The notes below the pieces were generated by a model, which was given only the letters and a program-made list of their open reading frames with translations, had not been told where the DNA came from and searched no databases. The position numbers were made by a program, and so were the translations under genes. This document shows, piece after piece, positions 1-64,000 of a DNA stretch of 64,000 bases. How positions within the stretch are numbered: the first letter of the stretch is position 1; the number at the start of each line of letters is the position of its first letter. The stretch spans positions 640,001 through 704,000 of the forward strand of contig JBKBWQ010000001.1 in NCBI GenBank assembly GCA_046314355.1. Direction: 5' to 3'. Origin of the DNA: Candidatus Altimarinota bacterium. GTDB lineage: Bacteria; Patescibacteriota; Gracilibacteria; 1-14-2-50-48-13.

Positions 1-1080
1 CAGCTTCTTATGATAGAGACTTCAAAGAAAGAATATGGTTATGGTGAGAATATAGAATTAAAGCTTAAGACTGGATCTGGAGGACAGGTCGTAACACTCC
101 CGTCTGAATGTCCTGAGGAACCGTTTGATGTATACAAAAATGGACAGAAAGTAACAGCAGCTACAACGTATGCTTGCGAAAAAACTCCATACAGCATTCC
201 TTCTACAGGCATAACAGTAAACTATGCACCATGGTATAAGGAATTATTCAAAGATGCAGGAAATTATTCCATCAAAGTTACCTTAGCCGGAGAGGTCTAT
301 GAGGCCCCTTTTACTATTAAAGATGAAGGATTCTTTGGTTCTATCTGGAATACATTATTCAACCGACCTCTTTATAACCTCCTCATTCTTTTTACCACTT
401 GGGCAGGAAATGACCTCGGTTGGGGTATCGTCATACTTACTCTGCTTATCAAGTTTATCCTTCTGATCCCAACTCAGAAAATGCTTGAGTCACAAAAAGA
501 GATGCAGAAGATACAGCCGAAGCTTAAAGCTCTACAGGAAAAGTATAAGGATGACAAACAGCGGATCAGTCAGGAAACGATGGCACTTATGAAGGAACAC
601 AAGGTTAACCCTCTTGGCAGCTGTCTTCCACTACTTATTCAGCTTCCTATCCTTATCGCACTCTACTTTGCGGTACAGCACGGATTGAACTTAAGCTCTA
701 CGGTATTTCTATATGAGCCTCTCAAGAGTGTGAATATTGAAGCACTCAACCCTATCTTCCTTGGTCTTATCAATCTTGCAAATGCTGGAAATATCGTACT
801 AGCATTAATTGTAGGATTACTACAGTTTATCCAGATGAAAATCTCATTTGCTGCAAATGGGACTCAGAAGACTCCTCCTAAGGTTGTGAAAGAAAATGGT
901 GACCCTGCAATGCCTGATATGTCTCAGATGAATACATATATGACATATGTATTCCCAGTAATGATATTTTTTGTTTGTATCTCTGCTCCATCCGCAATCG
1001 GATTATACTTTGTAGTTTCTACAATCTTTGCTATCATACAGCAGTACTTTGTAAATAAAGAAAAGTATAAGGCAGTTTAA
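1..1080 (+). CDS. yidC: Membrane protein insertase YidC with N-terminal beta-rich extracytoplasmic domain (probably 5'-truncated by the window)
   Basis: GWGIVILTLLIK, MQKIQPKLKALQEKYKDD, NPLGSCLPLLIQLPIL, LYFVVSTIFAIIQQ; frame is open upstream of ATG 10 to the window edge. Confidence 0.93.
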   Translation, partial: QLLMIETSKKEYGYGENIELKLKTGSGGQVVTLPSECPEEPFDVYKNGQKVTAATTYACEKTPYSIPSTGITVNYAPWYKELFKDAGNYSIKVTLAGEVYEAPFTIKDEGFFGSIWNTLFNRPLYNLLILFTTWAGNDLGWGIVILTLLIKFILLIPTQKMLESQKEMQKIQPKLKALQEKYKDDKQRISQETMALMKEHKVNPLGSCLPLLIQLPILIALYFAVQHGLNLSSTVFLYEPLKSVNIEALNPIFLGLINLANAGNIVLALIVGLLQFIQMKISFAANGTQKTPPKVVKENGDPAMPDMSQMNTYMTYVFPVMIFFVCISAPSAIGLYFVVSTIFAIIQQYFVNKEKYKAV

Positions 1081-1106
1081 TTTGCTTCCATTATTATTGT
1101 GTATAT

Positions 1107-1568
1107 ATGAATCTTGCTGTCGAACTTACTACTATTACAAAAGAGCTTCTTGAGTTTCTTGGAATAGATACATCTAGTCTAGAAGTCTCAGAGACTGAAA
1201 AGAATACCTACAAAATCCAGATAGAAAGTGATGACGCTCCTCTACTCATAGGTAAGCATGGAGATACATTGATGGCACTTCAGCATCTCGTCAAAGCTAT
1301 GGTAAAGAAAAAGAATGATGATGAGATTATACTCATCATGGACGTAGGTAATTACCGCGAGCAGTATGAGAGTAAGATTCTTCTCATGGCAAAGCAGAAA
1401 GCAGAGAAAGTAATGCAGGAGGATGTACGAGAGACTCTGTTTCCTATGAATTCATATCACAGAAGAGTCGTACACACATACATCGTCTCTGAGTTCCCAG
1501 GGATTGAGACAGACAGCATAGGAGAGGAACCCAACAGAAGAATCACGCTGAAGAAGAAAGGTGTATAG
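1107..1568 (+). CDS. khpB: Jag/KhpB (EloR)-like RNA-binding protein, KH + R3H
   Basis: KH LIGKHGDTLMALQ; R3H MNSYHRRVVH...SIGEEPNR; canonical position after yidC. Confidence 0.88.
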   Translation: MNLAVELTTITKELLEFLGIDTSSLEVSETEKNTYKIQIESDDAPLLIGKHGDTLMALQHLVKAMVKKKNDDEIILIMDVGNYREQYESKILLMAKQKAEKVMQEDVRETLFPMNSYHRRVVHTYIVSEFPGIETDSIGEEPNRRITLKKKGV

Positions 1569-1629
1569 TAGAATCTCTATAGCTCAATATCATGTGGGCT
1601 CTAGATAAGAATATGATTAGAGGTATAGC

Positions 1630-1667
1630 AACAAAAAAGCCATCCAGATCTGGATGGCTTTTTTGTA
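1630..1667. terminator. Bidirectional intrinsic terminator
   Basis: ACAAAAAAGCCATCCAGA-TCTGGATGGCTTTTTTGT palindrome between convergent genes. Confidence 0.85.
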
Positions 1668-1674
1668 TAAGAGA

Positions 1675-4563
1675 TTACTGTTTGAGCTTTTCAAATGATC
1701 CGCCGAGTATATCTCTAAGACCTGGAGGAGGAGTTGCGATCATACGTCCATCGTAGTTTACATCGATGGAAGCACCACCCTCAGAGGCGTTTGGATTGTC
1801 AACAAATGGTCTTGAGGTGATTAGTTCATTGATAGATCCAAGGAGAGATCCATTTACTAGAAGTTTGATCGGGCTAAACTGCCCTCTTTCATAACCACTC
1901 TTCCAATCAACAGTTCCATCAGTACCATCAGTACCCATAAACTTATCTGCTACATATACTCCATCAATACGTGATACTCTTGGATCAATCTTGATACTTC
2001 CATTCTGAAGGATGAAAGCTACAGCTGGTACGATACTGTTTGTATTCTCAGCATAGGTAATATTAGAATTGATGATAAGATCTCCGTTCTTGATAATGAT
2101 CGTTGATCTATTCCCAAGTGATAATGTCCGCTGTGATGAGCCGTTAATCACGCCATTTCCAGAGATAGTAACGTTACCGCTATCGAGAGTAAAGATTCTC
2201 TCTCCATCAAGACGCTGACTGAATGCCGTATTTGATATGTTGCTTTCACTATTTAAAGTTACATTTGAACCTCCAAAGAGACTTCCCTGCTTACTCATAC
2301 CTTCACTTGTAGTCTTATTAATGTTATCTGTAAGTTCCTTTTTAAATCCAGTGCTATAGCTAATTCCCTGAAAGTTTTTAGAAGAATCAAAGACCTGCTG
2401 TGTAGCTCCTGAGTCAAAGAGGAAACCTGATACTTCGTTGTATGACACTCCACTTTGGAAAGTTCCTACGCTCTTCGCTAATGTAGATGCATTGATGATA
2501 CCTGTGATCAGAGCAGATGTTACCACGTCTCCAGCATTATATGTCTGGAAGTACGGACGAGACATGATCACTGTATCTGCAGCATTATTGATAGTCTTTC
2601 TCTCAGGTGCAGGAGATACAGTCTTTACCATAAAGAGATCATCTACAAACTGAGCTGTTTGGAAAGGAGTATAAGGATCTCCTAATTTATCTTGTCCAGA
2701 AGCATCTGTTCTTACTCTTGCTTCTATTAATATCTGTATATAGTCACCATTTGACTTTGTATCAATAGTACCAGCTTTAGTTCCTGGATAAAGATTCTTC
2801 ACTATGATCGGCTGACTCACAGGATTATTCTTGAAAGCTTCAAGACTGTTTGCATCTACTTCAGGAGCAGGTATAGATGCTGAAGCAAGCGTTGAGTTCC
2901 GGTATGGACTCTTGCTATTCAATACAACCCGAGCATTTACAAACTGAATATCTCCTTCAGAAGTAAACTCTGCATTACCACCACGGTTATTTCCAACATA
3001 TCTCAATTTTCTACTACCGTCTGTTAAGCTTCTTACATTTGGAGATGCAAGTACATGTACTTCACTCGCAACAGTGTCATCTGTCTGGTTACTTACTTCC
3101 AAGGTATACCATACAGTCTGGTAGTTACCTATCGCTGGAGTTTGTCTAAAAAAACTCTGGTTTGCTTCACGTCCATCAGCCTCTGTAACTCTCAGGAGAC
3201 TCATGTTAGCGCCATTTCCGCTGACAGGACTATCTTTTGTAGCATAAATCTCGATACATCCGCAGGCTGTACATTTACTATTCGGATTCTGCGGTAAGAG
3301 TTTACATGCTCCATATCCATTATATGGCTGATCTCCTGTACAAGTGGAAGTTGGTCTTCCGTCTACAGTGATACACTCATATCCTCTTCTTCTAAATTCA
3401 GCCTGATCTGAATAGTATAAACTGCGGCAAATATCGCCAGTAGGCGGTACAACAGGCACATCCGGAAACTGACAAGATGCGGTACATGTAACTGTCTGAC
3501 CATTTATGACTCTTGTCTGTCCAGGAGTACAAGCATCAGCAGGGAGTGGGAGACGCGGTCCTGCACCTGGCACACCGTTGATACGGTCTACACATGTGTA
3601 GGTTTGAGTAGTAGTGGTTTTCTTTTTTACTACGAGGTCGAGAACGAGAGAGTAACTATAAGGAAATGATCCTATCTGATCACCTTTTGTATAAGTGAAT
3701 GATTTTCGATCAGCTGAAAGAGTATATTCACTTGATCTTAAGTCTCTATAATTCCTACTTTTGATTGTAGTCTTTAGCGTTTTTGGATCAGTAATACTTT
3801 CTGCTTCAATGACATAATTACTCATGTCAGATAATGGATGTGATCCAAGTTTAATATTTGCAGGGTAATCAGATGACTGTGCGAAAAATAATTCTTGATC
3901 AGCACTTATATTAATTGAGCTTGTATCAACAGAGTAAATAACATTATTTCCAACTTTTGCTGTTATTGTATTTCCCTCAATAGTTACATTAACTTTTGTA
4001 TCTTTTAGAACATTTGAAGGATTTGTACCTACATTATCATGCACATATATTTTCGTTTGAAAAATATCACCTATATTAGCTTGCAGACTGAATATCAGAT
4101 CATAATACATTTGTCGAAGACCGTATTTATAATACACTTCCTGCATAATAGGATTAATGCTATTTGTCTTTGAACCATAAAGCTTATTGATACCCACAAA
4201 TTCTCTTTCATCTGTATAAAGCGGTCCGACACACTCATCAAGAGAACTCAATCTTTCAAGTTCCTCTGGAGACATATCAGTATGCTGAAGCTGCTGTCTA
4301 ATAAAATAAATTTCATTATTTTTTAACTTCATAAATGCTCGGCACTTCTCTAAAGAATCTAAGTATTTATTAAATACATGTTCTGTATATCCTCTAGGAA
4401 AGTAGTTTGCTCTATCTTTATATGCATCTGAGAAATATATTCCATCATTAACATTTACAGCTGCAAATGCAGTACCAAAAGTAGCACAGAAGAAAACTCC
4501 TAATAACAACACTGCTGATACTCTTAATAGCTTTAATTTTCTAGTAATATTAATCATGTTCAA
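1675..4563 (-). CDS. Large secreted/surface protein (962 aa) with Cys-rich middle and CPR-type C-terminal beta-rich domain
   Basis: Signal peptide ending TAFA; Cys cluster in the middle; C-terminus IIKNGDLIINSNI..AFILQNGSIKID..YDGRM..PPPGL. Confidence 0.75.
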   Translation of the reverse strand: MNMINITRKLKLLRVSAVLLLGVFFCATFGTAFAAVNVNDGIYFSDAYKDRANYFPRGYTEHVFNKYLDSLEKCRAFMKLKNNEIYFIRQQLQHTDMSPEELERLSSLDECVGPLYTDEREFVGINKLYGSKTNSINPIMQEVYYKYGLRQMYYDLIFSLQANIGDIFQTKIYVHDNVGTNPSNVLKDTKVNVTIEGNTITAKVGNNVIYSVDTSSINISADQELFFAQSSDYPANIKLGSHPLSDMSNYVIEAESITDPKTLKTTIKSRNYRDLRSSEYTLSADRKSFTYTKGDQIGSFPYSYSLVLDLVVKKKTTTTQTYTCVDRINGVPGAGPRLPLPADACTPGQTRVINGQTVTCTASCQFPDVPVVPPTGDICRSLYYSDQAEFRRRGYECITVDGRPTSTCTGDQPYNGYGACKLLPQNPNSKCTACGCIEIYATKDSPVSGNGANMSLLRVTEADGREANQSFFRQTPAIGNYQTVWYTLEVSNQTDDTVASEVHVLASPNVRSLTDGSRKLRYVGNNRGGNAEFTSEGDIQFVNARVVLNSKSPYRNSTLASASIPAPEVDANSLEAFKNNPVSQPIIVKNLYPGTKAGTIDTKSNGDYIQILIEARVRTDASGQDKLGDPYTPFQTAQFVDDLFMVKTVSPAPERKTINNAADTVIMSRPYFQTYNAGDVVTSALITGIINASTLAKSVGTFQSGVSYNEVSGFLFDSGATQQVFDSSKNFQGISYSTGFKKELTDNINKTTSEGMSKQGSLFGGSNVTLNSESNISNTAFSQRLDGERIFTLDSGNVTISGNGVINGSSQRTLSLGNRSTIIIKNGDLIINSNITYAENTNSIVPAVAFILQNGSIKIDPRVSRIDGVYVADKFMGTDGTDGTVDWKSGYERGQFSPIKLLVNGSLLGSINELITSRPFVDNPNASEGGASIDVNYDGRMIATPPPGLRDILGGSFEKLKQ

Positions 4564-4615
4564 GATCTTATAAAATACATATGAGAAGGTATGGAAACAT
4601 TAAGACATGAATTCA

Positions 4616-4807
4616 CTAAAAGTCAATATTTTTGTTTTGAATTTTTATATTCTGATCCTGAACTCTATTTGCATTATCAGCCTTAGGATCAGCTACTGTT
4701 GTTTTAGATAATTCTAGATTCTGTGTATTAAGTGATTCAGCATTGTTTGCAGTACCTGAACATGAGACAAGAAATGTTAAGGCAAGAGCAATAGAAAAAT
4801 ATCTCAT
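4616..4807 (-). CDS. Small lipoprotein
   Basis: Signal peptide with lipobox LVSC. Confidence 0.65.
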   Translation of the reverse strand: MRYFSIALALTFLVSCSGTANNAESLNTQNLELSKTTVADPKADNANRVQDQNIKIQNKNIDF

Positions 4808-4831
4808 ATGACTACTATTATAAATTATAAA

Positions 4832-7800
4832 TTATCCTCCCCAGTTATTACCGTCTGAGGCTCCTGAAGATTGATTTAAGTTACTTCCTCCACCACTTGG
4901 TGGACTAACTTTAAATTCGGATACATCATTATAGTTATTAACCATTGCGTTATAACTATCAGTTGCTTTATTAGTCCAAAGCGCTATACCAGCTTGATCT
5001 TTACGATCTATAGCAATTTGTAATTGTTTTTGAGCAGTGTAGAAATCTTTTTCTTGTGAGCCTAAATATAATTCACGACCATTATTATTTGGTTTTTGTT
5101 TATACATTTCCTTTAAATTACTGATTGCTGCAGCGGCTTTATTCACATCACCTTTAATGTCATTTAATGGCGCCATAGTAAGTGCTTGCTGTTCTGTTGC
5201 CTTACTCTCAGTTTTTTTCTCACCGCCATCGCCACTTCCCTCTTCATCTTTTTTCTTATCTTCACCTCCCTTATTATCATTCGTCTTACCGCCACCTTCA
5301 TCTTTCTTCTCTGGAATCTTACATAGCTCAGGATGAGCCGCCGCATATTCAGGATTCTTACAGTCTTGCTTCTCTTCAACTGTTGGATTACAAATTGGAT
5401 TATCCTTATTCTCTGGTCTATCACAGAATGGGATTTCTTCTATTACTGGTTTACATAATGGATTATTTTTATTTTCTGGTCGGTCACAGAATGGTATCTC
5501 TTTACCAGGTATAAGTCCAAGCGCTGAAACACCAGCACCAAGTGGAATTGTAACATTACCCCCTATAACAGCATTTTCATTTACGTACTTTTGATCAGTT
5601 TTAACTCTCTTCGAAATATCAATTTCATTCAAAGAATTCTCAAAATCTACAGTACCCTCAGCATTTGTCGTAGGAAGTTTTCTCAAGATAGGTTTCTTTT
5701 CAAGAGAAGCAGCTTTACTAATTTCAACATTCATACACTCTTTTCTAACAAAGATCTTCACTATATAATTTTCTCCATTGAATTCTTTTTGAATTGATGT
5801 CTGGTAGACATCCTTTAGATTAGGTTTTGCTCCAACTATATTTTTATTCCATTCAATCTGAGTACCAAAATTGGTATAATCTCCTGCTGGAGCTTTTACT
5901 AATCCCTTCATGAGACCTAAATATAAGTCTTTTTCACTCACTTGCTGAAGCATTCTAATTTCTTCTTTAGCAGCACTTACATTTTTACCAGCCTTAGAGT
6001 AATTCTCTGGTAATCTCAGTGCAGAAAGCATTGCCGTCATGAGTGACTTATCATTCTTGATATCAAGTTTAGAACCATTTGCAAGACTTCTATCTCCGAG
6101 GATTGCTTGCAGTGAATTGATCATAGCTGCTGCATCTTCTTGACTTAATGTCGTTTTTCCATCAGAAAGAGTTGCATACTTTCTCAAGAATTCAGGAGTA
6201 ATATCAGTTTTCTCTGCCATTCGCATAAGAGAGAATGCACCTGGGTTTCCTTCTGGGTTTTTAAGATCTTTATCTTTATTCTTAATACCCATGGATTCTA
6301 AAGCATCCACAAGCGTGAGGTCCTTCTGAGCATTTTTATTATTTGCCACATAAGTATCCAATCCCTTTAAGATTGACTCATAGACTTTAGATCTTTCATT
6401 AGCAATATCAAATTGCTTTAGTACAGATTCTACATAGTCTTTGCCTTTCAGTTTAGATTGTACGTTCTCCATCTTAGCACCTTGAGGCGTAAAGAGAGCG
6501 CTCTCTCCATATGGAAGAAAAGTAGTCACATCAAAGTCAAACTTGTTTGCAGAGAAAGAGTTGAAAAGTTTTTCAATAGAATTTGTTCTATCTACTAAAC
6601 CTTTCAATTTTTCAGCACTTTGAGCCACCATACTATCTACCATAGTACGATCTAGTATTTGATCAGTTGATAAATAAATATGCTGTTCAAGGATACTCGT
6701 AATTGGTGCATCTTTGTATTTCTCTTTGGTCTGACCTTTCATAAGCTCATCGTACTTAGTAGCAATTTGGTTATAAGAAGCTTCAAAACTATCAAGCTGT
6801 GTAGTAAGTGTCGCATATGGATCTGTCGCTGATTTCTTTGCAACATCTCCATACCTGTCATTAAAAGTCTTATACATGTCTGTTACATTATATGAAGACA
6901 TTAGTTTGACCGCATTTGTAAGTAACTCTAAGAACGCTTTTTGATCAGCAGGAGAAATATTTTTATTGTTTGGATCCAATAGACCTTTATATCCATCTAC
7001 TGTTTTTCCCTTAACATCTATTATCTTTCCTGTACTATCCAGTGTTTTTTCACCGTTTAAAAACTTCACCATAAGATTAAGGCGATTTGTCATTACTTTT
7101 GCCTTCTCCAATCTAGGAGTCATCTTAAGTTTCTTTTCCCCTTCACTATAAGTAGTACTTTCTTCCTTTGCAGCTGAAATATAGGTTTTGATAAGTTCTT
7201 TTTCTTGCTTTATATCAGCAATGAGGACATCAAATGCCTGTTTTTGAAGAGGTTCTTTAGTCTTCTCCTTCTGAGCGGTAAATTTTGTAATTTGATCATC
7301 TAACTTCGTACCATAATTCATAAGATTTTGTTCAAGTTCCTTTCGTCCCTTAGGGGACATAGCAGCAATATTACTAAGAGCCTTATCCTTTTCCTTAGGA
7401 TCTCTTACAAATTCTAGTGATTTGAAATCAACTCTAAGCTGATCCAATGTCTTCACATCAATTCCATATTGATTCTTAAGTTTATCTGATAGCTCAGTTA
7501 ACGTTAACTGATTTTTGTCGAGTTTATACTCATTACCATTATCTTCAACTGAAGAACTTCTCTTTAAAATAAGATAGTCTGATAACATTTTTGCAGCACC
7601 ATCAGTTCTTTTTCCTGATTCCATATCTTTATTTGCAACCTTTGCATATATTTTTCCATCAGGATCAAACTTCTTTCTTTCGTCTGGCGTAAGAATATTA
7701 TTATAGACATACTTAGTATAAGTTGCCATCAACTCTTTAAAGTTTTCTTGAGCATCTTTGTCTTGAGGACTAGCAGAGATTTTCTTTTCAAGAGCGGCGA

Positions 7801-9148
7801 GCCCTGAAAGGTATGTGATCTCCATTGGATCAAATGCTCCTTTGAACTCAATTCTACCCAATTTCAAGTTTCCCAGAATACCTCCGACAAGGAATGCACC
7901 TCCTGATAGATATTTCTCTTCGCCATTTTTATAATTTACAAGTCTCTCAGTATGTCCATTTGCTCTTAAAGCAAGATCTACAAGTGGAATTGCAACAGTG
8001 GCTACATCACCTATATAACCAATTGTATCCATAGTCTGTCTATGTTCAGTCAAACCAGAAAATTTCTGAGCAATAATATCTCTTGATGCTTTAAGAGACT
8101 GATTACTATTGGCAACTAGAGTCTGCACCACTTGTGGACCAAATCCAAAGTTATCTCCAAAATACTTTTGAACAAAATCAAGAATATCAGTTTTTTGCTG
8201 TTCTGAGAGTTTATCATTTGCATCTTTTAGATTTTCTGCCTGTTTCGCGTACTTATCTACTTCCTGTACATACTTATCAGACCGCTCGGTAATCTCTCTA
8301 CCAAGTAGATTATCTTTTGAATTCTCTTTTCGAGCATTTAGATCATCTACTTCTTGCTGATTAATATCATACTTCTTTGTTAGATCAACTGTACTCATTT
8401 TATTGAGTGAATCATTTTTCAGCTTCTTATTCACAAATTCTTTTTTGCCTTTACCTGCTTTTGCTTCATCTAGCCATGATTGTACTTTGTCTGTAAATCT
8501 TTTATGTTCTGAAGAGAAGAAATCTACCAATGCCTTATCAAACTGCGCAGGAGATACCTTTTCTGCTGTAAGTTTATTCATAATCCCGAATAGATCGATC
8601 TGACTATTCTTATACATCCCGATAACCTCAGATCTATGCTGTTGAAGTGTGGTTGTATATTTATCCATCTGACTATAATACATATTAAAGTACTTTCCTA
8701 AATCAGTAGACTTCTGAGGCAAGGATTCCTCAATAATTGTATTATTCAGATTTGTAGTAGCCGTCAGACCGCCTTCTCCTTTTTTATCTATCGTTTTTTG
8801 AAGAGCATCCTTATACTCCTGAGAGTTTTCATCATACTTATTTACAGTATTTTTAAACTCCTTCATTATTTTATCTGAATAAGTATCCATTCCACTCTTA
8901 TAGTTTGATTCAAAACTATTTGTGATAGTTTTAAACTGATTCTCAATACCTTGAGTTTTTACATTAATACTTTGAATTTGATCTTCTTCATTCGTCTTTT
9001 CATTTGCTTTATCTACTGTATCTTTTTTTACTTCTGTATTCTTTGTATTAAAAAGATCTGTTGAAATATTCCATCTTGCCCCTGCTGTTGAAGAGCCTTG
9101 ACTTAAATCAGATGAAAAGTTACCAAATTCCATATTAGATTTATCCAT
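4832..9148 (-). CDS. Large hypothetical helical protein (1438 aa) without signal peptide; C-terminal Cys repeats
   Basis: Long ORF; K/D/E/N-rich; EIPFCDRPENK.NP.C twice. Confidence 0.8.
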   Translation of the reverse strand: MDKSNMEFGNFSSDLSQGSSTAGARWNISTDLFNTKNTEVKKDTVDKANEKTNEEDQIQSINVKTQGIENQFKTITNSFESNYKSGMDTYSDKIMKEFKNTVNKYDENSQEYKDALQKTIDKKGEGGLTATTNLNNTIIEESLPQKSTDLGKYFNMYYSQMDKYTTTLQQHRSEVIGMYKNSQIDLFGIMNKLTAEKVSPAQFDKALVDFFSSEHKRFTDKVQSWLDEAKAGKGKKEFVNKKLKNDSLNKMSTVDLTKKYDINQQEVDDLNARKENSKDNLLGREITERSDKYVQEVDKYAKQAENLKDANDKLSEQQKTDILDFVQKYFGDNFGFGPQVVQTLVANSNQSLKASRDIIAQKFSGLTEHRQTMDTIGYIGDVATVAIPLVDLALRANGHTERLVNYKNGEEKYLSGGAFLVGGILGNLKLGRIEFKGAFDPMEITYLSGLAALEKKISASPQDKDAQENFKELMATYTKYVYNNILTPDERKKFDPDGKIYAKVANKDMESGKRTDGAAKMLSDYLILKRSSSVEDNGNEYKLDKNQLTLTELSDKLKNQYGIDVKTLDQLRVDFKSLEFVRDPKEKDKALSNIAAMSPKGRKELEQNLMNYGTKLDDQITKFTAQKEKTKEPLQKQAFDVLIADIKQEKELIKTYISAAKEESTTYSEGEKKLKMTPRLEKAKVMTNRLNLMVKFLNGEKTLDSTGKIIDVKGKTVDGYKGLLDPNNKNISPADQKAFLELLTNAVKLMSSYNVTDMYKTFNDRYGDVAKKSATDPYATLTTQLDSFEASYNQIATKYDELMKGQTKEKYKDAPITSILEQHIYLSTDQILDRTMVDSMVAQSAEKLKGLVDRTNSIEKLFNSFSANKFDFDVTTFLPYGESALFTPQGAKMENVQSKLKGKDYVESVLKQFDIANERSKVYESILKGLDTYVANNKNAQKDLTLVDALESMGIKNKDKDLKNPEGNPGAFSLMRMAEKTDITPEFLRKYATLSDGKTTLSQEDAAAMINSLQAILGDRSLANGSKLDIKNDKSLMTAMLSALRLPENYSKAGKNVSAAKEEIRMLQQVSEKDLYLGLMKGLVKAPAGDYTNFGTQIEWNKNIVGAKPNLKDVYQTSIQKEFNGENYIVKIFVRKECMNVEISKAASLEKKPILRKLPTTNAEGTVDFENSLNEIDISKRVKTDQKYVNENAVIGGNVTIPLGAGVSALGLIPGKEIPFCDRPENKNNPLCKPVIEEIPFCDRPENKDNPICNPTVEEKQDCKNPEYAAAHPELCKIPEKKDEGGGKTNDNKGGEDKKKDEEGSGDGGEKKTESKATEQQALTMAPLNDIKGDVNKAAAAISNLKEMYKQKPNNNGRELYLGSQEKDFYTAQKQLQIAIDRKDQAGIALWTNKATDSYNAMVNNYNDVSEFKVSPPSGGGSNLNQSSGASDGNNWGG
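5320..5502 (-). repeat. Intragenic Cys-paired peptide repeats
   Basis: EIPFCDRPENKNNPLCKP, EIPFCDRPENKDNPICNP, CKNPEYAAAHPELC. Confidence 0.8.
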
Positions 9149-9157
9149 ATTGTTTGT

Positions 9158-9487
9158 TTAGTTAAATGAAGAAAGTAATCCTTCTGCCGTATCGGCATCT
9201 GTAGCCTGATCTTTCTCCTGTATTTTTGTTAAGATATTTTTTGTATCAGTTTTAATGACTTCAAGGTTCTCAAGGTATTTTTGTTGTACTGCTGCAACTT
9301 CCTGCTCATACTCGTGTGCTACTACACCACACGAGCTGTAGAATTTTAATAACACATTATAAGCTTTCTCAATCTCTTCATTATTCATTTGAGGCAAGCG
9401 CTGTTCATAAGAAAGCGCAATTGTTTCATCATATTTTTTAATATCATTTAGAAGAGTACTGAATTGTGTTTTTATATCTATGGTCAT
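9158..9487 (-). CDS. Small acidic coiled-coil protein (109 aa)
   Basis: ORF ends 9 nt before the 1438-aa gene; C-terminus AEGLLSSFN resembles that of 49964..50284. Confidence 0.7.
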   Translation of the reverse strand: MTIDIKTQFSTLLNDIKKYDETIALSYEQRLPQMNNEEIEKAYNVLLKFYSSCGVVAHEYEQEVAAVQQKYLENLEVIKTDTKNILTKIQEKDQATDADTAEGLLSSFN

Positions 9488-9524
9488 ATACCTTGAAAAT
9501 TAGAATTCTGATAAAGAGTGAAAC

Positions 9525-10271
9525 TTAAGCGAGTGCCTTTCTTCTCCATACAAGCACAGCAGCTCCCATTGCAGCAATGATAAGCACTGCAGCTTCTGGT
9601 CCTGTCTGAGGAACTTTAGGCGGCTTTGGCTTTGCTACTGGAGTTACTGGTGTTACAGGAGTAACTGGAGTAACTGGAGTTGTACATACTACTGGAACTG
9701 TCTGAGACTTATTTTCAAAAGTCGCAACTAATCCATTTGCAGCAATACTTGCAAAGTCGATACAGATGTTATCATTAAGCTTTACCTTAAATTCAAACTT
9801 ATCTGTACAATTACAGTCTGCAGTCTGTGTAATTCCTGGGAATACTACAGATACACCCTGACGGATAACTCCTCCGTTTCCTGGATCAATAAGCTGAGAA
9901 ACCTTAAGAAGATTCTCTGCAGAAACCTGTGCTACATATCCAACGAGGTCTCCAGGTCCGAGATTTCGTACAGAAGCTGTAACGACTATCACGTCTCCTG
10001 GTTTATTTCCTCCAGCACTTGCATCCTTAGCCTGTGTTTCATTGTATACAGTGAGCTTAGTTTCAAATTCAGGTGATGCACTATAGAGTGTATCAGCATT
10101 AGTATTTGTATCCGCCGTTGTAGAAAGCGGGATAATTTCACCAGCATTTGCATTAGCATTTACTGTAGTGTTCTCAAGAAATCCAGCGCTGTCTTGAGCG
10201 TAAGCTGTATTGCTGACCAGCATAAATGCTAGTGTGAGAGCAGTAAGCCCGAGGTTGAGTTTTGTTTTCAT
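9525..10271 (-). CDS. Surface protein with LPXTG-like sorting signal and PVT linker
   Basis: Signal peptide TAYA; tandem TPV repeats at 9637-9680; VPQTGP + hydrophobic helix + RRK tail. Confidence 0.75.
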   Translation of the reverse strand: MKTKLNLGLTALTLAFMLVSNTAYAQDSAGFLENTTVNANANAGEIIPLSTTADTNTNADTLYSASPEFETKLTVYNETQAKDASAGGNKPGDVIVVTASVRNLGPGDLVGYVAQVSAENLLKVSQLIDPGNGGVIRQGVSVVFPGITQTADCNCTDKFEFKVKLNDNICIDFASIAANGLVATFENKSQTVPVVCTTPVTPVTPVTPVTPVAKPKPPKVPQTGPEAAVLIIAAMGAAVLVWRRKALA

Positions 10272-10345
10272 GTTTGTTTAAAAAGAAAATGTAATAGGGG
10301 AATCTTTATATTGTATCATAAGGAGTGTGATTTTTGCAAATGCGA

Positions 10346-10517
10346 GAGAAGTGAAAAAGTAATTAAGTAAGAAAGTAAGAAAGTAATTGGGGCTCATGAT
10401 TGGGCTCTTATCATTGGACTCAATAATTGAGCTCAGTTACTAGCGCCCAATTATTGAGTCTAATTACCGAGCTGCAATTTCATAATTACCAATTACTCCC
10501 TTACTCAATTACTTAAC
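10346..10517. repeat. Nested inverted-repeat element made of 8-mer and ~13-mer degenerate units
   Basis: Period-8 AAGTAA(G/T) run on the left with mirror TTACT run on the right; perfect 13-bp arms GACTCAATAATTG (10417-10429) / CAATTATTGAGTC (10448-10460). Confidence 0.65.
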
Positions 10518-10559
10518 AAAAAAAGCACCACCGCATTTCTGCAGTAGTGCTTTCTTTTT
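10518..10559 (-). terminator. Terminator after rpsG
   Basis: AAAGCACCACCGCA-tttc-TGCAGTAGTGCTTT stem (G-U pairs on the minus strand) with A/T tracts. Confidence 0.75.
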
Positions 10560-10565
10560 ACGGAA

Positions 10566-11030
10566 TCATCCGAATCTTGCGAGGTGAGCAAATGTCTTAT
10601 TTGCTTCAGCCATTCTATGTACATCGTCTTTCTTCTTGATAGCTGGACCTGTATTCTCAGCACTTTCTATAAGTACCTGAGCGAGTCTTTTTGGGAAAGT
10701 ACTTCCCTTCATAGCTCGTACAGCTCCGAGAATCCATCGGCATGCGAGAGCAACCTGTCTCTTTGGCTTTACTTCAACCGGTACCTGGTATACACCTTCA
10801 CCGATTCTTTTTGGACGTACCTCCATAGATGGGATAACGTTCTCAAGTGCCTGTTCAAAGACTTTAAGAGGCTCTTTTTTTCCTGTCTTCTGAATCTCTT
10901 CCATTGTTTCGTCAAAGAGTCTTCGTGCAAGGCTCTTCTTTCCTTCTTTCATTATATAGTTGATGAACTTCTCCTGAAGGGGGGTTGTATAGGAGAGCAT
11001 CCGTGTTTTAAATAGATCTACTACTGCCAT
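10566..11030 (-). CDS. rpsG: 30S ribosomal protein S7
   Basis: KFINYIMKEGKKSLA, YQVPVEV, HRMAEANKTFAH. Confidence 0.97.
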   Translation of the reverse strand: MAVVDLFKTRMLSYTTPLQEKFINYIMKEGKKSLARRLFDETMEEIQKTGKKEPLKVFEQALENVIPSMEVRPKRIGEGVYQVPVEVKPKRQVALACRWILGAVRAMKGSTFPKRLAQVLIESAENTGPAIKKKDDVHRMAEANKTFAHLARFG

Positions 11031-11061
11031 GTGAATGAATAATTAAGGTAATCAGAAAAAA

Positions 11062-11475
11062 TTATTTCTTCTTTGCTCCATAGAGACTTCGGGACTGTTT
11101 TCGGTCCTGAACTCCCTGTGTATCAAGAACTCCTCGTACAATATGATATCGTACACCTGGAAGGTCCTTTACACGTCCTCCTCGGATCATCACTACGGAA
11201 TGCTCCTGAAGATTGTGTCCTTCACCAGGGATATACGCGATAACTTCAAAACCATTATTAAGTCGAACCTTTGCAATCTTTCGAAGAGCTGAGTTTGGCT
11301 TCTTAGGAGTAGTTGTAGTAACCTTCGTACATACACCTCGTTTCTGAGGGCATCCTTTTCGAAGAATTTTGGATTTTACCTTAATGGTATTCATTACAGA
11401 CTGCAATGCAGGAGACTTTGATTTCTTCTGCTTGGACTTTCGTGGTTTTCTTACCAATTGGTTAATCGTTGGCAC
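11062..11475 (-). CDS. rpsL: 30S ribosomal protein S12 (GTG start at 11475)
   Basis: [29 protein letters not shown]. Confidence 0.97.
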
Positions 11476-11640
11476 GGTACAAGTAAGTAATAAGTAAATA
11501 TACAATAATATCGTATTAATCTGCTTGCCTTCAGCTTTTCATGGCTTAGGGCAGGTAGGCGGTCCTTTGAAACAACTCTTATGAGACTCACTCTCATGTT
11601 ACTTCACACAAATTTCCTGCCTACCTACAATATGCACTCC

Positions 11641-14600
11641 TTAGGTGTTTGTCAATGAGTTTTTTCGGTAGAAATGCTCTCCAGTCGGGATTGGTTTACC
11701 GATGATTACATTCTCCTTAAGTCCCTTAAGAAGGTCTACCATTCTCTTCACTGAAGCCTCAACTAGGATACGGATAGTCTCCTGGAATGATGCTGCTGAA
11801 AGCCATGACTCAGTATAAGTTGCAACCTTCGTAAGTCCGAAGAGAAGTCTCTCATATTCTGCAGCTCTCTTTCCTTCTAGGATTACTCCTCTATTGAGCT
11901 TATCAAGTCTTCCAAGGTTGATGATTTCACCTGGAAGAAGTCCTGTATCTCCTGACTCAACAATCTTTACCTTAGAGAACATCTGCTTCACTACAATCTC
12001 AAGATGCTTATCATTGATACTCTGTCCCTGAGATGTATAGATAGTCTGAACGTCATCGATAATGTACTCCTGTGTAGGCTGTACTCCTCGAAGTTCAAGA
12101 TTCTTTCGAAGATCAAGATGTCCTTCAGAAATCTTCTCTCCAGTCATAATTCTCTGACCATCCTTGATCACAAGAATAAATCGAGATGGGATCTTATACT
12201 CCTTCACAGCAAAGTCAGTATGTCGGATACCTACAGTATGGTCCCCAAGTACCTCAACCTTACCTCCAAGTCTTGCTTTGATCACATTCTTATCTACCTG
12301 TGATCTTGCAATAACCTGTCCTGCTTTTACTAGTTCATCCTTCTTTACTGCAGGTTTGAACATAGAGAGATGGTACATGTCGAGAGCAAGCTCATCGGCA
12401 GTAATGACAACCTCCGTATAGTCTTTCTTCTGTGTAAGTGCAACTATTCCTGAAATCTCAGTAATAAATGCTGGTGTCTTTGGAGAACGTGCCTCAAAGA
12501 GCTCTTCAACTCGGTTAAGACCAAGTGTAACGTCAGCACCACCCGCAACTCCTCCCGTATGGAAGGTTCGCATTGTAAGCTGTGTACCTGGCTCTCCGAT
12601 ACTCTGCGCTGCAATAACTCCAACCGCAGTTCCAATCTCTACGACCTTGTTTGATCCAAGATCAAATCCGTAACATTTTCGGCATACTCCGTTTTCTGTA
12701 TGACAAGTAATTACTGAACGGATAGAAATGTTATCTACATCTCTTTCCTCAAGTACCTTCTGAAGTTTGTAGTCCACAGGAGATCCTGTCTCTGCAAGTA
12801 CCTCTCCTGTTTTACTTTCAATCAATGGCTCAGCGAGAAGTCTTCCGAAGAGCTTTGTCTCGATAAGATCTGAAAGTCTACCATTAACTGGCTTAGGAAT
12901 AACTCGGAACTCTTCAGTCCCACAGTCTTCTTCTTTGATAAGAATATCCTGTGTAGAGTCAACGAGACGTCGAGTAAGATATCCGGCATTCGCTGTCTTA
13001 AGAGCGGTATCGGCCTTACCTTTTCGTCCTGAATGGGCTGCGATAAAGAACTCCAAGATTGAGAATCCTTCAGTAAAGTTTGACCTTACTGGAAGCTCAA
13101 TAATCTTACCTGATGGAGATACAACTGATCCCTTCATTCCTGAGATCTGAGAAAGGTTATCAATATTACCTCGGGCTCCAGAGCGGATCATGTATGTTAC
13201 ATGATTGTACTCATCAAGCTTCGCTGCAACCAACGCCGTAATCTGCTTCTTTACATCAAGCCATTTCTGTACTACATGCTGGTATCTTTCTTTCTGAGAA
13301 AGGAATCCCTTATAATGAAGATTTACGATCTTTCGTACCTCTTCCTCAGTATCACTAAGCATCTTATACTTCTCTATTGGAGTCACCATGTCTCTATATC
13401 CCATGCTGAGACCAGAGTATGTAGCGTATTTGAATCCAAGTTTCTTAAGTCCGTCACAAAGATGAGCAGTTTCTTCCTCACCTACAGTGTTAAGACAAAG
13501 CATTACAAGTTTTTCAATCTCCTTCTTATTCATCGGGATATTGATAAATCGTAGCTGCTCTGGAAGAATCTCGTTGAAAAGGATTCGTCCAATAGTAGTC
13601 TCAATAATCTTACCATTAATACGTACATCGATCATCTGCTGAAGTTTTACTACTCCAAGCTCGTATGCTCGAAGTGCTTCATGAATATCGTAGAATCTGC
13701 TGAGAGATTTCTCAATTCGTGCATCAACCTTTGTAAGATAGTAGTATCCAAGGATCATATCCTTCGTAGGAGTTGTTACCGGGCTACCTCCTGCTGGCTT
13801 CAAAAGATTCTTTACAGAAGATATTACATTCTTAGCCTCATTCTGAGCTCTGTCAGAGAGAGGAAGATGTACAGCCATCTGGTCTCCGTCAAAGTCGGCG
13901 TTGAAGGCTGTACATACGAGAGGATGAACTCGAATAGCTTTTCCGTCGATAAGTACTGGCTGGAATGCCTGAATACCAAGTCGGTGAAGAGTTGGAGCTC
14001 GGTTCAAAAGAACATATCTGTCATGAGTAATATACTCAAGGATATCCCATACCTCTTTCTTGTTAGATGCGATTACTCGCTCTGCATTCTTGAGGTTATA
14101 TGCGAGACCTGTTCGGATAAGCTCTCCGATAACGAAAGGCTTAAAGAGTTTAAGTGCCATTTCCTTTGGAAGTCCGCACTGATGAAGAAGAAGTTCAGGA
14201 CCTACTACGATTACAGAACGTCCAGAGTAGTCTACTCGTTTTCCAAGAAGGTTCTGTCGGAATCGTCCCTGCTTACCCTTAAGCATGTCAGAGAGAGATC
14301 GAAGTTTTCTTCTTTCATTAACGTTGAATGTAGTCTTTCCCTGTCGTGCATCAGAATTCAAAAGTGCATCTACCGCTTCCTGAAGCATTCGCTTCTCATT
14401 TCGGCAGATAACCTCTGGTGCGTTGATTTCAAGAAGTCTTTTAAGACGGTTGTTTCGGTTGATTACTCTTCGATAAAGATCGTTAAGATCAGATGCAGCA
14501 AAACGTCCTCCATCGAGCTGTACCATTGGTCGAAGATCTGGTGGGATAACTGGAAGTACAGTTAAGATCATCCACTCAGGGCGAACATTAGCAGTCTTGA

Positions 14601-15456
14601 TACTTGAAGCAAGCTTCAATCTCTTGATAATTTTCTTCTGCTTCTGTCCTGAAGTCTTTGTAAGTTCTACTTTTCGCTCTTCAATAAATTCATCAAGATC
14701 AATCTTTTCTACAATATATCTAAGAGCCTCAGCTCCGATACCAGCCTTGAACACATGTCCAAACTGCATAGAAAGTTCTCGGTACTCCATCTCAGATGCG
14801 ATCTGTCCAACCTTAAGTTTTTTAAGATCGTCCTTAGATTTAGTATAGTTTTCTTTAAGCTCATCTATCTTTGCTGCATATTCAGCATCGACTTCAGCAG
14901 TATCAAGCTTTTCAGCCTTTGCCTTTGTAACAGCAAGCTGATGCTCCTGCTTCATCTGAGCTGTTAAGCTCTTGTTTTCCTCGTCTAGCTCAAGAGAAGC
15001 TTTCTCTCTCTGCTCTTCATCAAGATCAGTAATGATATAGGCAGCAAAGTATACTACCTGCTCAAGCTGTTTCACTGGAAGATTGAGGAGAAGACCTATT
15101 CGGCTTGGAGTAGATCTAAGATACCAGATGTGAGTAACTGGAACTGCGAGTTTGATATGAGCCATTCGCTCTCGTCGCACGATACTTCTTGTAACCTCAA
15201 CTCCACATTTTTCACAAACTACACCTTCGTACCGTACTCTTTTATATTTTCCACAGTAACACTGCCAGTTCTTTGTAGGACCGAAGATTTTTTCACAGAA
15301 GAGTCCACCTCTTTCCGGTTTTTGAGTTCGGTAGTTGATGGTCTCTGGTTTTACAACCTCTCCGTATGACCAGGACATGATATCATCCGGTGACGCCACC
15401 GCCACGGAGATTGCTTCAAAGTCCGTTATTTTACTATTCTTTGTAACCTGAGGCAT
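11641..15456 (-). CDS. rpoC: RNA polymerase beta' subunit
   Basis: NADFDGDQM catalytic motif; CYCGKYK...CEKC zinc finger; GEPGTQLTMRTFH. Confidence 0.99.
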   Translation of the reverse strand: MPQVTKNSKITDFEAISVAVASPDDIMSWSYGEVVKPETINYRTQKPERGGLFCEKIFGPTKNWQCYCGKYKRVRYEGVVCEKCGVEVTRSIVRRERMAHIKLAVPVTHIWYLRSTPSRIGLLLNLPVKQLEQVVYFAAYIITDLDEEQREKASLELDEENKSLTAQMKQEHQLAVTKAKAEKLDTAEVDAEYAAKIDELKENYTKSKDDLKKLKVGQIASEMEYRELSMQFGHVFKAGIGAEALRYIVEKIDLDEFIEERKVELTKTSGQKQKKIIKRLKLASSIKTANVRPEWMILTVLPVIPPDLRPMVQLDGGRFAASDLNDLYRRVINRNNRLKRLLEINAPEVICRNEKRMLQEAVDALLNSDARQGKTTFNVNERRKLRSLSDMLKGKQGRFRQNLLGKRVDYSGRSVIVVGPELLLHQCGLPKEMALKLFKPFVIGELIRTGLAYNLKNAERVIASNKKEVWDILEYITHDRYVLLNRAPTLHRLGIQAFQPVLIDGKAIRVHPLVCTAFNADFDGDQMAVHLPLSDRAQNEAKNVISSVKNLLKPAGGSPVTTPTKDMILGYYYLTKVDARIEKSLSRFYDIHEALRAYELGVVKLQQMIDVRINGKIIETTIGRILFNEILPEQLRFINIPMNKKEIEKLVMLCLNTVGEEETAHLCDGLKKLGFKYATYSGLSMGYRDMVTPIEKYKMLSDTEEEVRKIVNLHYKGFLSQKERYQHVVQKWLDVKKQITALVAAKLDEYNHVTYMIRSGARGNIDNLSQISGMKGSVVSPSGKIIELPVRSNFTEGFSILEFFIAAHSGRKGKADTALKTANAGYLTRRLVDSTQDILIKEEDCGTEEFRVIPKPVNGRLSDLIETKLFGRLLAEPLIESKTGEVLAETGSPVDYKLQKVLEERDVDNISIRSVITCHTENGVCRKCYGFDLGSNKVVEIGTAVGVIAAQSIGEPGTQLTMRTFHTGGVAGGADVTLGLNRVEELFEARSPKTPAFITEISGIVALTQKKDYTEVVITADELALDMYHLSMFKPAVKKDELVKAGQVIARSQVDKNVIKARLGGKVEVLGDHTVGIRHTDFAVKEYKIPSRFILVIKDGQRIMTGEKISEGHLDLRKNLELRGVQPTQEYIIDDVQTIYTSQGQSINDKHLEIVVKQMFSKVKIVESGDTGLLPGEIINLGRLDKLNRGVILEGKRAAEYERLLFGLTKVATYTESWLSAASFQETIRILVEASVKRMVDLLKGLKENVIIGKPIPTGEHFYRKNSLTNT

Positions 15457-15511
15457 ATGTAAATAATTTGTAATTAAAGTATTTTTACACGGGATTACTT
15501 TCCCCTTTACA

Positions 15512-15544
15512 CCCCTCGTCGCTCCTGGATGGAGCTATGAGGGG
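15512..15544. repeat. GC-rich REP-like hairpin between rpoB and rpoC
   Basis: CCCCTCGTCGCTCC-tggat-GGAGCTATGAGGGG. Confidence 0.5.
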
Positions 15545-15562
15545 CGAGTAACCGCTTTGCGA

Positions 15563-18500
15563 TTACTCGTCATCATCTGCCATTGCATCTTCAAATGTCA
15601 TAATCTGACCAAGCTGATCTATCTCCTCCTGAGTGAGAAGGTCTACTCGAAGACCAAGACTCTGTAACTCCTTCACCAATACATTAAATGATGCTGGGAT
15701 ATTTGGATTTCTAATTGGCTCACCCTTCACGATTGACTCATAAGCCTTTGCTCGTCCTAACACGTCATCTGACTTAATAGTAAGCATTTCCTGAAGAGTA
15801 TATGCTGCTCCGTATGCCTCGAGAGCCCAAACTTCCATCTCTCCGAAACGCTGTCCTCCGTGCTGAGCTTTACCTCCGAGCGGCTGCTGCGTAACAAGAG
15901 AGTAAGGTCCGACACTTCGTGCATGGATCTTGTCCTCAACGAGATGATGAAGTTTCATCATATATGTAATACCAACAGTAGTGATTTCTTTGAATGCCTC
16001 ACCTGTGAGTCCATCATAGAGCTGCGCTTTACCGCTAGCAGGAAGTCCTGCCTGCTCAAGGATTGACTGGATCTGGTCATTTGTAATACCGTTCAAGACT
16101 GGAGTTGCAACCTTGATACCGAGTTTCTTTGCTGCCCATCCAAGATGAACCTCAAGAAGCTGTCCAATGTTCATTCGAGAGAATACTCCAAGCGGATTCA
16201 AGATGATATCCACTGGCGTTCCGTCTGCAAGATACGGCATGTTTTCTATTGCAACGATGTTTGAGATAACACCTTTATTTCCGTGTCGTCCCGCCATCTT
16301 ATCTCCTACTTCTATCTTTCTCCATTGAGCAACAAAGACTTTAATCTGCTTGAGTACTCCTGTAGGAAGATCATCTCCTGCCTGTCTTGTAAGGATATGT
16401 ACAGCTACAACCTTTCCTCCTTCTCCTCCTGGAAGTCTGAGAGATGTATCTTTTACATCCTTTGCCTTTTCTCCGAAGATCGCCTGAAGAAGTCTTTCTT
16501 CTGCAGTGATTTCAGTCTCACCCTTTGGAGTAATCTTACCGACAAGGATATCTCCTTCTTTGATAGTTGCTCCGATTCGAACGATACCGTCTTCATCAAG
16601 ATCCTTAAGCTTCGCATCTCCTACATTTGGAATATCACGAGTGATAATTTCAGCTCCAAGCTTAGTATCATGTACATCTATTGAGAAGTCCTCGATATGA
16701 ATAGAACTAAAGAGATCATTTTCAAATACTCTCTTTGAAACGATAATCGCATCCTCATAGTTGTATCCGAACCATGGCATATATGCCACAAGCAGGTTTC
16801 GTCCAAGAGAAAGTTCTCCATGGTCGATAGCAGATCCGTCTACAAGTACGTCTCCCTTCTTAAGTTTCTGTCCCTTGAATACCACAGGCTTCTGATGAAG
16901 AACTGTAGACTGGTTGGAACGTGTAAATGTCTCAAGGAAATAAGTCTTTTTCTTTCCGCTCTTATACATAGCTACAACCTTAGTTGCATCTACATTCATA
17001 ACTTCTCCATCTTCCTCTGCTTCGATCACATATCCTGACTTTCGTCCGATCACACGCTCCATACCTGTACCTACTACTGGAGCTTCTGCTCTAAGAGGCG
17101 GTACAACCTGTCGCTGCATGATAGATCCCATGTTTAGACGTGTCGCGTCATCATGTTCCGCAAATGGAATAAGTGCAGTTGTAACTGATACGATCTGTCT
17201 TGGAGAAATATCGATATGCGTAATATCATTTCTATGCATAAGATTCGGATCTGCATTATGTCTTGCAGGAACTCGCTTATCTACAAAGTTTCCATGAACA
17301 TCAAGGAGAGAACTTGCCTGCGCTATATAGAGTCTCTCTTCTTCTTCCGCATCAAAGTATTTTACATCTTCTGTTATATATGGATGTACAAAGATTTCCT
17401 TATCCTTTGATTCTTTCTTTATCTTAGCTGCTGCTGCCTCATCAATAAGAGTATCTTCAGCAACAATGACCTTCCCTTTTGCATCTACGATATCTCGTCG
17501 TGCTCTTCGGTTGATAAGTGCTACTCCATCATTTGCAGCTGTCTGATTGACACCTCTATATGGAGTCTCGATGAATCCGTATTTATTTACCCGTGCATAT
17601 GTCGCAAGATGTACCACAAGTCCGATATTTGGACCTTCTGGCGTAGCAATCGGACAGATACGTCCATAATGTGATGTATGTACGTCTCGTACTTCAAAAC
17701 TTGCTCTCTCTCTTGAAAGACCTCCTGGTCCCATGGCAGAGATACGTCTCTTATGCTCAAGCTCTGAAAGAGGGTTCGTCTGGTCCATAAACTGTGAAAG
17801 CTGTGAACTCGTGAAGAACTCCTTGAGAGAAGCTGTAAGTGGTCGAGAGTTGATAAGCTGTGTTGGAGTAACTGCCTCAAGATCCATCATAGAAAGACGG
17901 TCTCGTACAATTCGCTCAGTTCGGAGAAGTCCGATTCGGAACTTGTTCTGGACAAGCTCACCCACAGATCGAACACGTCGATTGGAAAGATGGTCGATAT
18001 CATCTGGTCGTGCATCTCCTTTGTTTAGGAGAAGAACATGACGGATAACACGCACAAGGTCTTCCTTCATTAGGATTCTATTTTCTTTATCAAAAGGAAG
18101 ATCCACCTGGAATTTCTTATTGATCTTATATCTAGCTACTACTCCCATGTCATACTTACGGAAGTCAAAGAACATACTCTCGATAAGTGCCCGAGCATTC
18201 TCAGCAGTCGCAAGATCACCTGGTCGGATTCTCTTATAGATAAGCTGGCATGCTTCAGCCTGCGTTTTTGCAGGATCTTTCTCAAGAGTTCTAAGGATAG
18301 CATCGTCCTCAAGGGAGAGTTCCATGTCCTTAAATAGAGAAATAATCTCCTTATCTTCCTTATATCCAAAAGCTCGGAGAAGTGCAGTAATAGGGATCTT
18401 TCTTTTTCGGTCAATTTTTACACTCATGAGACCTTTCTTATCAGTCTCTATTTCAAGCCATGCTCCTCTTTTTGGAATTACCTTCGCATTAAAGAGACCT

Positions 18501-19048
18501 GGCGCTGCAGGATTTTCAACAAAGAACACACCCTGTGATCGAACGATCTGGTTAACTACAACTCGCTCAATACCGTTGATAATAAAGGTACCTCGCTCAG
18601 TCATAAGTGGAATACCTCCAAGGAAGATATCCTGCTCTTTAATTTCTCCTGTCTCCTTGTTCACCATCTGTACGTGAACTTTAAGGGCAGCCTCATAGTT
18701 CAAGTTTTTAAGCTTTACTTCCTTCACTGTATAGCGAGGTCGCTCAAGCTCATAGTCCTTGAAATATAATTCTATTTTCTTTCCTGAAACGTCTGAAATA
18801 GGAGATACTTCATCAAGAAGCTCTCGAATTCCCTCTTCAAGGAACCATCTATATGAATCAGTCTGTACTTCTAAAAGATCTGGATATGGATAATCCTCTT
18901 TATCTTGTGTATAATAGTTTCTTCCATCAAGAACAGAAGTCGGCTTTGCCTCTGGCATCATCTGTACTTCATCTTTTTTCTTCGCTTTCGGTGCTTCTGC
19001 TACTTCTGCAGGCACGGCTTTCTTTGCTTTTGCAGGCTTATTTGGCAT
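15563..19048 (-). CDS. rpoB: RNA polymerase beta subunit (start likely MPNKP at 19048)
   Basis: GTFIINGIERV, SQFMDQTNPL, GDKMAGRHGNKG, GGQRFGEME. Confidence 0.99.
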   Translation of the reverse strand: MPNKPAKAKKAVPAEVAEAPKAKKKDEVQMMPEAKPTSVLDGRNYYTQDKEDYPYPDLLEVQTDSYRWFLEEGIRELLDEVSPISDVSGKKIELYFKDYELERPRYTVKEVKLKNLNYEAALKVHVQMVNKETGEIKEQDIFLGGIPLMTERGTFIINGIERVVVNQIVRSQGVFFVENPAAPGLFNAKVIPKRGAWLEIETDKKGLMSVKIDRKRKIPITALLRAFGYKEDKEIISLFKDMELSLEDDAILRTLEKDPAKTQAEACQLIYKRIRPGDLATAENARALIESMFFDFRKYDMGVVARYKINKKFQVDLPFDKENRILMKEDLVRVIRHVLLLNKGDARPDDIDHLSNRRVRSVGELVQNKFRIGLLRTERIVRDRLSMMDLEAVTPTQLINSRPLTASLKEFFTSSQLSQFMDQTNPLSELEHKRRISAMGPGGLSRERASFEVRDVHTSHYGRICPIATPEGPNIGLVVHLATYARVNKYGFIETPYRGVNQTAANDGVALINRRARRDIVDAKGKVIVAEDTLIDEAAAAKIKKESKDKEIFVHPYITEDVKYFDAEEEERLYIAQASSLLDVHGNFVDKRVPARHNADPNLMHRNDITHIDISPRQIVSVTTALIPFAEHDDATRLNMGSIMQRQVVPPLRAEAPVVGTGMERVIGRKSGYVIEAEEDGEVMNVDATKVVAMYKSGKKKTYFLETFTRSNQSTVLHQKPVVFKGQKLKKGDVLVDGSAIDHGELSLGRNLLVAYMPWFGYNYEDAIIVSKRVFENDLFSSIHIEDFSIDVHDTKLGAEIITRDIPNVGDAKLKDLDEDGIVRIGATIKEGDILVGKITPKGETEITAEERLLQAIFGEKAKDVKDTSLRLPGGEGGKVVAVHILTRQAGDDLPTGVLKQIKVFVAQWRKIEVGDKMAGRHGNKGVISNIVAIENMPYLADGTPVDIILNPLGVFSRMNIGQLLEVHLGWAAKKLGIKVATPVLNGITNDQIQSILEQAGLPASGKAQLYDGLTGEAFKEITTVGITYMMKLHHLVEDKIHARSVGPYSLVTQQPLGGKAQHGGQRFGEMEVWALEAYGAAYTLQEMLTIKSDDVLGRAKAYESIVKGEPIRNPNIPASFNVLVKELQSLGLRVDLLTQEEIDQLGQIMTFEDAMADDDE

Positions 19049-19216
19049 ACGCGTGTAAAGATGGTAAATAAAAAAGTACATGCTTTTTTGCAATACTCCC
19101 CTGTTTTGCAAGAGAATATTTACGTCTTGAGCGAACGTTTTACCAATCAGTACACACTCGTTATATGATTGCTCAAGAACTTATTGTAGTTGTTGTTTCA
19201 GATGAAACAGCAGTGA

Positions 19217-19420
19217 TTACATCGCTGCCTTTCTCTGAAGTTTTGCAAGAGTACGGATTGCTCGCGTACTAAGAGTTACTCGGATCTTAGTCCCAGTGAA
19301 AGGATCCATGATCCACTTCTTCTGAAGATTAGCTCCGAAAGTTCTCCTTGTTTTGCGGTTGGAATGACTGACATTGTTTCCAAAAGTCGTCTTCTTTCCT
19401 GTAAGAGCACATTTAGCCAT
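19217..19420 (-). CDS. rpmB: 50S ribosomal protein L28
   Basis: CALTGK..FGNNVSHSNRKTRRTF.ANLQ. Confidence 0.95.
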   Translation of the reverse strand: MAKCALTGKKTTFGNNVSHSNRKTRRTFGANLQKKWIMDPFTGTKIRVTLSTRAIRTLAKLQRKAAM

Positions 19421-19549
19421 AGAAATTCAAGTTTACAAAACCCTGACTAGGAATATAATAGTAGCGATACTTCTGGCTTTTACCTTAAGAACGCTATTTG
19501 TAATAGTAGTGATTTTTAATCTGGTTGCAAGCTCATTTTCATTTTTATC

Positions 19550-20182
19550 ATGGACTTCTCACAACTGTTTTTGTCTTTTGTAAATATTCTAACCCTCCTA
19601 CTAGCAATCGTACTTGGAATCACGGTCCATGAAGCTGCTCATGCTTGGGTAGCAAACAAACTTGGAGATCCTACAGCAAAACTTGAAGGAAGAATTTCTC
19701 TTAATCCCCTCGCACATCTAGATCCTATAGGAACTATCAGTCTGCTTGTCATGCATATGGGATGGGGAAAGTCAGTGCCTTATAACCCAAATAACTTTAA
19801 ACATCCAGTACGGGATGCCATACTTACTGCCCTAGCAGGTCCTGCCGCAAATCTTCTCTTGGCAATGATTCTAATCATTCCCCTCAAACATCTTGTCTCT
19901 CCAGATCATATCATTGCGGTAATACTTGCAGGTATCATTGAGATCAATATCGTTCTTATGGTTTTTAACCTTCTTCCGATACCACCGCTGGATGGCTCAA
20001 AGCTGCTTTTGATTATTTTTTCAAAGGATAAATTTAAGGATCTTCAGCAGTATGCATATATTCCCTCTCTCGTATTTATTGGACTGATCGGTGTAGAGGC
20101 AATCTTTGGAATACCTCTTCTGTCTCGCGTATTAGGTCCCATAGTCTCATTGATATATATTTCCCTCTTTCAAATAAGCTAA
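19550..20182 (+). CDS. Site-2 protease family (M50) metallopeptidase
   Basis: HEAAH; LAGPAAN; FNLLPIPPLDG. Confidence 0.92.
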   Translation: MDFSQLFLSFVNILTLLLAIVLGITVHEAAHAWVANKLGDPTAKLEGRISLNPLAHLDPIGTISLLVMHMGWGKSVPYNPNNFKHPVRDAILTALAGPAANLLLAMILIIPLKHLVSPDHIIAVILAGIIEINIVLMVFNLLPIPPLDGSKLLLIIFSKDKFKDLQQYAYIPSLVFIGLIGVEAIFGIPLLSRVLGPIVSLIYISLFQIS

Positions 20183-20260
20183 TAATCTCAAAAAAACTCT
20201 TGCAATTACTGCTCCATTTCTCTATATTGCAACTACTGTAATTTTGAACATCACATATTT

Positions 20261-20425
20261 ATGCCGGCAATTAACCTAGTATGGCACTGTACTGAGTGCA
20301 ACAGAATCAATCGAGCAAGCCGAATCGGAGCTAAAGCTGAAAAGAAGATTTCTCGAAAAGTTTTCTGCAATCAGTGCAGAAAGCATAACCTTCATAATAC
20401 AAAGGTACCTAAGGGAAAGAAATAA
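20261..20425 (+). CDS. rpmG: 50S ribosomal protein L33, Zn-ribbon form (54 aa, absent from ORF track)
   Basis: Translated by hand: MPAINLVWHCTECNRINRASRIGAKAEKKISRKVFCNQCRKHNLHNTKVPKGKK; CxxC...FCxxCRKH..H; own promoter-like TTGCAA-17-TATATT and terminator. Confidence 0.85.
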   Translation: MPAINLVWHCTECNRINRASRIGAKAEKKISRKVFCNQCRKHNLHNTKVPKGKK

Positions 20426-20438
20426 CATCTCTTGATGT

Positions 20439-20481
20439 TCAAATAAAAAACACCGCGTCAAACGCGGTGTTTTTTATTTGA
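20439..20481. terminator. Bidirectional terminator
   Basis: TCAAATAAAAAACACCGCGT-caa-ACGCGGTGTTTTTTATTTGA. Confidence 0.9.
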
Positions 20482-20492
20482 ATTCCCACTCA

Positions 20493-23400
20493 TTATTCAG
20501 GAAACACGATCTCGACTTTCTTTGTAGATGAATCTTCAAGTACTGGATATACGATACCCTTCTCTTGAATAACCTTAGTAACCAATACTGCGGCTTCACC
20601 TCGGGTAATGGAATCAGTAGGGGCAAACTTTCTCACACCATTCTCTGTTCTACCTTCCACATACCCTTCCGTTGTTACATAAAGCACATACTTTGCGTAC
20701 CAGCTCTCTACAGCTACGTCCGGCATCACAACATATGTATACGTAGGATGTGCCTTTCTCCATGCTACAAACTGCGCTGTGATAGTATCCTCTGAGGCGC
20801 CGCTTGCGAGAGCAATCATCTTCGCGGCTTCGGCTCTCTGTATAGAGTTTCCTGGTTTGAAGAAATTGTTGTCATACCCGCTGGCAATACCTGCCTGGAA
20901 TATGGAACGTACATATGTATAGAACCACTCCGATGGAGATACGTCATTAAAGGTAAGTGCTGCACCTTTGTTTTCCGTACTGACTCTAAAGGCATTTCTG
21001 ACGATTTTTGAAAACTCTGCTCTATTTACAGCTGTATTAACCGCAAATGTACCATCGGGATTTCCCTGCATAATTCCTCTCTGCTGAAGATACTCTACTG
21101 AAGAACGAGCAAAATGTGCAGGTGAGACATCTTTTATATCAGAAGATGGGAGACACGTCGGCGGACAAGTCTGCGCTGAGGATCTCAGCATATTTGAATT
21201 TACCTGAGTATTTCCTGAAACTGCCGTTGAGGTACCTGCATTTGAATAATATGCTCCGCCTCCACTTGAGCTGCCCTTACCTGGAGTCTGAGTTATCAGA
21301 TTAACAGTATTTGTGTCTGGAGTAACAGTAGAGTTGTTATCTGTCGGTTGAGTAGCAGAATTCAAATTGAGATTCTGCTGTCCAGAAGCATCATTAGGAA
21401 TCTCTACTACTGGTGGGGTACCCTCTGGGGTTTCACCTCCAGAAGGAAGAGCATTCATGTTAGCATTTGTAGTATTTTCACTAGGAACTTCTGGTACCAG
21501 AATATTGTTATTATTATTTGTTGGCACCTCCACTATCTGATCAGGATTATTCGCAAGTAGCATTCCGTCTCTTTCAATTTTCACTGCAACAATTGAATGC
21601 TTTGGAAGAGTCACTTGAATGCTTTTTCTCTGAGTATCAATCTTTACCGCACTATCAGCATTTGCGATCTTGACCGGGAATGTTGTAGGAATAGTTTTGC
21701 CATACCATTCTGTAAGATTATTTGTACTTATAGAAGAAGTCTCAGAGAAATCATTTAGAATCTCTGCCTTTATAGAACTGATGTCTACGCCCTGCGGAAT
21801 AATAGCTTCTACCATATGGTCAGCATCAAGATCCAGATTGAGAAGCACCATATAGAGAGCATTTGCATCCTTTGTAACGTACCGCGCAAGGAGATCATAT
21901 TCTTTACCGTCTATGGTTTTCTTTGGTGTATTATTATCATGCCAAGTCAGATCAAACATCCTGTCTCCCATATACTTCCAGAAAAGCTGGAGTGCAAGAG
22001 ATGGAGGAGTTGCTACTGATTTTCCATCAGGATCCTGTGGTCTTGCTCCAGCAGCTCTCAGCGCTGCATTATCGTTCGGCCAGAACCAGCCAACATTAAA
22101 TGTAGACACATCATGATTGATGGCAATATCCACGATACCAGATTTCATGTATTCTCCAAGCATGTGTGCTGTATGGAGTGCATTTCCTAGTGAATAGTAA
22201 TAGCAGTTTGGCTCTTCGGCAATTGTGGAAATTCTACTAAGGTTTGAAGAAGGACAAGCTCCGGGAACTGCATATCCTCCGAAGTTGGTTGCCCACTCAG
22301 TAATTGCGAGACGTACAGTTGAGGCAGCATGCTTTATGTAATCCATTTGTTCTTTAAAGTCCTTAGCTTCCCATACTTTTCTTAAGGTTTTGTAATAAAG
22401 AACTTCATCTTTAAACTTTGAAGTTGCTGCCGTTCCCGGTATAGTTCCTGGTTCTGAGGAAGCTCCAGGATAGAGGTGAGGAGCGATATAGTGCAGACTA
22501 CCAGGAAAATTTTTCTCTACATTGAGTAGTGCATTTGTCCATGCTTCAGGAGTATTATTGAAGCCCATATTTGGACAAAGTGAACGGCTGTTTCCACAAT
22601 AGTTGATTGTAAATGGCTCACTAAGTCCTGCAGCAATAATCTTAATACTCGGATCTACCTTCCTCATTTCCTCTGAGTACACCTTTACTGCAAGAGCGTA
22701 TTCTTCAGGGTTCAGCCAGATAAAGGTCTCATTTCCGATTTCCCAGTAGGTAACTTTTTTCCAGGTAGACTTTCTTGGAGTAGGACATTCAGCAGCAGTA
22801 CCACCGAAGTTCACACACTTTACCCATTGGGCTGCCCATTTTGCACCGTGATGGTATTGGTCAGCACCTGTACGCCATCCTTCTTCTAGAGTAGTATATG
22901 TATCACTCGCATTTCTTCTTGTGGGATCCAGGGTTGGAATACTGGCAATACCAAGATTAACAGTCAAGATAGGCTCAATATTTTGTTCATTAACTAAATC
23001 CAGAAATCTATCATATGTAAGCACACCATAAGCTTGCGGTATAGTTTTTGTACCTTTTGTCACACCTGTTACGTTACCGGCGGCATCTTTTAAAAGGATA
23101 CCGTCTGCATCTGCCTTATATATAGGCGGATTGGAGATAGAAGGGGGCACATAAGACCATTGAGGATTATACCAGTCATAGCTGTCTGAAGACATGCCTC
23201 CTGGAAATCGAAGCATACTTGTATTCAAAGCGTCCTTTCCAAGCGCTTTAAGAAAATTGCCCTCAATGATTTTTTCTTGGCTTGAAAGACTATTTGCATC
23301 TCTTCTTATAAAAGTAAATGCAGTATTTGTAAGGGCAGAGTTAACAAAGGTTTCAACAAAAGTAAATTTTGTAGCCTTACTGATTAATGAATGAAGGATA

Positions 23401-24383
23401 CCTAGATCTTCGAATGAGAATTGTGTACCTTTTAAATATGGACTTACAATCGCTCCAGAAGCGGTATCTTTAGGAACATTATGATATATTTGTACTTCAT
23501 CTATATCTCCTGTAAACCATGCCCCGCCTTTACCCGGAAAAGCATTTAGTGTACTGCGTCCAAAGTAAATAGGACTTGCTCTATCAACTGCAAGTATCTT
23601 AGGTTCTTCCCCTATAACAGATGGCTGGCTAATACAAGTAGTAGTATTCGTATTTGTATTTAATGTAGGGACACAAGAGAGAATATGCTTTTTTTCAAGA
23701 GCTACTTTTGAACCATTAATATAGAGAGCAGTTCCGTCTACCTCATCATACATCATCTTAACAGTGGTCCATTTGTTAAGATATGTTTCCTTAAATTGAT
23801 CCAGTTTCATTGTCTCAATCGGATGCTGATCCATAAGATAATAGTCCTTTCCATCACCAAGTACAACCTGCCACCGTACCATATTTGTACTATTAGAATG
23901 TACAAAGGCTATACGAAATCCTTTTTGAGCCCCATTACTAAAAGTAAAATTGCTCACTATTGGAGTGTAGCTTGAATCAGTAGCCTGAGTAAAAACATCC
24001 TTAATCTGTATCTTTGTACTTATGGTAAGGGATTTTTCTTGAGTTGAAAGTATTGAATTTGGTACACTGGCATATTGATTGATACCATTCAATGAGAGTG
24101 CTTTTCCTGAACCAGTCTCCACAAGCACCGGCAATGGACTACCTGCAATCGTAGCACCTGATCCTCCAGTTTTCTGGTTCTTTACTGTAGTACCTTCCAA
24201 TTCATCAAAAGTATACTTCCCAACTAATGTATCATTAATATTCGTAGAGACGCTTCCCGTCCCTGTGCCGATAATATCCGAAGTAAACAACCCTCCGCTC
24301 GAAAAAAACCAGCCAAGACCTACTACTAAGGTAGCAATAAGAATCACAGTACCTACAAGGACCTTTTGTTTGTGCGCAAGCAT
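20493..24383 (-). CDS. LamG + clan GH-A glycoside hydrolase (GH51/GH79-like) + 3 SLH surface protein
   Basis: LamG GxALSLNG...WFTGDIDEVQIY; LRFPGG, YWEIGNE, AITEW; SLH GNPDGTF..NRAE, FKPGNSIQRAE, ITRGEAA. Confidence 0.82.
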   Translation of the reverse strand: MLAHKQKVLVGTVILIATLVVGLGWFFSSGGLFTSDIIGTGTGSVSTNINDTLVGKYTFDELEGTTVKNQKTGGSGATIAGSPLPVLVETGSGKALSLNGINQYASVPNSILSTQEKSLTISTKIQIKDVFTQATDSSYTPIVSNFTFSNGAQKGFRIAFVHSNSTNMVRWQVVLGDGKDYYLMDQHPIETMKLDQFKETYLNKWTTVKMMYDEVDGTALYINGSKVALEKKHILSCVPTLNTNTNTTTCISQPSVIGEEPKILAVDRASPIYFGRSTLNAFPGKGGAWFTGDIDEVQIYHNVPKDTASGAIVSPYLKGTQFSFEDLGILHSLISKATKFTFVETFVNSALTNTAFTFIRRDANSLSSQEKIIEGNFLKALGKDALNTSMLRFPGGMSSDSYDWYNPQWSYVPPSISNPPIYKADADGILLKDAAGNVTGVTKGTKTIPQAYGVLTYDRFLDLVNEQNIEPILTVNLGIASIPTLDPTRRNASDTYTTLEEGWRTGADQYHHGAKWAAQWVKCVNFGGTAAECPTPRKSTWKKVTYWEIGNETFIWLNPEEYALAVKVYSEEMRKVDPSIKIIAAGLSEPFTINYCGNSRSLCPNMGFNNTPEAWTNALLNVEKNFPGSLHYIAPHLYPGASSEPGTIPGTAATSKFKDEVLYYKTLRKVWEAKDFKEQMDYIKHAASTVRLAITEWATNFGGYAVPGACPSSNLSRISTIAEEPNCYYYSLGNALHTAHMLGEYMKSGIVDIAINHDVSTFNVGWFWPNDNAALRAAGARPQDPDGKSVATPPSLALQLFWKYMGDRMFDLTWHDNNTPKKTIDGKEYDLLARYVTKDANALYMVLLNLDLDADHMVEAIIPQGVDISSIKAEILNDFSETSSISTNNLTEWYGKTIPTTFPVKIANADSAVKIDTQRKSIQVTLPKHSIVAVKIERDGMLLANNPDQIVEVPTNNNNNILVPEVPSENTTNANMNALPSGGETPEGTPPVVEIPNDASGQQNLNLNSATQPTDNNSTVTPDTNTVNLITQTPGKGSSSGGGAYYSNAGTSTAVSGNTQVNSNMLRSSAQTCPPTCLPSSDIKDVSPAHFARSSVEYLQQRGIMQGNPDGTFAVNTAVNRAEFSKIVRNAFRVSTENKGAALTFNDVSPSEWFYTYVRSIFQAGIASGYDNNFFKPGNSIQRAEAAKMIALASGASEDTITAQFVAWRKAHPTYTYVVMPDVAVESWYAKYVLYVTTEGYVEGRTENGVRKFAPTDSITRGEAAVLVTKVIQEKGIVYPVLEDSSTKKVEIVFPE

Positions 24384-24554
24384 AAATTTTTATTTTTGTA
24401 TTAAAAGCTCTTAACTTCTCTAAATTATACTAGCCATATCCCTAGAATGCAAATAGCTCAAGAGTATAAGATATGTGTATTTTTCAGTGAATCCGCAAAA
24501 AAACTTGTAAAATCCCCTACTCTTCAGTAAGATAGGTCGCGTACGTTAAATTAT

Positions 24555-24628
24555 AGGTCTATAGTTCAATGGTAGAACAGAGGTCTCCAAAACCTTTGAT
24601 GATGGTTCGATTCCGTCTAGGCCTGCCA
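24555..24628 (+). tRNA. tRNA-Trp(CCA)
   Basis: Cloverleaf AGGTCTA/TAGGCCT, anticodon loop CTCCAAA, TTCGATT, encoded CCA. Confidence 0.95.
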
Positions 24629-24698
24629 ATGAAATGAAAAATATTCAATCCAGACCAAACATACTATATAATATCCCTATAGCGTATTTTTTGAATCT

Positions 24699-25268
24699 AT
24701 GAAAATCCTCATCCTCGAAGGTATCCCAACAAGTGGTAAGACCACAGTATGCAACAAAATTCAAGAACTTCTACAAAAGTACGGAAAAACATTTCTCGCA
24801 GTAGATGAAGAAGAAACAATGTGGAAGCTTGGTAACAACACAGACAAGAAAGTAAGCATAAAATTCCTAAAAGAGATTCTCGAAAAGGCTATGAGTAAAC
24901 CTCATGATGTAGTTATTTTCGACAGACTCCATTTTTCACAGGTCTTTCGAACAAATGGATCAGTAGTTGACTTCAAAGAAATAGAAGATTTGATTTCAGA
25001 CAAAGCCTTCATCGCTTTTTTCAAAATTTCAGAAGAAAGTATTCCTACTCGAATCACAAACGCCATGGAGCATAGACCCAAAGAATGGACTATTCACGTA
25101 AAGAAGAAAGAAAGCATGGAAGAAATTATCCATTACTATACTACGCAACAGAAACTCCTAGAGGGACTCCTTCTCGAAACTACCTTACGCAACGAAACCT
25201 ATTCTACTGATACAATGAATTTCGAGAACATCGCAGAAAAAATCTTCAAGAAAATGGTGTACGAATAG
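24699..25268 (+). CDS. P-loop nucleoside/nucleotide kinase-like protein
   Basis: LILEGIPTSGKTT; VIFDRLH. Confidence 0.75.
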   Translation: MKILILEGIPTSGKTTVCNKIQELLQKYGKTFLAVDEEETMWKLGNNTDKKVSIKFLKEILEKAMSKPHDVVIFDRLHFSQVFRTNGSVVDFKEIEDLISDKAFIAFFKISEESIPTRITNAMEHRPKEWTIHVKKKESMEEIIHYYTTQQKLLEGLLLETTLRNETYSTDTMNFENIAEKIFKKMVYE

Positions 25269-25382
25269 CCCTTCATGGATAGCTTGAATAATCAATGGTG
25301 GTCCTAACATTCTCAATCAGGACCTGCCAAGCTAAATTACAGGATTAAAGCAACTTTCTATACTAAAGAATAAGTTTCGAGG

Positions 25383-26567
25383 CTATTTTTTACTATGCTG
25401 TATTTTATTTACATGATCGATTCTCAAAAAATTGAAATATTTGTCTGTAAAAAATGCTGCATACTTCGCATTTCCCCACCGAAGGTGAGGAATATCAGGG
25501 TGATTCATAATGATTGGAATATTATCTTCTTCTCTTTTTCTATCATACTTAAGTTTGGTCTCTAAAAACTTTTGAGCGTAGTGAGTAGCATTCCTATTTT
25601 GAAACTCTTTATAATGCAGAAGAATTTCCGTATTGCCTAATATTCGTTTCGCAATATCTTCAGTATTTTCTTGATTAATATTTTCATATAACTTCAGAGC
25701 ATTTTTTAGATACTCATGAAGGAACTGTTCTTTTGGATCAAAAGCGAAGATAGGACGATTTATATCTATGTAGTCTTCTATTCTTCGACCATTTATAGGA
25801 GAGGAAAATCTACTAATAGTAGCTAAGCCACTATTAATACTACAAATAGTATGATCAGAATATTCAACTGGTAAATCTTTAGGGTCCACATTTCTTTTAA
25901 TCAGCTTCAGGTCATGATCAAAAATTCCAAATCTCACAGCATGTGAGTCATAGAATCCTCCTCCTCCATGCTGCGGATAGTGCTGCATTGTCGTACCTGA
26001 TGATTTTATTGTTCCTGGATCAAATAGTTTCTGAAGAAGGAATTTATCACGTACAAATTGTGTGTAGTATTTCTTATTAGTTTCATCATCTAATGCGTAC
26101 CACCCCATTTGATGAATAAGTAATTCAGTAAACTCTCCTTCTGATAAAGCCTGTACTATCTGAAGTCCAAATTTATTCCAGTCTTGATATCTGTATGGAA
26201 GCCCTTCATAAGTCTTATTCAGATCTTCTTTTCTAATCATAGTCCGCTCATATCCTATAATTCCAGTCTCATCTCTAACTTTCTCTGAAAACTCAAAGTA
26301 TTTTTTACCGTGCAGCGGTAATTCTGCAACAAATGTTGGTGAATCAGCTTCCCTGAAAAGTTTCCTTATTGGTAAGTCAATCGTAATTATATTAGGATAT
26401 TCTTTTACCTCTGAGCTCTTCTCTTCAAGTACTTTCTTAACTTTTTTTCCTGTTTCGGTACAAATACTCTCTTGTTTAGCAATACTCATGCCCCCACAGA
26501 TATTCTTCTCGATAAGATTCCCATTCTTCCTATCTCCTAATATATCAACCTTCACTTTATTTTCCAT
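25383..26567 (-). CDS. Hypothetical protein (start likely MENKV)
   Basis: Long ORF, low GC, no motif recognised. Confidence 0.65.
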   Translation of the reverse strand: MENKVKVDILGDRKNGNLIEKNICGGMSIAKQESICTETGKKVKKVLEEKSSEVKEYPNIITIDLPIRKLFREADSPTFVAELPLHGKKYFEFSEKVRDETGIIGYERTMIRKEDLNKTYEGLPYRYQDWNKFGLQIVQALSEGEFTELLIHQMGWYALDDETNKKYYTQFVRDKFLLQKLFDPGTIKSSGTTMQHYPQHGGGGFYDSHAVRFGIFDHDLKLIKRNVDPKDLPVEYSDHTICSINSGLATISRFSSPINGRRIEDYIDINRPIFAFDPKEQFLHEYLKNALKLYENINQENTEDIAKRILGNTEILLHYKEFQNRNATHYAQKFLETKLKYDRKREEDNIPIIMNHPDIPHLRWGNAKYAAFFTDKYFNFLRIDHVNKIQHSKK

Positions 26568-26816
26568 ATTACGCCAGTAATGTGTATACACTGTTCTGTT
26601 TATTTTAACATACAACTATTTAAATAAGTAGAAATTAAAGTATAAAATTCTAACATCCTCCACTAAGGCCTACCACCCCGTCGAACGCGGTAGAATCTAG
26701 TTACTTGAATCCAAAATCTCTATTCTAAGTGTTTTTTAAATGTCGTAAAATAGGTACTAAACATTTGAGGAAAAGCCTGAATAAAGAAATGACAATATAT
26801 CTGGTATCTCTTTCCA

Positions 26817-27410
26817 TCAATCATCTAATCCCTTCCCTTCCAGAATCTTCTGCACATATTTCTCAACCCTAGACTCCCGAGTCTTAGCCTGTTTAGCTGC
26901 AGAAAAGTAAAAGATATATGCTCTTTGTCTACCTGGGGTCAACGCCTCAAAGGCAGTTTTTAAGTGAGTATCCGCATCTAGTCTTGCCTGAAATTCTTCC
27001 GGCATCGTAAAGTCATTAGTCTTTTTGAAATCCACTTTTAAACCTGCTTTCTCTATTTCTACTGCTTCATCTACATAAGTTTTCAAAATAACTCCTATCT
27101 TCTCAACCTCCTGGATATTTGTAAAACGGATCTGTCTAGCAGACTGTACATTTTTTGTCTGCTGAATAAGAATACCATTAGGATCTTTCAACAAGGCTCC
27201 TTTCATGAATAGAACTGCACAATACTCTTTAAAAGTATGTATCAATAAGATATTACTCTCATGAAATGTGTAGCAAGGACACCCCCACTTCAACTCTTCA
27301 GTGAGTCCAGTCTCAAGAATAATTCTTCTCAATTCTTTGACTTCCTCCTGCCACTTGCCAGGTTTGCTAAAGTAAAAATCAACCTTGGGATTCATCTCAT
27401 TTTTTAACAT
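26817..27410 (-). CDS. YdeI/OmpD-associated family protein (DUF1801)
   Basis: EELKWGCPCY, FMKGALLKDP, FEALTPGRQRAY. Confidence 0.88.
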   Translation of the reverse strand: MLKNEMNPKVDFYFSKPGKWQEEVKELRRIILETGLTEELKWGCPCYTFHESNILLIHTFKEYCAVLFMKGALLKDPNGILIQQTKNVQSARQIRFTNIQEVEKIGVILKTYVDEAVEIEKAGLKVDFKKTNDFTMPEEFQARLDADTHLKTAFEALTPGRQRAYIFYFSAAKQAKTRESRVEKYVQKILEGKGLDD

Positions 27411-27426
27411 ACCGTATCTTCAGAAT

Positions 27427-27984
27427 TTAAATCTTCAATATTCCGCGAAATCCTCTGGCAGCATAATATGATTCTGCACCATTATGATAGACAAAGATAT
27501 TGCCGTAGCGGTAATCCGCAAAAATGGCTCCGCCGAGCTTTCGAATGTCGGTAGGTGTCTCTATCCAGCTTGATGTTTTCATATCGAATTCACCAAGTTT
27601 TTGCAGATCCCGGTACTCCTCTTCTGTGAGAAGTTTGATTCCCATCGCATCCGCCATTGCTATAGCACTACTTTCCGGTTTATGTTCTTTTCTAGATAGT
27701 AATGCAGCATGATCGTAGCAAAGACTTCTGCGACCCTTAGGACTTTCTACTGAACAATCACAGAAGATATACTCGTCAGTCTCTTTATCAAGACCGGTAA
27801 CATCTGGCTCTCCAGCAGTATTTTCCATCTCGCTGAGTGACCATAGTTTCTCAGGATTTGCTTCAAGCTTTGCCTGTACCTTAGACCATTCGATTCCCTT
27901 ATGCCGATTCATATTTTTTTCAAAACGTGCTTTTAAAATATCTAAAAGCTCTTTGCTCTGTGCTTGTGATAATTCTTTTTTCAT
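27427..27984 (-). CDS. DUF4256 family protein
   Basis: RFEKNMNRH, ESPKGRRSLCYD, YHNGAESYYAARGFRG. Confidence 0.85.
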   Translation of the reverse strand: MKKELSQAQSKELLDILKARFEKNMNRHKGIEWSKVQAKLEANPEKLWSLSEMENTAGEPDVTGLDKETDEYIFCDCSVESPKGRRSLCYDHAALLSRKEHKPESSAIAMADAMGIKLLTEEEYRDLQKLGEFDMKTSSWIETPTDIRKLGGAIFADYRYGNIFVYHNGAESYYAARGFRGILKI

Positions 27985-27985
27985 A

Positions 27986-28393
27986 TTATTTGGAAGTAAC
28001 TGAAATAAGTCTTCTATCTGCAGGTCTGAAATACCAGGATACTACTGTAAGGACAAGAAGCAGTAATGCCGGAAATATGTCTGCAACAGGATTTCCTGCA
28101 GCGATATGAGAAAATATTGCTCCTGACATAGCAAAGAAGAATCCTGCATAAGCCCATTCTTTTAGTAAAGGAAATTTTGGAGCAAGTACCGCAGCCACTC
28201 CCAATATTTTCCAGATACCGAGGAGGGTCAGAAAATAAAGCGGATAGCCTAATTTGGTCATAAGAGCAGCCTCCTCCGGTATCTGCATTATCTGGACTAC
28301 CGCAGTGGATACCATTCCCAGGGCAAGCCAGAGAGTCGCGATCCAGTAGATAATCTTATTTGTCTTTGTCATTGGGATCTGGACAGGAGTCAT
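27986..28393 (-). CDS. DoxX-like membrane protein
   Basis: LGYPLYF..LGIWKILG, LKEWAYAGFFF. Confidence 0.85.
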   Translation of the reverse strand: MTPVQIPMTKTNKIIYWIATLWLALGMVSTAVVQIMQIPEEAALMTKLGYPLYFLTLLGIWKILGVAAVLAPKFPLLKEWAYAGFFFAMSGAIFSHIAAGNPVADIFPALLLLVLTVVSWYFRPADRRLISVTSK

Positions 28394-28669
28394 AGGTATT
28401 GAGTGGAAGAGTAATGCTGTAAGTATAGTGTATTTATAATTTCATTGTCAATGAATCCATGCGGAGTGAGATAAGCTGCTTTTTAAAAAAATAATTCTAT
28501 GGCACATTCGTGAACCTCCCTGCTCAAAGATCCATTATATGTGACTAGAAAACAAAAACAGTGAAATAAGAGTGAAATACAAACCAGCAGTCCCCTATTA
28601 CTTTACAGGTTATACTTATTGTACTAGGATACCGTTTAACTATATTTGTAGAATAATACAATCGTCATT

Positions 28670-30373
28670 ATGGAAGAACATAATAAAACGGATCCTGACA
28701 GAAAAATTAACATCCTGGCTGTTGATGACAATCCTACCAATCTTAATCTACTGGAGAACATTTTTTATAAAAAGTATAATATCATAAAGGCAGATACTGC
28801 TAAAAGAGCACTAGAAATACTCAAGGAAGATTCAGATTTTGCGCTGCTGCTGCTGGATGTAGTAATGCCAGATGTAAATGGACTGGAACTTGCAAGAATA
28901 ATTCAGCAGACTCCCGAAACCAAAGATATTCCTATTATCTTTCTCACCGGAAATAATGATAATAAATCTACTTTGGAAGGATACGCTTCCGGAGCAGTGG
29001 ACTACATTATGAAACCTTTTAATAAAAACATCCTCTGTTCTAAAGTTGAAATCTTTGCTCAGTTATATAAAAAGACTGAAGCTTTAAAAAGACAGGCTGT
29101 AGAGCTCGAAAAGCTCAACCTTCTTCTTCAAATGAAAGAAGAAGAATCCCAGAGAGAAAAAGAACAGATTAAGCTAGTGAATCAGGAGCTAGTCCTCAAA
29201 GCAACAAGTCTTCAAGAATCTCAATTCCAAGCGGATCGTCTAAAAGCATTAGGCAACCTTGCCAGCGGCATCGCGCATGATCTAAATAATGCGCTCACGC
29301 CCATCATGCTTATCACTCAATTATTAGCAACAAAAGTTTCCGATGAACAGTCTCAAAAAATGATTGATACACTTAGTTCAAATACTCAGTACTGCAGCAA
29401 TCTAGTAAAGCAGATACTAACCTTTGCACGAGGTGTTGAGGGATCCAAAGAAGTTATAGATATTGGATTATACATCGCAGATGCTTTAAGTACGATCCAA
29501 GGCTCAATACCGGTAAATATCAATATCACTACTGATATTCCTGCAGACTTACAGAAAATATTTGCAGATAAAACACAGATATACCAGATTATTATCAATT
29601 TGCTCATTAATGCTCGGGATGCCATGCCCCAAGGTGGAAATATACACATATCTGCGCAAAATATTTATGTGGATAACTTTTTTGCATCTATGCATACAGA
29701 AGCAAAAGCAGGACATCATATTATGTTTTCAGTCGCAGATAATGGCTCCGGCATTACGCCCGATGTACTCAGCAAAATATTTGATCCCTATTTCACTACA
29801 AAATCAGCAGACAAAGGTACTGGACTAGGATTGTCGATGGTCATGAGTATTATCTCAGGTCATGGAGGTTTTATAAATGTTGCAAGTAAAGAAGGTCAAG
29901 GAACAACATTTAAATTTTATCTGCCATCTGTACAGAATGAAGTTCCCGCAAAACTCACAAAAGATACAGTAGAAACCTTTAACGGTCAGAATTCACTGAT
30001 CCTTATAGTCGATGATAATAAACCTATCAGAGAAGCTGCAGAACACACACTCAAGGAATCTAACTTTCAGGTAATCACCGCTAAAGACGGTGTAGAAGCT
30101 CTTACATTATACTTGGAGTATAAAAACAAGATAAAAGTAGTGCTGACGGATTATAATATGCCTGTTATGGATGGGTTAGGAACAATACGAGCACTAAGAA
30201 GTTTCGATCCTTCAGTGAAAATTATTTTAACCAGTGGTACGGGTAAGGATATAGAATCTGTAAGGCATCTCGGACCAGACATCAAATTTCTTGCCAAGCC
30301 ATATATGACACGTGATCTACTGAAGTTATTAGATGAGCTGCAACAAGATCCGAGCACAGATGAATGCAAATAA
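28670..30373 (+). CDS. Hybrid sensor kinase REC-HisKA-HATPase-REC
   Basis: ILAVDD..LLDVVMP; GIAHDLNN; NLLINARDAM, DNGSG, GTGLGL; second REC ILIVDD..TDYNMP. Confidence 0.92.
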   Translation: MEEHNKTDPDRKINILAVDDNPTNLNLLENIFYKKYNIIKADTAKRALEILKEDSDFALLLLDVVMPDVNGLELARIIQQTPETKDIPIIFLTGNNDNKSTLEGYASGAVDYIMKPFNKNILCSKVEIFAQLYKKTEALKRQAVELEKLNLLLQMKEEESQREKEQIKLVNQELVLKATSLQESQFQADRLKALGNLASGIAHDLNNALTPIMLITQLLATKVSDEQSQKMIDTLSSNTQYCSNLVKQILTFARGVEGSKEVIDIGLYIADALSTIQGSIPVNINITTDIPADLQKIFADKTQIYQIIINLLINARDAMPQGGNIHISAQNIYVDNFFASMHTEAKAGHHIMFSVADNGSGITPDVLSKIFDPYFTTKSADKGTGLGLSMVMSIISGHGGFINVASKEGQGTTFKFYLPSVQNEVPAKLTKDTVETFNGQNSLILIVDDNKPIREAAEHTLKESNFQVITAKDGVEALTLYLEYKNKIKVVLTDYNMPVMDGLGTIRALRSFDPSVKIILTSGTGKDIESVRHLGPDIKFLAKPYMTRDLLKLLDELQQDPSTDECK

Positions 30374-30446
30374 TTTTAAAGGTTTCTGGTATAATAAGAT
30401 CATACATAATCATCATTATATTTATTGTCTCAGCGTTAACTATTCT

Positions 30447-30828
30447 ATGTCAGAACATATTATTACAATCCTCACTCCCACTTATAATCGGGCTGAGAAA
30501 TTTTTGCCTCAGACTATTGAAAGTATCCAAAATCAAAGTGAGGCAGGTTTCAGACATGAACATATCATCATCGATAATGCATCCACAGATGAGACACAGA
30601 GAGTTGTAGCACAATATATGGAGAAGGATCCAAGAATAAAATATATAAAAAACTCCGGCAATATGGGACCTCTGGCTCAAGTTAGCACATAGTAAATTCA
30701 GAGCTGGTTTCAATAAAACTTATCTCTCTTTTTATAGAGTACATACTCATCAGCTCACTACTCAACATAGCAAAGATGGCACCTGGGATCGTGATGCAGA
30801 GTATCTTAAAAAGCTTTATAACTTATAA
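30447..30828 (+). pseudogene. Family 2 glycosyltransferase with internal deletion and frameshift
   Basis: N-part LTPTYNR..IIDNASTD..KNSGNMG joined at ~30667, in another frame, to C-part DLWLKLA..FYRVHTHQ..LYNL*. Confidence 0.75.
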
Positions 30829-30841
30829 GATTGAATGTCTG

Positions 30842-31738
30842 CTAGTCATTCAAAATCGCTACAATTTTCCTCCGCGCATCCTTTGACTCTGGAAAAAACA
30901 AGATCGGCCATACATGGATCATCTCTTCATACGGATAATACTCAAACTCTATACCCTGTTCTTCAGCAAGTTTTTTAAATCTTACTGCATCTGGATAACA
31001 TATCTCATGAGTCCCCACAAAAAGATGAATCTTTGCTAAGTCAGTGATATTTCCGTAAATCGGACTTATCATATAGTGCGTTGGATCTAGATCCTTTGCA
31101 TATATTTTTCCGATCTCTGTTGCCGCGGGGAGTGCCAGTATAGGATCAAGCTTTTCTACCTCTGGAAGTTCAGGGTTACTAAGCGACATATCAAGTGCAG
31201 GAGAAATAAGAAGAATCTTTGAGGGCTGCGGAAGAGTTTTCTCTCTTAACGTCATAGCTAACACCAGAGCGATAGATCCTCCTGAGGAATCTCCCATTAT
31301 TGTTATATTCTCTGGAGTATTTTTCTCTATGAGTCTTTGATATAGTGGTAAGAGCATCTCAAATACATCTTTATAATAATGCATTGGAGCCAAAGGATAA
31401 ATAGGCACATGAATGCTGCATCCAGTCTCTGCAACTAAGTGAGCAAGGAATTTCCACTGTAGAGACTTGATGCGATGGACATAGCCGCCGCCGTACATAT
31501 AAAGAATATGCTTAGCTGTTATTTGGTCTAAAGGTTCTAAAAGATACACCGCATGACCATTTACTTCTGTCTTTGAAATTTTCACTTTCTTTTTCAAGAG
31601 TACAGGAGGTTCATCAGTGGTATTATCTCGTATCTTCTGTATTCCCTTCCAAAGCCTCTCCCCTGTCGCAAAACTATTTTTATTATACTTTGTAAGCTTC
31701 ATCAGCTTTTTCACAATACGGCTTTCAATACTTGGCAT
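30842..31738 (-). CDS. Alpha/beta hydrolase (HSL-like esterase)
   Basis: YGGGY, YPLAP, GDSSGG, LDPIL, MIHVW. Confidence 0.88.
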   Translation of the reverse strand: MPSIESRIVKKLMKLTKYNKNSFATGERLWKGIQKIRDNTTDEPPVLLKKKVKISKTEVNGHAVYLLEPLDQITAKHILYMYGGGYVHRIKSLQWKFLAHLVAETGCSIHVPIYPLAPMHYYKDVFEMLLPLYQRLIEKNTPENITIMGDSSGGSIALVLAMTLREKTLPQPSKILLISPALDMSLSNPELPEVEKLDPILALPAATEIGKIYAKDLDPTHYMISPIYGNITDLAKIHLFVGTHEICYPDAVRFKKLAEEQGIEFEYYPYEEMIHVWPILFFPESKDARRKIVAILND

Positions 31739-31887
31739 GACTACAATTCATTTTCTAAAACCCTTTTACTATAAAATCTTTCATCTTGAAATTCAAGTGA
31801 AGAAACTTTTCTACGAAAGTTACACCTTAGCTTCCTTTAAAGTATAGAAAGAGTATTATAGTACATTCATTTCATAACTTACCCCTT

Positions 31888-32292
31888 ATGAATTCATCCA
31901 CTACACGCAACCTGCTTCTTGCAATCTTTGCAGGTATTCTTGTTATTGCCACTATTTTCCTTCTCAGCCGCTACGTCTTTTTCAAACCCCAATTTGATAA
32001 ATGGGAGCAGGATCTAAATAATCTTGCTACTTGGGAACAAGAGTACCGTTTAACTCATCCAAATGCTACAGATGAAGAAGTCGATGCAGCATTTAAAACA
32101 GGAATAGCAGGTATGGAACAGTGGAAGAAGGAATACAAAGCCTCACATCCAACGGCTACCGACGCAGAGGTTGATCAGGCTTTAAGAAGTTCTTTTGAAG
32201 AATTTGGAAAAAATCTGGAAGAGTATAAAAAGACTCATCCAAATGCAACAGATGAAGATATCCAAAAGGCATTATCAAACATGGGGAAGTAG
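31888..32292 (+). CDS. Membrane-anchored protein with three HP(N/T)ATD repeats
   Basis: N-terminal TM; EY..THPNATDEE.D.A three times. Confidence 0.75.
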   Translation: MNSSTTRNLLLAIFAGILVIATIFLLSRYVFFKPQFDKWEQDLNNLATWEQEYRLTHPNATDEEVDAAFKTGIAGMEQWKKEYKASHPTATDAEVDQALRSSFEEFGKNLEEYKKTHPNATDEDIQKALSNMGK

Positions 32293-32295
32293 AAT

Positions 32296-32625
32296 CTACT
32301 CTCTCCATTTCCCCATCCAATTCCGGATGGACTCTAGGATAGGCACAAGGTCCTGTCCTTTTTTTGTGAGCATATATTTTACCTGTAACGGTCGCTCAGT
32401 AGTTACCTGTCTCTCAATGATTCCATTTGCTTCCAGCTCCTTGAGACGCTCGGTCAGCAGTCTATCACTCATGGATGGGATCATATCTCGCATATCGCAG
32501 AATCTGCATTCGTCTTCAGAAAGAGCAGAAATAATGGCACCAGTCCATTTTTTTCCTATCAGTTCTACAGACTTATAAAACTGTTCGCAAACTTGCTTAT
32601 TGTGTGGAGTACATTCTTTGTCCAT
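32296..32625 (-). CDS. HxlR-family winged-helix regulator
   Basis: ELIGKKWT, LTERLKELE, VKYMLTKKG; divergent from the dioxygenase. Confidence 0.9.
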   Translation of the reverse strand: MDKECTPHNKQVCEQFYKSVELIGKKWTGAIISALSEDECRFCDMRDMIPSMSDRLLTERLKELEANGIIERQVTTERPLQVKYMLTKKGQDLVPILESIRNWMGKWRE

Positions 32626-32734
32626 ACTTGACTTTAGTAAAATAACTACTTACTATTAATATGTAACTTATTCATATCGTATCATCGATGCTATAGCGTG
32701 TCTATAGATTCATTTCATTCATATATTACCTGTC

Positions 32735-33517
32735 ATGTCATACCTAAGACAAGAGAAAATACAACCAGCATTATTCATTGGGCACGGAAGTCCTGAGAAT
32801 GGAATACTTCATAACCAGTTTACTGAGGCATGGAGAGCGGTAGGATCGTCTCTCACAGCTCCTAAAGCTATACTTTCCATATCTGCACATTGGCTGACTG
32901 ATGGGACTTATGTAAACAGCAGTACACATCCTAGAACTATCCATGACTTCTACGGTTTTCAGGAAGAACTCTATGCTTTAGAATACAATGCTCCCGGAAG
33001 TCCCGAGACTGCAAGTGATATACAGAAAAAAGATACATCCATCCTTTCTGATACTTCGTGGGGGCTTGATCACGGTACATGGGTACCGCTCCTTCATATG
33101 TTCCCTGAGCATAATATTCCGGTATTTCAGATGAGCCTGGATTATAAAAAAACGTATGAGGAACATTATGCGTTAGGAAAGCGTCTGGCAGATTTAAGAA
33201 AAGAAGGAGTGCTTATACTAGGAAGTGGAAATATAGTACACAATCTGAGAATGATCGATCCTAGAGAATCTAAGATATTTGACTGGGCAGAAAATAGCGA
33301 CAAGGTTGCGGCTGAATATATACTAAAAAGAGAACACGATAAACTCATGCATCCTTTTACATCTCATCCTGATTTTGTAAAAGCTATCCCTACACCCGAA
33401 CACTACTGGCCGCTTTTGTATGTACTGGCGGCGCAGGATTCTAGTGACTCCCTATCTTTCTTCAATGAAGGAATCGTTCATGGTAGTATCGCAATGAGAA
33501 GTGTACGGATAGGATAA
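32735..33517 (+). CDS. ygiD: 4,5-DOPA dioxygenase-like extradiol dioxygenase (LigB family)
   Basis: FIGHGSP, ISAHW, TIHDFYGF, GLDHG, GSGNIVHNL, PTPEHY. Confidence 0.9.
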   Translation: MSYLRQEKIQPALFIGHGSPENGILHNQFTEAWRAVGSSLTAPKAILSISAHWLTDGTYVNSSTHPRTIHDFYGFQEELYALEYNAPGSPETASDIQKKDTSILSDTSWGLDHGTWVPLLHMFPEHNIPVFQMSLDYKKTYEEHYALGKRLADLRKEGVLILGSGNIVHNLRMIDPRESKIFDWAENSDKVAAEYILKREHDKLMHPFTSHPDFVKAIPTPEHYWPLLYVLAAQDSSDSLSFFNEGIVHGSIAMRSVRIG

Positions 33518-36055
33518 TTAGTCTTTTACATATCTGTAGAAGATTCTCTTCCCTACTTCAACTGTAAGAAGGTAGACACATACGACTCCAGCAAGTGCAA
33601 GGAGTACATACCATGGCAGCGCAACAAATCCAAATACGCTCCCGAGCGGTGTAAATGGAAGAACCCATCCTAAAATAACAATAGCAAAGGTTGAAGCCAC
33701 AAGCGCCCAGTGAGGTCTGCTTTGTATAAACGGAATCTTCTTGGTACGGATCACATGAATAATCAGGGTCTGTGTAGCGAGAGATTCTATAAACCATCCT
33801 GTCTGAAACATAGCTGCATTTGCCTGAAACACATAATAGAGTAAACCGAACGTCACAAAGTCAAAGAAGGAACTGATAAGTCCAAAAGTAAGCATAAATT
33901 TTTTTACAAATCCCATATTCCATCTCTTTGGACGAAGAGTATATTCAGGATCAATATGATCTTCAGGCAGAGTCATCTGTGAAACATCATAGAGCAGATT
34001 ATTTAAAAGAATCTGGATCGGGAGCATTGGCAGAAATGGAAGCAGTATCACAGCACCAAGCACGCTAAACATATTTCCGAAATTGGAGGAAATACCCATC
34101 ATGATGTATTTCATGGAATTACCAAAGGTCTTTCTTCCCTCTTCAATACCGTCCAGAAGTACCTTGAGACTCTTCTGCGTAAGAATGATGTCAGCGGATT
34201 CCTTTGCTACATCCACGGCATTATTTACAGAGATACCAATATCTGCAGTCTGTAATGAAGGAGCATCATTGATACCATCTCCCATATATCCTACGACATA
34301 TCCGGAAGCTTTCAGTGCCATAATAATTCTATTCTTCTCATCAGGAGAAAAACGTGCAAAAATAGTATTTTTCATCGCTACCACACGTATCGCATCATCC
34401 GTGAGGCTCGCAAGATGTCCTCCCAGAATAATTCCTTCCACAGGTATACCTAGATCCTTACAGATCTTTTCTGTCACCAGTTCATTATCTCCTGTAATGA
34501 TTTTTATAGCGACACCTCTTTCTTTCAGAGCTTCTACTACTTCTTTTACATCCTGTTTTGCAGGATCAAGAAATGCTATAAATCCTAAGAGAGTCATCTC
34601 TGATTCTTCTTCAGTATGGTATACAGGTTTTTCAGCTACTTTTTTATAAGCAATAGCTACTACGCGGTACCCTTCTCTACTCAGATCCGCATATCTCTTT
34701 AATATGTCTTCTCTCACTTTTCCCTCAAGAGAGATCTCTGTATCTCCAGACTGAACAAAGACCGAATCCTTGAGTATCTCTTCAGGCGCTCCTTTTGTAA
34801 CAAGATACCGCACCTTGTCTTTTGATACGACGACACTCATCTTCTTTCGGACAAAATCAAAGGGGATCTCATCCACCTTTTCATACTCTGAGACATCCTC
34901 TCTCTTATATCTCAGTACTGCTTCATCCATAGGATTTTCAATACTGGTCTGATAAGCACTATTTAAATATGCAAATCTTAATACTTCCTCAGAATTATTA
35001 CCAAAAGCATCTTCATACTTTACGAGATCAATACGTCCTTGAGTAAGCGTACCTGTCTTATCAGTACACAAGATATTCATGCTGCCAAGATTCGGAATGG
35101 AGAGAAGCTTCTTTACCACTACTCCTTTGTCCGCCATCTTCAGAGCTCCCCGACCCATGGTAATGGACATGATCATAGGTAGGAGCTCAGGCGTGAGACC
35201 AACCGCGATGGCAATGGCAAACATGAAAGATCCCATAATGTCATGTTTGACCAGACTATTGAAGAGAAATACGAATAGTACGATAGCAATGGTAAGCTTT
35301 AGGATCAGAAAGCTGAACTGATGAATACCTTGGCTAAATTCACTTGGAATAGGACGTTCATCAAGAGTTTTCGCAATCTTACCAAACTCAGTATCGCCTC
35401 CTGTTGCCAATACAACAGCATGAGCAGAACCAGTCACGACATTTGTACCTGAGAACACAATATTATGGAGGTCACTCAAAGATCCTTGCCCATTTCGAAT
35501 TGTATCTGAGGACTTCTCGCTAGGGAGACTCTCGCCTGTCAGTGAGGATTCATTTACAAAAAAATCCTTTGATTCAAGAATTCGTGCATCAGCCGGGATC
35601 AGATCTCCGGCGTTCAAGACAAGAATATCGCCTGGAACTACATCTTTAAAGGAAATTTCAATAGGCTTTTGATCTCGAATAACTGTAGCAGTATTCGCTA
35701 GCTGAGCTTTGAGTTTCTCTGCGGCATGACTTGCCTGACGTTCCTGAAAAAAATTCAAACATGTACTCACTAGAATAATAAGCATTACGATACTACCATC
35801 TATCACTTCTCCTCTTATGTAGGATATTACTGAGGCAAAAAGAAGAATAAGAATAAGCGGATCCTTAAATTGTTTAATAAACTCAAACACTGCCCAAGTT
35901 TTCTTTTCTTCCACTAGGATATTTCTACCAAATTCAAGAAGCCTCGCAGACGCATCGATAGATGTAAGTCCTTTTTCATTTGTAGCAAGAAGAGTTACTA
36001 CCTTTGCCTTCTCTTCGGCACTTGCCTCCTGTATACTTGGTCGTGAGATTGCCAT
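33518..36055 (-). CDS. mgtA: Magnesium-translocating P-type ATPase
   Basis: LTGES, AVGLTPELLPMI, DKTGTLT, GDGINDAP, SSNFGNMFS, NLLYD. Confidence 0.92.
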   Translation of the reverse strand: MAISRPSIQEASAEEKAKVVTLLATNEKGLTSIDASARLLEFGRNILVEEKKTWAVFEFIKQFKDPLILILLFASVISYIRGEVIDGSIVMLIILVSTCLNFFQERQASHAAEKLKAQLANTATVIRDQKPIEISFKDVVPGDILVLNAGDLIPADARILESKDFFVNESSLTGESLPSEKSSDTIRNGQGSLSDLHNIVFSGTNVVTGSAHAVVLATGGDTEFGKIAKTLDERPIPSEFSQGIHQFSFLILKLTIAIVLFVFLFNSLVKHDIMGSFMFAIAIAVGLTPELLPMIMSITMGRGALKMADKGVVVKKLLSIPNLGSMNILCTDKTGTLTQGRIDLVKYEDAFGNNSEEVLRFAYLNSAYQTSIENPMDEAVLRYKREDVSEYEKVDEIPFDFVRKKMSVVVSKDKVRYLVTKGAPEEILKDSVFVQSGDTEISLEGKVREDILKRYADLSREGYRVVAIAYKKVAEKPVYHTEEESEMTLLGFIAFLDPAKQDVKEVVEALKERGVAIKIITGDNELVTEKICKDLGIPVEGIILGGHLASLTDDAIRVVAMKNTIFARFSPDEKNRIIMALKASGYVVGYMGDGINDAPSLQTADIGISVNNAVDVAKESADIILTQKSLKVLLDGIEEGRKTFGNSMKYIMMGISSNFGNMFSVLGAVILLPFLPMLPIQILLNNLLYDVSQMTLPEDHIDPEYTLRPKRWNMGFVKKFMLTFGLISSFFDFVTFGLLYYVFQANAAMFQTGWFIESLATQTLIIHVIRTKKIPFIQSRPHWALVASTFAIVILGWVLPFTPLGSVFGFVALPWYVLLALAGVVCVYLLTVEVGKRIFYRYVKD

Positions 36056-36159
36056 ACTAAAAATGAAAGAAATATATCATCCCAATATTGTATCACACAG
36101 GCATTCTGATGTACAATAAAGTGAACGTGCATCTTTTTTCCCTATATTATAAGTAGTTT

Positions 36160-38544
36160 ATGGTTACAAATGCCCAGCCACGCATACCAGTGTTTCATAT
36201 TATTGCCAGAGAAATCGGTCCTATTCTCTTTAGAAATCTTTTCTCGCTGATTACATTAATAGTCGCGGTAGTTGTAACTATCCTTCTTCTCTTCGGTGAA
36301 CTCCGGGAGGGATTATTTCTAGGAAGTGCTCTCACTATCAATATATTAGTAGGAATCGTGCAGGAGATCAGAGCAAAGATTGCTCTTGAAAAGCTTCAAG
36401 CTCTTACAGCTCAAAAAGTACATAGGGTAAATGCCGATGGAAGTATCGAGACCATTGCTCTCAATGATGTAAAAGTCGGAGATATTCTCAAGCTTATCAC
36501 AGGAGATCAGGTGCCGGCCGATGGAAAGATTACTGAATCAAAAGCCATAGAGGTTAATGAAGCTCTGCTCACCGGTGAATCAGATAATATTCCCAAGTAT
36601 GAGGGCGAAGGAGTATTTGCAGGAAGTATAGTAGTAGCCGGTCATGCACTTATGATGGCTGAGACCACTCCAAAGGAGAGCTTTGTAGTAAAGATGACTG
36701 ACAAGGTAAAAAAATACAGCATCAACTTAAGTCCTATTCAGAGATCTATAGTAAAGTTTATACGTATCATGAGTGTAATATTGCTCATCGTGGTAGCTAT
36801 CATTCTTGTACGCGGACGTATAGCACAGGAGGAGCTCATCTCTATGGTAAAGGAGATCGCTGCTCTTACCGGTGCTCTAGTGCCGGAAGGACTTATTCTT
36901 GCTATTACACTTCTCTTTACCTACGGAGCAGTACGTCTTTTCAGAGGACAGCTGCTGCTGCAGGAGATCAACTCTACAGAAGGACTCGGACGTATCTACA
37001 ATCTTTGTATTGATAAAACTGGTACACTTACTGAGAATGAACCAACAGTAGATCAGCTTATACCCTATAATGAAAAGGAGCGGGAGGAGCTTGTATCTCT
37101 TACGTGTCATCATTTAAGAAGCAGCGAGGACACATCTTCCACAGGTACTGCACTTAAGAATTTCCTCTCCTATGATCAGAAACAAAAGACCAAGGTACTA
37201 GAGACACTTCCCTTTTCTTCCGAGAGAAAATATGCAGCAAGTAAGATCCAGACTACTGACGATGCAGTTGTTGTGACCGTCGGAGCTCCTGATATTTTGA
37301 TAACCTTTATCAAAAACGAAGTTCAGAAAAAATGGATAGAGGACATGATTGATCTCTATGCCTCACAGGCAAAGCGGCTTGTTCTTATCTGTAAAAGTAA
37401 AAATATCATCCGCACACGTGAAAAACCTGAGGATGAACTACAGGTACTTGGATTATTTGTGCTTTCAAATCCGCTTCGTCCAGGTACAAAGGATATCATA
37501 GATTTCTTCCAGAAGCGCGGAGTACAGATCCGCGTAATATCTGGCGACAATGCAAAGACGGTACAGGCTATTGCACAGCAGTGTGGGATAGAACAAAGCG
37601 ATAAGGTAGCTACAGGAAGTGAAATAGAGAAATGGAAAAGAAAGGATTTTTCAGTCATGGCACATAAATATCATCTCTTTGCCCGAGTACGTCCAGAGCA
37701 GAAAGAAAAACTTGTAAAGGCTTTTAAGAAAAGCGGATTCACAGCCATGGTAGGTGACGGGGCTAATGATGCGCTTGCTATTAAAAAAGCAGATCTGGGT
37801 ATTGCAATGTTTGATGGTGCAAGCGCCACAAGACAGATAGCCAAGATAGTGCTTATGAATAATAGTTTTGCTCTCCTTCCCACAGGAGTAAAACTTGCAG
37901 ACAGCATCATCTCCACTATAGAAATGGTAGGAAGTATTTTCTTCAATAAAGTAACGGCAAGTCTTGCTCTCTTTGTTATTATTGGGCTTCTTGGAGTAGG
38001 ATTCCCCATCGGTCCACGAAATATGACTATTATCAACTACTGTATTATTGGGTTTCCCGTATTCTACTGGGCAGCATTTCCTGCAGATCAGGAGAGAAGC
38101 ATCGAGGATAGACACTTCCTCAAAAAGGTTATGCCAATGGCGGCAATTAATGGACTTCTGACGGCTCTTGCCTGTGTCGCAGTGTTTATAGCCACAAAAG
38201 GCTATATGCATCCAGGGGACCATAATACATCAGTGGTATTTACCTTTGCAATGCTCGGGTACTGGTTCTTCTTGAACGTACCTAATTCACTCAATATTAA
38301 AACCACCTTGAAGCAGCGTAGAATAGCTTACGGACTTGGAGTGGTGGAAGTGCTCCTTTTCATGATTATTCTACAAGTACCGGTACTCTCAGAATTCTTT
38401 GATCTGCAGATGCCAAATATATATAGTATCCTTATGACCCTTAGTATTATCGGTCTCACTGGATCTCTCCAATATATTATACTGACAGTATTATTTAAGG
38501 AAAAATATCTCAATAAGCTTAGGAGGATATTTTCCTTGGAATAA
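36160..38544 (+). CDS. Cation-transporting P-type ATPase (CtpE-like)
   Basis: LTGES, VPEGL, DKTGTLT, SGDN, GDGANDA. Confidence 0.88.
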   Translation: MVTNAQPRIPVFHIIAREIGPILFRNLFSLITLIVAVVVTILLLFGELREGLFLGSALTINILVGIVQEIRAKIALEKLQALTAQKVHRVNADGSIETIALNDVKVGDILKLITGDQVPADGKITESKAIEVNEALLTGESDNIPKYEGEGVFAGSIVVAGHALMMAETTPKESFVVKMTDKVKKYSINLSPIQRSIVKFIRIMSVILLIVVAIILVRGRIAQEELISMVKEIAALTGALVPEGLILAITLLFTYGAVRLFRGQLLLQEINSTEGLGRIYNLCIDKTGTLTENEPTVDQLIPYNEKEREELVSLTCHHLRSSEDTSSTGTALKNFLSYDQKQKTKVLETLPFSSERKYAASKIQTTDDAVVVTVGAPDILITFIKNEVQKKWIEDMIDLYASQAKRLVLICKSKNIIRTREKPEDELQVLGLFVLSNPLRPGTKDIIDFFQKRGVQIRVISGDNAKTVQAIAQQCGIEQSDKVATGSEIEKWKRKDFSVMAHKYHLFARVRPEQKEKLVKAFKKSGFTAMVGDGANDALAIKKADLGIAMFDGASATRQIAKIVLMNNSFALLPTGVKLADSIISTIEMVGSIFFNKVTASLALFVIIGLLGVGFPIGPRNMTIINYCIIGFPVFYWAAFPADQERSIEDRHFLKKVMPMAAINGLLTALACVAVFIATKGYMHPGDHNTSVVFTFAMLGYWFFLNVPNSLNIKTTLKQRRIAYGLGVVEVLLFMIILQVPVLSEFFDLQMPNIYSILMTLSIIGLTGSLQYIILTVLFKEKYLNKLRRIFSLE

Positions 38545-38594
38545 AAAAAAGACCATACGGTTGTACGGTCTTGTGTGCAGTTTTTATTTATAAA

Positions 38595-38888
38595 CTAATA
38601 TCCAGCTGCGAGAGACCAGTGGGTCTCATGAGTACGATCATGTAATGAGCCAGCCATTACATCTCCGTTTTCTCTATCCATAGGTATTGAGCATAGCGCT
38701 ACTACCACAACCAGAGTCATGGTTAGTCCAAGGATTACTTTGTCTTTAAAGGACAAAGGTTTTTCAACTGGTTCCATTATAGCAGTTATTTGTTCTCTAT
38801 TCATCATTTCCTCCTTAAGGAATGATCGAAATATTTTTGTTTTTCCCTCTTTAAGGATATCAAAATTGATATCCTCAAAAGGAGGCAA
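38595..38888 (-). CDS. Small membrane hypothetical protein (start uncertain)
   Basis: One TM segment. Confidence 0.45.
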   Translation of the reverse strand: MPPFEDINFDILKEGKTKIFRSFLKEEMMNREQITAIMEPVEKPLSFKDKVILGLTMTLVVVVALCSIPMDRENGDVMAGSLHDRTHETHWSLAAGY

Positions 38889-38925
38889 ATTATTGCAAAA
38901 TATTGACTACTTGTAAAGATAAGTC

Positions 38926-39471
38926 TTAATTTTCCTCTGAGACAAGTTTTTCATCAATAGAATACTCACCTAGAGCCTTGAGCACAGCTGGATCAAGAGG
39001 CTTTGTCTGTGATATCTTTTTTTGGGATTCCACAGACTGTGGCTGTGATACTGCGTTATTTTCTTCTATATCCCCATATATCTTAGTTGGAGCACTATCA
39101 ACATTTACACGCTCTAGAAGGATATCCCGTATCTGCTCATTTGTGATACTTATCCAGTACATCATAAAAGATTCTATAGCTTCTCTCCTGATTACTTTCA
39201 CTCTCTCTTCGTCTCTATCATGGATTACGATATCTAAGGTACGCCGTTCACTCTGCATTCCATCTATAGGATTAGGATAGCGGTATGACTTCACATTTAC
39301 CCTAACCGCCACATCTCCATGGACCACTATACTCTTTATTATGTCATGGATATTATGTATATGAACTGCCATTTCTATCTGTAATTCTTTTGGCACAACC
39401 ACTAAAAGGTCATCTAGAGTTCCCTCTATCATACCTGTACTACACTGCTCTTTTACTTTTGTAGTCTCCAT
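38926..39471 (-). CDS. Hypothetical protein
   Basis: 181-aa ORF filling the intergenic space. Confidence 0.6.
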   Translation of the reverse strand: METTKVKEQCSTGMIEGTLDDLLVVVPKELQIEMAVHIHNIHDIIKSIVVHGDVAVRVNVKSYRYPNPIDGMQSERRTLDIVIHDRDEERVKVIRREAIESFMMYWISITNEQIRDILLERVNVDSAPTKIYGDIEENNAVSQPQSVESQKKISQTKPLDPAVLKALGEYSIDEKLVSEEN

Positions 39472-39624
39472 AATAATAGTTAAAAAAGAGTTAGGCTATC
39501 TAGAACTATATGCTCAATAATATTAGTGGCAAGAAGTATTAATAATTTAATAACTATGCATATATAAAAGATATGAGACTGAAAATTGTACAATAATTTT
39601 TCTTACTTCCTTTTGCTTTCAAAC

Positions 39625-39637
39625 GCAACTTTGTTAC
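39625..39637 (+). promoter_or_regulatory. Candidate Fur/Zur operator upstream of permease
   Basis: GCAACTTTGTTAC, matching the palindromes at 44189 and 44213. Confidence 0.5.
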
Positions 39638-39665
39638 ACTACTGAGGATTATTACTTGCACAAAT

Positions 39666-40550
39666 ATGTCAGACGCAGTTACTGTATTCTTAGGTATTAT
39701 CTTTGAAGCTACTCCTTTTATACTTCTAGGAGTAATCATTTCATCAATTCTACATCTATTTATTAAAGATGAGACTATTCTGAGACTTATACCAAAGAAT
39801 CCTTTTCTTGGTGTACTTGCCAGTGCATGTTTTGGTTTTCTTTTCCCTGTCTGCGAATGCGGAAATATTCCTGTAGCAAAAAGGCTGTTGCAGAAAAATG
39901 TACCTCCTTTTATGGTCACTACATTTTTGCTGGCAGCACCAGTCTTTAACCCTATTGTGATTTTTTCCACAATGGTTGCCTTTAAGGATCAGCCTGAGAT
40001 GGTATGGATGAGAGTAGGATTTTCGCTTTTGATAGCATGCAGTATTGGTCTTCTCATGAGTAGAATAAAAAATCCTTCAGAGCTTATCGTAGCTTCAGCA
40101 CAACATCATAATAGCGCAAGCTGCTGTTCTACGAAAAAACACAGACATTCTCTGAAGGAAATTTTTCCAAATATTGCAAAGGAATTTCTGGAAATGATGA
40201 GTATTCTTATTCTCGGAGCATTTATAGCAGCTGTAGTTCAAGGCATACTTCCTCGAAACTTTATCACCGCTGTCGGTAATGGACCTATACTTTCCATTAT
40301 ATGTATGATGTTACTTGCTGCAGTAATCTCTATCTGCTCTACAGTAGATGCTTTCTTTGCTCTCTCTTATACAGCAGCCTTTACCTCCCCTTCCATACTT
40401 GCCTTTCTCATTTTCGGACCAATGATTGATATCAAAACTATTATTATGCTTCGCGGAATCTATAAAGGGAAAACGATTTTCTGGATTACTATTCTTACAG
40501 GACTTATGACTCTCGCTATCACACTTTTTATGAACTTACATATTTCATAA
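39666..40550 (+). CDS. Permease, YcgR/DUF318 type (metal uptake)
   Basis: EATPFILLG, FPVCECG, FLLAAP..NP, His/Cys loop, SICSTVDAF, GPMIDIK. Confidence 0.88.
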   Translation: MSDAVTVFLGIIFEATPFILLGVIISSILHLFIKDETILRLIPKNPFLGVLASACFGFLFPVCECGNIPVAKRLLQKNVPPFMVTTFLLAAPVFNPIVIFSTMVAFKDQPEMVWMRVGFSLLIACSIGLLMSRIKNPSELIVASAQHHNSASCCSTKKHRHSLKEIFPNIAKEFLEMMSILILGAFIAAVVQGILPRNFITAVGNGPILSIICMMLLAAVISICSTVDAFFALSYTAAFTSPSILAFLIFGPMIDIKTIIMLRGIYKGKTIFWITILTGLMTLAITLFMNLHIS

Positions 40551-41249
40551 ATGATACACTTATATATTCGTTACATAGCCGGTCTTCTTCTTATATTATT
40601 CGGAGGTATCATACTCTATCTTCAGAATGCTGATAAGTTGGGATTTTATGTCTACCCTACACATATTATTTATATTTCTCTTTCAGCATTTGTACTGATA
40701 CTTACAGGGGTTTTTATTATATTTGTAAAAAGAGGTATTCACTTCCACTTGGAAAATACATACCTGCTGCCAGTATTATTTATTCCTATTCTGCTTGTGC
40801 TTTTCTTTCCCTCAAAGCCTCTTTCAAGTGATGCAGCTCTTGCTCGCGGCGTAGTAGAAGACCTTCCTGTCTTTGCTGCAGATACATCATTCAGCTTTAA
40901 TGTAGATCCGAAAAATAGACAAATTCTTGACTGGATAAAAGCATTTAATGCAGACCCCGAGCCAAACAGTTATGTTGGACAAGAAGTGGATATTCAAGGA
41001 TTTGTAGTACCTTCTGAGATCCCGAATACTTTTTTTATTACACGATTTTATATTGCATGCTGCGCTGCTGATGCACGTCCAATAGCAATTCCCGTAGAAT
41101 ACTCAGGAGATTTCACACCTGCGAAAGATGATTGGCTGGAGATTGAAAGAATAATGAAATCAGGAATCATAAATGGCGAGAGAAAAGTAGTTATTGAGAT
41201 GAAAAAATCCACTCCTATACCCGTACCTAGTAATCCTTACGCCTTTTAG
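40551..41249 (+). CDS. YcgQ/TIGR03943-type permease partner
   Basis: RFYIACCAADA; P.NPY C-terminus; abuts the permease gene. Confidence 0.85.
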   Translation: MIHLYIRYIAGLLLILFGGIILYLQNADKLGFYVYPTHIIYISLSAFVLILTGVFIIFVKRGIHFHLENTYLLPVLFIPILLVLFFPSKPLSSDAALARGVVEDLPVFAADTSFSFNVDPKNRQILDWIKAFNADPEPNSYVGQEVDIQGFVVPSEIPNTFFITRFYIACCAADARPIAIPVEYSGDFTPAKDDWLEIERIMKSGIINGERKVVIEMKKSTPIPVPSNPYAF

Positions 41250-41250
41250 T

Positions 41251-42672
41251 ATGACAAAGATTGATAAACTATTTGGTATAGTTGCATCCGTATTACTTTT
41301 TATCGTTCTTGGATTGATACTTGGGGGAGATCATACAGTCCCGAAAGTCATGTTTTCACATGCAGAAAAAACTATCACTCCCAAAACAAGCCAACTCTCT
41401 TTTACGTTCAACCGAGAAATGGACAAGAACAGTGTAGAGTCAGGATTTACACTTACACCATCAGTGGAAGGCACTTTTAGTTGGTCAGGGAAAAAAGCTG
41501 CATTTACTCTCTCGAAACCTCTTGAATATACTACTAACTATACTCTTTCTCTCAAGAATGTAATTGATAAAAACGGTGTTCCCTTACCCGCTTATGAATC
41601 TGCATTTAATACAAGGAGTCCGCTTTTGAGTTATATAGGGACCGAAAATGAAGAGAAAAGAAAGATTATTCTTTATGATCTCAATACAAAAATAAAACAG
41701 ATTCTTCCCACGAATAATCTAGATATTTTAAGCATTTATCCTCATCCGAGCGGTCGTTATCTCCTGTTCTTTGCTGTAGATCCTTCCGCTGCTACAAGTA
41801 CTTCTTTAGAAGAATATCAAGAGCTCTATAGCATCAATCTAGAGACAAAGATCATCTCAAAACTCGCCGACAACAAAGGATTCAGAAATAGTGCTCTCTC
41901 CATATCTCCTGACGGAAGCCTTCTTATCATAAGACGGATCGAGCTCGACGAGCATAGATTAGTCTCCCGGTCAGATCATCTCTGGATGGCTTCCTTCCTT
42001 TCTCCTGAATGGAAAAAATTCTGGTATACAGCCGGCAATCCTCCAGTACATTTTACTCCTGATGGCAGATCAGTGCTCGTATGGAACATCAGGGAAGGAT
42101 TTATGCTTCTTCCGATAAGTCAGGGAGATAGTGCCCCTGAACAGATTGGGAACTTTGAACGAAGTTTTGGATTTAGTCCTGACGGTTCTAAGGCACTATT
42201 CACAGAGTTTGAAATGGAAGGCACTACAAGAAATTTTAATCATGTGGTAGCTTTTTATAATAAGGGAGAAAAAATGCCTCTTCTCAAAAATACCGGATCC
42301 ATCATGAATCCTTCTTTTTCAAAGAACGGACGATTTTTTTATTATGTGATGATGAGAAAAGAAGATAATACTCTCGGTGCTCCCCTTTTCCATCTTTATG
42401 CTTATGATTTTGACAAGAATGCTGTACGAGCTATCACACAAGATCCGAATTTTTCAGAGGAACATTTTGCTATATCTCCAGATGAAACTCAGGTTGTATT
42501 CGAAAGATTTCCTTATCTAAGTACAGAAAATAAAGGGATCGATCATCGTCCACTCCTTGAAGCTGCAGAAAAAAGTTATGCCGGAGCCGAACTTTGGAGT
42601 TATGAGACAAATACCATGGGAGGTTTAAAGAACCTTGGAATTAAAGGCAGAAGCCCGAAGTGGGTTGAGTAA
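41251..42672 (+). CDS. Ig-like (Big_5) + TolB-like beta-propeller membrane-anchored protein
   Basis: TFNREMDKNSVE; repeated SPDG/TPDG. Confidence 0.75.
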   Translation: MTKIDKLFGIVASVLLFIVLGLILGGDHTVPKVMFSHAEKTITPKTSQLSFTFNREMDKNSVESGFTLTPSVEGTFSWSGKKAAFTLSKPLEYTTNYTLSLKNVIDKNGVPLPAYESAFNTRSPLLSYIGTENEEKRKIILYDLNTKIKQILPTNNLDILSIYPHPSGRYLLFFAVDPSAATSTSLEEYQELYSINLETKIISKLADNKGFRNSALSISPDGSLLIIRRIELDEHRLVSRSDHLWMASFLSPEWKKFWYTAGNPPVHFTPDGRSVLVWNIREGFMLLPISQGDSAPEQIGNFERSFGFSPDGSKALFTEFEMEGTTRNFNHVVAFYNKGEKMPLLKNTGSIMNPSFSKNGRFFYYVMMRKEDNTLGAPLFHLYAYDFDKNAVRAITQDPNFSEEHFAISPDETQVVFERFPYLSTENKGIDHRPLLEAAEKSYAGAELWSYETNTMGGLKNLGIKGRSPKWVE

Positions 42673-42675
42673 AAA

Positions 42676-42760
42676 CCCTAATTCTTAATTCTTAATCCTC
42701 ATCCTTAATGCTCGAGCAAAATGCTAAAGATAAAGATGAGAACAAAGAGAAGAATTAGGG
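42676..42760. repeat. Inverted hexamer-repeat element between convergent genes
   Basis: CCCTAATTCT(TAATTC-like)n ... (GATAAA/GATGAG-like)n AGAATTAGGG. Confidence 0.55.
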
Positions 42761-42767
42761 GTAGTTC

Positions 42768-43172
42768 TTAGCAGTCAAGCTGAGGAATATTCCCTGTCTG
42801 AAAACCTATTTGTTCTAATACAGAGAGTTTTAATTTGTCCTTACTATTCGCAACCACACCGTTGCAACAATTGTAAAAGGCAAACTTCACACCAAACTGC
42901 TCTTCTAAGATCATTCTGCAGATATCAGTACCTAACAGTCTTGCAATCTGCCTTCCAAGTAAACTATTGGGATCTTCAGTAAAAAGAAACCGTTCTTCAT
43001 TACTTACTTTGAATGCAGCCACAAAGTCTCTGATATATGCTACTCCTTCTTGAAGATCTATTTGAATCCCCTCCCAGAGTATAGCGATCTGTTCTTTTTC
43101 TGTTTTTGTACTTAGATCTTCAAATGTAAGACCTTTATTTTGTAATACTTTTTTTACTGACTGAAATGACAT
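42768..43172 (-). CDS. SCO5389-like protein
   Basis: RLLGTDICR..LEEQFGVKFAFYNCC and terminal LDC resemble, from memory, the actinobacterial SCO5389 family. Confidence 0.6.
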   Translation of the reverse strand: MSFQSVKKVLQNKGLTFEDLSTKTEKEQIAILWEGIQIDLQEGVAYIRDFVAAFKVSNEERFLFTEDPNSLLGRQIARLLGTDICRMILEEQFGVKFAFYNCCNGVVANSKDKLKLSVLEQIGFQTGNIPQLDC

Positions 43173-43239
43173 ATAGATTCCCCCTATGTCTTGATAAATA
43201 ATGTTTCAATAGTGATGTACATTCACTACTGAATTCTAT

Positions 43240-44178
43240 CTACCAATCTTTGTAAGAGAATCCGGGATCAATTTGCAGCGACAAATCTTTTCCAACAGAA
43301 GCATTTCCCCAACTAAGTGCATTTTTTTTGTGAAAAAAGTATGTCTGCTGCTGATAGTGGTCCCAGTCTCTTTTCTGCTCCTTTAATGCATGTATTATAG
43401 AGCTCAGAGTCTGCTGATTCTTCACGTCTAATTCCATCACTTCATATAACTCTCCCCTTTCATTTTCTCTTACCTTTTGCTCCATATAAAATACAGCAAG
43501 GAGATCAGGACCTAATTGAGACTTTAAAAATAGAATATCATCCTCATTTAAAATTTTATTGCCTACCGCATAGAGACACACATTAAATTCTGTACAGTAT
43601 TTTTTATACTGATGAAATACTGATAGAGATTTAAAAGTAGGCTCAACTATGACACAAGTCATATCAAACTTTGTAAATAATCCCGAAGAAAAGGCGTCTG
43701 CTCCAGCAGTCATGTCAATAATAATACATTCATCTCTTTCATCTTTGAGATGATTCAAAAGCAGCTCAATACTGCCAGTCTTTGCATGATAACATTTGGT
43801 GCCTATATCATCTTCAGTAATCTCTCCGGCATTAATCAGTTTAATACCCCGAGAGAAAGATACATACTTATCCCAGAAAGAATGCTGCCCCTTTAAGAGA
43901 AGCTTTTGAGATCCTTTCCCTGGGGGAGTTGTCTTCAACATTTCTGATATGTCTGTAATCAATGAATTATTTCCTTTTATATATTCCTTCAAATACATGA
44001 TCGCTTCTGAAAGTGAAGGCTTCTGTCTCTCGATTCCAAAGAGAGTACTTTCTAGATGCTGATTGATGTCAGCATCTAGAGCTAAAACTTCATTAAAAAA
44101 TTCTTTTGAATACAAGGCAAATGCACTTGATAAGGTAGTTTTTCCACTGCCGCCTTTCCCGACAAAAGCAATTCTCAT
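43240..44178 (-). CDS. CooC-like (MinD/SIMIBI) ATPase, probable metallochaperone
   Basis: MRIAFVGKGGSGKTT, DADINQHL, GTKCYH, DMTAG, VGNK. Confidence 0.85.
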   Translation of the reverse strand: MRIAFVGKGGSGKTTLSSAFALYSKEFFNEVLALDADINQHLESTLFGIERQKPSLSEAIMYLKEYIKGNNSLITDISEMLKTTPPGKGSQKLLLKGQHSFWDKYVSFSRGIKLINAGEITEDDIGTKCYHAKTGSIELLLNHLKDERDECIIIDMTAGADAFSSGLFTKFDMTCVIVEPTFKSLSVFHQYKKYCTEFNVCLYAVGNKILNEDDILFLKSQLGPDLLAVFYMEQKVRENERGELYEVMELDVKNQQTLSSIIHALKEQKRDWDHYQQQTYFFHKKNALSWGNASVGKDLSLQIDPGFSYKDW

Positions 44179-44188
44179 AAAATATTAT

Positions 44189-44225
44189 GCAACTATGTTG
44201 CGCTATTTATACACAACTGAGTTGC
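44189..44225. promoter_or_regulatory. Tandem palindromic operators between the ATPase and the Fur/Zur gene
   Basis: GCAACTATGTTGC (44189-44201) and ACAACTGAGTTGC (44213-44225), 24 bp apart. Confidence 0.65.
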
Positions 44226-44363
44226 GTATGTCAAGAAAATAAACTTAATAACGAGTAATAAAGTAATACGAGATATTTATTAAGCTCTTTTCGGATCAAA
44301 TCATCATGCTCTTGCCTCACATCTCTTACGCCACTATACTACCTACAACATTACACTACTTCT

Positions 44364-44807
44364 ATGCACGAACATCTTTCCGGTACACATTCAAAATTAA
44401 AGGACGACCTTAAATCTCAGGGGTTCCGTATGACAAAAACCCGAGAGAGTATCCTGAAGATTCTTTCACACCACAAGGAGCCAATAAGTGTTCCTGAGAT
44501 TTTAGAATGTCTCTCTCACGAGGATATTAATGTAAATAAAACCACAGCCTATAGAGAACTTGATTTTCTACTTGAACAAGGATTCATACAGGAGCTTGAT
44601 TTCGGAGATAGAAAAAAAAGGTATGAGCTCTCAGAGAGAGATCATCATCATCACCTTATTTGTGAAAATTGTACTAGTGTACAAGATATAGCACTAGATG
44701 AAGATCTAAAAAAAGAAGAAGAAATAATCAAAAAATCAACCGGCTTTCAGGTAAAAAGACATGCGTTAGAATTTTTTGGATTATGTGAGAAGTGTAGAAA
44801 AGAGTAA
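44364..44807 (+). CDS. Fur-family regulator, probably Zur
   Basis: TTAYREL, HHHHLICENC, FFGLCEKC; zinc-uptake context. Confidence 0.9.
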   Translation: MHEHLSGTHSKLKDDLKSQGFRMTKTRESILKILSHHKEPISVPEILECLSHEDINVNKTTAYRELDFLLEQGFIQELDFGDRKKRYELSERDHHHHLICENCTSVQDIALDEDLKKEEEIIKKSTGFQVKRHALEFFGLCEKCRKE

Positions 44808-44825
44808 TGAAGACTTCTTCCTACA

Positions 44826-45398
44826 TTACTCTTTTAACAGTGCTTTAAATTCTGCTACTTCCTTCTGCTGAGTCAGTACAATGTCCCTAGCCATCTTCTG
44901 AAGCTCAGGTCTCTTTGTGTATTTCATGAGATCATAGGCCATCTCAATAGCTCCTTCATGATGGATAATCATGCCTGTCATATATGCTTTATCAAGAGCA
45001 GCAGGAGATAGGTCTGTGAGCTTAGGCATCATCTGCATGTATTGATTATGATCAGTAACATCCTTTCCAAACCACGTATTACTCCACTCCTTCATCTCAG
45101 CAATCTCTTTCTCCTGCGCATCCACGATTCTCTGAGCAATAACACGAAGCTTCTCATTCTTTGACGTCTCCAGTAAATTCTTGGAACTTATCACTGCCTC
45201 TTCATGATGTGGAATCATCTTAGCTATAAACTCCTCATCAGAAGCTGCCTGCATCATCGAAGTCATATCATGCATAGCTGCCCCAGAAGACATAGAACTA
45301 CCAGAAGAATGACTCACATTTTCCGAAATAGACTGAGTACCACAGCCAGAGAGCAATAGCAAAAAACTCAAAGTAGAAAGAGAAATGAGCTTTTTCAT
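44826..45398 (-). CDS. DUF305 (CopM-like) metal-binding lipoprotein
   Basis: Lipobox LSGC; MIPHHEEAV and MIIHHEGAI; Met-rich. Confidence 0.88.
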   Translation of the reverse strand: MKKLISLSTLSFLLLLSGCGTQSISENVSHSSGSSMSSGAAMHDMTSMMQAASDEEFIAKMIPHHEEAVISSKNLLETSKNEKLRVIAQRIVDAQEKEIAEMKEWSNTWFGKDVTDHNQYMQMMPKLTDLSPAALDKAYMTGMIIHHEGAIEMAYDLMKYTKRPELQKMARDIVLTQQKEVAEFKALLKE

Positions 45399-45725
45399 AG
45401 GAAGAGGAAAAATAGAATATATGACTGAAGTATAGCACCGCAGGAGGCGGAGTGGAAGAGTAACTAGTGACTAGTTACTTATAGTAACTCCAGAATCTAT
45501 AAGTAGACTCAATGATAACGTGCACAAAACTTATGTATTTGGATACTGCAGTTCTGACTTTAGAGATATCTGATTACTCTTAGAAAGCACCCCCTCTGCC
45601 AGACGCTTTTCTCCTCCCCCAAGACTTTTGGTTACCTTTTGGTCACAAAAGTAACGCCCCACCGGCAGGTGAAGAAGAAACAACCTATGAAACACTCCTC
45701 TAATAAACCACTACCCCACAATGGG

Positions 45726-45747
45726 TTCCCGCATACGCGGGAATGAC
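45726..45747 (+). repeat. REP/dRS3-like palindrome
   Basis: TTCCCGC-atac-GCGGGAA-TGAC. Confidence 0.6.
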
Positions 45748-45850
45748 ATATATTACACAGCTATTTTGATTCTTTATTAAAGAATATCCCTTCCTCTCCC
45801 CTCTCTTTTTCATTATAGTGATCCCAACTTTACCTCTCATCTTACCCTCT

Positions 45851-46411
45851 ATGATTCTCTCAGACCGCGATATCAAAGCAGCTCTCGACCAGGGAAATAT
45901 TACCGTAAGCCCCTATGATCCCAAGTATCTTCAGCCGGCATCAATAGATCTGCACCTTGATAAGCACTTTCTTGTGTTTGATAGCCTCTGCAACTATGTC
46001 ATAGATCCAAAAAAGCCTATGGATGATATGATGAAAGAGGTGGTCATAGATGAAGAACATCCCTTTGTGCTGCATCCAGGAGAGTTTGCACTAGGACTTA
46101 TCTATGAGACTACTGGAGTATCAGATGGGTATGTGGGAAGACTTGAAGGAAAAAGCTCTGTAGGAAGAATGGGAGTACTTATCCATGTAACAGCGGGATT
46201 TCTTGACCCAGGAAATTCTCTTAAAATGACATTGGAGCTTCATAATGTATCAAATCTGCCAATCTTGCTCTACTACAAAATGCCTATCGCTCAGATGGCC
46301 TTTGAGCAAATGTCTTCTCCCTGTGAAAAACCTTACTCCAAAGAACTAGGAAGTAAGTATGCAGGTGATATGAAACCGCGAGCGAGCCAAATGTGGAAAA
46401 ATTTTCTGTAA
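45851..46411 (+). CDS. dcd: dCTP deaminase
   Basis: MILSDRDI, QPASIDL, LEGKSSVGR, HVTAGFLDPG, TLELHN. Confidence 0.93.
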   Translation: MILSDRDIKAALDQGNITVSPYDPKYLQPASIDLHLDKHFLVFDSLCNYVIDPKKPMDDMMKEVVIDEEHPFVLHPGEFALGLIYETTGVSDGYVGRLEGKSSVGRMGVLIHVTAGFLDPGNSLKMTLELHNVSNLPILLYYKMPIAQMAFEQMSSPCEKPYSKELGSKYAGDMKPRASQMWKNFL

Positions 46412-46424
46412 GAAAATAATTTTT

Positions 46425-46943
46425 CTACTTTTTCTCCATAACAATAGCCTCACCCATAAAAGGAAGTTCATGTATCAGATCATGAGCTTCCTTTTCAAAA
46501 TGAGAAAGAAGCTGAGACATAATTTTTTGAGCAGAATCAAAGTCTTCAAAGATCATATATTTCTCCCAACCCGGAGAGACGAATACTTCTTTTTTATTCT
46601 TAGCATCAAAGGAATTTACAAAAGTATGAAACTTTGTACTTGGCATCCGAAGAATAGTCTTAGTAATATCTAATTCAGGCTTTTCAATAAAAAGGTTTGT
46701 ATAAATAGAAAATCTTAACCCCTCCATATCTACGATAAATCTTGATTTTTCCTCATTATTTCGGATCTGATTCCATAATTGTTCGGCGAGCCACTGAGCT
46801 TCAAGTCTAAAAGTCTGACCTATAATAGAGTGCTTATCTATGGAAAAATATTCAATCAAAGTATCTTCGATACGTTTTATCTGTACCTGTTCTTCTATTT
46901 TTTCTTTCTCCTTAGTTCTTTCAATATGTTTTAGTAGATTCAT
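46425..46943 (-). CDS. Hypothetical protein (start likely MNLLK)
   Basis: ORF, no motif recognised. Confidence 0.55.
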   Translation of the reverse strand: MNLLKHIERTKEKEKIEEQVQIKRIEDTLIEYFSIDKHSIIGQTFRLEAQWLAEQLWNQIRNNEEKSRFIVDMEGLRFSIYTNLFIEKPELDITKTILRMPSTKFHTFVNSFDAKNKKEVFVSPGWEKYMIFEDFDSAQKIMSQLLSHFEKEAHDLIHELPFMGEAIVMEKK

Positions 46944-47071
46944 ACACAATATAGTAATAGCGGCACGTACTATCGTGTATCTATGCTCAGAAGTCAAGAA
47001 AAGTTTTGCGACTTCGTATTTGCAAAAAGTATAAAAAAAAGTAGGATAAGGCTACCTACTAATTATGAATT

Positions 47072-47383
47072 ATGAATCCTCAAGATATTCCTGAAATACT
47101 ACCAGCTGGTATGGACGAAGAAAGATTTTTAGAAATGGAAGGCCATGTCCTGAGAGTTATGGACATGAATGAGCACGATAAAATGGCAGAACCTATCGAA
47201 GCCGAGAGAGGCGAGCTCAGATATTTCTGCAAAAACAAAGACTGCACGCAAAATACAGGACCATATACGTTAGATTATGATCCTGAGACTACCTATAAAG
47301 CACCTATATGTCCTGCATGCGGAGGCTCCCAAGTAAGCTTAGGTACAAGAGAGAGTATCGTTTCACACTTCCGGATCAAATAG
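47072..47383 (+). CDS. Small zinc-finger-like protein
   Basis: CKNKDC ... CPACG. Confidence 0.65.
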   Translation: MNPQDIPEILPAGMDEERFLEMEGHVLRVMDMNEHDKMAEPIEAERGELRYFCKNKDCTQNTGPYTLDYDPETTYKAPICPACGGSQVSLGTRESIVSHFRIK

Positions 47384-47385
47384 TT

Positions 47386-48447
47386 CTACTCCTCGTTTAG
47401 ACTTAAATTCGCACGCTTTACACGGAGAAGATATTCTTCACCGATAGTGTCGTTTACCTTTCCTTCAAGCATAAGATTCTCGATGGCTTTTTCCATGGTA
47501 ATCATTCCATCAGACTTTGAAGTCTCAAGGATAGAGCGGATCTGATATGTCTGTCCTTTTCGGATAAGATGAGCGATTGCATGGTTATTGAACATGATCT
47601 CCACTGCAGGGATAACTCCAGTCCCCTCCTTATTTGGAATAAGCGACTGCCATACTACAGCACGAAGGACCTGTGAAAGCTGTACCCGGGTCTGCTGCTG
47701 TCTGTCAGCTGGAAATGCATCAATAATACGGTCAATAGCGTGGATAGCTCCTGCTGTATGTAGTGTAGAAAATACAAGTGCTCCTGTCTCAGCTGCGGTC
47801 ATAGCAAGAGACATTGTCTCAAGGTCTCGCATTTCTCCAAGTAAAAGAACATCTACTGCTTCACGGAAAGAACCTCTAAGAGCCTTAAAGAAGTTATGTG
47901 AATGTTCAGGGATTTCACGCTGATCCACAAGAGACTGTTTATTTTCAAACTGGTACTCAATCGGATCTTCAATGGTCACAATATGTTTCTGGAAATTCTC
48001 GTTGATATAGTCGATAATACTCGCCATAGACGTACTCTTACCTGATCCCATAGTACCCGTAAAGAGAATCAGACCGTTTGAATATTCTGTAAACTTCAAA
48101 AATTCATGTACAGGTACAGAAAGTGTATCAAGTGCAGGTATCTTGCTTTTAATAGGACGGAATACAAGTGCTCCGCCTCGTCCTGTCATAGATGCATTTA
48201 CTCGAAATCTAGAAAGTCCTGCAATACTTACACCAAAGTCCAAATCCTTCTCCTTCTTGAAAAAATCCTTTGCGTGAGCATGAGTGAGCTCAACAAGATA
48301 ATTTTCAATATCCTCTGATGTAAGAATAGGAAGATCCTCTTGGAAGAGTACTTTACCCATGACTTTAAAGGCAGGATGAGAGCCGGTACTTAAGAATATA
48401 TCTGAAGCATTGAGATCAAGTGCCTGACGAAGGTATGTTTGAAGCAT
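47386..48447 (-). CDS. pilT: Type IV pilus retraction ATPase
   Basis: GTMGSGKST, TIEDPIE, GEMRD, AETG, STLHT, AIAHLIRK (AIRNLIRE-like). Confidence 0.9.
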   Translation of the reverse strand: MLQTYLRQALDLNASDIFLSTGSHPAFKVMGKVLFQEDLPILTSEDIENYLVELTHAHAKDFFKKEKDLDFGVSIAGLSRFRVNASMTGRGGALVFRPIKSKIPALDTLSVPVHEFLKFTEYSNGLILFTGTMGSGKSTSMASIIDYINENFQKHIVTIEDPIEYQFENKQSLVDQREIPEHSHNFFKALRGSFREAVDVLLLGEMRDLETMSLAMTAAETGALVFSTLHTAGAIHAIDRIIDAFPADRQQQTRVQLSQVLRAVVWQSLIPNKEGTGVIPAVEIMFNNHAIAHLIRKGQTYQIRSILETSKSDGMITMEKAIENLMLEGKVNDTIGEEYLLRVKRANLSLNEE

Positions 48448-48550
48448 AGAGAAAAATTAGGATATTCATAGAAGTATAACATAAAGTGTATACTTCTTAC
48501 AATATCGCATTCATACAGAATATAAATTTATACCATTCTCAATCATAGCA

Positions 48551-49960
48551 CTACTTTTTTACCCTTGGAGTACTTGTTCCATCTGCTTGTTGCTTCAATA
48601 TTGATAACAAACGTATATATTTATCCACCGATTGTAATTCTTCTTTTGTAAGATTCGGTTTTTTGAAATCAATTTTTGTAACTTGATCAGCGTAGTTCTT
48701 GAGCGTAGTACTTTGCATTTTTGATATTTTTTGAGAAGAGATATATGTTCGTAACTCTGTATCATTTTGAAAAAGTAACTTAATATCTCTTAATTTATCA
48801 GACCATTTGTCGCTGCCGTATTCTTCTTGGGCAGCCATAGTGCCAGCTTCTTCTAGAGTTTGTGTAAATGAACTATGTTCCTCTTCACTTTCTTCTATTT
48901 TTTGAGATATTTTTGATGAAGTATCTACTAATAGCTTCCAATATGCATTATATTTTTCTACGTAATCTTGCGCATCAGTTTTGAGGGCAGTTCTTAGTTC
49001 CATTGCAGATTGCGTAATATTCGACAATTTATGCTGTTTAATATACTCATTAATTTTCTGTCCCTGAGGATTATATGTAAGAAAATGATCAATAGTATTC
49101 ATTCTATTTAATAATACATCTTGATCAATAAGTCCTGTACCATGCTCATTAGGACGAGTCTTGAAAAGGTCTTCCAAAGTTACTTTCATGAAGTTTCTTG
49201 ATTTATCTACATCATTTTGCAATGAATTATTATTTAAGATATTTCCTTTATCATCAAACACAAGCCTTCCTAAAGAAGAGGATCTATCAAGTAACTGACG
49301 TGACAGATCTTGTGAGACATATACTTCTTTTTGATTTAAGAAAGCTTTATATAAAGGAAGAAAATTAGTATGGTCTTTATTTACAGGAGAAAAATATGAG
49401 TATTCCTTCTTACCATTAATGGTCATTTCTTTTTGATAAATATTTCCTTTGAAAGGTGTGACTTCTTTAGAATCCATCTGCGCAAGTTTGATAGCTGATT
49501 CTGGATCTCGAATTAACTTCGAAAGATTAGTAAATTTTTCCTGTTCACCTGCATCATTCAATTTACTTACAGCATTATTAATTGTTTTAGCATTTTCTAA
49601 AAAAATGTTATTTTTATCAGCGCTTAAAGAAAAAGAATTAAGATCAAAATGTTTATTATTTAATTCTGTAGCAGTATTTAATAAATTGCTGGCTTCATTT
49701 TTTTTATCTTCTATTCCAGAATTAAATGTTGTTACCAATCCTCCTACATTTAAATCTATAGGCTTAATATTAAAACTCTTTACATCAATTTTCTTTTGAT
49801 CAAATCCGTTAACAACTTTTAATGCATTGTCTAGAACAACATCATTCTTTGTCTTAAAGTCTTTTAGTTTATCCGAAATATTATCAAAAGCATTAAATTT
49901 CTTTTCACTAAACGTGCCTTCAAATTTCGAATTATTAAGAGAAAAATTTTCAGAAGACAT
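48551..49960 (-). CDS. Hypothetical N/K-rich protein without signal peptide (469 aa)
   Basis: Long low-GC ORF. Confidence 0.75.
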   Translation of the reverse strand: MSSENFSLNNSKFEGTFSEKKFNAFDNISDKLKDFKTKNDVVLDNALKVVNGFDQKKIDVKSFNIKPIDLNVGGLVTTFNSGIEDKKNEASNLLNTATELNNKHFDLNSFSLSADKNNIFLENAKTINNAVSKLNDAGEQEKFTNLSKLIRDPESAIKLAQMDSKEVTPFKGNIYQKEMTINGKKEYSYFSPVNKDHTNFLPLYKAFLNQKEVYVSQDLSRQLLDRSSSLGRLVFDDKGNILNNNSLQNDVDKSRNFMKVTLEDLFKTRPNEHGTGLIDQDVLLNRMNTIDHFLTYNPQGQKINEYIKQHKLSNITQSAMELRTALKTDAQDYVEKYNAYWKLLVDTSSKISQKIEESEEEHSSFTQTLEEAGTMAAQEEYGSDKWSDKLRDIKLLFQNDTELRTYISSQKISKMQSTTLKNYADQVTKIDFKKPNLTKEELQSVDKYIRLLSILKQQADGTSTPRVKK

Positions 49961-49963
49961 AAA

Positions 49964-50284
49964 TTAGTTGTTATTGAAGTTATTTAGAAGGTCGCTTGTT
50001 TCATTTTCTACCTCTTTAGACTCAAGCAACTCTATAGTATGAAGTAGTACTTTCTTTTCACTATTGATTTTTTCAGCAAGTGTATTGATTTTCTTAGCAG
50101 TTTCTTCAATGTCCTGCTGAATAAGTTCTTCATTTTGTAACACTAATTCCCTGCACTGTTCAAGAATTGGTTCAGCTTCCGCCATAGTCAGTTCAGATGC
50201 TTCTTCTTTAAGACGTATAGTTTTTATAAGTTCTGGTTTAATGTAACCATATGATGCTAATTCATCGCTAATTGGAGTACTCAT
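49964..50284 (-). CDS. Small acidic coiled-coil protein (106 aa)
   Basis: Ends 3 nt before the next gene; C-terminus SDLLNNFN resembles that of 9158..9487. Confidence 0.7.
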   Translation of the reverse strand: MSTPISDELASYGYIKPELIKTIRLKEEASELTMAEAEPILEQCRELVLQNEELIQQDIEETAKKINTLAEKINSEKKVLLHTIELLESKEVENETSDLLNNFNNN

Positions 50285-50359
50285 AAAGCAAAAATAATTT
50301 AATATCTACATAATATACAATAAAATTAATAATATGTAAAGTATTCAGAATGTACTATA

Positions 50360-50391
50360 GAAAAAACCTGTTCCATTTAAACAGGTTTTTC
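50360..50391 (-). terminator. Terminator after proS
   Basis: AAAAACCTGTT-loop-AACAGGTTTTT. Confidence 0.75.
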
Positions 50392-50409
50392 CACGAGCTT
50401 TAAAATTCA

Positions 50410-51840
50410 TCAATACGCCTTTGCAAAGAATATCCGTCTCTTACTCTCTTTTCCGCAATACACACAGTTTCCCTTTTCATCCTTCTCATCAAACAGTCTG
50501 CATCTCGTAGTCGCCTTTGTCTCTTCTTTGATCTTCGCTTCACAATCAGCACTCTCGCACCAGTGAGCATGTACGAATCCGTCCTCTGCTTCTATATGCT
50601 TCTTAAAGTCATCATAATTTTCTACTTTGTGAGTATGGCTATCTCTGAATCCTCTAGCAGTAGAGTACATAGACTCTTGAATACTAGTAAGTAATTCAGG
50701 AAGTTTTTGCACTATATCACTCATAGCAATAATTTCTTTTTCTCCAGTATCTCTTCGAGCTGCCACTACCTGTGAAGCCGCAAAATCCCGTGGTCCTATT
50801 TCTACTCTCACTGGTACTCCCTTCAACTCCCATTCAAAGAATTTTGCTCCAGGAGACATATAATCCCGAGTATCAACCTCAATACGAACATTTGGAAGTG
50901 CTTTCTTGATTTCTTCAGCAACACCAAGTACCTGAGCTTTTTCTTCATCAGTCTTTCCAATAGGTACAATAACTACCTGTGTTGGAGCTATGACTGGAGG
51001 CAATTGTAGTCCTTTGTCATCTCCGTGTACTACTACCAATGCTCCTATTACTCTTGTGGTAAGTCCCCAAGATGTTTGCCATACATATTCGAGTTCATTT
51101 TTTTCATTTTGAAACTCAATACCGATGGATTTTGAGAAGCTCTGCCCTAAGAAGTGAGAAGTACATCCTTGAATTGCTTTTCCGTCCTTTGCGAGAGCTT
51201 CAACAGTTGTCGTATATACTGCTCCTGGAAATTTTTCCCCTTCACTTTTCTTCCCTACATATCCAGGTATCGCGAGAAATTTAGAATAGAATTCATCATA
51301 CATCTCAATAGCACGCATCGTTTCTTTTTCTGCCTCATCAGCTGTAGCATGACAAGTATGTCCTTCCTGCCAAAGAAACTCTGTAGTTCGTAAGAAAAGA
51401 CGTGTTCTCTTTTCCATTCGAACTACATTTGCCCATTGATTAATAAGAAGCGGTAGATCTCTATGACTATGTATCCAGTCTTTAAATGTAGCATACATAA
51501 TAGTCTCAGAAGTAGGTCGAATAACAAGAGGCTCCTCAAGTTTTTCATTACCTACATGAGTAACAGTTGCAAGTTCAGGAGCAAATCCTTCCACATGTTC
51601 TGCTTCACGGTCAATAAAACTCTTTGGAATGAAAAGAGGAAAATAAGCATTTTTTACCCCTGCTGCTTTAATCTTACTATTCAGCTCAGTCTGAATATTT
51701 TCCCAAAGTGCGTAGCCGTAAGGTTTAATCACCATACATCCTTTTACAGGAGAGTAATCCGCAAGACCAGCCTGCAGAATTACGTCTGTATACCATTTTG
51801 AGAAATCTTCTTTTTGAGAAGTGAGTTTTTGTTGTGCCAT
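50410..51840 (-). CDS. proS: Proline--tRNA ligase, archaeal/eukaryote type
   Basis: IRPTSET, FLRTTEFLWQEGHT, C-terminal Zn domain ending FAKAY; no INS editing domain. Confidence 0.97.
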   Translation of the reverse strand: MAQQKLTSQKEDFSKWYTDVILQAGLADYSPVKGCMVIKPYGYALWENIQTELNSKIKAAGVKNAYFPLFIPKSFIDREAEHVEGFAPELATVTHVGNEKLEEPLVIRPTSETIMYATFKDWIHSHRDLPLLINQWANVVRMEKRTRLFLRTTEFLWQEGHTCHATADEAEKETMRAIEMYDEFYSKFLAIPGYVGKKSEGEKFPGAVYTTTVEALAKDGKAIQGCTSHFLGQSFSKSIGIEFQNEKNELEYVWQTSWGLTTRVIGALVVVHGDDKGLQLPPVIAPTQVVIVPIGKTDEEKAQVLGVAEEIKKALPNVRIEVDTRDYMSPGAKFFEWELKGVPVRVEIGPRDFAASQVVAARRDTGEKEIIAMSDIVQKLPELLTSIQESMYSTARGFRDSHTHKVENYDDFKKHIEAEDGFVHAHWCESADCEAKIKEETKATTRCRLFDEKDEKGNCVYCGKESKRRIFFAKAY

Positions 51841-51960
51841 GGGTGTGTATTCTAAATAACGATAGTACAGGTACTATAGGGAAAAATCACCAAATGTACA
51901 AGGAATGATTTCACTACTACAACCTAGCACACTGGAGTTCCGTCCAATAATTCGATGAAT

Positions 51961-52356
51961 CTATAAGCCTTTCAATTTCTCAAGCCCCCCTTTCCTTTTC
52001 ACAATATTTTTATAATCCCACTGAATATTTTCAGATTTTTGAAGCCAGATACGAAGATCTTCAGTATTTACTTCTTGTACATTTTTATACCTTTTTTGGG
52101 CAGCCTTAAAAGTACCCTCTATTTCTAAGCCAGTCTCATCAAAGGATTGTCCGCTCCAAAAGAGTAGTTGAATATCATTTTTACGTTTAGCATACCCTAC
52201 AATCGGATTTCCTTCCAGGAACCATACAGGATGACTATGCCAGACTTTGCTTTCGGCTTTAGGCAAAGAAGCATCGATTTCTGATGCTAAAAGATCACAT
52301 ATCGCTTTATCATCAGGAAGCTGTAATTCGTTGTATTGTATGATATCTTGATGCAT
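51961..52356 (-). CDS. DUF1801 family protein
   Basis: KVWHSHPVWFLEGNPIVGY, LLFWSGQSF, QWDYKNIVKRKG. Confidence 0.82.
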   Translation of the reverse strand: MHQDIIQYNELQLPDDKAICDLLASEIDASLPKAESKVWHSHPVWFLEGNPIVGYAKRKNDIQLLFWSGQSFDETGLEIEGTFKAAQKRYKNVQEVNTEDLRIWLQKSENIQWDYKNIVKRKGGLEKLKGL

Positions 52357-52534
52357 TGTGGGAATAGTTATGAAATTAGCGAGTGAATTATAGTAAGTAT
52401 ACCGGAACTTTGTCATAAAAATAGCCTTTTCAATTACTAATTACTACTTACTCAATTACTGAGCCCTCACTTCCCCTTGCTTTTCCCCGGCTTTTTCGTA
52501 TTGTAGAATAGTTCTTTCACAGAATAGAAATTGT

Positions 52535-52611
52535 GCCCGCGTAGCTCAGCTGGATAGAGTACTTGGCTTCGAACCAAGGGGTCGTAGGTTCGAACCCTGC
52601 CGCGGGTACCA
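52535..52611 (+). tRNA. tRNA-Arg(UCG)
   Basis: GCCCGCG/CGCGGGT acceptor; loop CTTCGAA; encoded CCA. Confidence 0.95.
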
Positions 52612-52630
52612 GAATTTTCTTCGAAAATTC

Positions 52631-52714
52631 GAGTACTTAGTAGTGAGTACTTTGTAATTAGTACGCCCTTTTTATAATGAGCCACTAATTACTAACTACA
52701 AACTACTATCACTC
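52631..52714. repeat. Inverted heptamer repeats between the two tRNAs
   Basis: GAGTACT TAGTAGT GAGTACT TTGTAAT TAGT ... ACTAATT ACTAACT ACAAACT ACTATCACTC. Confidence 0.55.
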
Positions 52715-54425
52715 ACGCGAAGCGTATATGCACTCGTAGCTCAGCTGGATAGAGCGTTGGTTTGCGGAACCAAAGGTCGTAGGTTCGAACCCTGTCGAGT
52801 GCACCATATAGAAATTTTAAGGTACTCAACATAGTGTTAAGCTTGTTTGATGCAGGCTTTTTTGGTTCGACCACGCTAATACTCTTCTCTCCTTTAGGTT
52901 TGGCGAACCGAAACAGGATCTTTATTTTTAATTTTCCTTCTTCACTGTAGTAAGCCTCTATTCGTTCAACAAGGACAGAAATAATTGTACGTCTTTGCTC
53001 AAAGCTTAGATCATCTACTTTATCCTTAAAGTATAGAGCAAAGCCTTCAATCGCTTTGAAGGTCATTTCATGGTTAATGAGTCGCTCAAGTTCATCTAAT
53101 AGGGCTTGTTCACTTTTCATACAATCATTAATTGTTTTCTGATACTCAGCTTGCTTTCTATCCCTAAATTCTTCAGAAATACTTCCCTTATAGTAATCTT
53201 CCATAAGCCTCTCAAAAGATTTTTCAGCAATCTCCTTTTGTCTGACAACGTTCTCTATTTCACGCTGTTTACCTCGAACGTGGACTTTGGTGACAATTTG
53301 TTTTTTATAAATCGCAAAAAACTTTTTAGGGTTATTTATAGCCATCAGTACATGGTTCCACACAAAATTATCAATTACCTCTCCTGGTATCTCTAAATTG
53401 CTATACCTTAAACCATCCTCACGAATAAAAGCCTTATGACGATACGAATGCCCTCCTTTGGGTCTCATATATCCAATAAATTTCCTCTTTGATATTGGAT
53501 TATATATTTTTCTTGAAAGTAGGTACTCACGTTGTCCTCCTCCTTTATTACCACTAGTTTCTGTAATCTCATGAATAATCTCCTTAGCTTGGTCAAAAAC
53601 TACCTTCGTAATGATCTGTGGTGCCTTCTCTCTTACAACTCCATGATCCTTGAATGTGATCTCTCTATACCCCAAATAAATGCTATTTTTTAATATATCT
53701 TTAATAGATGTATCATACCATTGGGTATCCTTCACCTTAGAGCCTCGTTGATTAGACTTAGGGACATGTAGCTTATTCATTTCTATAGCAATTTCACCGT
53801 AGTTCTTGCGTTCAAGTATAAACCAAAAAAAGATCTGCTTTACCCATTTAGCTTCTTCAGGGATTACTTCAAGCTGTGAGCCTTTCTTATCTATATTTTT
53901 CACTTTTTTGTACCCATATGGTACAGCTGAACCCGTATAGTTACCAAGCCGAGCAGAGGCAATCTTCCCTTCCATCGTGCGAGTTTTTATTGTTTCTCTT
54001 TCAAACTCAGCCAAAGCACCAAAGATCTGGAATGTAAGCTTACCAATAGGACCAGTAAAATCTACATTCTCTTTGAGAGAATAGAAACTTACTCCATACT
54101 TCTGCATCTCTTCAAAAGCAAACAATAGATGTGAAAGATTACGGGACAAGCGGTCAATCTTCCATACAGCAACTAGGTCCACTTCTTTACGCTTCACACA
54201 CTCCATTAGTTCCTTGAATTTTGGACGGTTTAAATCTGCACCACTTAGCCCCTCATCAATAAATTCCCATTTCTTCTCATGGACCCAGTTATGTAATTTA
54301 CTGCGGTATTTTACTAGCTCATTTAGTCCATCAAGTTGCATAGCTAAGCCAAAGCCTTCTACTTGCTCTTCCGTAGAAACTCGGAGGTAAAAAGCTACTC
54401 GTACAGGTTTTTTGTCTTCTTCCAT
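52713..54425 (-). CDS. Large serine recombinase/integrase; ORF extends antisense through tRNA-Arg(GCG)
   Basis: YLRVSTEEQ, DEGLSGA, KIDRLSR, AEFERETI, VPYGY, coiled coil, RRTIISVLVERI. Confidence 0.92.
   Translation of the reverse strand: MEEDKKPVRVAFYLRVSTEEQVEGFGLAMQLDGLNELVKYRSKLHNWVHEKKWEFIDEGLSGADLNRPKFKELMECVKRKEVDLVAVWKIDRLSRNLSHLLFAFEEMQKYGVSFYSLKENVDFTGPIGKLTFQIFGALAEFERETIKTRTMEGKIASARLGNYTGSAVPYGYKKVKNIDKKGSQLEVIPEEAKWVKQIFFWFILERKNYGEIAIEMNKLHVPKSNQRGSKVKDTQWYDTSIKDILKNSIYLGYREITFKDHGVVREKAPQIITKVVFDQAKEIIHEITETSGNKGGGQREYLLSRKIYNPISKRKFIGYMRPKGGHSYRHKAFIREDGLRYSNLEIPGEVIDNFVWNHVLMAINNPKKFFAIYKKQIVTKVHVRGKQREIENVVRQKEIAEKSFERLMEDYYKGSISEEFRDRKQAEYQKTINDCMKSEQALLDELERLINHEMTFKAIEGFALYFKDKVDDLSFEQRRTIISVLVERIEAYYSEEGKLKIKILFRFAKPKGEKSISVVEPKKPASNKLNTMLSTLKFLYGALDRVRTYDLWFRKPTLYPAELRVHIRFA
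52730..52806 (+). tRNA. tRNA-Arg(GCG)
   Basis: GCACTCG/CGAGTGC acceptor; loop TTGCGGA; encoded CCA. Confidence 0.95.
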
Positions 54426-54452
54426 GCAGTAAAAAAAAAGAATGATACAGGT

Positions 54453-54481
54453 ATTGTATACATCTTTTTTCTTCCTCTCAA
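54453..54481 (-). promoter_or_regulatory. Sigma70-like promoter of the recombinase overlapped by an inverted repeat
   Basis: TTGAGA-17-TACAAT on the minus strand; AAAAGAATGATACA / TGTATACATCTTTT arms span the -10. Confidence 0.5.
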
Positions 54482-54504
54482 CGTTTCTCTTTAATCTTTC
54501 ATAC

Positions 54505-54705
54505 TTAACCTTGTGGAGCTCTTGTATCTTTTAAGATTACACGCAGTATAAATTCATCATCTTCTTCTCTCTTATCTTCAGGAATTTCATCATCAAAAAC
54601 AGCCTCTATTTCAATTATATGGGTCCTTCTCCCCATTGGAGGTATTACTAGAATAGAAGGATTATCCTGCTTATTCTGCGCTGTTTTAAGAGGTTTTTTC
54701 TTCAC
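54505..54705 (-). CDS. Small hypothetical protein upstream of the recombinase
   Basis: 66-aa ORF, co-oriented; basic N-terminus, acidic C-terminus. Confidence 0.45.
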   Translation of the reverse strand: MKKKPLKTAQNKQDNPSILVIPPMGRRTHIIEIEAVFDDEIPEDKREEDDEFILRVILKDTRAPQG

Positions 54706-54785
54706 AAAAAATCAAGATAGGATTTGTTGTAGTGATCCTACTGATTTAAATTATGACCTCGTGACATCAGAAACCAGAAGTAATG

Positions 54786-55496
54786 TCACAACCAACCAAT
54801 CCTTTGTTTTATCTCTTCTAATTTTCTATGAGAGATCTGACGTACATTTGCCGCCCTACGAGTGTCTGTTTGTTCATCCCCTTCAGGATAAACTTCTGCA
54901 ACAATATCCTTCGATGAATACTTATATTCTTCATCAAATGTTTTCACTTTCTTCCCTCTTTGCTGAGATTTTTCTAATATCATCTTATCTCTATTAGCAT
55001 TCTTTTTTGGTCTATGTACTATAGCTTTATTAGGCTCTGAGAAATTTCTAATAATCTCCATGAGTTCATTAGAAACTAACAATTCTTTCTGAGACGGTTT
55101 ACGGTATGTAGCAATTGAAAGTGTACTCGGTTGATTATTCTCATAATGACGAACAACCTCGGCATTAGCTACTGGAGCCGTAATTTCATTAAAAATCACA
55201 TAAGTTTCTATAGCTCTTCTGTAGCGCTTATCCACTTTAAGCTCATGACACCTTTGATGTAGTTTATTGATGTCTTCGCACCAATCTTCAATCTTCTCAT
55301 CTAAGTTTATATACCATTCAGTTTTTTGCTCACCACCTTTTACAGTGAAAGGAAAACCTTCTAAAGGTATATTATAGCATTTACGAAGCTCTGTGACATT
55401 TTCTTTAAATGCTGGAATCTGAACAAGCAATTCCATTAGGTTGAGATTTGCTTGGTAAACATTCTTATCAAAGTCTTCATTCTCAATCTGTTTCAT
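54786..55496 (-). CDS. Hypothetical protein, possibly DNA-binding
   Basis: Overlaps the OLD gene end by 14 nt; basic, HTH-like C-terminus (YSSKDIVAEVY...ANVRQISHR). Confidence 0.65.
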   Translation of the reverse strand: MKQIENEDFDKNVYQANLNLMELLVQIPAFKENVTELRKCYNIPLEGFPFTVKGGEQKTEWYINLDEKIEDWCEDINKLHQRCHELKVDKRYRRAIETYVIFNEITAPVANAEVVRHYENNQPSTLSIATYRKPSQKELLVSNELMEIIRNFSEPNKAIVHRPKKNANRDKMILEKSQQRGKKVKTFDEEYKYSSKDIVAEVYPEGDEQTDTRRAANVRQISHRKLEEIKQRIGWL

Positions 55497-57489
55497 GACT
55501 TCTAGTTAGATCTTGAATATCATTCCAATGGACAATTTGCATGTGCAATTTTTCAATCATGGAAATTAAGACTTGGTTATCTTTGAGGTCTTGTATAACC
55601 ATGTTTTTGGTAACTTTTAATGCAAACCTTTTCTTGGCCTTAGTATAACGATCTTGATATTTTTCATCTAGAGATTTCTCAAATGGTTGACCTCTTTTAT
55701 TCATTTCATAGGTATCAGGTACAATGTCATCTTTATATGCCCTGACCAAGCAATCTCTAGTTAAGTAATTCTCTATTTCAGTTCCATCTGTTATCCATCC
55801 AAATCCATGTCCCTTATTAGCTTCTGCCTCAATCTTAATTTTAGTTGACCACATATTATCTGTTTCACTATCTCTATCCATCAATACAACCGCATTTCTA
55901 TTTATATGTAACATACTTATAAAGTCTTGATTAGCTTCTTCTACTTCGTCTATCCAATCTTGATCCAAATCAAAATTTGAAAGTACTTTTCCACCGTAAA
56001 ATAGTATTGAAAAATCTCTACCCTCAACAACTTTTGTAATATTTTCATTTAATGCTTGAAAAAGGTTTAGCCACTTTAGAAGATATATTCTATCTGAAGG
56101 ACCTTCCACCCATATAATTCCATTTGACTGCAATAGATCAGAAGCAAATATACCCAGCTCCCTACAAAGGTCTGACATAGAATTACAGTCTCCATTATCA
56201 TTAAAAATATTTTCTACTCTGCTGAATGTTTCCTTTGCATCCATCGAAACCTTTATAATTTTCGTTGAAGTTCTTATTTTCAGTAATGGATCAATAAACG
56301 TATTTGAGTGAGTCGTAATGAAAAATTGGTATCCATACTTTTTACTTTGATCCATTAAAAACCTTATGAATGCTCTTTGTAGCTTTGGATGGAAGTGTGA
56401 TTCAGGTTCTTCAATTAAAATTAATGAATTCTCTGTCGATAGAATAATCTCGAGAGACATATAAATTAATTGTTCAAGACCAGCTCCAAGTTGCGAAAGC
56501 GGAAGTATCTTATCATCAAGACTTAGCTCAATAGCATACTGTGTACTCTCATTTATATCTGGAAATATGAGCTCTAGCCTATCTATTTGATTTTCAGGTA
56601 TGGAAGGAAAAAGTAGTTCTCTAAGCATTTGCTTAACTTGTAGGAATTTCTTTCGTTCGGCGATTCTACCGTCTCTAAGATTCATTAATCTCTGGACAAT
56701 TCTACCTTCTAAATCATCTTTTAATTCATTATGTCTCTTCTCAAATAAAAGAGGATATATTCCTCTTAATGGTTGAATGGTTGTCAAACGATTACTAGAG
56801 ATGCTACGCAAGACCCTTTTCAACACTATGCCTACATCACCAAACATAGACCTCGCCTTAACAGCTATACCTTCAGGTACGTGGCGACTAACAGGATCCA
56901 TTGCACTAATAATTCCTCTCGATTCATGTACGCTAATTACCAAATTTTCTTCTATATCAAACAACGTATACTCTCTACCATTCTCAGAATCAGGGATAGA
57001 TAATCCAATAAGTTCTGCCTGCAATTCCATTTGATGAATTTCCTTTATCTTAAATTTAAATTTTAAAGATTTTTCTTCTCTTTCTGATTCTTCCCATAAT
57101 GTGGGTATAATTTTTATTTGACGTTGCCCTGCATTAAAAAATGGTAGAATAGTTTTTATTTCATCAGCTTCTTCTTTTGTAAAAACCAAAGCAAAAGAAA
57201 TATATAATTCTTTTGGAATTTTCTGCATATAAAAAAGATCCTCAATTTTTCTTATAAAACTAAGCTTAGTCTTAATATCATCAATACCTATTACATGAGT
57301 AAAGTGTTCCCTATTATTCCATTCAGCAGAAAACAAGATATAATGAATGAATAGTAACGATTTTAAAACATTAGATTTACCTTCATTGTTTGGTCCTATA
57401 ATCAAATTATATTTATCAAAAGTGACATCTAAAGGGTGTTCTTCTGAAAAACTAAGCATATTACTAATATGTAGACTTTGTATTTTCAT
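55483..57489 (-). CDS. OLD-family ABC ATPase-TOPRIM nuclease
   Basis: IGPNNEGKSN, LGAGLEQ, LIEEPESHFHP, ITTHS; TOPRIM VEGPSD and DRD, EIENY. Confidence 0.88.
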   Translation of the reverse strand: MKIQSLHISNMLSFSEEHPLDVTFDKYNLIIGPNNEGKSNVLKSLLFIHYILFSAEWNNREHFTHVIGIDDIKTKLSFIRKIEDLFYMQKIPKELYISFALVFTKEEADEIKTILPFFNAGQRQIKIIPTLWEESEREEKSLKFKFKIKEIHQMELQAELIGLSIPDSENGREYTLFDIEENLVISVHESRGIISAMDPVSRHVPEGIAVKARSMFGDVGIVLKRVLRSISSNRLTTIQPLRGIYPLLFEKRHNELKDDLEGRIVQRLMNLRDGRIAERKKFLQVKQMLRELLFPSIPENQIDRLELIFPDINESTQYAIELSLDDKILPLSQLGAGLEQLIYMSLEIILSTENSLILIEEPESHFHPKLQRAFIRFLMDQSKKYGYQFFITTHSNTFIDPLLKIRTSTKIIKVSMDAKETFSRVENIFNDNGDCNSMSDLCRELGIFASDLLQSNGIIWVEGPSDRIYLLKWLNLFQALNENITKVVEGRDFSILFYGGKVLSNFDLDQDWIDEVEEANQDFISMLHINRNAVVLMDRDSETDNMWSTKIKIEAEANKGHGFGWITDGTEIENYLTRDCLVRAYKDDIVPDTYEMNKRGQPFEKSLDEKYQDRYTKAKKRFALKVTKNMVIQDLKDNQVLISMIEKLHMQIVHWNDIQDLTRSHETD

Positions 57490-57545
57490 GAATTATCTGT
57501 AGTTAATTTAAGAATACTATAAGCCATACTAGTGAAAATAAGGCT

Positions 57546-57577
57546 AAAAAAAAGACCTTGTTAGAACAAGGTCTTTT
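57546..57577 (-). terminator. Terminator after the SLH-DUF4352 gene
   Basis: AAAAGACCTTGTT-ag-AACAAGGTCTTTT. Confidence 0.8.
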
Positions 57578-57582
57578 AGACT

Positions 57583-58305
57583 TTATAAATTCACATAAAA
57601 CTGTCCAAGCTTCCCATAGTCTATTTCATACTTCAGATCTTTCAATGTCGCATCTATAGGAACCTCAAAAGCAACATATCCACGTGTCTCTCTTGTATTC
57701 TCAAGCTCTCCACTGCTTAGAAGAGGAGTTTTGTCTGTCACTGCCATCTGGTATGCGTAACTATCCTTGTCATAAAGGGTAAAGTTATAAGCATTATAGG
57801 AAATTGTTTTTCCACTATTATTACTGATCCGAACATCTGCAATAACATACTTCTTTCCTGCATCTGCTTTAAACAAAGATGATGAATAATCTGCCACACT
57901 ACTTACTGTAAGAGTGACGCCATTTAAAGTACCCGCAGAGTTGAGGCTGATTGTTTTAGATGTCTCAGTCGTATTTACATTTGTGTTTCCGTTAGAGGTA
58001 GTCGTAGTAGGATTTTTTAACATCGTATCTATCTGTGCCTTCGTATAGTAGTTTTTTGCTACGTACGCATTGTATCTATTCCACATTGCAGAAAGCTCCG
58101 CACGGTTTACGTTGTTTCCTGGTTTGAAGGTCCCATCGGGATTACCTCGTATAACGTCCCAATCTACCATTTTCTGGACATCGTTATAGAACCAGTCACT
58201 TGGACTGACATCGCTAAAACTCATTTGAGCTGCGAACGTTGCACCCACTCCGAAGAGAGAACCAACGAGAAATATTGCTGTGCCTACTGCCATTGTTTTT
58301 TTCAT
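57583..58305 (-). CDS. Secreted SLH + DUF4352-like protein (start MKKTM at 58305)
   Basis: Signal peptide; SLH FSDV..DWFY..GNPDGTFKP..VNRAE; V.ISNNS...F.LYD..GEL..TRGYVAFEVP. Confidence 0.8.
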   Translation of the reverse strand: MKKTMAVGTAIFLVGSLFGVGATFAAQMSFSDVSPSDWFYNDVQKMVDWDVIRGNPDGTFKPGNNVNRAELSAMWNRYNAYVAKNYYTKAQIDTMLKNPTTTTSNGNTNVNTTETSKTISLNSAGTLNGVTLTVSSVADYSSSLFKADAGKKYVIADVRISNNSGKTISYNAYNFTLYDKDSYAYQMAVTDKTPLLSSGELENTRETRGYVAFEVPIDATLKDLKYEIDYGKLGQFYVNL

Positions 58306-58330
58306 AGTTTTTGAAAAAAAGGGATAAAAA

Positions 58331-58463
58331 CAAAAAGGACGTACATGGCTGATCCAATACGCTTGCCCATAAGGTAGCCTTACTGGCATGTACGCCCACC
58401 TCTGGCAGTAAAGCCTTAGGAAAGAACGTTCCTTATGGAATTGGTAAACTATATTGGATCAGC
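58331..58463 (-). ncRNA. Candidate structured 5' leader RNA (multi-stem with pseudoknot or terminator switch)
   Basis: Four complementary helix pairs seen directly; predicted start point coincides with the first paired base. Confidence 0.6.
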
Positions 58464-58469
58464 ACGAAG

Positions 58470-58497
58470 ATAGTAGCAGAAACAGAATCTTTTGCAA
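58470..58497 (-). promoter_or_regulatory. Promoter for the leader RNA and SLH gene
   Basis: TTGCAA-16-TACTAT with extended TG. Confidence 0.55.
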
Positions 58498-58502
58498 TTA
58501 TA

Positions 58503-58552
58503 GTTTTCAACGTTGGAAACCCTCATTTCAGGGAGTTTCCAACGTTGAAAAC
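58503..58552. repeat. Perfect 18-bp inverted repeat with self-palindromic arms
   Basis: GTTTTCAACGTTGGAAAC (58503-58520) / GTTTCCAACGTTGAAAAC (58535-58552). Confidence 0.85.
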
Positions 58553-59025
58553 CCCTAAGTATTTTAGAAAATACAGACCTAAAATTGACATATTTGTAAA
58601 TTAACAGCTAATCTCACCAAAGTACTGATTTAGCTCAAGCAAATCCAACCACAGATGCTAAATTATTACACATTTACAATACATGTATTTTATTTTTTTA
58701 TTCTATCTATCATTTGCGGTATGTCTGCTTAAAAAAGAGATATTTATATTTCATAGCATAAACATATCTTCTCTTTTGTGAGAGCTAACTTTACCTATTT
58801 TTACATTCATATTTATAAATAAGAATAACCTTTATCTTTAAGTAAATCCAACCAAGTATTTATACTTTACAGTATACTTTTTCTCCTTTCTTATTACAAT
58901 TTCTATATAAATCCCATTTTAGAGATAATCTCAATTATAAAAAAGCTTTAGAAACTGTATTATTTTGACTTATTCATGACCTGAATCTTATAAAATAGCT
59001 TAAATCTCTACCACCTCACTTATAA

Positions 59026-60534
59026 ATGCCAAATACACCTAAAACACGAATTAATATATATTTCTCTGACTTTTTTAATATTGCTCCTAAAGTTATAGAG
59101 GACTTTGGAGCATTAAATATTTCGTTAGTCTCAGATTTACCTTTATTTATAGACCCCTTTCTTCTCTTCCACAGTACAAAAGAACCCTATAAAGAAATTC
59201 ATATTCAAATAATAAAGTATCTACATTTCTTACGAAAGACATCTACATCCGTTAGTATTGGAGACAAAGGAAGATTAAAAACTTTGTATAGTTTTTCAGA
59301 AGTAAAACAAACTTGGTTAGGATTTACCGAAAACAGCAATAAGGGTAAAGGTCTAGGACCAATCTTTGCATCCAAGTTAGACAATAATTTACGCAAAATT
59401 TTTAAACAGTTTGGGGAAGAAGAAGTAACTCAATCAAGTCATCTAGAAAAACTTTGCTTATTAGAGAAAGGTGTTGGAGCAGATTCAATAAGTGATTATA
59501 CGACAAATCTAATATGGGGCTTTCTTGCTGAATATACAGAAGAGTTTGCAAAAGCACATTTATCCGCTGCACAATGTAAATTAGTCACTATCCCAAGAGC
59601 TTTCTTTAATGAAGAAACTGAAATGTGGGTATCAAAGAACTACACATTGCCATATATAAATGGTGATTACGTCCTTTTGACTCCTATAGACATAGTAGCC
59701 AGAGAAAAAAATTGGATAAATAGAGACGATCTTATTAAAGATTTTGAAGCTATTCCTGAAATAATTACTAATGAAGAACTCAGATCTGGTATTAGTAATT
59801 ATTTTTGTAAAAAACTAGCAGAAAAGTCACCTAACTCTTCGCCTACGGCTGAAGATAAAGTATATGCTATTAACAGCACCTTCCATCAATTTCCAGAATT
59901 GATCGATTACTATATTCTCTTAAAAGAAATAACTGGCGACAAAGCTAGTAAGATTAATAAGGAGGAAATAAGCCATATGAGAGAAGCTGTTATTAAAAGA
60001 GCCAATGCATTAGTAGATCTTCTAAGCCATTGTACTAAATTCTATGACATAGAGGGAAATACGTATGAAGAGGCATTAAAACGTATCCAGTATTTAAAAC
60101 ATGTAATAGAGGATGAGGATGGCTATAGAATTTTTCATCAAAATGGCACTGTAAAGAAACGAGAATCTGATATTCATGCACTTTTCAAACTAACTTGGTG
60201 TGGAACTAAGTATGATGTAAATTCTGAGGTAAATAATGGACGTGGTCCTGTAGATTTTAAAGTCTCATTAGGAAGTACTGATAAGACTCTTGTAGAATTT
60301 AAGTTAGCTTCTAACCCTCAGCTAGAAAGGAATTTACGCAATCAGGTAGAAATATATAAAAAGGCTAATAAGACCAAAAAAGCCTTAAAAGTAATATTAT
60401 ACTTCACGAAAGGAGAGTTAATCAAAGTAGAAGGCATCTTAAAAAAATTAGGTAGAGAAAATGATCCAACCATTATACTTATTGATGCACGTAATGATAA
60501 TAAGCCTTCTGCTTCAAAAGCAACCACACATTAA
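59026..60534 (+). CDS. Putative PD-(D/E)XK nuclease-domain protein
   Basis: C-terminal EVNNGRGPVDF...LVEFKLAS; N-terminal DLPLFIDPFLL. Confidence 0.65.
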   Translation: MPNTPKTRINIYFSDFFNIAPKVIEDFGALNISLVSDLPLFIDPFLLFHSTKEPYKEIHIQIIKYLHFLRKTSTSVSIGDKGRLKTLYSFSEVKQTWLGFTENSNKGKGLGPIFASKLDNNLRKIFKQFGEEEVTQSSHLEKLCLLEKGVGADSISDYTTNLIWGFLAEYTEEFAKAHLSAAQCKLVTIPRAFFNEETEMWVSKNYTLPYINGDYVLLTPIDIVAREKNWINRDDLIKDFEAIPEIITNEELRSGISNYFCKKLAEKSPNSSPTAEDKVYAINSTFHQFPELIDYYILLKEITGDKASKINKEEISHMREAVIKRANALVDLLSHCTKFYDIEGNTYEEALKRIQYLKHVIEDEDGYRIFHQNGTVKKRESDIHALFKLTWCGTKYDVNSEVNNGRGPVDFKVSLGSTDKTLVEFKLASNPQLERNLRNQVEIYKKANKTKKALKVILYFTKGELIKVEGILKKLGRENDPTIILIDARNDNKPSASKATTH

Positions 60535-60551
60535 CATATTTTCAGATAACA

Positions 60552-61373
60552 ATGAAGAAAGAAAAAAGTACAGGTAAATATCAAAAACCGATAACAGGAC
60601 TTATGATTTTGGCATATATATTCTTTGCAAAAGAACTATTACCAACAATCAATGAGGGGTTTGATTTTGTTGCTAATATGACAAAGACATTCGGAGTTGA
60701 TAACTCAAAACAAGTTGTATTTGAACCAGATACATATATCCAAGAAGAACTTTTTGCCAATTTTAAGCCTGGTATGAATAGTCAACTGCTTACTGAGAAA
60801 TTTGGTTATCCAAAGTTAATAAATAATATTAATGACTCAAAGCGCTATTTACAGTGGGAAACTAAGAAATATAGTATGGGAACTATAATTGAAAAGGATA
60901 CAGGAAAAATAGAAATGCTAGCTATATATAGTCCTGAATGTAGAGGTACAGTAAAACTACCAAATACTGACATTCAAGGAGTACTTTGCCAAACAACATA
61001 CCCTATAAAGGAACTTTCAGACGTCACCATGCTTATACTTGGAGGTATGAAATATGGTGGTTATTTTGAAGCATATGCATCTGGAGCATGGAATAGTTTT
61101 CAAAGAGAGTATGTCGGCACAAGCTCAACGGGCACAGCTCCATATGTAGAAACAAGTAAATCAGCTAATCCAATTCTAAATTTTATTTATGATAATGATC
61201 TAGTTCACTTAAATCCAGAATCATTACATTTTAGTGAGTATATAAAAAATCCATCTTTTGTAAAAGCACGGACTGAGTCTAAATATAATTTTTACGCTAC
61301 TAGTAATTATAGCACTGAATTATCTGATCTTGAGACGGTATATACTACAATGGAACGTCCATATACATACTAA
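60552..61373 (+). CDS. Membrane-anchored hypothetical protein
   Basis: N-terminal TM; co-oriented with the nuclease gene. Confidence 0.65.
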   Translation: MKKEKSTGKYQKPITGLMILAYIFFAKELLPTINEGFDFVANMTKTFGVDNSKQVVFEPDTYIQEELFANFKPGMNSQLLTEKFGYPKLINNINDSKRYLQWETKKYSMGTIIEKDTGKIEMLAIYSPECRGTVKLPNTDIQGVLCQTTYPIKELSDVTMLILGGMKYGGYFEAYASGAWNSFQREYVGTSSTGTAPYVETSKSANPILNFIYDNDLVHLNPESLHFSEYIKNPSFVKARTESKYNFYATSNYSTELSDLETVYTTMERPYTY

Positions 61374-61384
61374 TCAGGATTATA

Positions 61385-61930
61385 TTAAAAACTATGGTTA
61401 TCTTCTTTGAGCAGTTCGTAATGTCTTAACGTAGATAGATACTTGGGAGATAAAGCAGATAAATAAGTCCTATTAAGTAATTCTTGAGGTATAGATAAAT
61501 ATCCTCTCAATTCTTTATATAGCGAGTCAATTTCATACAATTCATAAGAAGATTTTGTAGTTGAAGCATCAGCATTGTCATGATACCGGCTTTGGTAATG
61601 TGGGAAAAGCCTATCTAATAGATCATTGTGGACAGTAGAAATTTTGTATCTATTTTGTACACTCTCTAATTCATTTCGAAGCTTTGCAGGATTATGTTTG
61701 TCATTCCCTTTTAATGTAGTTTTTTGTTTGGTTTCTAAATAAAGCAGTGCCTTAATAATCTTTTCAATTGCCTGGCATGCTATTTCTAATCCTGGCTCAA
61801 TTAAACTATTGAGGATTAAGCATCTTGCAGCAAGATAGTCCATATCTGCATGAAATAGAAAAAGCATTGATTCAGCATATTCATTATGAAAATCTTTCGC
61901 CGTTTTAGAAAGCTCTGGAAGTTGAGGCAT
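61385..61930 (-). CDS. HEPN-domain protein
   Basis: ADMDYLAAR, CQAIEKIIKALL, HN, SRY pattern of HEPN helical bundles. Confidence 0.72.
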   Translation of the reverse strand: MPQLPELSKTAKDFHNEYAESMLFLFHADMDYLAARCLILNSLIEPGLEIACQAIEKIIKALLYLETKQKTTLKGNDKHNPAKLRNELESVQNRYKISTVHNDLLDRLFPHYQSRYHDNADASTTKSSYELYEIDSLYKELRGYLSIPQELLNRTYLSALSPKYLSTLRHYELLKEDNHSF

Positions 61931-62518
61931 TATATTCGAAGAATAAGTAATATCTAAACCTTAGCGACGAAAATTTTTGTTGTCCACCTATTCTTTGCCA
62001 ATATCTTCTCTACCTGAGCTAAGATAGGAATATACACATATTCCTCAGGCTTATTTTGAATGTAACCATAGCAGGCTTGTTCACCATACATTTTCTGGGA
62101 AAATTTGAGTAAGTAGTCTTAGATGCTTTGCAGAAGGCTTTTTTTGTATCAAGTACTGTTTATTATTTACAAAGTAATGAGCTCATAGGTTAACAAAAAT
62201 CAGACCTAGCCGCAGTGATTTTTCACGTTTTGACAGAAAAAACAGATACTCTACTTAGTCAAAGATATTATTATGAGTAAACCATCACTAGAAGTTCTTG
62301 TGATGGTTTTATACGAAATTTTTCTCGTTTTGTGTATTTTCGTGGATATAATTTCATACACTCTCGTTCAGATATTCTACTCCTATAATTGATTTGCACA
62401 CATTTGGAGCAAAAAAAGTATAAAAGTATTCTAGGACTAGACAAATCTATAGGTCATTGTAAAAAAACACCTGTTCATGCTATAATTTATAGAAGTTATA
62501 CCTCCTATCCCTCCAAAA

Positions 62519-64000
62519 ATGTTTTATACAAAAACAAAAAAGGTATCAACGCTGTTCCTGCTCTCTGCATTTATCTTTGGATTCATACTCAATTCAGAAT
62601 TAGTCTTTGCAGCCAATGTAGCGCCCGTTGCATCCGATGTTTCTATTACTGGCGGCACCAATGTCGGCGACCTTCTTACAGGTAACTACACTTTTAGTGA
62701 TGCTGATAACGATTGGACTGCACTAGGCGGTGCGGGAAATGCATATAATGGTGAAACATGGAGACCAAAAATGAAGGTTGACCAATCAGGAAACGTATAT
62801 TTTGCATTCGGTTCAGATATACCTAATGGTAATAAAGGTACAGTGACAAAATACGATCCTAATACACAAAGCTGGTCATTTGTAGGTACGCCGTATTTCA
62901 CACCTGGAGCTGCTCGTGATGTAGGGCTAGATATTGATTCAAATGGCACTCCTTATTTTGCATTTCAAGATGAAGCAAATTTTTATAGACCCTCAGTGAT
63001 GAAATTTAATGGTACGTCATGGGTATACGTAGGATTACCTGAAGTCTCTAATGTGCCTATAAATAGCCAGTTAAATCTTGTTTTGGATAGTAATGACTTA
63101 CCATATATCTCGTATGTAAATGATACTAATTTTAAACTTAAAGTATTGAGATTCAATGGCACCTCTTGGGTTGATGTTGGTCCTGCTGGTGAACCATCCA
63201 CTGATGCTGCCCGTGGTGGATCTCTTGCTCTTGATGGAAATAATGTACCTTATATTACTTACGCAATCGCGCCCTCTGCTGCGAATGGATATAATTATGG
63301 TAAAGTAATAGTAAAGAAGTTTAATGGTACCTCATGGATTGATGTTGGTCCTGCTGGTGGTGTTAGTGAAGAAACAGCAACTGATGTCACTATGGCTATT
63401 GACTCTAATAACGTACCTTATTTTGTTTATTCCAATACTACTGGAGGTAATAAGGCACTGAAATTCAATGGCAGCGTTTGGGAATATATTGGTTCAAATA
63501 GCGGTTCAGTCACACCAGTATTTGGAGCTAGTAGTCCATATCTAGCCCTCGATGATAATGATGTCCCATACGTAGCTCTTGAGGTTGTTGACTTTAATGA
63601 TGGAACCTACTCTAATTCAGTAAGAAAATTTAATGGTACTTCTTGGGAAACTGTAGGCAGCGATAGTTTTACCCCTGCCCGCGGATATATCCCGGTATTG
63701 GACTTTGATGCAGACCAAAATGTCTATATAGGATTTGAAGACTTTTATTTTTCAGATCCAGATAATGATGTTGTATCTTATGGTACCGTAACGAAATATG
63801 CTATAGTAGATGAGGAAGGAGCATCTACCTATCGATGGCTAAGAGATGGTACTCCTATATCTGGAGCGACCGCTTCGACATACACTATTGTTACTGCCGA
63901 CCGAGGTACCACACTTACCTTTGAGGTCACTCCAGTAGCTGCTACAGGCACTTCTCCAGGTACCGCTGCAACGAGTCCAGCGTACTTCATCCCCGATGAA
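62519..64000 (+). CDS. Secreted Ig-like + beta-propeller surface protein (3'-truncated, absent from ORF track)
   Basis: MFYTKTKKVSTLFLL..VFA signal; APVASDVSITG; repeated KFNGTSW..VG blades; frame open to the window end. Confidence 0.85.
   Translation, partial: MFYTKTKKVSTLFLLSAFIFGFILNSELVFAANVAPVASDVSITGGTNVGDLLTGNYTFSDADNDWTALGGAGNAYNGETWRPKMKVDQSGNVYFAFGSDIPNGNKGTVTKYDPNTQSWSFVGTPYFTPGAARDVGLDIDSNGTPYFAFQDEANFYRPSVMKFNGTSWVYVGLPEVSNVPINSQLNLVLDSNDLPYISYVNDTNFKLKVLRFNGTSWVDVGPAGEPSTDAARGGSLALDGNNVPYITYAIAPSAANGYNYGKVIVKKFNGTSWIDVGPAGGVSEETATDVTMAIDSNNVPYFVYSNTTGGNKALKFNGSVWEYIGSNSGSVTPVFGASSPYLALDDNDVPYVALEVVDFNDGTYSNSVRKFNGTSWETVGSDSFTPARGYIPVLDFDADQNVYIGFEDFYFSDPDNDVVSYGTVTKYAIVDEEGASTYRWLRDGTPISGATASTYTIVTADRGTTLTFEVTPVAATGTSPGTAATSPAYFIPDE

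Follow-up and report, generated by a model that had tools for sequence, protein, structure and literature searches.

A large serine recombinase gene that crosses a tRNA-Arg gene in antisense, and its relatives at tRNA and tmRNA 3' ends

The window, that is, the whole 64,000-nucleotide stretch of DNA analysed here, contains a gene for a large serine recombinase (LSR) whose open reading frame (ORF) covers in antisense all 77 nt of a tRNA-Arg(GCG) gene and 17 nt more, ending at a TGA codon at 52713-52715. An earlier reading made from the sequence alone had proposed that the integrase frame runs through the entire tRNA gene, and this was confirmed by the ORF listing, ARAGORN and the sequence itself; the C-terminal residues given in that reading also agree with the listed translation. 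The features of the locus and of the adjacent region are the following:

52535..52611, plus strand: tRNA-Arg(TCG), upstream half of a host tandem, outside the element (ARAGORN)
52713..54425, minus strand: large serine recombinase (LSR) gene, 570 aa (ORF listing and Pfam)
52713..52795, minus strand: putative host-encoded terminus of the integrase frame (residues ~545-570 and the TGA), with the element/host split suggested by the homolog repeats
52730..52806, plus strand: tRNA-Arg(GCG), host target gene, attL side (ARAGORN)
52796..52806, no strand assigned: acceptor-stem 3' strand, discriminator base and CCA, presumably supplied by the element (core of P'), by analogy with homologs
52796..62500, no strand assigned: possible island extent, right end undefined (composition, SLH paralogues, synteny)
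54453..54481, minus strand: weak promoter-like site, 28 nt before the integrase start codon, 10/12 consensus matches
54505..54705, minus strand: ORF of 66 aa immediately preceding the integrase gene, with no Pfam or PADLOC match
54786..55496, minus strand: 236-aa ORF with no family match and a 14-nt overlap with the ATPase gene (ORF listing, Pfam, PADLOC)
55483..57489, minus strand: 668-aa OLD/GajA/AriA-like ABC-type ATPase (Pfam AAA_15 and AAA_21; PADLOC)

The terminal segment of the ORF (52713..52795) is antisense to tRNA positions 1-65 and to 17 nt of upstream spacer. It follows from the gene geometry that the integrase transcript is predicted to run antisense through tRNA-Arg(GCG). The promoter-like site upstream of the integrase is considered weak because such sites were no commoner than in shuffled sequences.

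The tRNA-Arg(GCG) is the sole CGY reader among the 37 tRNAs of the main contig, and in the whole-genome tRNA list a GCG or ACG anticodon occurs in no further Arg tRNA. The earlier reading had depended on the existence of genomes in which this tRNA is free of the island, and the tandem tRNA-Arg(tcg)/tRNA-Arg(gcg) was indeed found in two relatives from the same family (G002 and G001), where the integrase query matches nothing but the tRNA antisense; they are not strict empty-site alleles because the genera differ. Phages and other mobile elements often carry tRNA genes, and the tRNA could accordingly be cargo of the element rather than its target. This is highly improbable, given that the gene is the only CGY reader of the genome, that the tandem is kept in relatives without the integrase, and that homologous islands repeat just the terminal 11-19 nt of the tRNA at their other end (see below).

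The LSR matches the Pfam families Resolvase (PF00239, E = 5e-36, residues 10-161) and Recombinase (PF07508, E = 5.6e-14, residues 189-285). The family profile matches the TP901-1 catalytic domain (E = 1e-44) and, more broadly, the TP901-1, SPbeta, A118, Bxb1 and PhiC31 integrases, with full-length solved structures aligned to approximately profile position 514; the A118 C-terminal region (4kis) aligns with profile positions 150-512 (E = 1e-14) and the SPbeta integrase to 514. S17, located in the Y13-R15-V16-S17-T18 stretch, is invariant in the alignment of 26 family members, and the LSR keeps every residue that is invariant in this alignment, S17 included, with no internal stop. The best Foldseek matches of the AF2 model were the SPbeta, Bxb1 and PhiC31 integrases, the top ones being full-length integrase/att complexes. 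The Pfam domains, the profile, the Foldseek matches and the adjoining tRNA thus support a serine-integrase element at a tRNA gene, as had been claimed.

The AF2 model predicts a helix at residues 126-159 followed by a helical domain, beta strands at 307-347 and a coiled-coil region with helices at 383-412 and 418-466, and the folded body ends near residue 505. The domain order is that of PhiC31, Bxb1, A118/LI, TP901-1 and SPbeta SprA, namely catalytic, recombinase, a beta-rich region where the zinc ribbon would be expected, and a long coiled coil. In contrast to these canonical phage LSRs, the present one lacks a Pfam zinc ribbon and has RNA-gene targets, an attP that would overlap the end of its own gene and an extra disordered tail of ~60 aa. 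The zinc ribbon family PF13408 had no Pfam match in the LSR and only two Cys were counted by eye in the translation; judging from the profile alignments and the beta strands of the model, a Cys-less version of this domain is probably present. Residues 508-570 have pLDDT values of 27-33 and are predicted to be disordered, and this segment lies past the last position aligned to solved LSRs.

Antisense frames of tRNA genes are often open; a spurious 72-aa ORF (52467..52685), for example, is open across the antisense of the neighbouring tRNA-Arg(tcg). Because of this, the single open frame at the LSR locus is within chance, and the weight of the overlap rests on the family pattern. Of 401 genomes in the same class, 52 contributed the 66 loci of the homolog set. 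The antisense 3' end of a tRNA (n = 47) or tmRNA (n = 4) gene was overlapped in 51 of the 66 loci, in one common reading phase in 49 of them and with 23 distinct targets (22 tRNA species and tmRNA), counts that overstate the independent support because the homologs are related to one another. The overlaps span 10-130 nt, so that no overlapping homolog stops before the tRNA, and the expectation of the earlier reading that homolog 3' ends would run into tRNA genes was borne out. A stop loss or an assembly error that runs an unrelated recombinase into a tRNA is extremely improbable in view of this pattern of loci, frame and targets, and one 26.5-kb Logan contig of the candidate source run spans the tRNA-integrase junction with no differing letters. 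The overlap is a family trait, not a local accident.

The point at which the frame ends varies with the target. All 21 loci with a 22-nt overlap have a T-loop TTCAA and a TGA stop, and the 14 loci with longer overlaps in standard-code genomes all have T[TC]CGA, while genomes that read TGA as sense have longer overlaps, of 58-103 nt. The tails extend 3 to 43 residues past the xxT codon, with no common sequence beyond the part dictated by the tRNA. The 15 loci without overlap include six with no tRNA, four at contig ends and five in which an antisense tRNA or tmRNA lies farther off, 112-941 nt downstream; in three of these five the ORF is at most 460 aa long, and one contains an N. An Rfam scan of seven loci without a tRNA gave a tmRNA 713 nt downstream in L049 as the sole match.

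The pattern extends to database sequences. In P0002, the nearest database relative (60% identity), the frame likewise continues through an antisense tRNA-Arg-like tail, and the strict tail signature was present in ~48 of the best 120 database homologs, many more being TGA-recoded or in another frame. Tails derived from tRNA were also found in five of six matches from other classes of the phylum. Scans of viral and metagenome contigs returned mostly generic LSRs and were used as controls. No tRNA overlap was found in 80 generic LSRs of IMG/VR viral contigs, and 3 of 80 loci of the metagenome contigs showed it, namely L243, L244 and one distant 457-aa LSR. Three metagenome loci matched most of the query, with the overlap present in L243 and L244 and absent in L245; beyond the close family, it was seen in 1 of ~55 full-length generic metagenome ORFs. 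The distant 457-aa LSR lies at a tRNA-Ala gene, a hint that the trait may reach past this clade. A genome-contig search with the single LSR protein gave one unrelated partial match.

Six homologous islands of 6-18.5 kb (G033, G048, G302, G196, G388 and G369) have the last 11-19 nt of the tRNA repeated at the far end, with weaker cases in G345 and G272. Among the 20 islands with 20 kb of flank, blastn detected terminal tRNA repeats in 7, and an exact 11-mer was present at the far end in 7 of 52 loci; within the sequence at hand, the other 13 islands and 45 loci showed no far-end repeat by these searches. The repeats always end at CCA, and the shortest one (G048, G302 and two of three G369 remnants) is 11 nt long, comprising the acceptor strand, the discriminator and CCA. 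These terminal repeats therefore point to an attP inside the integrase 3' end, and their lengths suggest a crossover near the T-stem/acceptor boundary, which at the window locus would fall at or near 52795/52796. A symmetry scan of the rebuilt attP gave weak symmetry (11-15 of 22-29 positions), and in four cases the best centres in attP and attB clustered 8-11 nt short of the tRNA end, with scores barely above the multiple-trial expectation. The proposal that the crossover lies inside the integrase 3' end is thus backed across the family by the overlaps and far-end repeats, while the far end of the window island was not found.

Taken as a whole, we consider it very probable that the locus holds an LSR element at a tRNA 3' end, with attP in the integrase 3' end and a host-encoded chimeric tail, and that it belongs to a clade of Patescibacteria, mostly Gracilibacteria/Peregrinibacteria, with att sites at tRNA and tmRNA 3' ends. 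In this model the ORF at 52713..54425 would be the integrase of a small integrative element, which would carry the last ~11 nt of the tRNA just past the disordered C-terminal linker and restore the tRNA upon insertion. Strand exchange would take place where the T-stem meets the acceptor stem, or close to it. Once the element is integrated, its integrase frame would continue in a constant register (xxT GGN ...) into the opposite strand of the host tRNA half, and translation would end at the first in-frame stop met. A TTCAA T-loop would provide this stop as an antisense TGA 22 nt in, and TTCGA, as in the window, would allow read-through of the whole tRNA-Arg(GCG), with the end 17 nt beyond. With attP in the integrase 3' end, the integrated gene would therefore be a chimera with a host-encoded tail and usually a host stop codon; in the window integrase, residues ~545-570 and the stop codon would be host-encoded. 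The mobility of such elements and the arrival of the window copy by the same route are presumed from the homologs. The invariant glycine at residue 541 and the tRNA-derived tails trace back to the CCA end rather than to the protein itself, which corrects the gene models.

When the ends of the six islands were rejoined in silico, a tail of 7 aa was replaced by one of 11-59 aa in five cases, and in the sixth its sequence was altered at the same length; the rebuilt excised tails are unrelated to each other. The claim that integration alters the enzyme tail is supported by this in silico rejoining in homologs; for the window element, no excised molecule was seen in the Logan contigs. Family members without a terminal tRNA have ORFs 40-70 aa longer. 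One integrase (G263:C24), 91% identical to one at tRNA-Met, has only a 16-nt tRNA-3'-like piece and an ORF ~50 aa longer, and no matching tRNA for this piece was found in that genome at up to two mismatches; it is possible that it represents the free attP form.

The host and element tails could alter the activity of the enzyme and act as a directionality or maintenance switch, to which convergent tRNA transcription may add. The tail exchange in homologs, the longer ORFs of members without a terminal tRNA and the fact that integrated forms in standard-code genomes mostly end at the T-loop TGA (21/51) are in line with such a switch, and there is a precedent in the Myxococcus phage Mx8, whose IntP, a tyrosine integrase, loses activity after tail replacement, an effect likewise proposed for the rumA ICE integrases (PMC4701971). 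However, the tails vary from 3 to 43 residues and share nothing beyond the tRNA, the rebuilt excised ones are mutually unrelated, and the segment in question is predicted disordered and past the last position aligned to solved LSRs. A tuned tail length is also argued against because genomes with TGA as sense simply have longer tails. A regulatory role of the tail, including the directionality switch of the earlier reading, is thus unsupported and distinctly unlikely; most likely, from the model and the alignments, the swapped tail is a tolerated unstructured appendage.

Among integrases, those of the tyrosine type are regarded as the ones that target tRNA genes. Their tRNA/tmRNA islands (Williams 2002 sublocation classes; Islander/TIGER; PMC4383910, PMC12424338) are similar to the present ones in the tRNA/tmRNA 3' target, the restoring 3' copy, the displaced far-end fragment, the integrase beside the tRNA and the tandem remnants. 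Here, in contrast, the enzyme is a serine recombinase, the shortest repeat is 11 nt ending at CCA, and the junction is crossed by the integrase ORF. According to PMC3218068, serine recombinases rarely integrate into tRNA genes; the cases reported are a group of eight from mycobacterial AICEs, at tRNA-Leu, and a small resolvase-like enzyme of the Ralstonia phage phiRSM, at tRNA-Ser. These also place a serine recombinase at a tRNA gene, but from that description they are single lineages with single targets, while the present clade has 22 tRNA species and tmRNA as targets, near-identical enzymes on different tRNAs and att inside the integrase ORF.

The streptococcal rumA ICEs have a single serine integrase with att inside the integrase gene, and integration exchanges its C-terminal coding end in length and sequence (PMC4701971); an exchanged C-terminus, for which the earlier reading had cited Mx8, thus has precedent among serine integrases as well. 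Both rumA ICEs and Mx8 IntP resemble the present family in having att inside the integrase 3' end and, judging from the rebuilt homolog islands, a C-terminal exchange. The rumA ICEs recombine with a gene that encodes a protein, and both products are altered, whereas the present partner is an RNA gene read antisense, in a fixed frame across the family, and a conserved T-loop triplet often provides the stop. Each part of the proposed arrangement, rare serine-recombinase tRNA integration on the one hand and att inside streptococcal serine integrase genes on the other, has a separate precedent. No paper on a patescibacterial clade of LSRs that uses tRNA/tmRNA genes came up in a literature search, which did not reach supplements.

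According to the model, an entire clade of LSRs in Patescibacteria, which have reduced genomes, has come to occupy tmRNA and at least 22 tRNA species. Its design is compact: the coding end of the integrase would also serve as one half of attP. These would be LSRs with universally conserved target genes, whose target choice shifts with very few protein changes: integrases 94%, 89% and 86% identical are split between tRNA-Phe and tRNA-Met. The tRNA-overlapping tail offers a simple marker for such islands, many with defence-like cargo, in a group where mobile elements are poorly known. A further idea, which we hold to be unlikely, is that the clade is a naturally retargetable serine integrase. 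The enzyme would read the T-arm, the acceptor end and the CCA common to all tRNA genes, the choice would be set mainly by the 11-nt P' mimic, and a swap of this mimic would redirect the 94%-identical enzyme to tRNA-Met instead of tRNA-Phe. In the inserted state, the host-supplied tail and stop codon and head-on tRNA transcription would damp the integrase. If true, this would be relevant to integrase engineering.

As for the possible extent of the window's own island, the region from ~54500 to 62500 has a low G+C content (0.29-0.35), broken by a host-like SLH gene (57583-58389) with paralogues spread over the genome, and synteny with G002 and G001 returns only at C1:711417, outside the window. 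Neither a direct-repeat search of 52400-64000 nor a whole-genome blastn-short search with the tRNA region gave a credible far-end remnant. Over the 47 kb downstream, a mismatch-tolerant search with the tRNA 3' ends of the window genome, G002 and G001 turned up no displaced piece of the tRNA at least 9 nt long. In a scan for 6-8-nt motifs, every shorter tRNA-end match falls inside genes. Neither an empty site nor a circular joint at the tRNA, as sought following the earlier reading, was present in Logan contigs of three runs over 19.9 kb, which drop rare variants and are hence mute on excision. The stretch was listed for one DNA run, possibly from the source sample, and for no RNA run.

These results raise the possibility that the window copy is a decayed, immobile remnant, with the left junction kept, the right end lost or overwritten, and the chimeric ORF a relic. 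The missing far-end repeat, the mosaic composition downstream, where a host-like SLH gene interrupts the low-GC region, and cargo without counterpart in other family islands all agree with decay. However, the integrase is full length, with all the family-invariant residues including S17 and no internal stop, and the searches would miss a far-end repeat that is mutated or under 9 nt in length. We regard decay as a serious prospect, rated slightly under even.

No cargo gene common to other family islands, and no complete known defence system, was recognised near the window integrase. Since no neighbouring gene is common to other family islands, there is no candidate for a recombination directionality factor (RDF); naming the 66-aa ORF (54505..54705) as such would be only a guess, and it had no relative beside other family integrases. 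A second defence-like gene, PDC-M36A-like with a weak PD-(D/E)XK match, is of uncertain island membership. The 668-aa ATPase matches the PADLOC models NsnB, AriA, GajA and Old (E = 1e-19 to 1e-24), suggesting that it is likely anti-phage defence cargo.

The integrase gene and the two tRNA genes beside its 3' end lie in the window as follows:

52713..54425, minus strand: integrase ORF, 570 aa (ORF listing)
52730-52806, plus strand: tRNA-Arg(gcg) (ARAGORN)
52535-52611, plus strand: tRNA-Arg(tcg), 195 nt upstream of tRNA-Arg(gcg) (ARAGORN)

The first stop of the integrase frame in the window sequence is the TGA at 52713-52715 and, since no earlier stop is present, residues 541-570 and the stop codon are formed by the opposite strand of tRNA-Arg(gcg) plus a 17-nt spacer. 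This confirmed the sequence-only reading, in which the frame runs without a stop into the tRNA and takes its C-terminal residues (here the last 30) from the antisense strand plus 17 nt. An antisense open frame over a tRNA is unremarkable alone, since the antisense strand of tRNA-Arg(tcg) is also open, in a spurious 72-aa ORF (52467..52685, minus strand). On the plus strand at 52839-52859, 33 nt past the 3' end of tRNA-Arg(gcg) and within the region coding for the disordered linker of the integrase, a hairpin with a trailing T run resembles a terminator; 3 sites of this type were detected where 1.9 were expected, a weak signal for this one, and the terminator of the tRNA operon may be supplied by the element.

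The window integrase is a large serine recombinase (LSR), with Pfam Resolvase and Recombinase domains, a family profile that aligns with the TP901-1 catalytic domain, the A118 C-terminal region and the full-length SPbeta integrase (to ~514), and an AF2 model whose top structural matches were the SPbeta, Bxb1 and PhiC31 integrase complexes. A Cys-less version probably takes the place of the zinc ribbon, since the protein had no Pfam zinc-ribbon match and only two cysteines were read by eye in its translation.

The tRNA-Arg(gcg) gene is a host gene. The window spans positions 640001-704000 of the main contig (C1) of a 1.69 Mb, 38% G+C genome, and among the 37 tRNAs of that contig tRNA-Arg(gcg) is the sole reader of CGY codons. 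The tRNA-Arg(tcg)/tRNA-Arg(gcg) tandem also occurs in G002 and G001, both from the same family. The comparison with relatives lacking the island, suggested by the earlier reading, showed that both keep the tRNA pair, with the integrase query matching the tRNA antisense only; the genes downstream of their tandem correspond to C1:711417 onward in the window's genome.

A search with the integrase (E <= 1e-30) in 401 genomes of the class gave 67 places in 52 genomes, and 66 loci were examined with flanks extended by additional DNA:

47/66 loci: ORF over the 3' end of an antisense tRNA
4/66 loci: ORF over the 3' end of an antisense tmRNA
5/66 loci: antisense tRNA/tmRNA 112-941 nt downstream, without overlap (3 with ORFs no longer than 460 aa, one with an internal N)
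4/66 loci: contig end
6/66 loci: no tRNA

The question raised earlier, whether the 3' ends of homologs run into tRNA genes, was thus answered by an overlap at 51 of 66 loci, counts that are not independent events because the homologs are mutually related. The overlapping loci target 22 tRNA species and the tmRNA. Judged by these sequences, the tRNA/tmRNA overlap is a trait of the family.

The reading phase is fixed: 49 of the 51 overlaps read the CCA complement as xxT GGN, and therefore G541 is invariant in the family alignment. Overlap lengths were 10, 13, 16, 22 (21 loci), 42, 52, 58, 64, 70, 76, 94 (the window), 103 and 130 nt. A 22-nt overlap always (21 of 21 loci) went with the T-loop TTCAA, in which the antisense of T55-C56-A57 supplies the TGA stop. 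In the 14 standard-code loci whose overlaps are longer, the T-loop without exception has T[TC]CGA (TTCGAAC in the window), which reads as Arg, and translation therefore continues, as in the window. In genomes that read TGA as sense (L032-L044, L058, L059 and further loci rich in in-frame TGA codons), the T-loop TGA fails to terminate the integrase: the frame runs on to 58-103 nt in the locus survey, and overlaps of 42-103 nt were noted for the group. Protein-database names indicated Patescibacteria and Peregrinibacteria, with TGA as sense in some genomes.

An antisense tRNA-Arg-like tail is likewise seen in the nearest relative in the database (60% identity), and tRNA-type tails were common among the 120 best database matches. 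Other classes of the phylum gave 6 further genomes with a match out of 401 searched, with tRNA-derived tails in 5 of the 6 matches. As a control, 80 generic LSRs from viral contigs showed no tRNA overlap. Among 80 metagenome loci, the overlaps came from two close relatives plus a single distant LSR of 457 aa, and 54 full-length ORFs had none. The distant LSR (L306, on a 12.8-kb contig; 33% identity over the N-terminal 250 aa) overlaps 22 nt of tRNA-Ala(tgc), also in the family's frame, and the design may also exist outside the clade.

Integrases of tRNA-Phe and tRNA-Met, whose acceptor ends are alike, were 94% (L025/L045), 89% (L050/L061, both in genome G096) and 86% (L015/L040) identical. Pairs with at least 80% identity shared the target in 4 cases and differed in 3.

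Two loci showed further arrangements. At L038 (G218:C1, ~352.07-352.19 kb) the integrase ends 112 nt short of tRNA-Arg(gcg), with an additional copy of the last 11 nt of that tRNA in between, suggesting that a remnant parts the integrase from the intact tRNA. On the 697-kb contig G349:C1, two family integrases (L073 and L079; one at a tRNA-Met, one at a tmRNA) lie near opposite ends and are divergently oriented across the contig ends; a circular contig would place their two islands back to back within ~14 kb.

A terminal tRNA piece in the same orientation was found at the far side of 7 of 20 islands (blastn, flank up to 20 kb). An exact search of all available sequence, which in three loci used the neighbouring tRNA instead of the overlapped one, found the last 11 nt of the tRNA again in 7 of 52 loci, against ~0.3 hits expected in total by chance (our estimate, from 4^11 11-mers and ~25 kb per locus). 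Junctions were aligned for six islands:

G302, tRNA-Ile: 6 kb
G048, tRNA-Leu: 9.7 kb
G033, tRNA-Ile, three tandem remnants: ~10 kb
G388, tRNA-Thr: 12.9 kb
G369, tmRNA, three remnants: 16-16.6 kb
G196, tmRNA: 18.5 kb

The terminal repeats span 11-19 nt and always end at or just past CCA, the shortest consisting of the acceptor 3' strand, discriminator and CCA. The bases before the G302 repeat are element sequence; decayed tRNA was ruled out since they lack complementarity to the T-stem of the tRNA itself. Up to the repeat, G302 and G345 resemble each other in their inner flanks. We infer that strand exchange takes place at or near the T-stem/acceptor boundary, a placement that stays putative because LSR-type symmetry at the rebuilt sites was a weak signal. 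The tandem remnants at the far side of L105 (G033:C6, ~104.7-105.1 kb; three tRNA-Ile 3' ends, spacing 173 nt) and L128 (G369:C10, ~7.9-8.5 kb; three tmRNA 3' ends, spacing 127 and 408 nt) fit repeated insertion at one site.

With a crossover at this boundary, the element would own only four codons of the overlap and the remainder, usually including the stop, would be host DNA; in the window integrase the element part would end within codon D544, leaving residues 545-570 host-encoded. Rejoining the island ends in silico altered the integrase tail in 6 of 6 islands, from 7 residues integrated to 11-59 excised in five of them, and in G388 to a different sequence of unchanged length (23 residues). 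The proposal that integration changes the tail thus held in silico for homologs; for the window, in the search for a circular junction with an alternative C-terminus, the contigs of the likely source run showed the integrated form only, a result that rare excision could escape. On contig G263:C24 (L229/L230, 20.1 kb) the integrase shares 91% identity with one at tRNA-Met; its ORF is ~50 aa longer, and the contig lacks a tRNA, having only a 16-nt piece that resembles a tRNA 3' end. Such an arrangement resembles a free attP, or else a different kind of site. The contig showed no terminal repeat and could be either an unintegrated element or a misbinned sequence.

The sequence-only reading placed a serine-integrase island at the tRNA with the attachment site in the integrase 3' end, which the far-end repeats of homolog islands support, and proposed that the tail change may act as a directionality switch. 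That the swapped tail has a regulatory role has a precedent in Mx8, as quoted in part of PMC4701971, but appears improbable: the folded body ends at ~residue 505 and residues 508-570 are predicted to be disordered (pLDDT 27-33, AF2), none of the solved LSRs aligned to the family profile reaches past ~position 514, and family tails share only what the tRNAs dictate. We read the swap as a by-product of an attP packed into the end of the integrase gene, because the tail is predicted disordered, lies beyond the aligned LSR region and is unconserved apart from the tRNA sequence.

Excerpts of PMC4383910 and PMC12424338 present tRNA/tmRNA islands as classic for tyrosine integrases, and a portion of PMC3218068 terms serine-recombinase integration into tRNA genes rare, citing eight mycobacterial AICEs at tRNA-Leu and phage phiRSM at tRNA-Ser. 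[quoted passage not shown] Our literature search, with supplements and some papers outside its scope, found no report of an LSR clade over many tRNAs and tmRNA, nor a description of the fixed frame or the T-loop stop.

The genes beyond the integrase in the window are:

66-aa ORF, adjoining the integrase
236-aa ORF, adjoining the group of the 66-aa ORF and integrase
55483-57489, minus strand: OLD/GajA/AriA-like ATPase, 668 aa, adjoining the integrase group
SLH-domain gene with many genomic paralogues, further from the integrase
59026-60534, plus strand: PDC-M36A-like protein, weak PD-(D/E)XK match
two genes of unknown family, further from the integrase, near the SLH and PDC-M36A-like genes
62519-64000, plus strand, on to C1:709026: surface protein, 2168 aa, repeated Ig-like and C-terminal SLH domains

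Scans with tRNA 3' ends found no far-end remnant in 47 kb downstream, and the window's copy could well be itself a remnant, a reading to which we give nearly an even chance. The G+C content is low from ~54500 to 62500. The 668-aa ATPase and the PDC-M36A-like protein may represent defence cargo in this patescibacterial genome. The gene for the 2168-aa surface protein contains internal 140-170-nt repeats, and SLH-domain genes are numerous in this genome.

Follow-up and report, generated by a model that had tools for sequence, protein, structure and literature searches.

The window analysed here, a stretch of 64,000 nucleotides with a GC content of 37.8%, corresponds to positions 640001-704000 of contig C1 in a genome of 1.69 Mb assembled in 28 contigs. 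Its minus strand carries a structured leader composed of promoter-like hexamers, three nested helices (P1, P2 and P3), a long-range helix (T) and a U run, and the ATG of a gene encoding SLH and DUF4352 domains lies at 58305, 20 nt downstream of that U run. The parts of the leader and the genes behind it are as follows.

58492..58497, minus strand: -35-like hexamer TTGCAA (TTGCGA in the same place in the second copy of the genome)
58470..58475, minus strand: -10-like hexamer TACTAT, 16 nt past the -35 hexamer and 6 nt before G58463
58452..58463, minus strand: P1 5' strand GCUGAUCCAAUA; its first base is the putative transcription start; 12 pairs, 11 changed on both sides
58439..58451, minus strand: J1/2 UAGUUUACCAAUU, 5' side of the internal loop, A/U-rich and variable among 47 family sequences
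58431..58438, minus strand: P2 5' strand CCAUAAGG; 8 pairs, 8 changed on both sides
58416..58430, minus strand: bulge AACGUUCUUUCCUAA (15 nt), in which ACGUUC (58429-58424) mimics the T 3' strand and is the candidate antiterminator strand
58406..58415, minus strand: P3 5' strand GGCUUUACUG; changes on both sides at 9 of 10 pairs (35-sequence set) and 9 of 9 (metagenome set)
58398..58405, minus strand: L1 CCAGAGGU, 5' part of the P3 apical loop; CCA/UGG able to form a small local hairpin, P4
58387..58397, minus strand: T 5' strand GGGCGUACAUG, within the P3 loop; 11 pairs with 58347-58337
58376..58385, minus strand: P3 3' strand CAGUAAGGCU, pairing with GGCUUUACUG; 10 pairs, two of them G-U
58367..58374, minus strand: P2 3' strand CCUUAUGG, pairing with CCAUAAGG
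58360..58366, minus strand: J2/1 GCAAGCG; family pattern G-N-A-A-S-U/C-G
58348..58359, minus strand: P1 3' strand UAUUGGAUCAGC, pairing with GCUGAUCCAAUA
58337..58347, minus strand: T 3' strand CAUGUACGUCC, with no spacer between it and P1
58326..58336, minus strand: U run UUUUUGUUUUU, the putative termination point
57583..58305, minus strand: SLH and DUF4352 gene, secreted product, putatively controlled by the leader (Pfam SLH 3.4e-12, DUF4352 1.2e-18)
52713..57489, minus strand: co-directional gene row of the island behind the SLH-DUF4352 gene
55483-57489, minus strand: GajA/AriA/Old-like ATPase (PADLOC)
54786-55496, minus strand: 236-aa ORF, no family
52713-54425, minus strand: large serine recombinase, its 3' end overlapping tRNA-Arg 52730-52806

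The four helices lie where the first-pass annotation had placed them on the minus strand: an outer stem of GCTGATCCAATA (58463-58452) with TATTGGATCAGC (58359-58348), an inner helix of CCATAAGG (58438-58431) with CCTTATGG (58374-58367), a third helix of GGCTTTACTG (58415-58406) with CAGTAAGGCT (58385-58376), which comprises 10 pairs including two G-U, and a loop-to-tail pairing of GGGCGTACATG (58397-58387) with CATGTACGTCC (58347-58337), followed by TTTTTGTTTTT at 58336-58326. The 151-nt stretch has a minimum free energy of -49.4 kcal/mol versus -34.8 ± 3.6 in 200 shuffles (z -4.0), none of which was as low. All four helices covary in homologs. The third is missing from the nested minimum-energy structure, in which ACGUUC (58429-58424) pairs with GGGCGU (58397-58392) and P3 is replaced by two small hairpins, an alternative not noted in the first-pass annotation. 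For the window copy, the nested minimum with this bulge-to-GGGCGU pairing is -48.4, as against -42.5 with P1-P3 enforced; the T duplex (-16.6) is to be added to the latter less a pseudoknot cost, and the bulge-paired state and the state with P1-P3 and T are thus predicted to be nearly equal in energy. T may form in place of P1-P3 or alongside them, in which case the 5' end would be the meeting point of a four-helix ring.

A second copy of the leader was found by BLAST in the same genome at C1:397562-397700 (79% identity over 153 nt), and BLAST searches of 40 relatives gave chance matches only. The genes flanking the two copies are unrelated, and what the loci have in common are the promoter-like hexamers, the RNA and the U run. 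Between the copies, compensatory changes occur in P1 (C-G to U-A and U-A to C-G), P2 (A-U to U-G), P3 (C-G to U-A) and T (A-U to G-C). A first covariance model, built from these two copies with P1-P3 only and T left unpaired, recovered the full-length motif from 7 of 150 further genomes sampled within the class; an 8-sequence model matched 34 of 151 sampled genomes of one order (45 matches, up to 4 per genome), and a 35-sequence model 12 of 150 other genomes sampled across the phylum, where all these fractions refer to samples drawn from larger groups, related genomes are not independent and the model E-values are rough. Furthermore, at least 80 metagenome loci carry one common variant of helix T as an exact pattern, and 72 of the 80 listed are full-length matches to the model. 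The family, which belongs to mobile elements with a large serine recombinase, ranges in length from 115 to 170 nt, with 1-4 copies per genome, and the relatives sampled for it have genomes of 0.6-2.0 Mb, a size range suggestive of the candidate phyla radiation.

Pattern searches elsewhere yielded no further members. Ten 17-mer matches in viral contigs all fell within unrelated coding sequence, and neither these nor four gapped-pattern matches in genome contigs of unrelated taxa fitted the covariance model; the gapped pattern had no match in metagenomes, and two T-helix variants had none in viral contigs. An Rfam 15 scan of the window reported three tRNAs only and no family over the leader; a permissive scan of 58200-58700 gave chance-level matches (E at least 0.096), none over the leader helices and mostly on the palindrome upstream of it, and Rfam 15 applied to twenty homolog loci again detected tRNAs only. 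Full-text searches of the literature gave no description of the motif, though supplements of surveys listing many motifs could still contain one, and passages of PMC5737381 and bioRxiv 10.64898/2026.10.21.760802 hold no description of it. We rate the leader as a member of a previously undescribed, widely conserved RNA family of unusual architecture inside a known kind of system.

Covariation supports all four helices, as the first-pass annotation had asked to be checked. In the 35-sequence alignment, which was itself fitted to P1-P3 and whose counts there lean to the model, 96.3% of 1301 pair cells are standard pairs versus 67.5 ± 0.8% with the letters of the 3' strands shuffled and 34-47% with the partners slid; 36 of 41 pairs changed on both sides, and the covariation score was 0.671 versus 0.184. 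Helix T was added to this alignment as a pseudoknot, and its support is independent, since T had been modelled as unpaired: all 11 of its pairs are paired in each counted cell and 8 changed on both sides. The metagenome set, comprising 67 distinct rows among the matches listed, has 93.0% of cells paired versus 64.5% after shuffling, with 28 of 29 pairs changed on both sides, and is no test of T because its rows were chosen by T sequence. G-U pairs are frequent (22 of 35 sequences at one T pair, for example), and their conservation fixes the strand that acts as RNA. It should be noted that the inner P1 pairs (CCAA/UUGG) are conserved in sequence as well (C-G in 33 of 34, A-U in 32 of 35), as is J2/1 (G-N-A-A...); judged by this conservation, the two together are a likely contact site. 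Pairing of J1/2 with the downstream region around the start codon was significant in 1 of 43 cases, and this idea was rejected.

The position of the leader relative to its promoter is also conserved. A TATAAT-like box ends approximately 6 nt before P1 in three groups of loci (the first 8, the 12 from the phylum and those from metagenomes), with TTG-type hexamers approximately 17 nt upstream of the box in homologs. P1 opens with G or A in 45 of 47 sequences and in 66 of 67 metagenome rows among the matches listed, and the first pair is G-C or A-U in 33 of 34 (35-sequence set) and 66 of 67 (metagenome rows, among the matches listed). In the window, counting seven positions on from the -10 box leads to G58463, with which the outer stem begins. 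The spacing from the -10 box and the purine at the first position indicate that the RNA begins at its own first paired base, in agreement with the start predicted in the first-pass annotation. A simple promoter scan did not list the TTGCAA/TACTAT site at 58497-58470, since it requires 9 of 12 matches. The stretch that separates the leader from the divergent gene contains, immediately ahead of the -35 hexamer, a perfect inverted repeat of 20 bp (GTTTTCAACGTTGGAAAC and its complement around a 10-nt loop, 58503-58552). This repeat occurs once in the genome and is missing at the second leader copy; it could be an operator or a bidirectional terminator.

With only ATG considered as a start codon in genome and metagenome copies alike, an ORF on the same strand follows each of the 47 genome-derived copies, starting between 5 nt before and 78 nt after the end of the model. 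In the 35-sequence set the downstream product is a large serine recombinase (Resolvase, Recombinase and Zn_ribbon_recom domains) in 23 sequences, an SLH protein in 5 (three with a staphylococcal-nuclease domain, one with SLH only, and the SLH-DUF4352 protein of the window), a DNA methylase or restriction-type enzyme in 3, a tRNA_anti-like OB-fold protein in 1 and a protein of no family in 3. In the phylum set, 9 of 12 downstream genes are recombinases, as judged by N-terminal signature and length without a Pfam scan, and a Pfam scan of the remaining 3 gave no family. Among the metagenome matches listed, 62 of 72 copies have an ATG-initiated ORF of at least 60 aa within 300 nt, 56 of the 62 with a Resolvase domain; of the 10 copies without such an ORF, 8 are cut by the contig end. 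Further cargo behind leaders includes a Type ISP enzyme and small membrane proteins. The genes in question (integrase, restriction-modification, methylases, secreted nucleases) handle DNA or sit at the cell surface and are all part of one kind of mobile element, a set that fits control by an element factor or a cell-state signal and does not point to a metabolite.

Two subtypes can be distinguished. Leaders of the recombinase type have a short P2/P3 bulge, whereas those of the cargo type, to which the window leader and the second copy of its genome belong, have a bulge of 12-17 nt with a CGYYCAYC-like sequence. Each of three mapped elements has one recombinase leader and one cargo leader. In two of these, host genes border on the recombinase, behind which come its leader, genes of the tyrosine-recombinase-like and HTH_17 types, small ORFs and a gene of 380 aa, all read in a single direction, with the cargo leader divergent and followed by an N6/N4 methylase and a ResIII helicase; the cargo of the third is a 1122-aa Type ISP enzyme. 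The two leaders in one element point in opposite ways, each toward its own gene, and this, along with the strand fixed by G-U pairs, argues for a function as RNA rather than as DNA. Twelve cargo-type copies were checked, and a Resolvase gene lies within 5 kb on the same contig in 9 of them, on other contigs in 2, and at a distance of 55 kb in 1. The recombinase shares just 22-26% identity with phage serine integrases. In L075 (4091-5338) and L076 (3884-5005), Phage_integrase and HTH_17 genes are located directly upstream of the leader and serine recombinase, so that these elements carry two recombinases of different classes.

In the genome of the window, the second leader copy is divergent from, and adjoins, another large serine recombinase, and a third Resolvase-domain gene (G000:C1:953302-953625) has no leader copy nearby. 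The tRNA-Arg(gcg) that overlaps the 3' end of the window recombinase is on the other strand, with a second tRNA-Arg 195 nt away. An overlap of recombinase 3' end and tRNA is also seen in the metagenome elements L124 (3347-3417) and L143 (3442-3513), and these three overlaps suggest that the elements integrate into tRNA genes with the recombinase reading across the junction. The borders of the island gave nothing clear in the way of direct repeats. The divergent gene at 59026-60534 resembles the candidate defence protein PDC-M36A and, weakly, a PD-(D/E)XK nuclease; on account of this gene and the GajA/AriA/Old-like ATPase, the island has, from its predicted gene content, the look of a defence island carried by a recombinase element. 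No family was found for the neighbouring ORFs of 236, 273 and 181 aa. Further along the window, diverged tandem units with spacings of 144-309 nt (62993-63657) lie inside ORF 62519-64000 (weak IG_AIR9 match), which probably encodes a repeat-domain surface protein.

We consider the leader to be rather probably, though by no means certainly, a cis-acting attenuator whose terminator would be the long-range pseudoknot helix, with a competing antiterminator bulge in the subtype found in the window. Transcription would start at G58463, and P1, P2 and P3 would fold as the RNA emerges, so that the apical loop of P3 presents GGGCGUACAUG, the complement of which is made up of the 11 nt directly after P1 and is followed by the U run. 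Helix T would then be the stem of an intrinsic terminator, with the folded 3' half of the leader as its 39-nt 'loop'. Its 3' half would emerge right after the closure of P1, and once T had formed, the polymerase would stop approximately 25 nt before the ATG of the SLH-DUF4352 gene. Alternatively, the copy of the T 3' strand in the bulge (ACGUUC...) may take GGGCGU first, converting P3 into two small hairpins and allowing read-through. Some signal, be it a small molecule, a protein or a physical cue, would shift the balance between the two states. We infer these roles of T, of the bulge and of a signal from the sequence comparisons: the first-pass suggestion of a terminator/antiterminator switch is plausible, a U run lies behind the tail helix and a specific competing strand was identified, while switching itself stays conjectural.

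As a terminator, T combines a stable stem with the expected U run. The duplex averages about -20 kcal/mol across the family; in the window its 11 pairs form a GC-rich stem of -16.6 ahead of the U run, and a run of at least 3 U follows T within 8 nt in 105 of 111 unique copies. The loop, at 39 nt here and 39-45 nt in the family, is not the short one (about 3-8 nt) of an intrinsic terminator, and a consensus terminator scan of 57400-59200 found none. Canonical hairpin-plus-U sites number 20 in 20 kb of the genome versus 10.4 ± 3.7 in shuffles, and the organism appears to use terminators of this kind. Established work has demonstrated that a strand annealing to the RNA just upstream of the U tract suffices to release the polymerase; it follows that a stem drawing its 5' half from 45 nt upstream is able to terminate. 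The U run may have another role, since the L1 purines can pair with it in many members, extending T (the extended helix is too long for a closed 20-nt loop), and its conservation could thus serve helix extension and not termination.

Alternative pairings, as expected of a switch, are present with uneven strength. Cargo-type bulges form 9-11 contiguous pairs with RGRUGGGCG in L028, L038, L043, L045, L051, L057, L058 and L059, and in cargo-type relatives variants of the T 5' strand (GGGCA, GGACG) are matched by changes in the bulge. Among bulges of at least 9 nt, 7 of 20 pair better than 95% of shuffles, with p = 0.15 for each of the two copies in the genome of the window. Most leaders of the recombinase type have no such bulge, and their local hairpin P4, formed by the 5' part of the loop with UGGGCG and often capped by a GNRA-like tetraloop, reaches significance in 10 of 47; the missing bulge and weak P4 leave the switch poorly supported for these leaders. 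In one order, a GGGYR copy further downstream offers the T 3' strand another partner (P5, covarying), significantly so in 14 of 47. Of the 28 long ORFs in the window, 2 have a Shine-Dalgarno-like motif upstream, and one of these 2 is a false start within the leader RNA; such motifs are so nearly absent that sequestration of the ribosome site is not the mechanism. For the same reason GAGGUG in the loop was rejected as a Shine-Dalgarno site, and the GGG after the U run was rejected as a ribosome site at 19-45 nt from the ATG.

Another possible explanation is that the fold is constitutive, burying the 5' triphosphate at the junction of P1 and T and either stabilising the mRNA or acting as a fixed partial terminator that keeps expression low. 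P1 starts at +1 and T stacks straight on it, the recombinase-type leaders have little antiterminator potential, and integrases are usually held at a low level, all of which would suit such a leader. We nonetheless regard it as unlikely: a plain hairpin would suffice for this purpose, yet four helices and several junction nucleotides are conserved, the cargo subtype has a dedicated 9-11-nt mimic of the T 3' strand, and one order has in P5 a covarying helix able to trap that strand.

Somewhat less probable still is an operator for a protein, either the recombinase or another element factor, that would bind the inner P1 pairs and J2/1 to set the fold. The conservation of sequence along with pairing in these parts, and the tie of the family to one kind of mobile element, are what such an operator would predict; the recombinase is the sole candidate protein common to the mapped elements, and the proposal is a variant of the attenuator, with the same mechanism in cis and a protein as the signal, instead of a true alternative.

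The first-pass annotation had left room for a stand-alone RNA of approximately 135 nt, a terminated transcript acting in trans as an antitoxin or a regulator of island genes. Its own promoter, compact fold, terminator-like end and the 1-4 copies per genome would be in keeping with this, but we judge it very improbable: because all 47 genome-derived copies have a gene behind them on the same strand, with no room for a second promoter, the proposed role as leader of the SLH-DUF4352 gene is favoured over a stand-alone one, and the unpaired segments are short, without complementarity to nearby sequence. The suggested link to HEPN or nuclease proteins as an RNA antitoxin found no support, as the conserved partner is a large serine recombinase and no toxin family is conserved nearby. 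Neither type I nor type III antitoxins are resembled by the leader, which overlaps no gene on the opposite strand, is a single unit without tandem repeats and has varying neighbours, mostly recombinases.

Self-cleaving and other catalytic RNAs often occur next to integrase genes, and such an RNA might share the compact pseudoknotted fold, the conserved junction nucleotides and the placement in mobile elements; this reading is highly improbable given that no Rfam 15 ribozyme family matches and that the alternative pairings and U run suit an expression platform better. Least credible of all is that the RNA serves the recombinase as guide or cofactor, in the manner of the IS110 bridge RNA, or that the locus is a DNA site (an att site or single-strand origin): the RNA does lie immediately 5' of a recombinase gene in most members, but it precedes cargo genes as well, the recombinases bring DNA-binding domains of their own (Recombinase and Zn_ribbon_recom), the unpaired segments of 5-6 nt reached p ≤ 0.05 in 1 of 24 tests against the boundaries of three elements, and G-U pairs, promoter spacing and opposite orientations in one element indicate RNA in cis.

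The attenuator that we favour has partial counterparts among described systems. Terminator/antiterminator leaders (riboswitch platforms, T-box, PyrR- and TRAP-type) likewise begin at the transcription start, have a GC-rich helix and U run before the gene and offer a competing strand; here, the 5' half of the terminator is located in the apical loop of a three-helix domain and its 3' half directly after the closing stem, and none of the known family models matches. In H-type pseudoknot riboswitches (preQ1-I, SAM-II, fluoride), gene expression is decided by pairing between a 3' tail and a hairpin loop. The topology of tail and loop is shared, whereas our leader is approximately three times larger, its pseudoknot helix of 11-12 bp itself precedes the U run, and its regulon consists of recombinases and element cargo, not metabolism; it has the covarying structured 5' leader expected of a riboswitch, with few conserved unpaired nucleotides left for a ligand pocket. 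The phage HK022 put RNAs and EAR RNAs, which modify RNA polymerase to ignore downstream terminators, are also folded RNAs at the operon start of mobile elements, near terminators; in contrast to them, the terminator helix of the leader is built from its own loop, and Rfam reveals no similarity. Finally, the IS110/IS621 bridge RNA, as described in portions of bioRxiv 10.64898/2026.10.21.760802, is a structured non-coding RNA 5' of a recombinase gene in a mobile element; the partner here is a large serine recombinase (Resolvase, Recombinase, Zn_ribbon_recom) and not a DEDD enzyme, guide-like loops are not apparent in the three elements compared, and the leader also precedes genes other than recombinases.

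A more far-reaching proposal, which we put forward tentatively and hold to be possible but doubtful, is that the family would represent a new class of sensing RNA, gating the integrase together with defence and surface cargo across a phylum of small genomes by means of a hitherto undescribed expression platform, a pseudoknot-stem intrinsic terminator set over a three-helix domain, with the 5' triphosphate at the junction. If this were true, RNA would read a cellular signal directly, and element mobility and cargo would respond to it.

Many phages and integrative elements have large serine recombinases as their integrases, enzymes that also serve as tools in genome engineering, and to our knowledge the control of their expression is mostly unknown beyond a few model phages. 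In unculturable bacteria, a strongly covarying RNA precedes hundreds of genes for such recombinases, and variants of it precede the restriction-modification genes, DNA methylases and cell-surface nucleases of the same elements. Should the leader be a switch, it would give access to what triggers mobility and the expression of defence genes in these organisms, add a new orphan regulatory RNA for which a ligand or factor can be sought, and allow the idea of termination by a long-range helix to be tested. Should it be a fixed attenuator only, it would still be a new and abundant RNA family worth adding to family databases.
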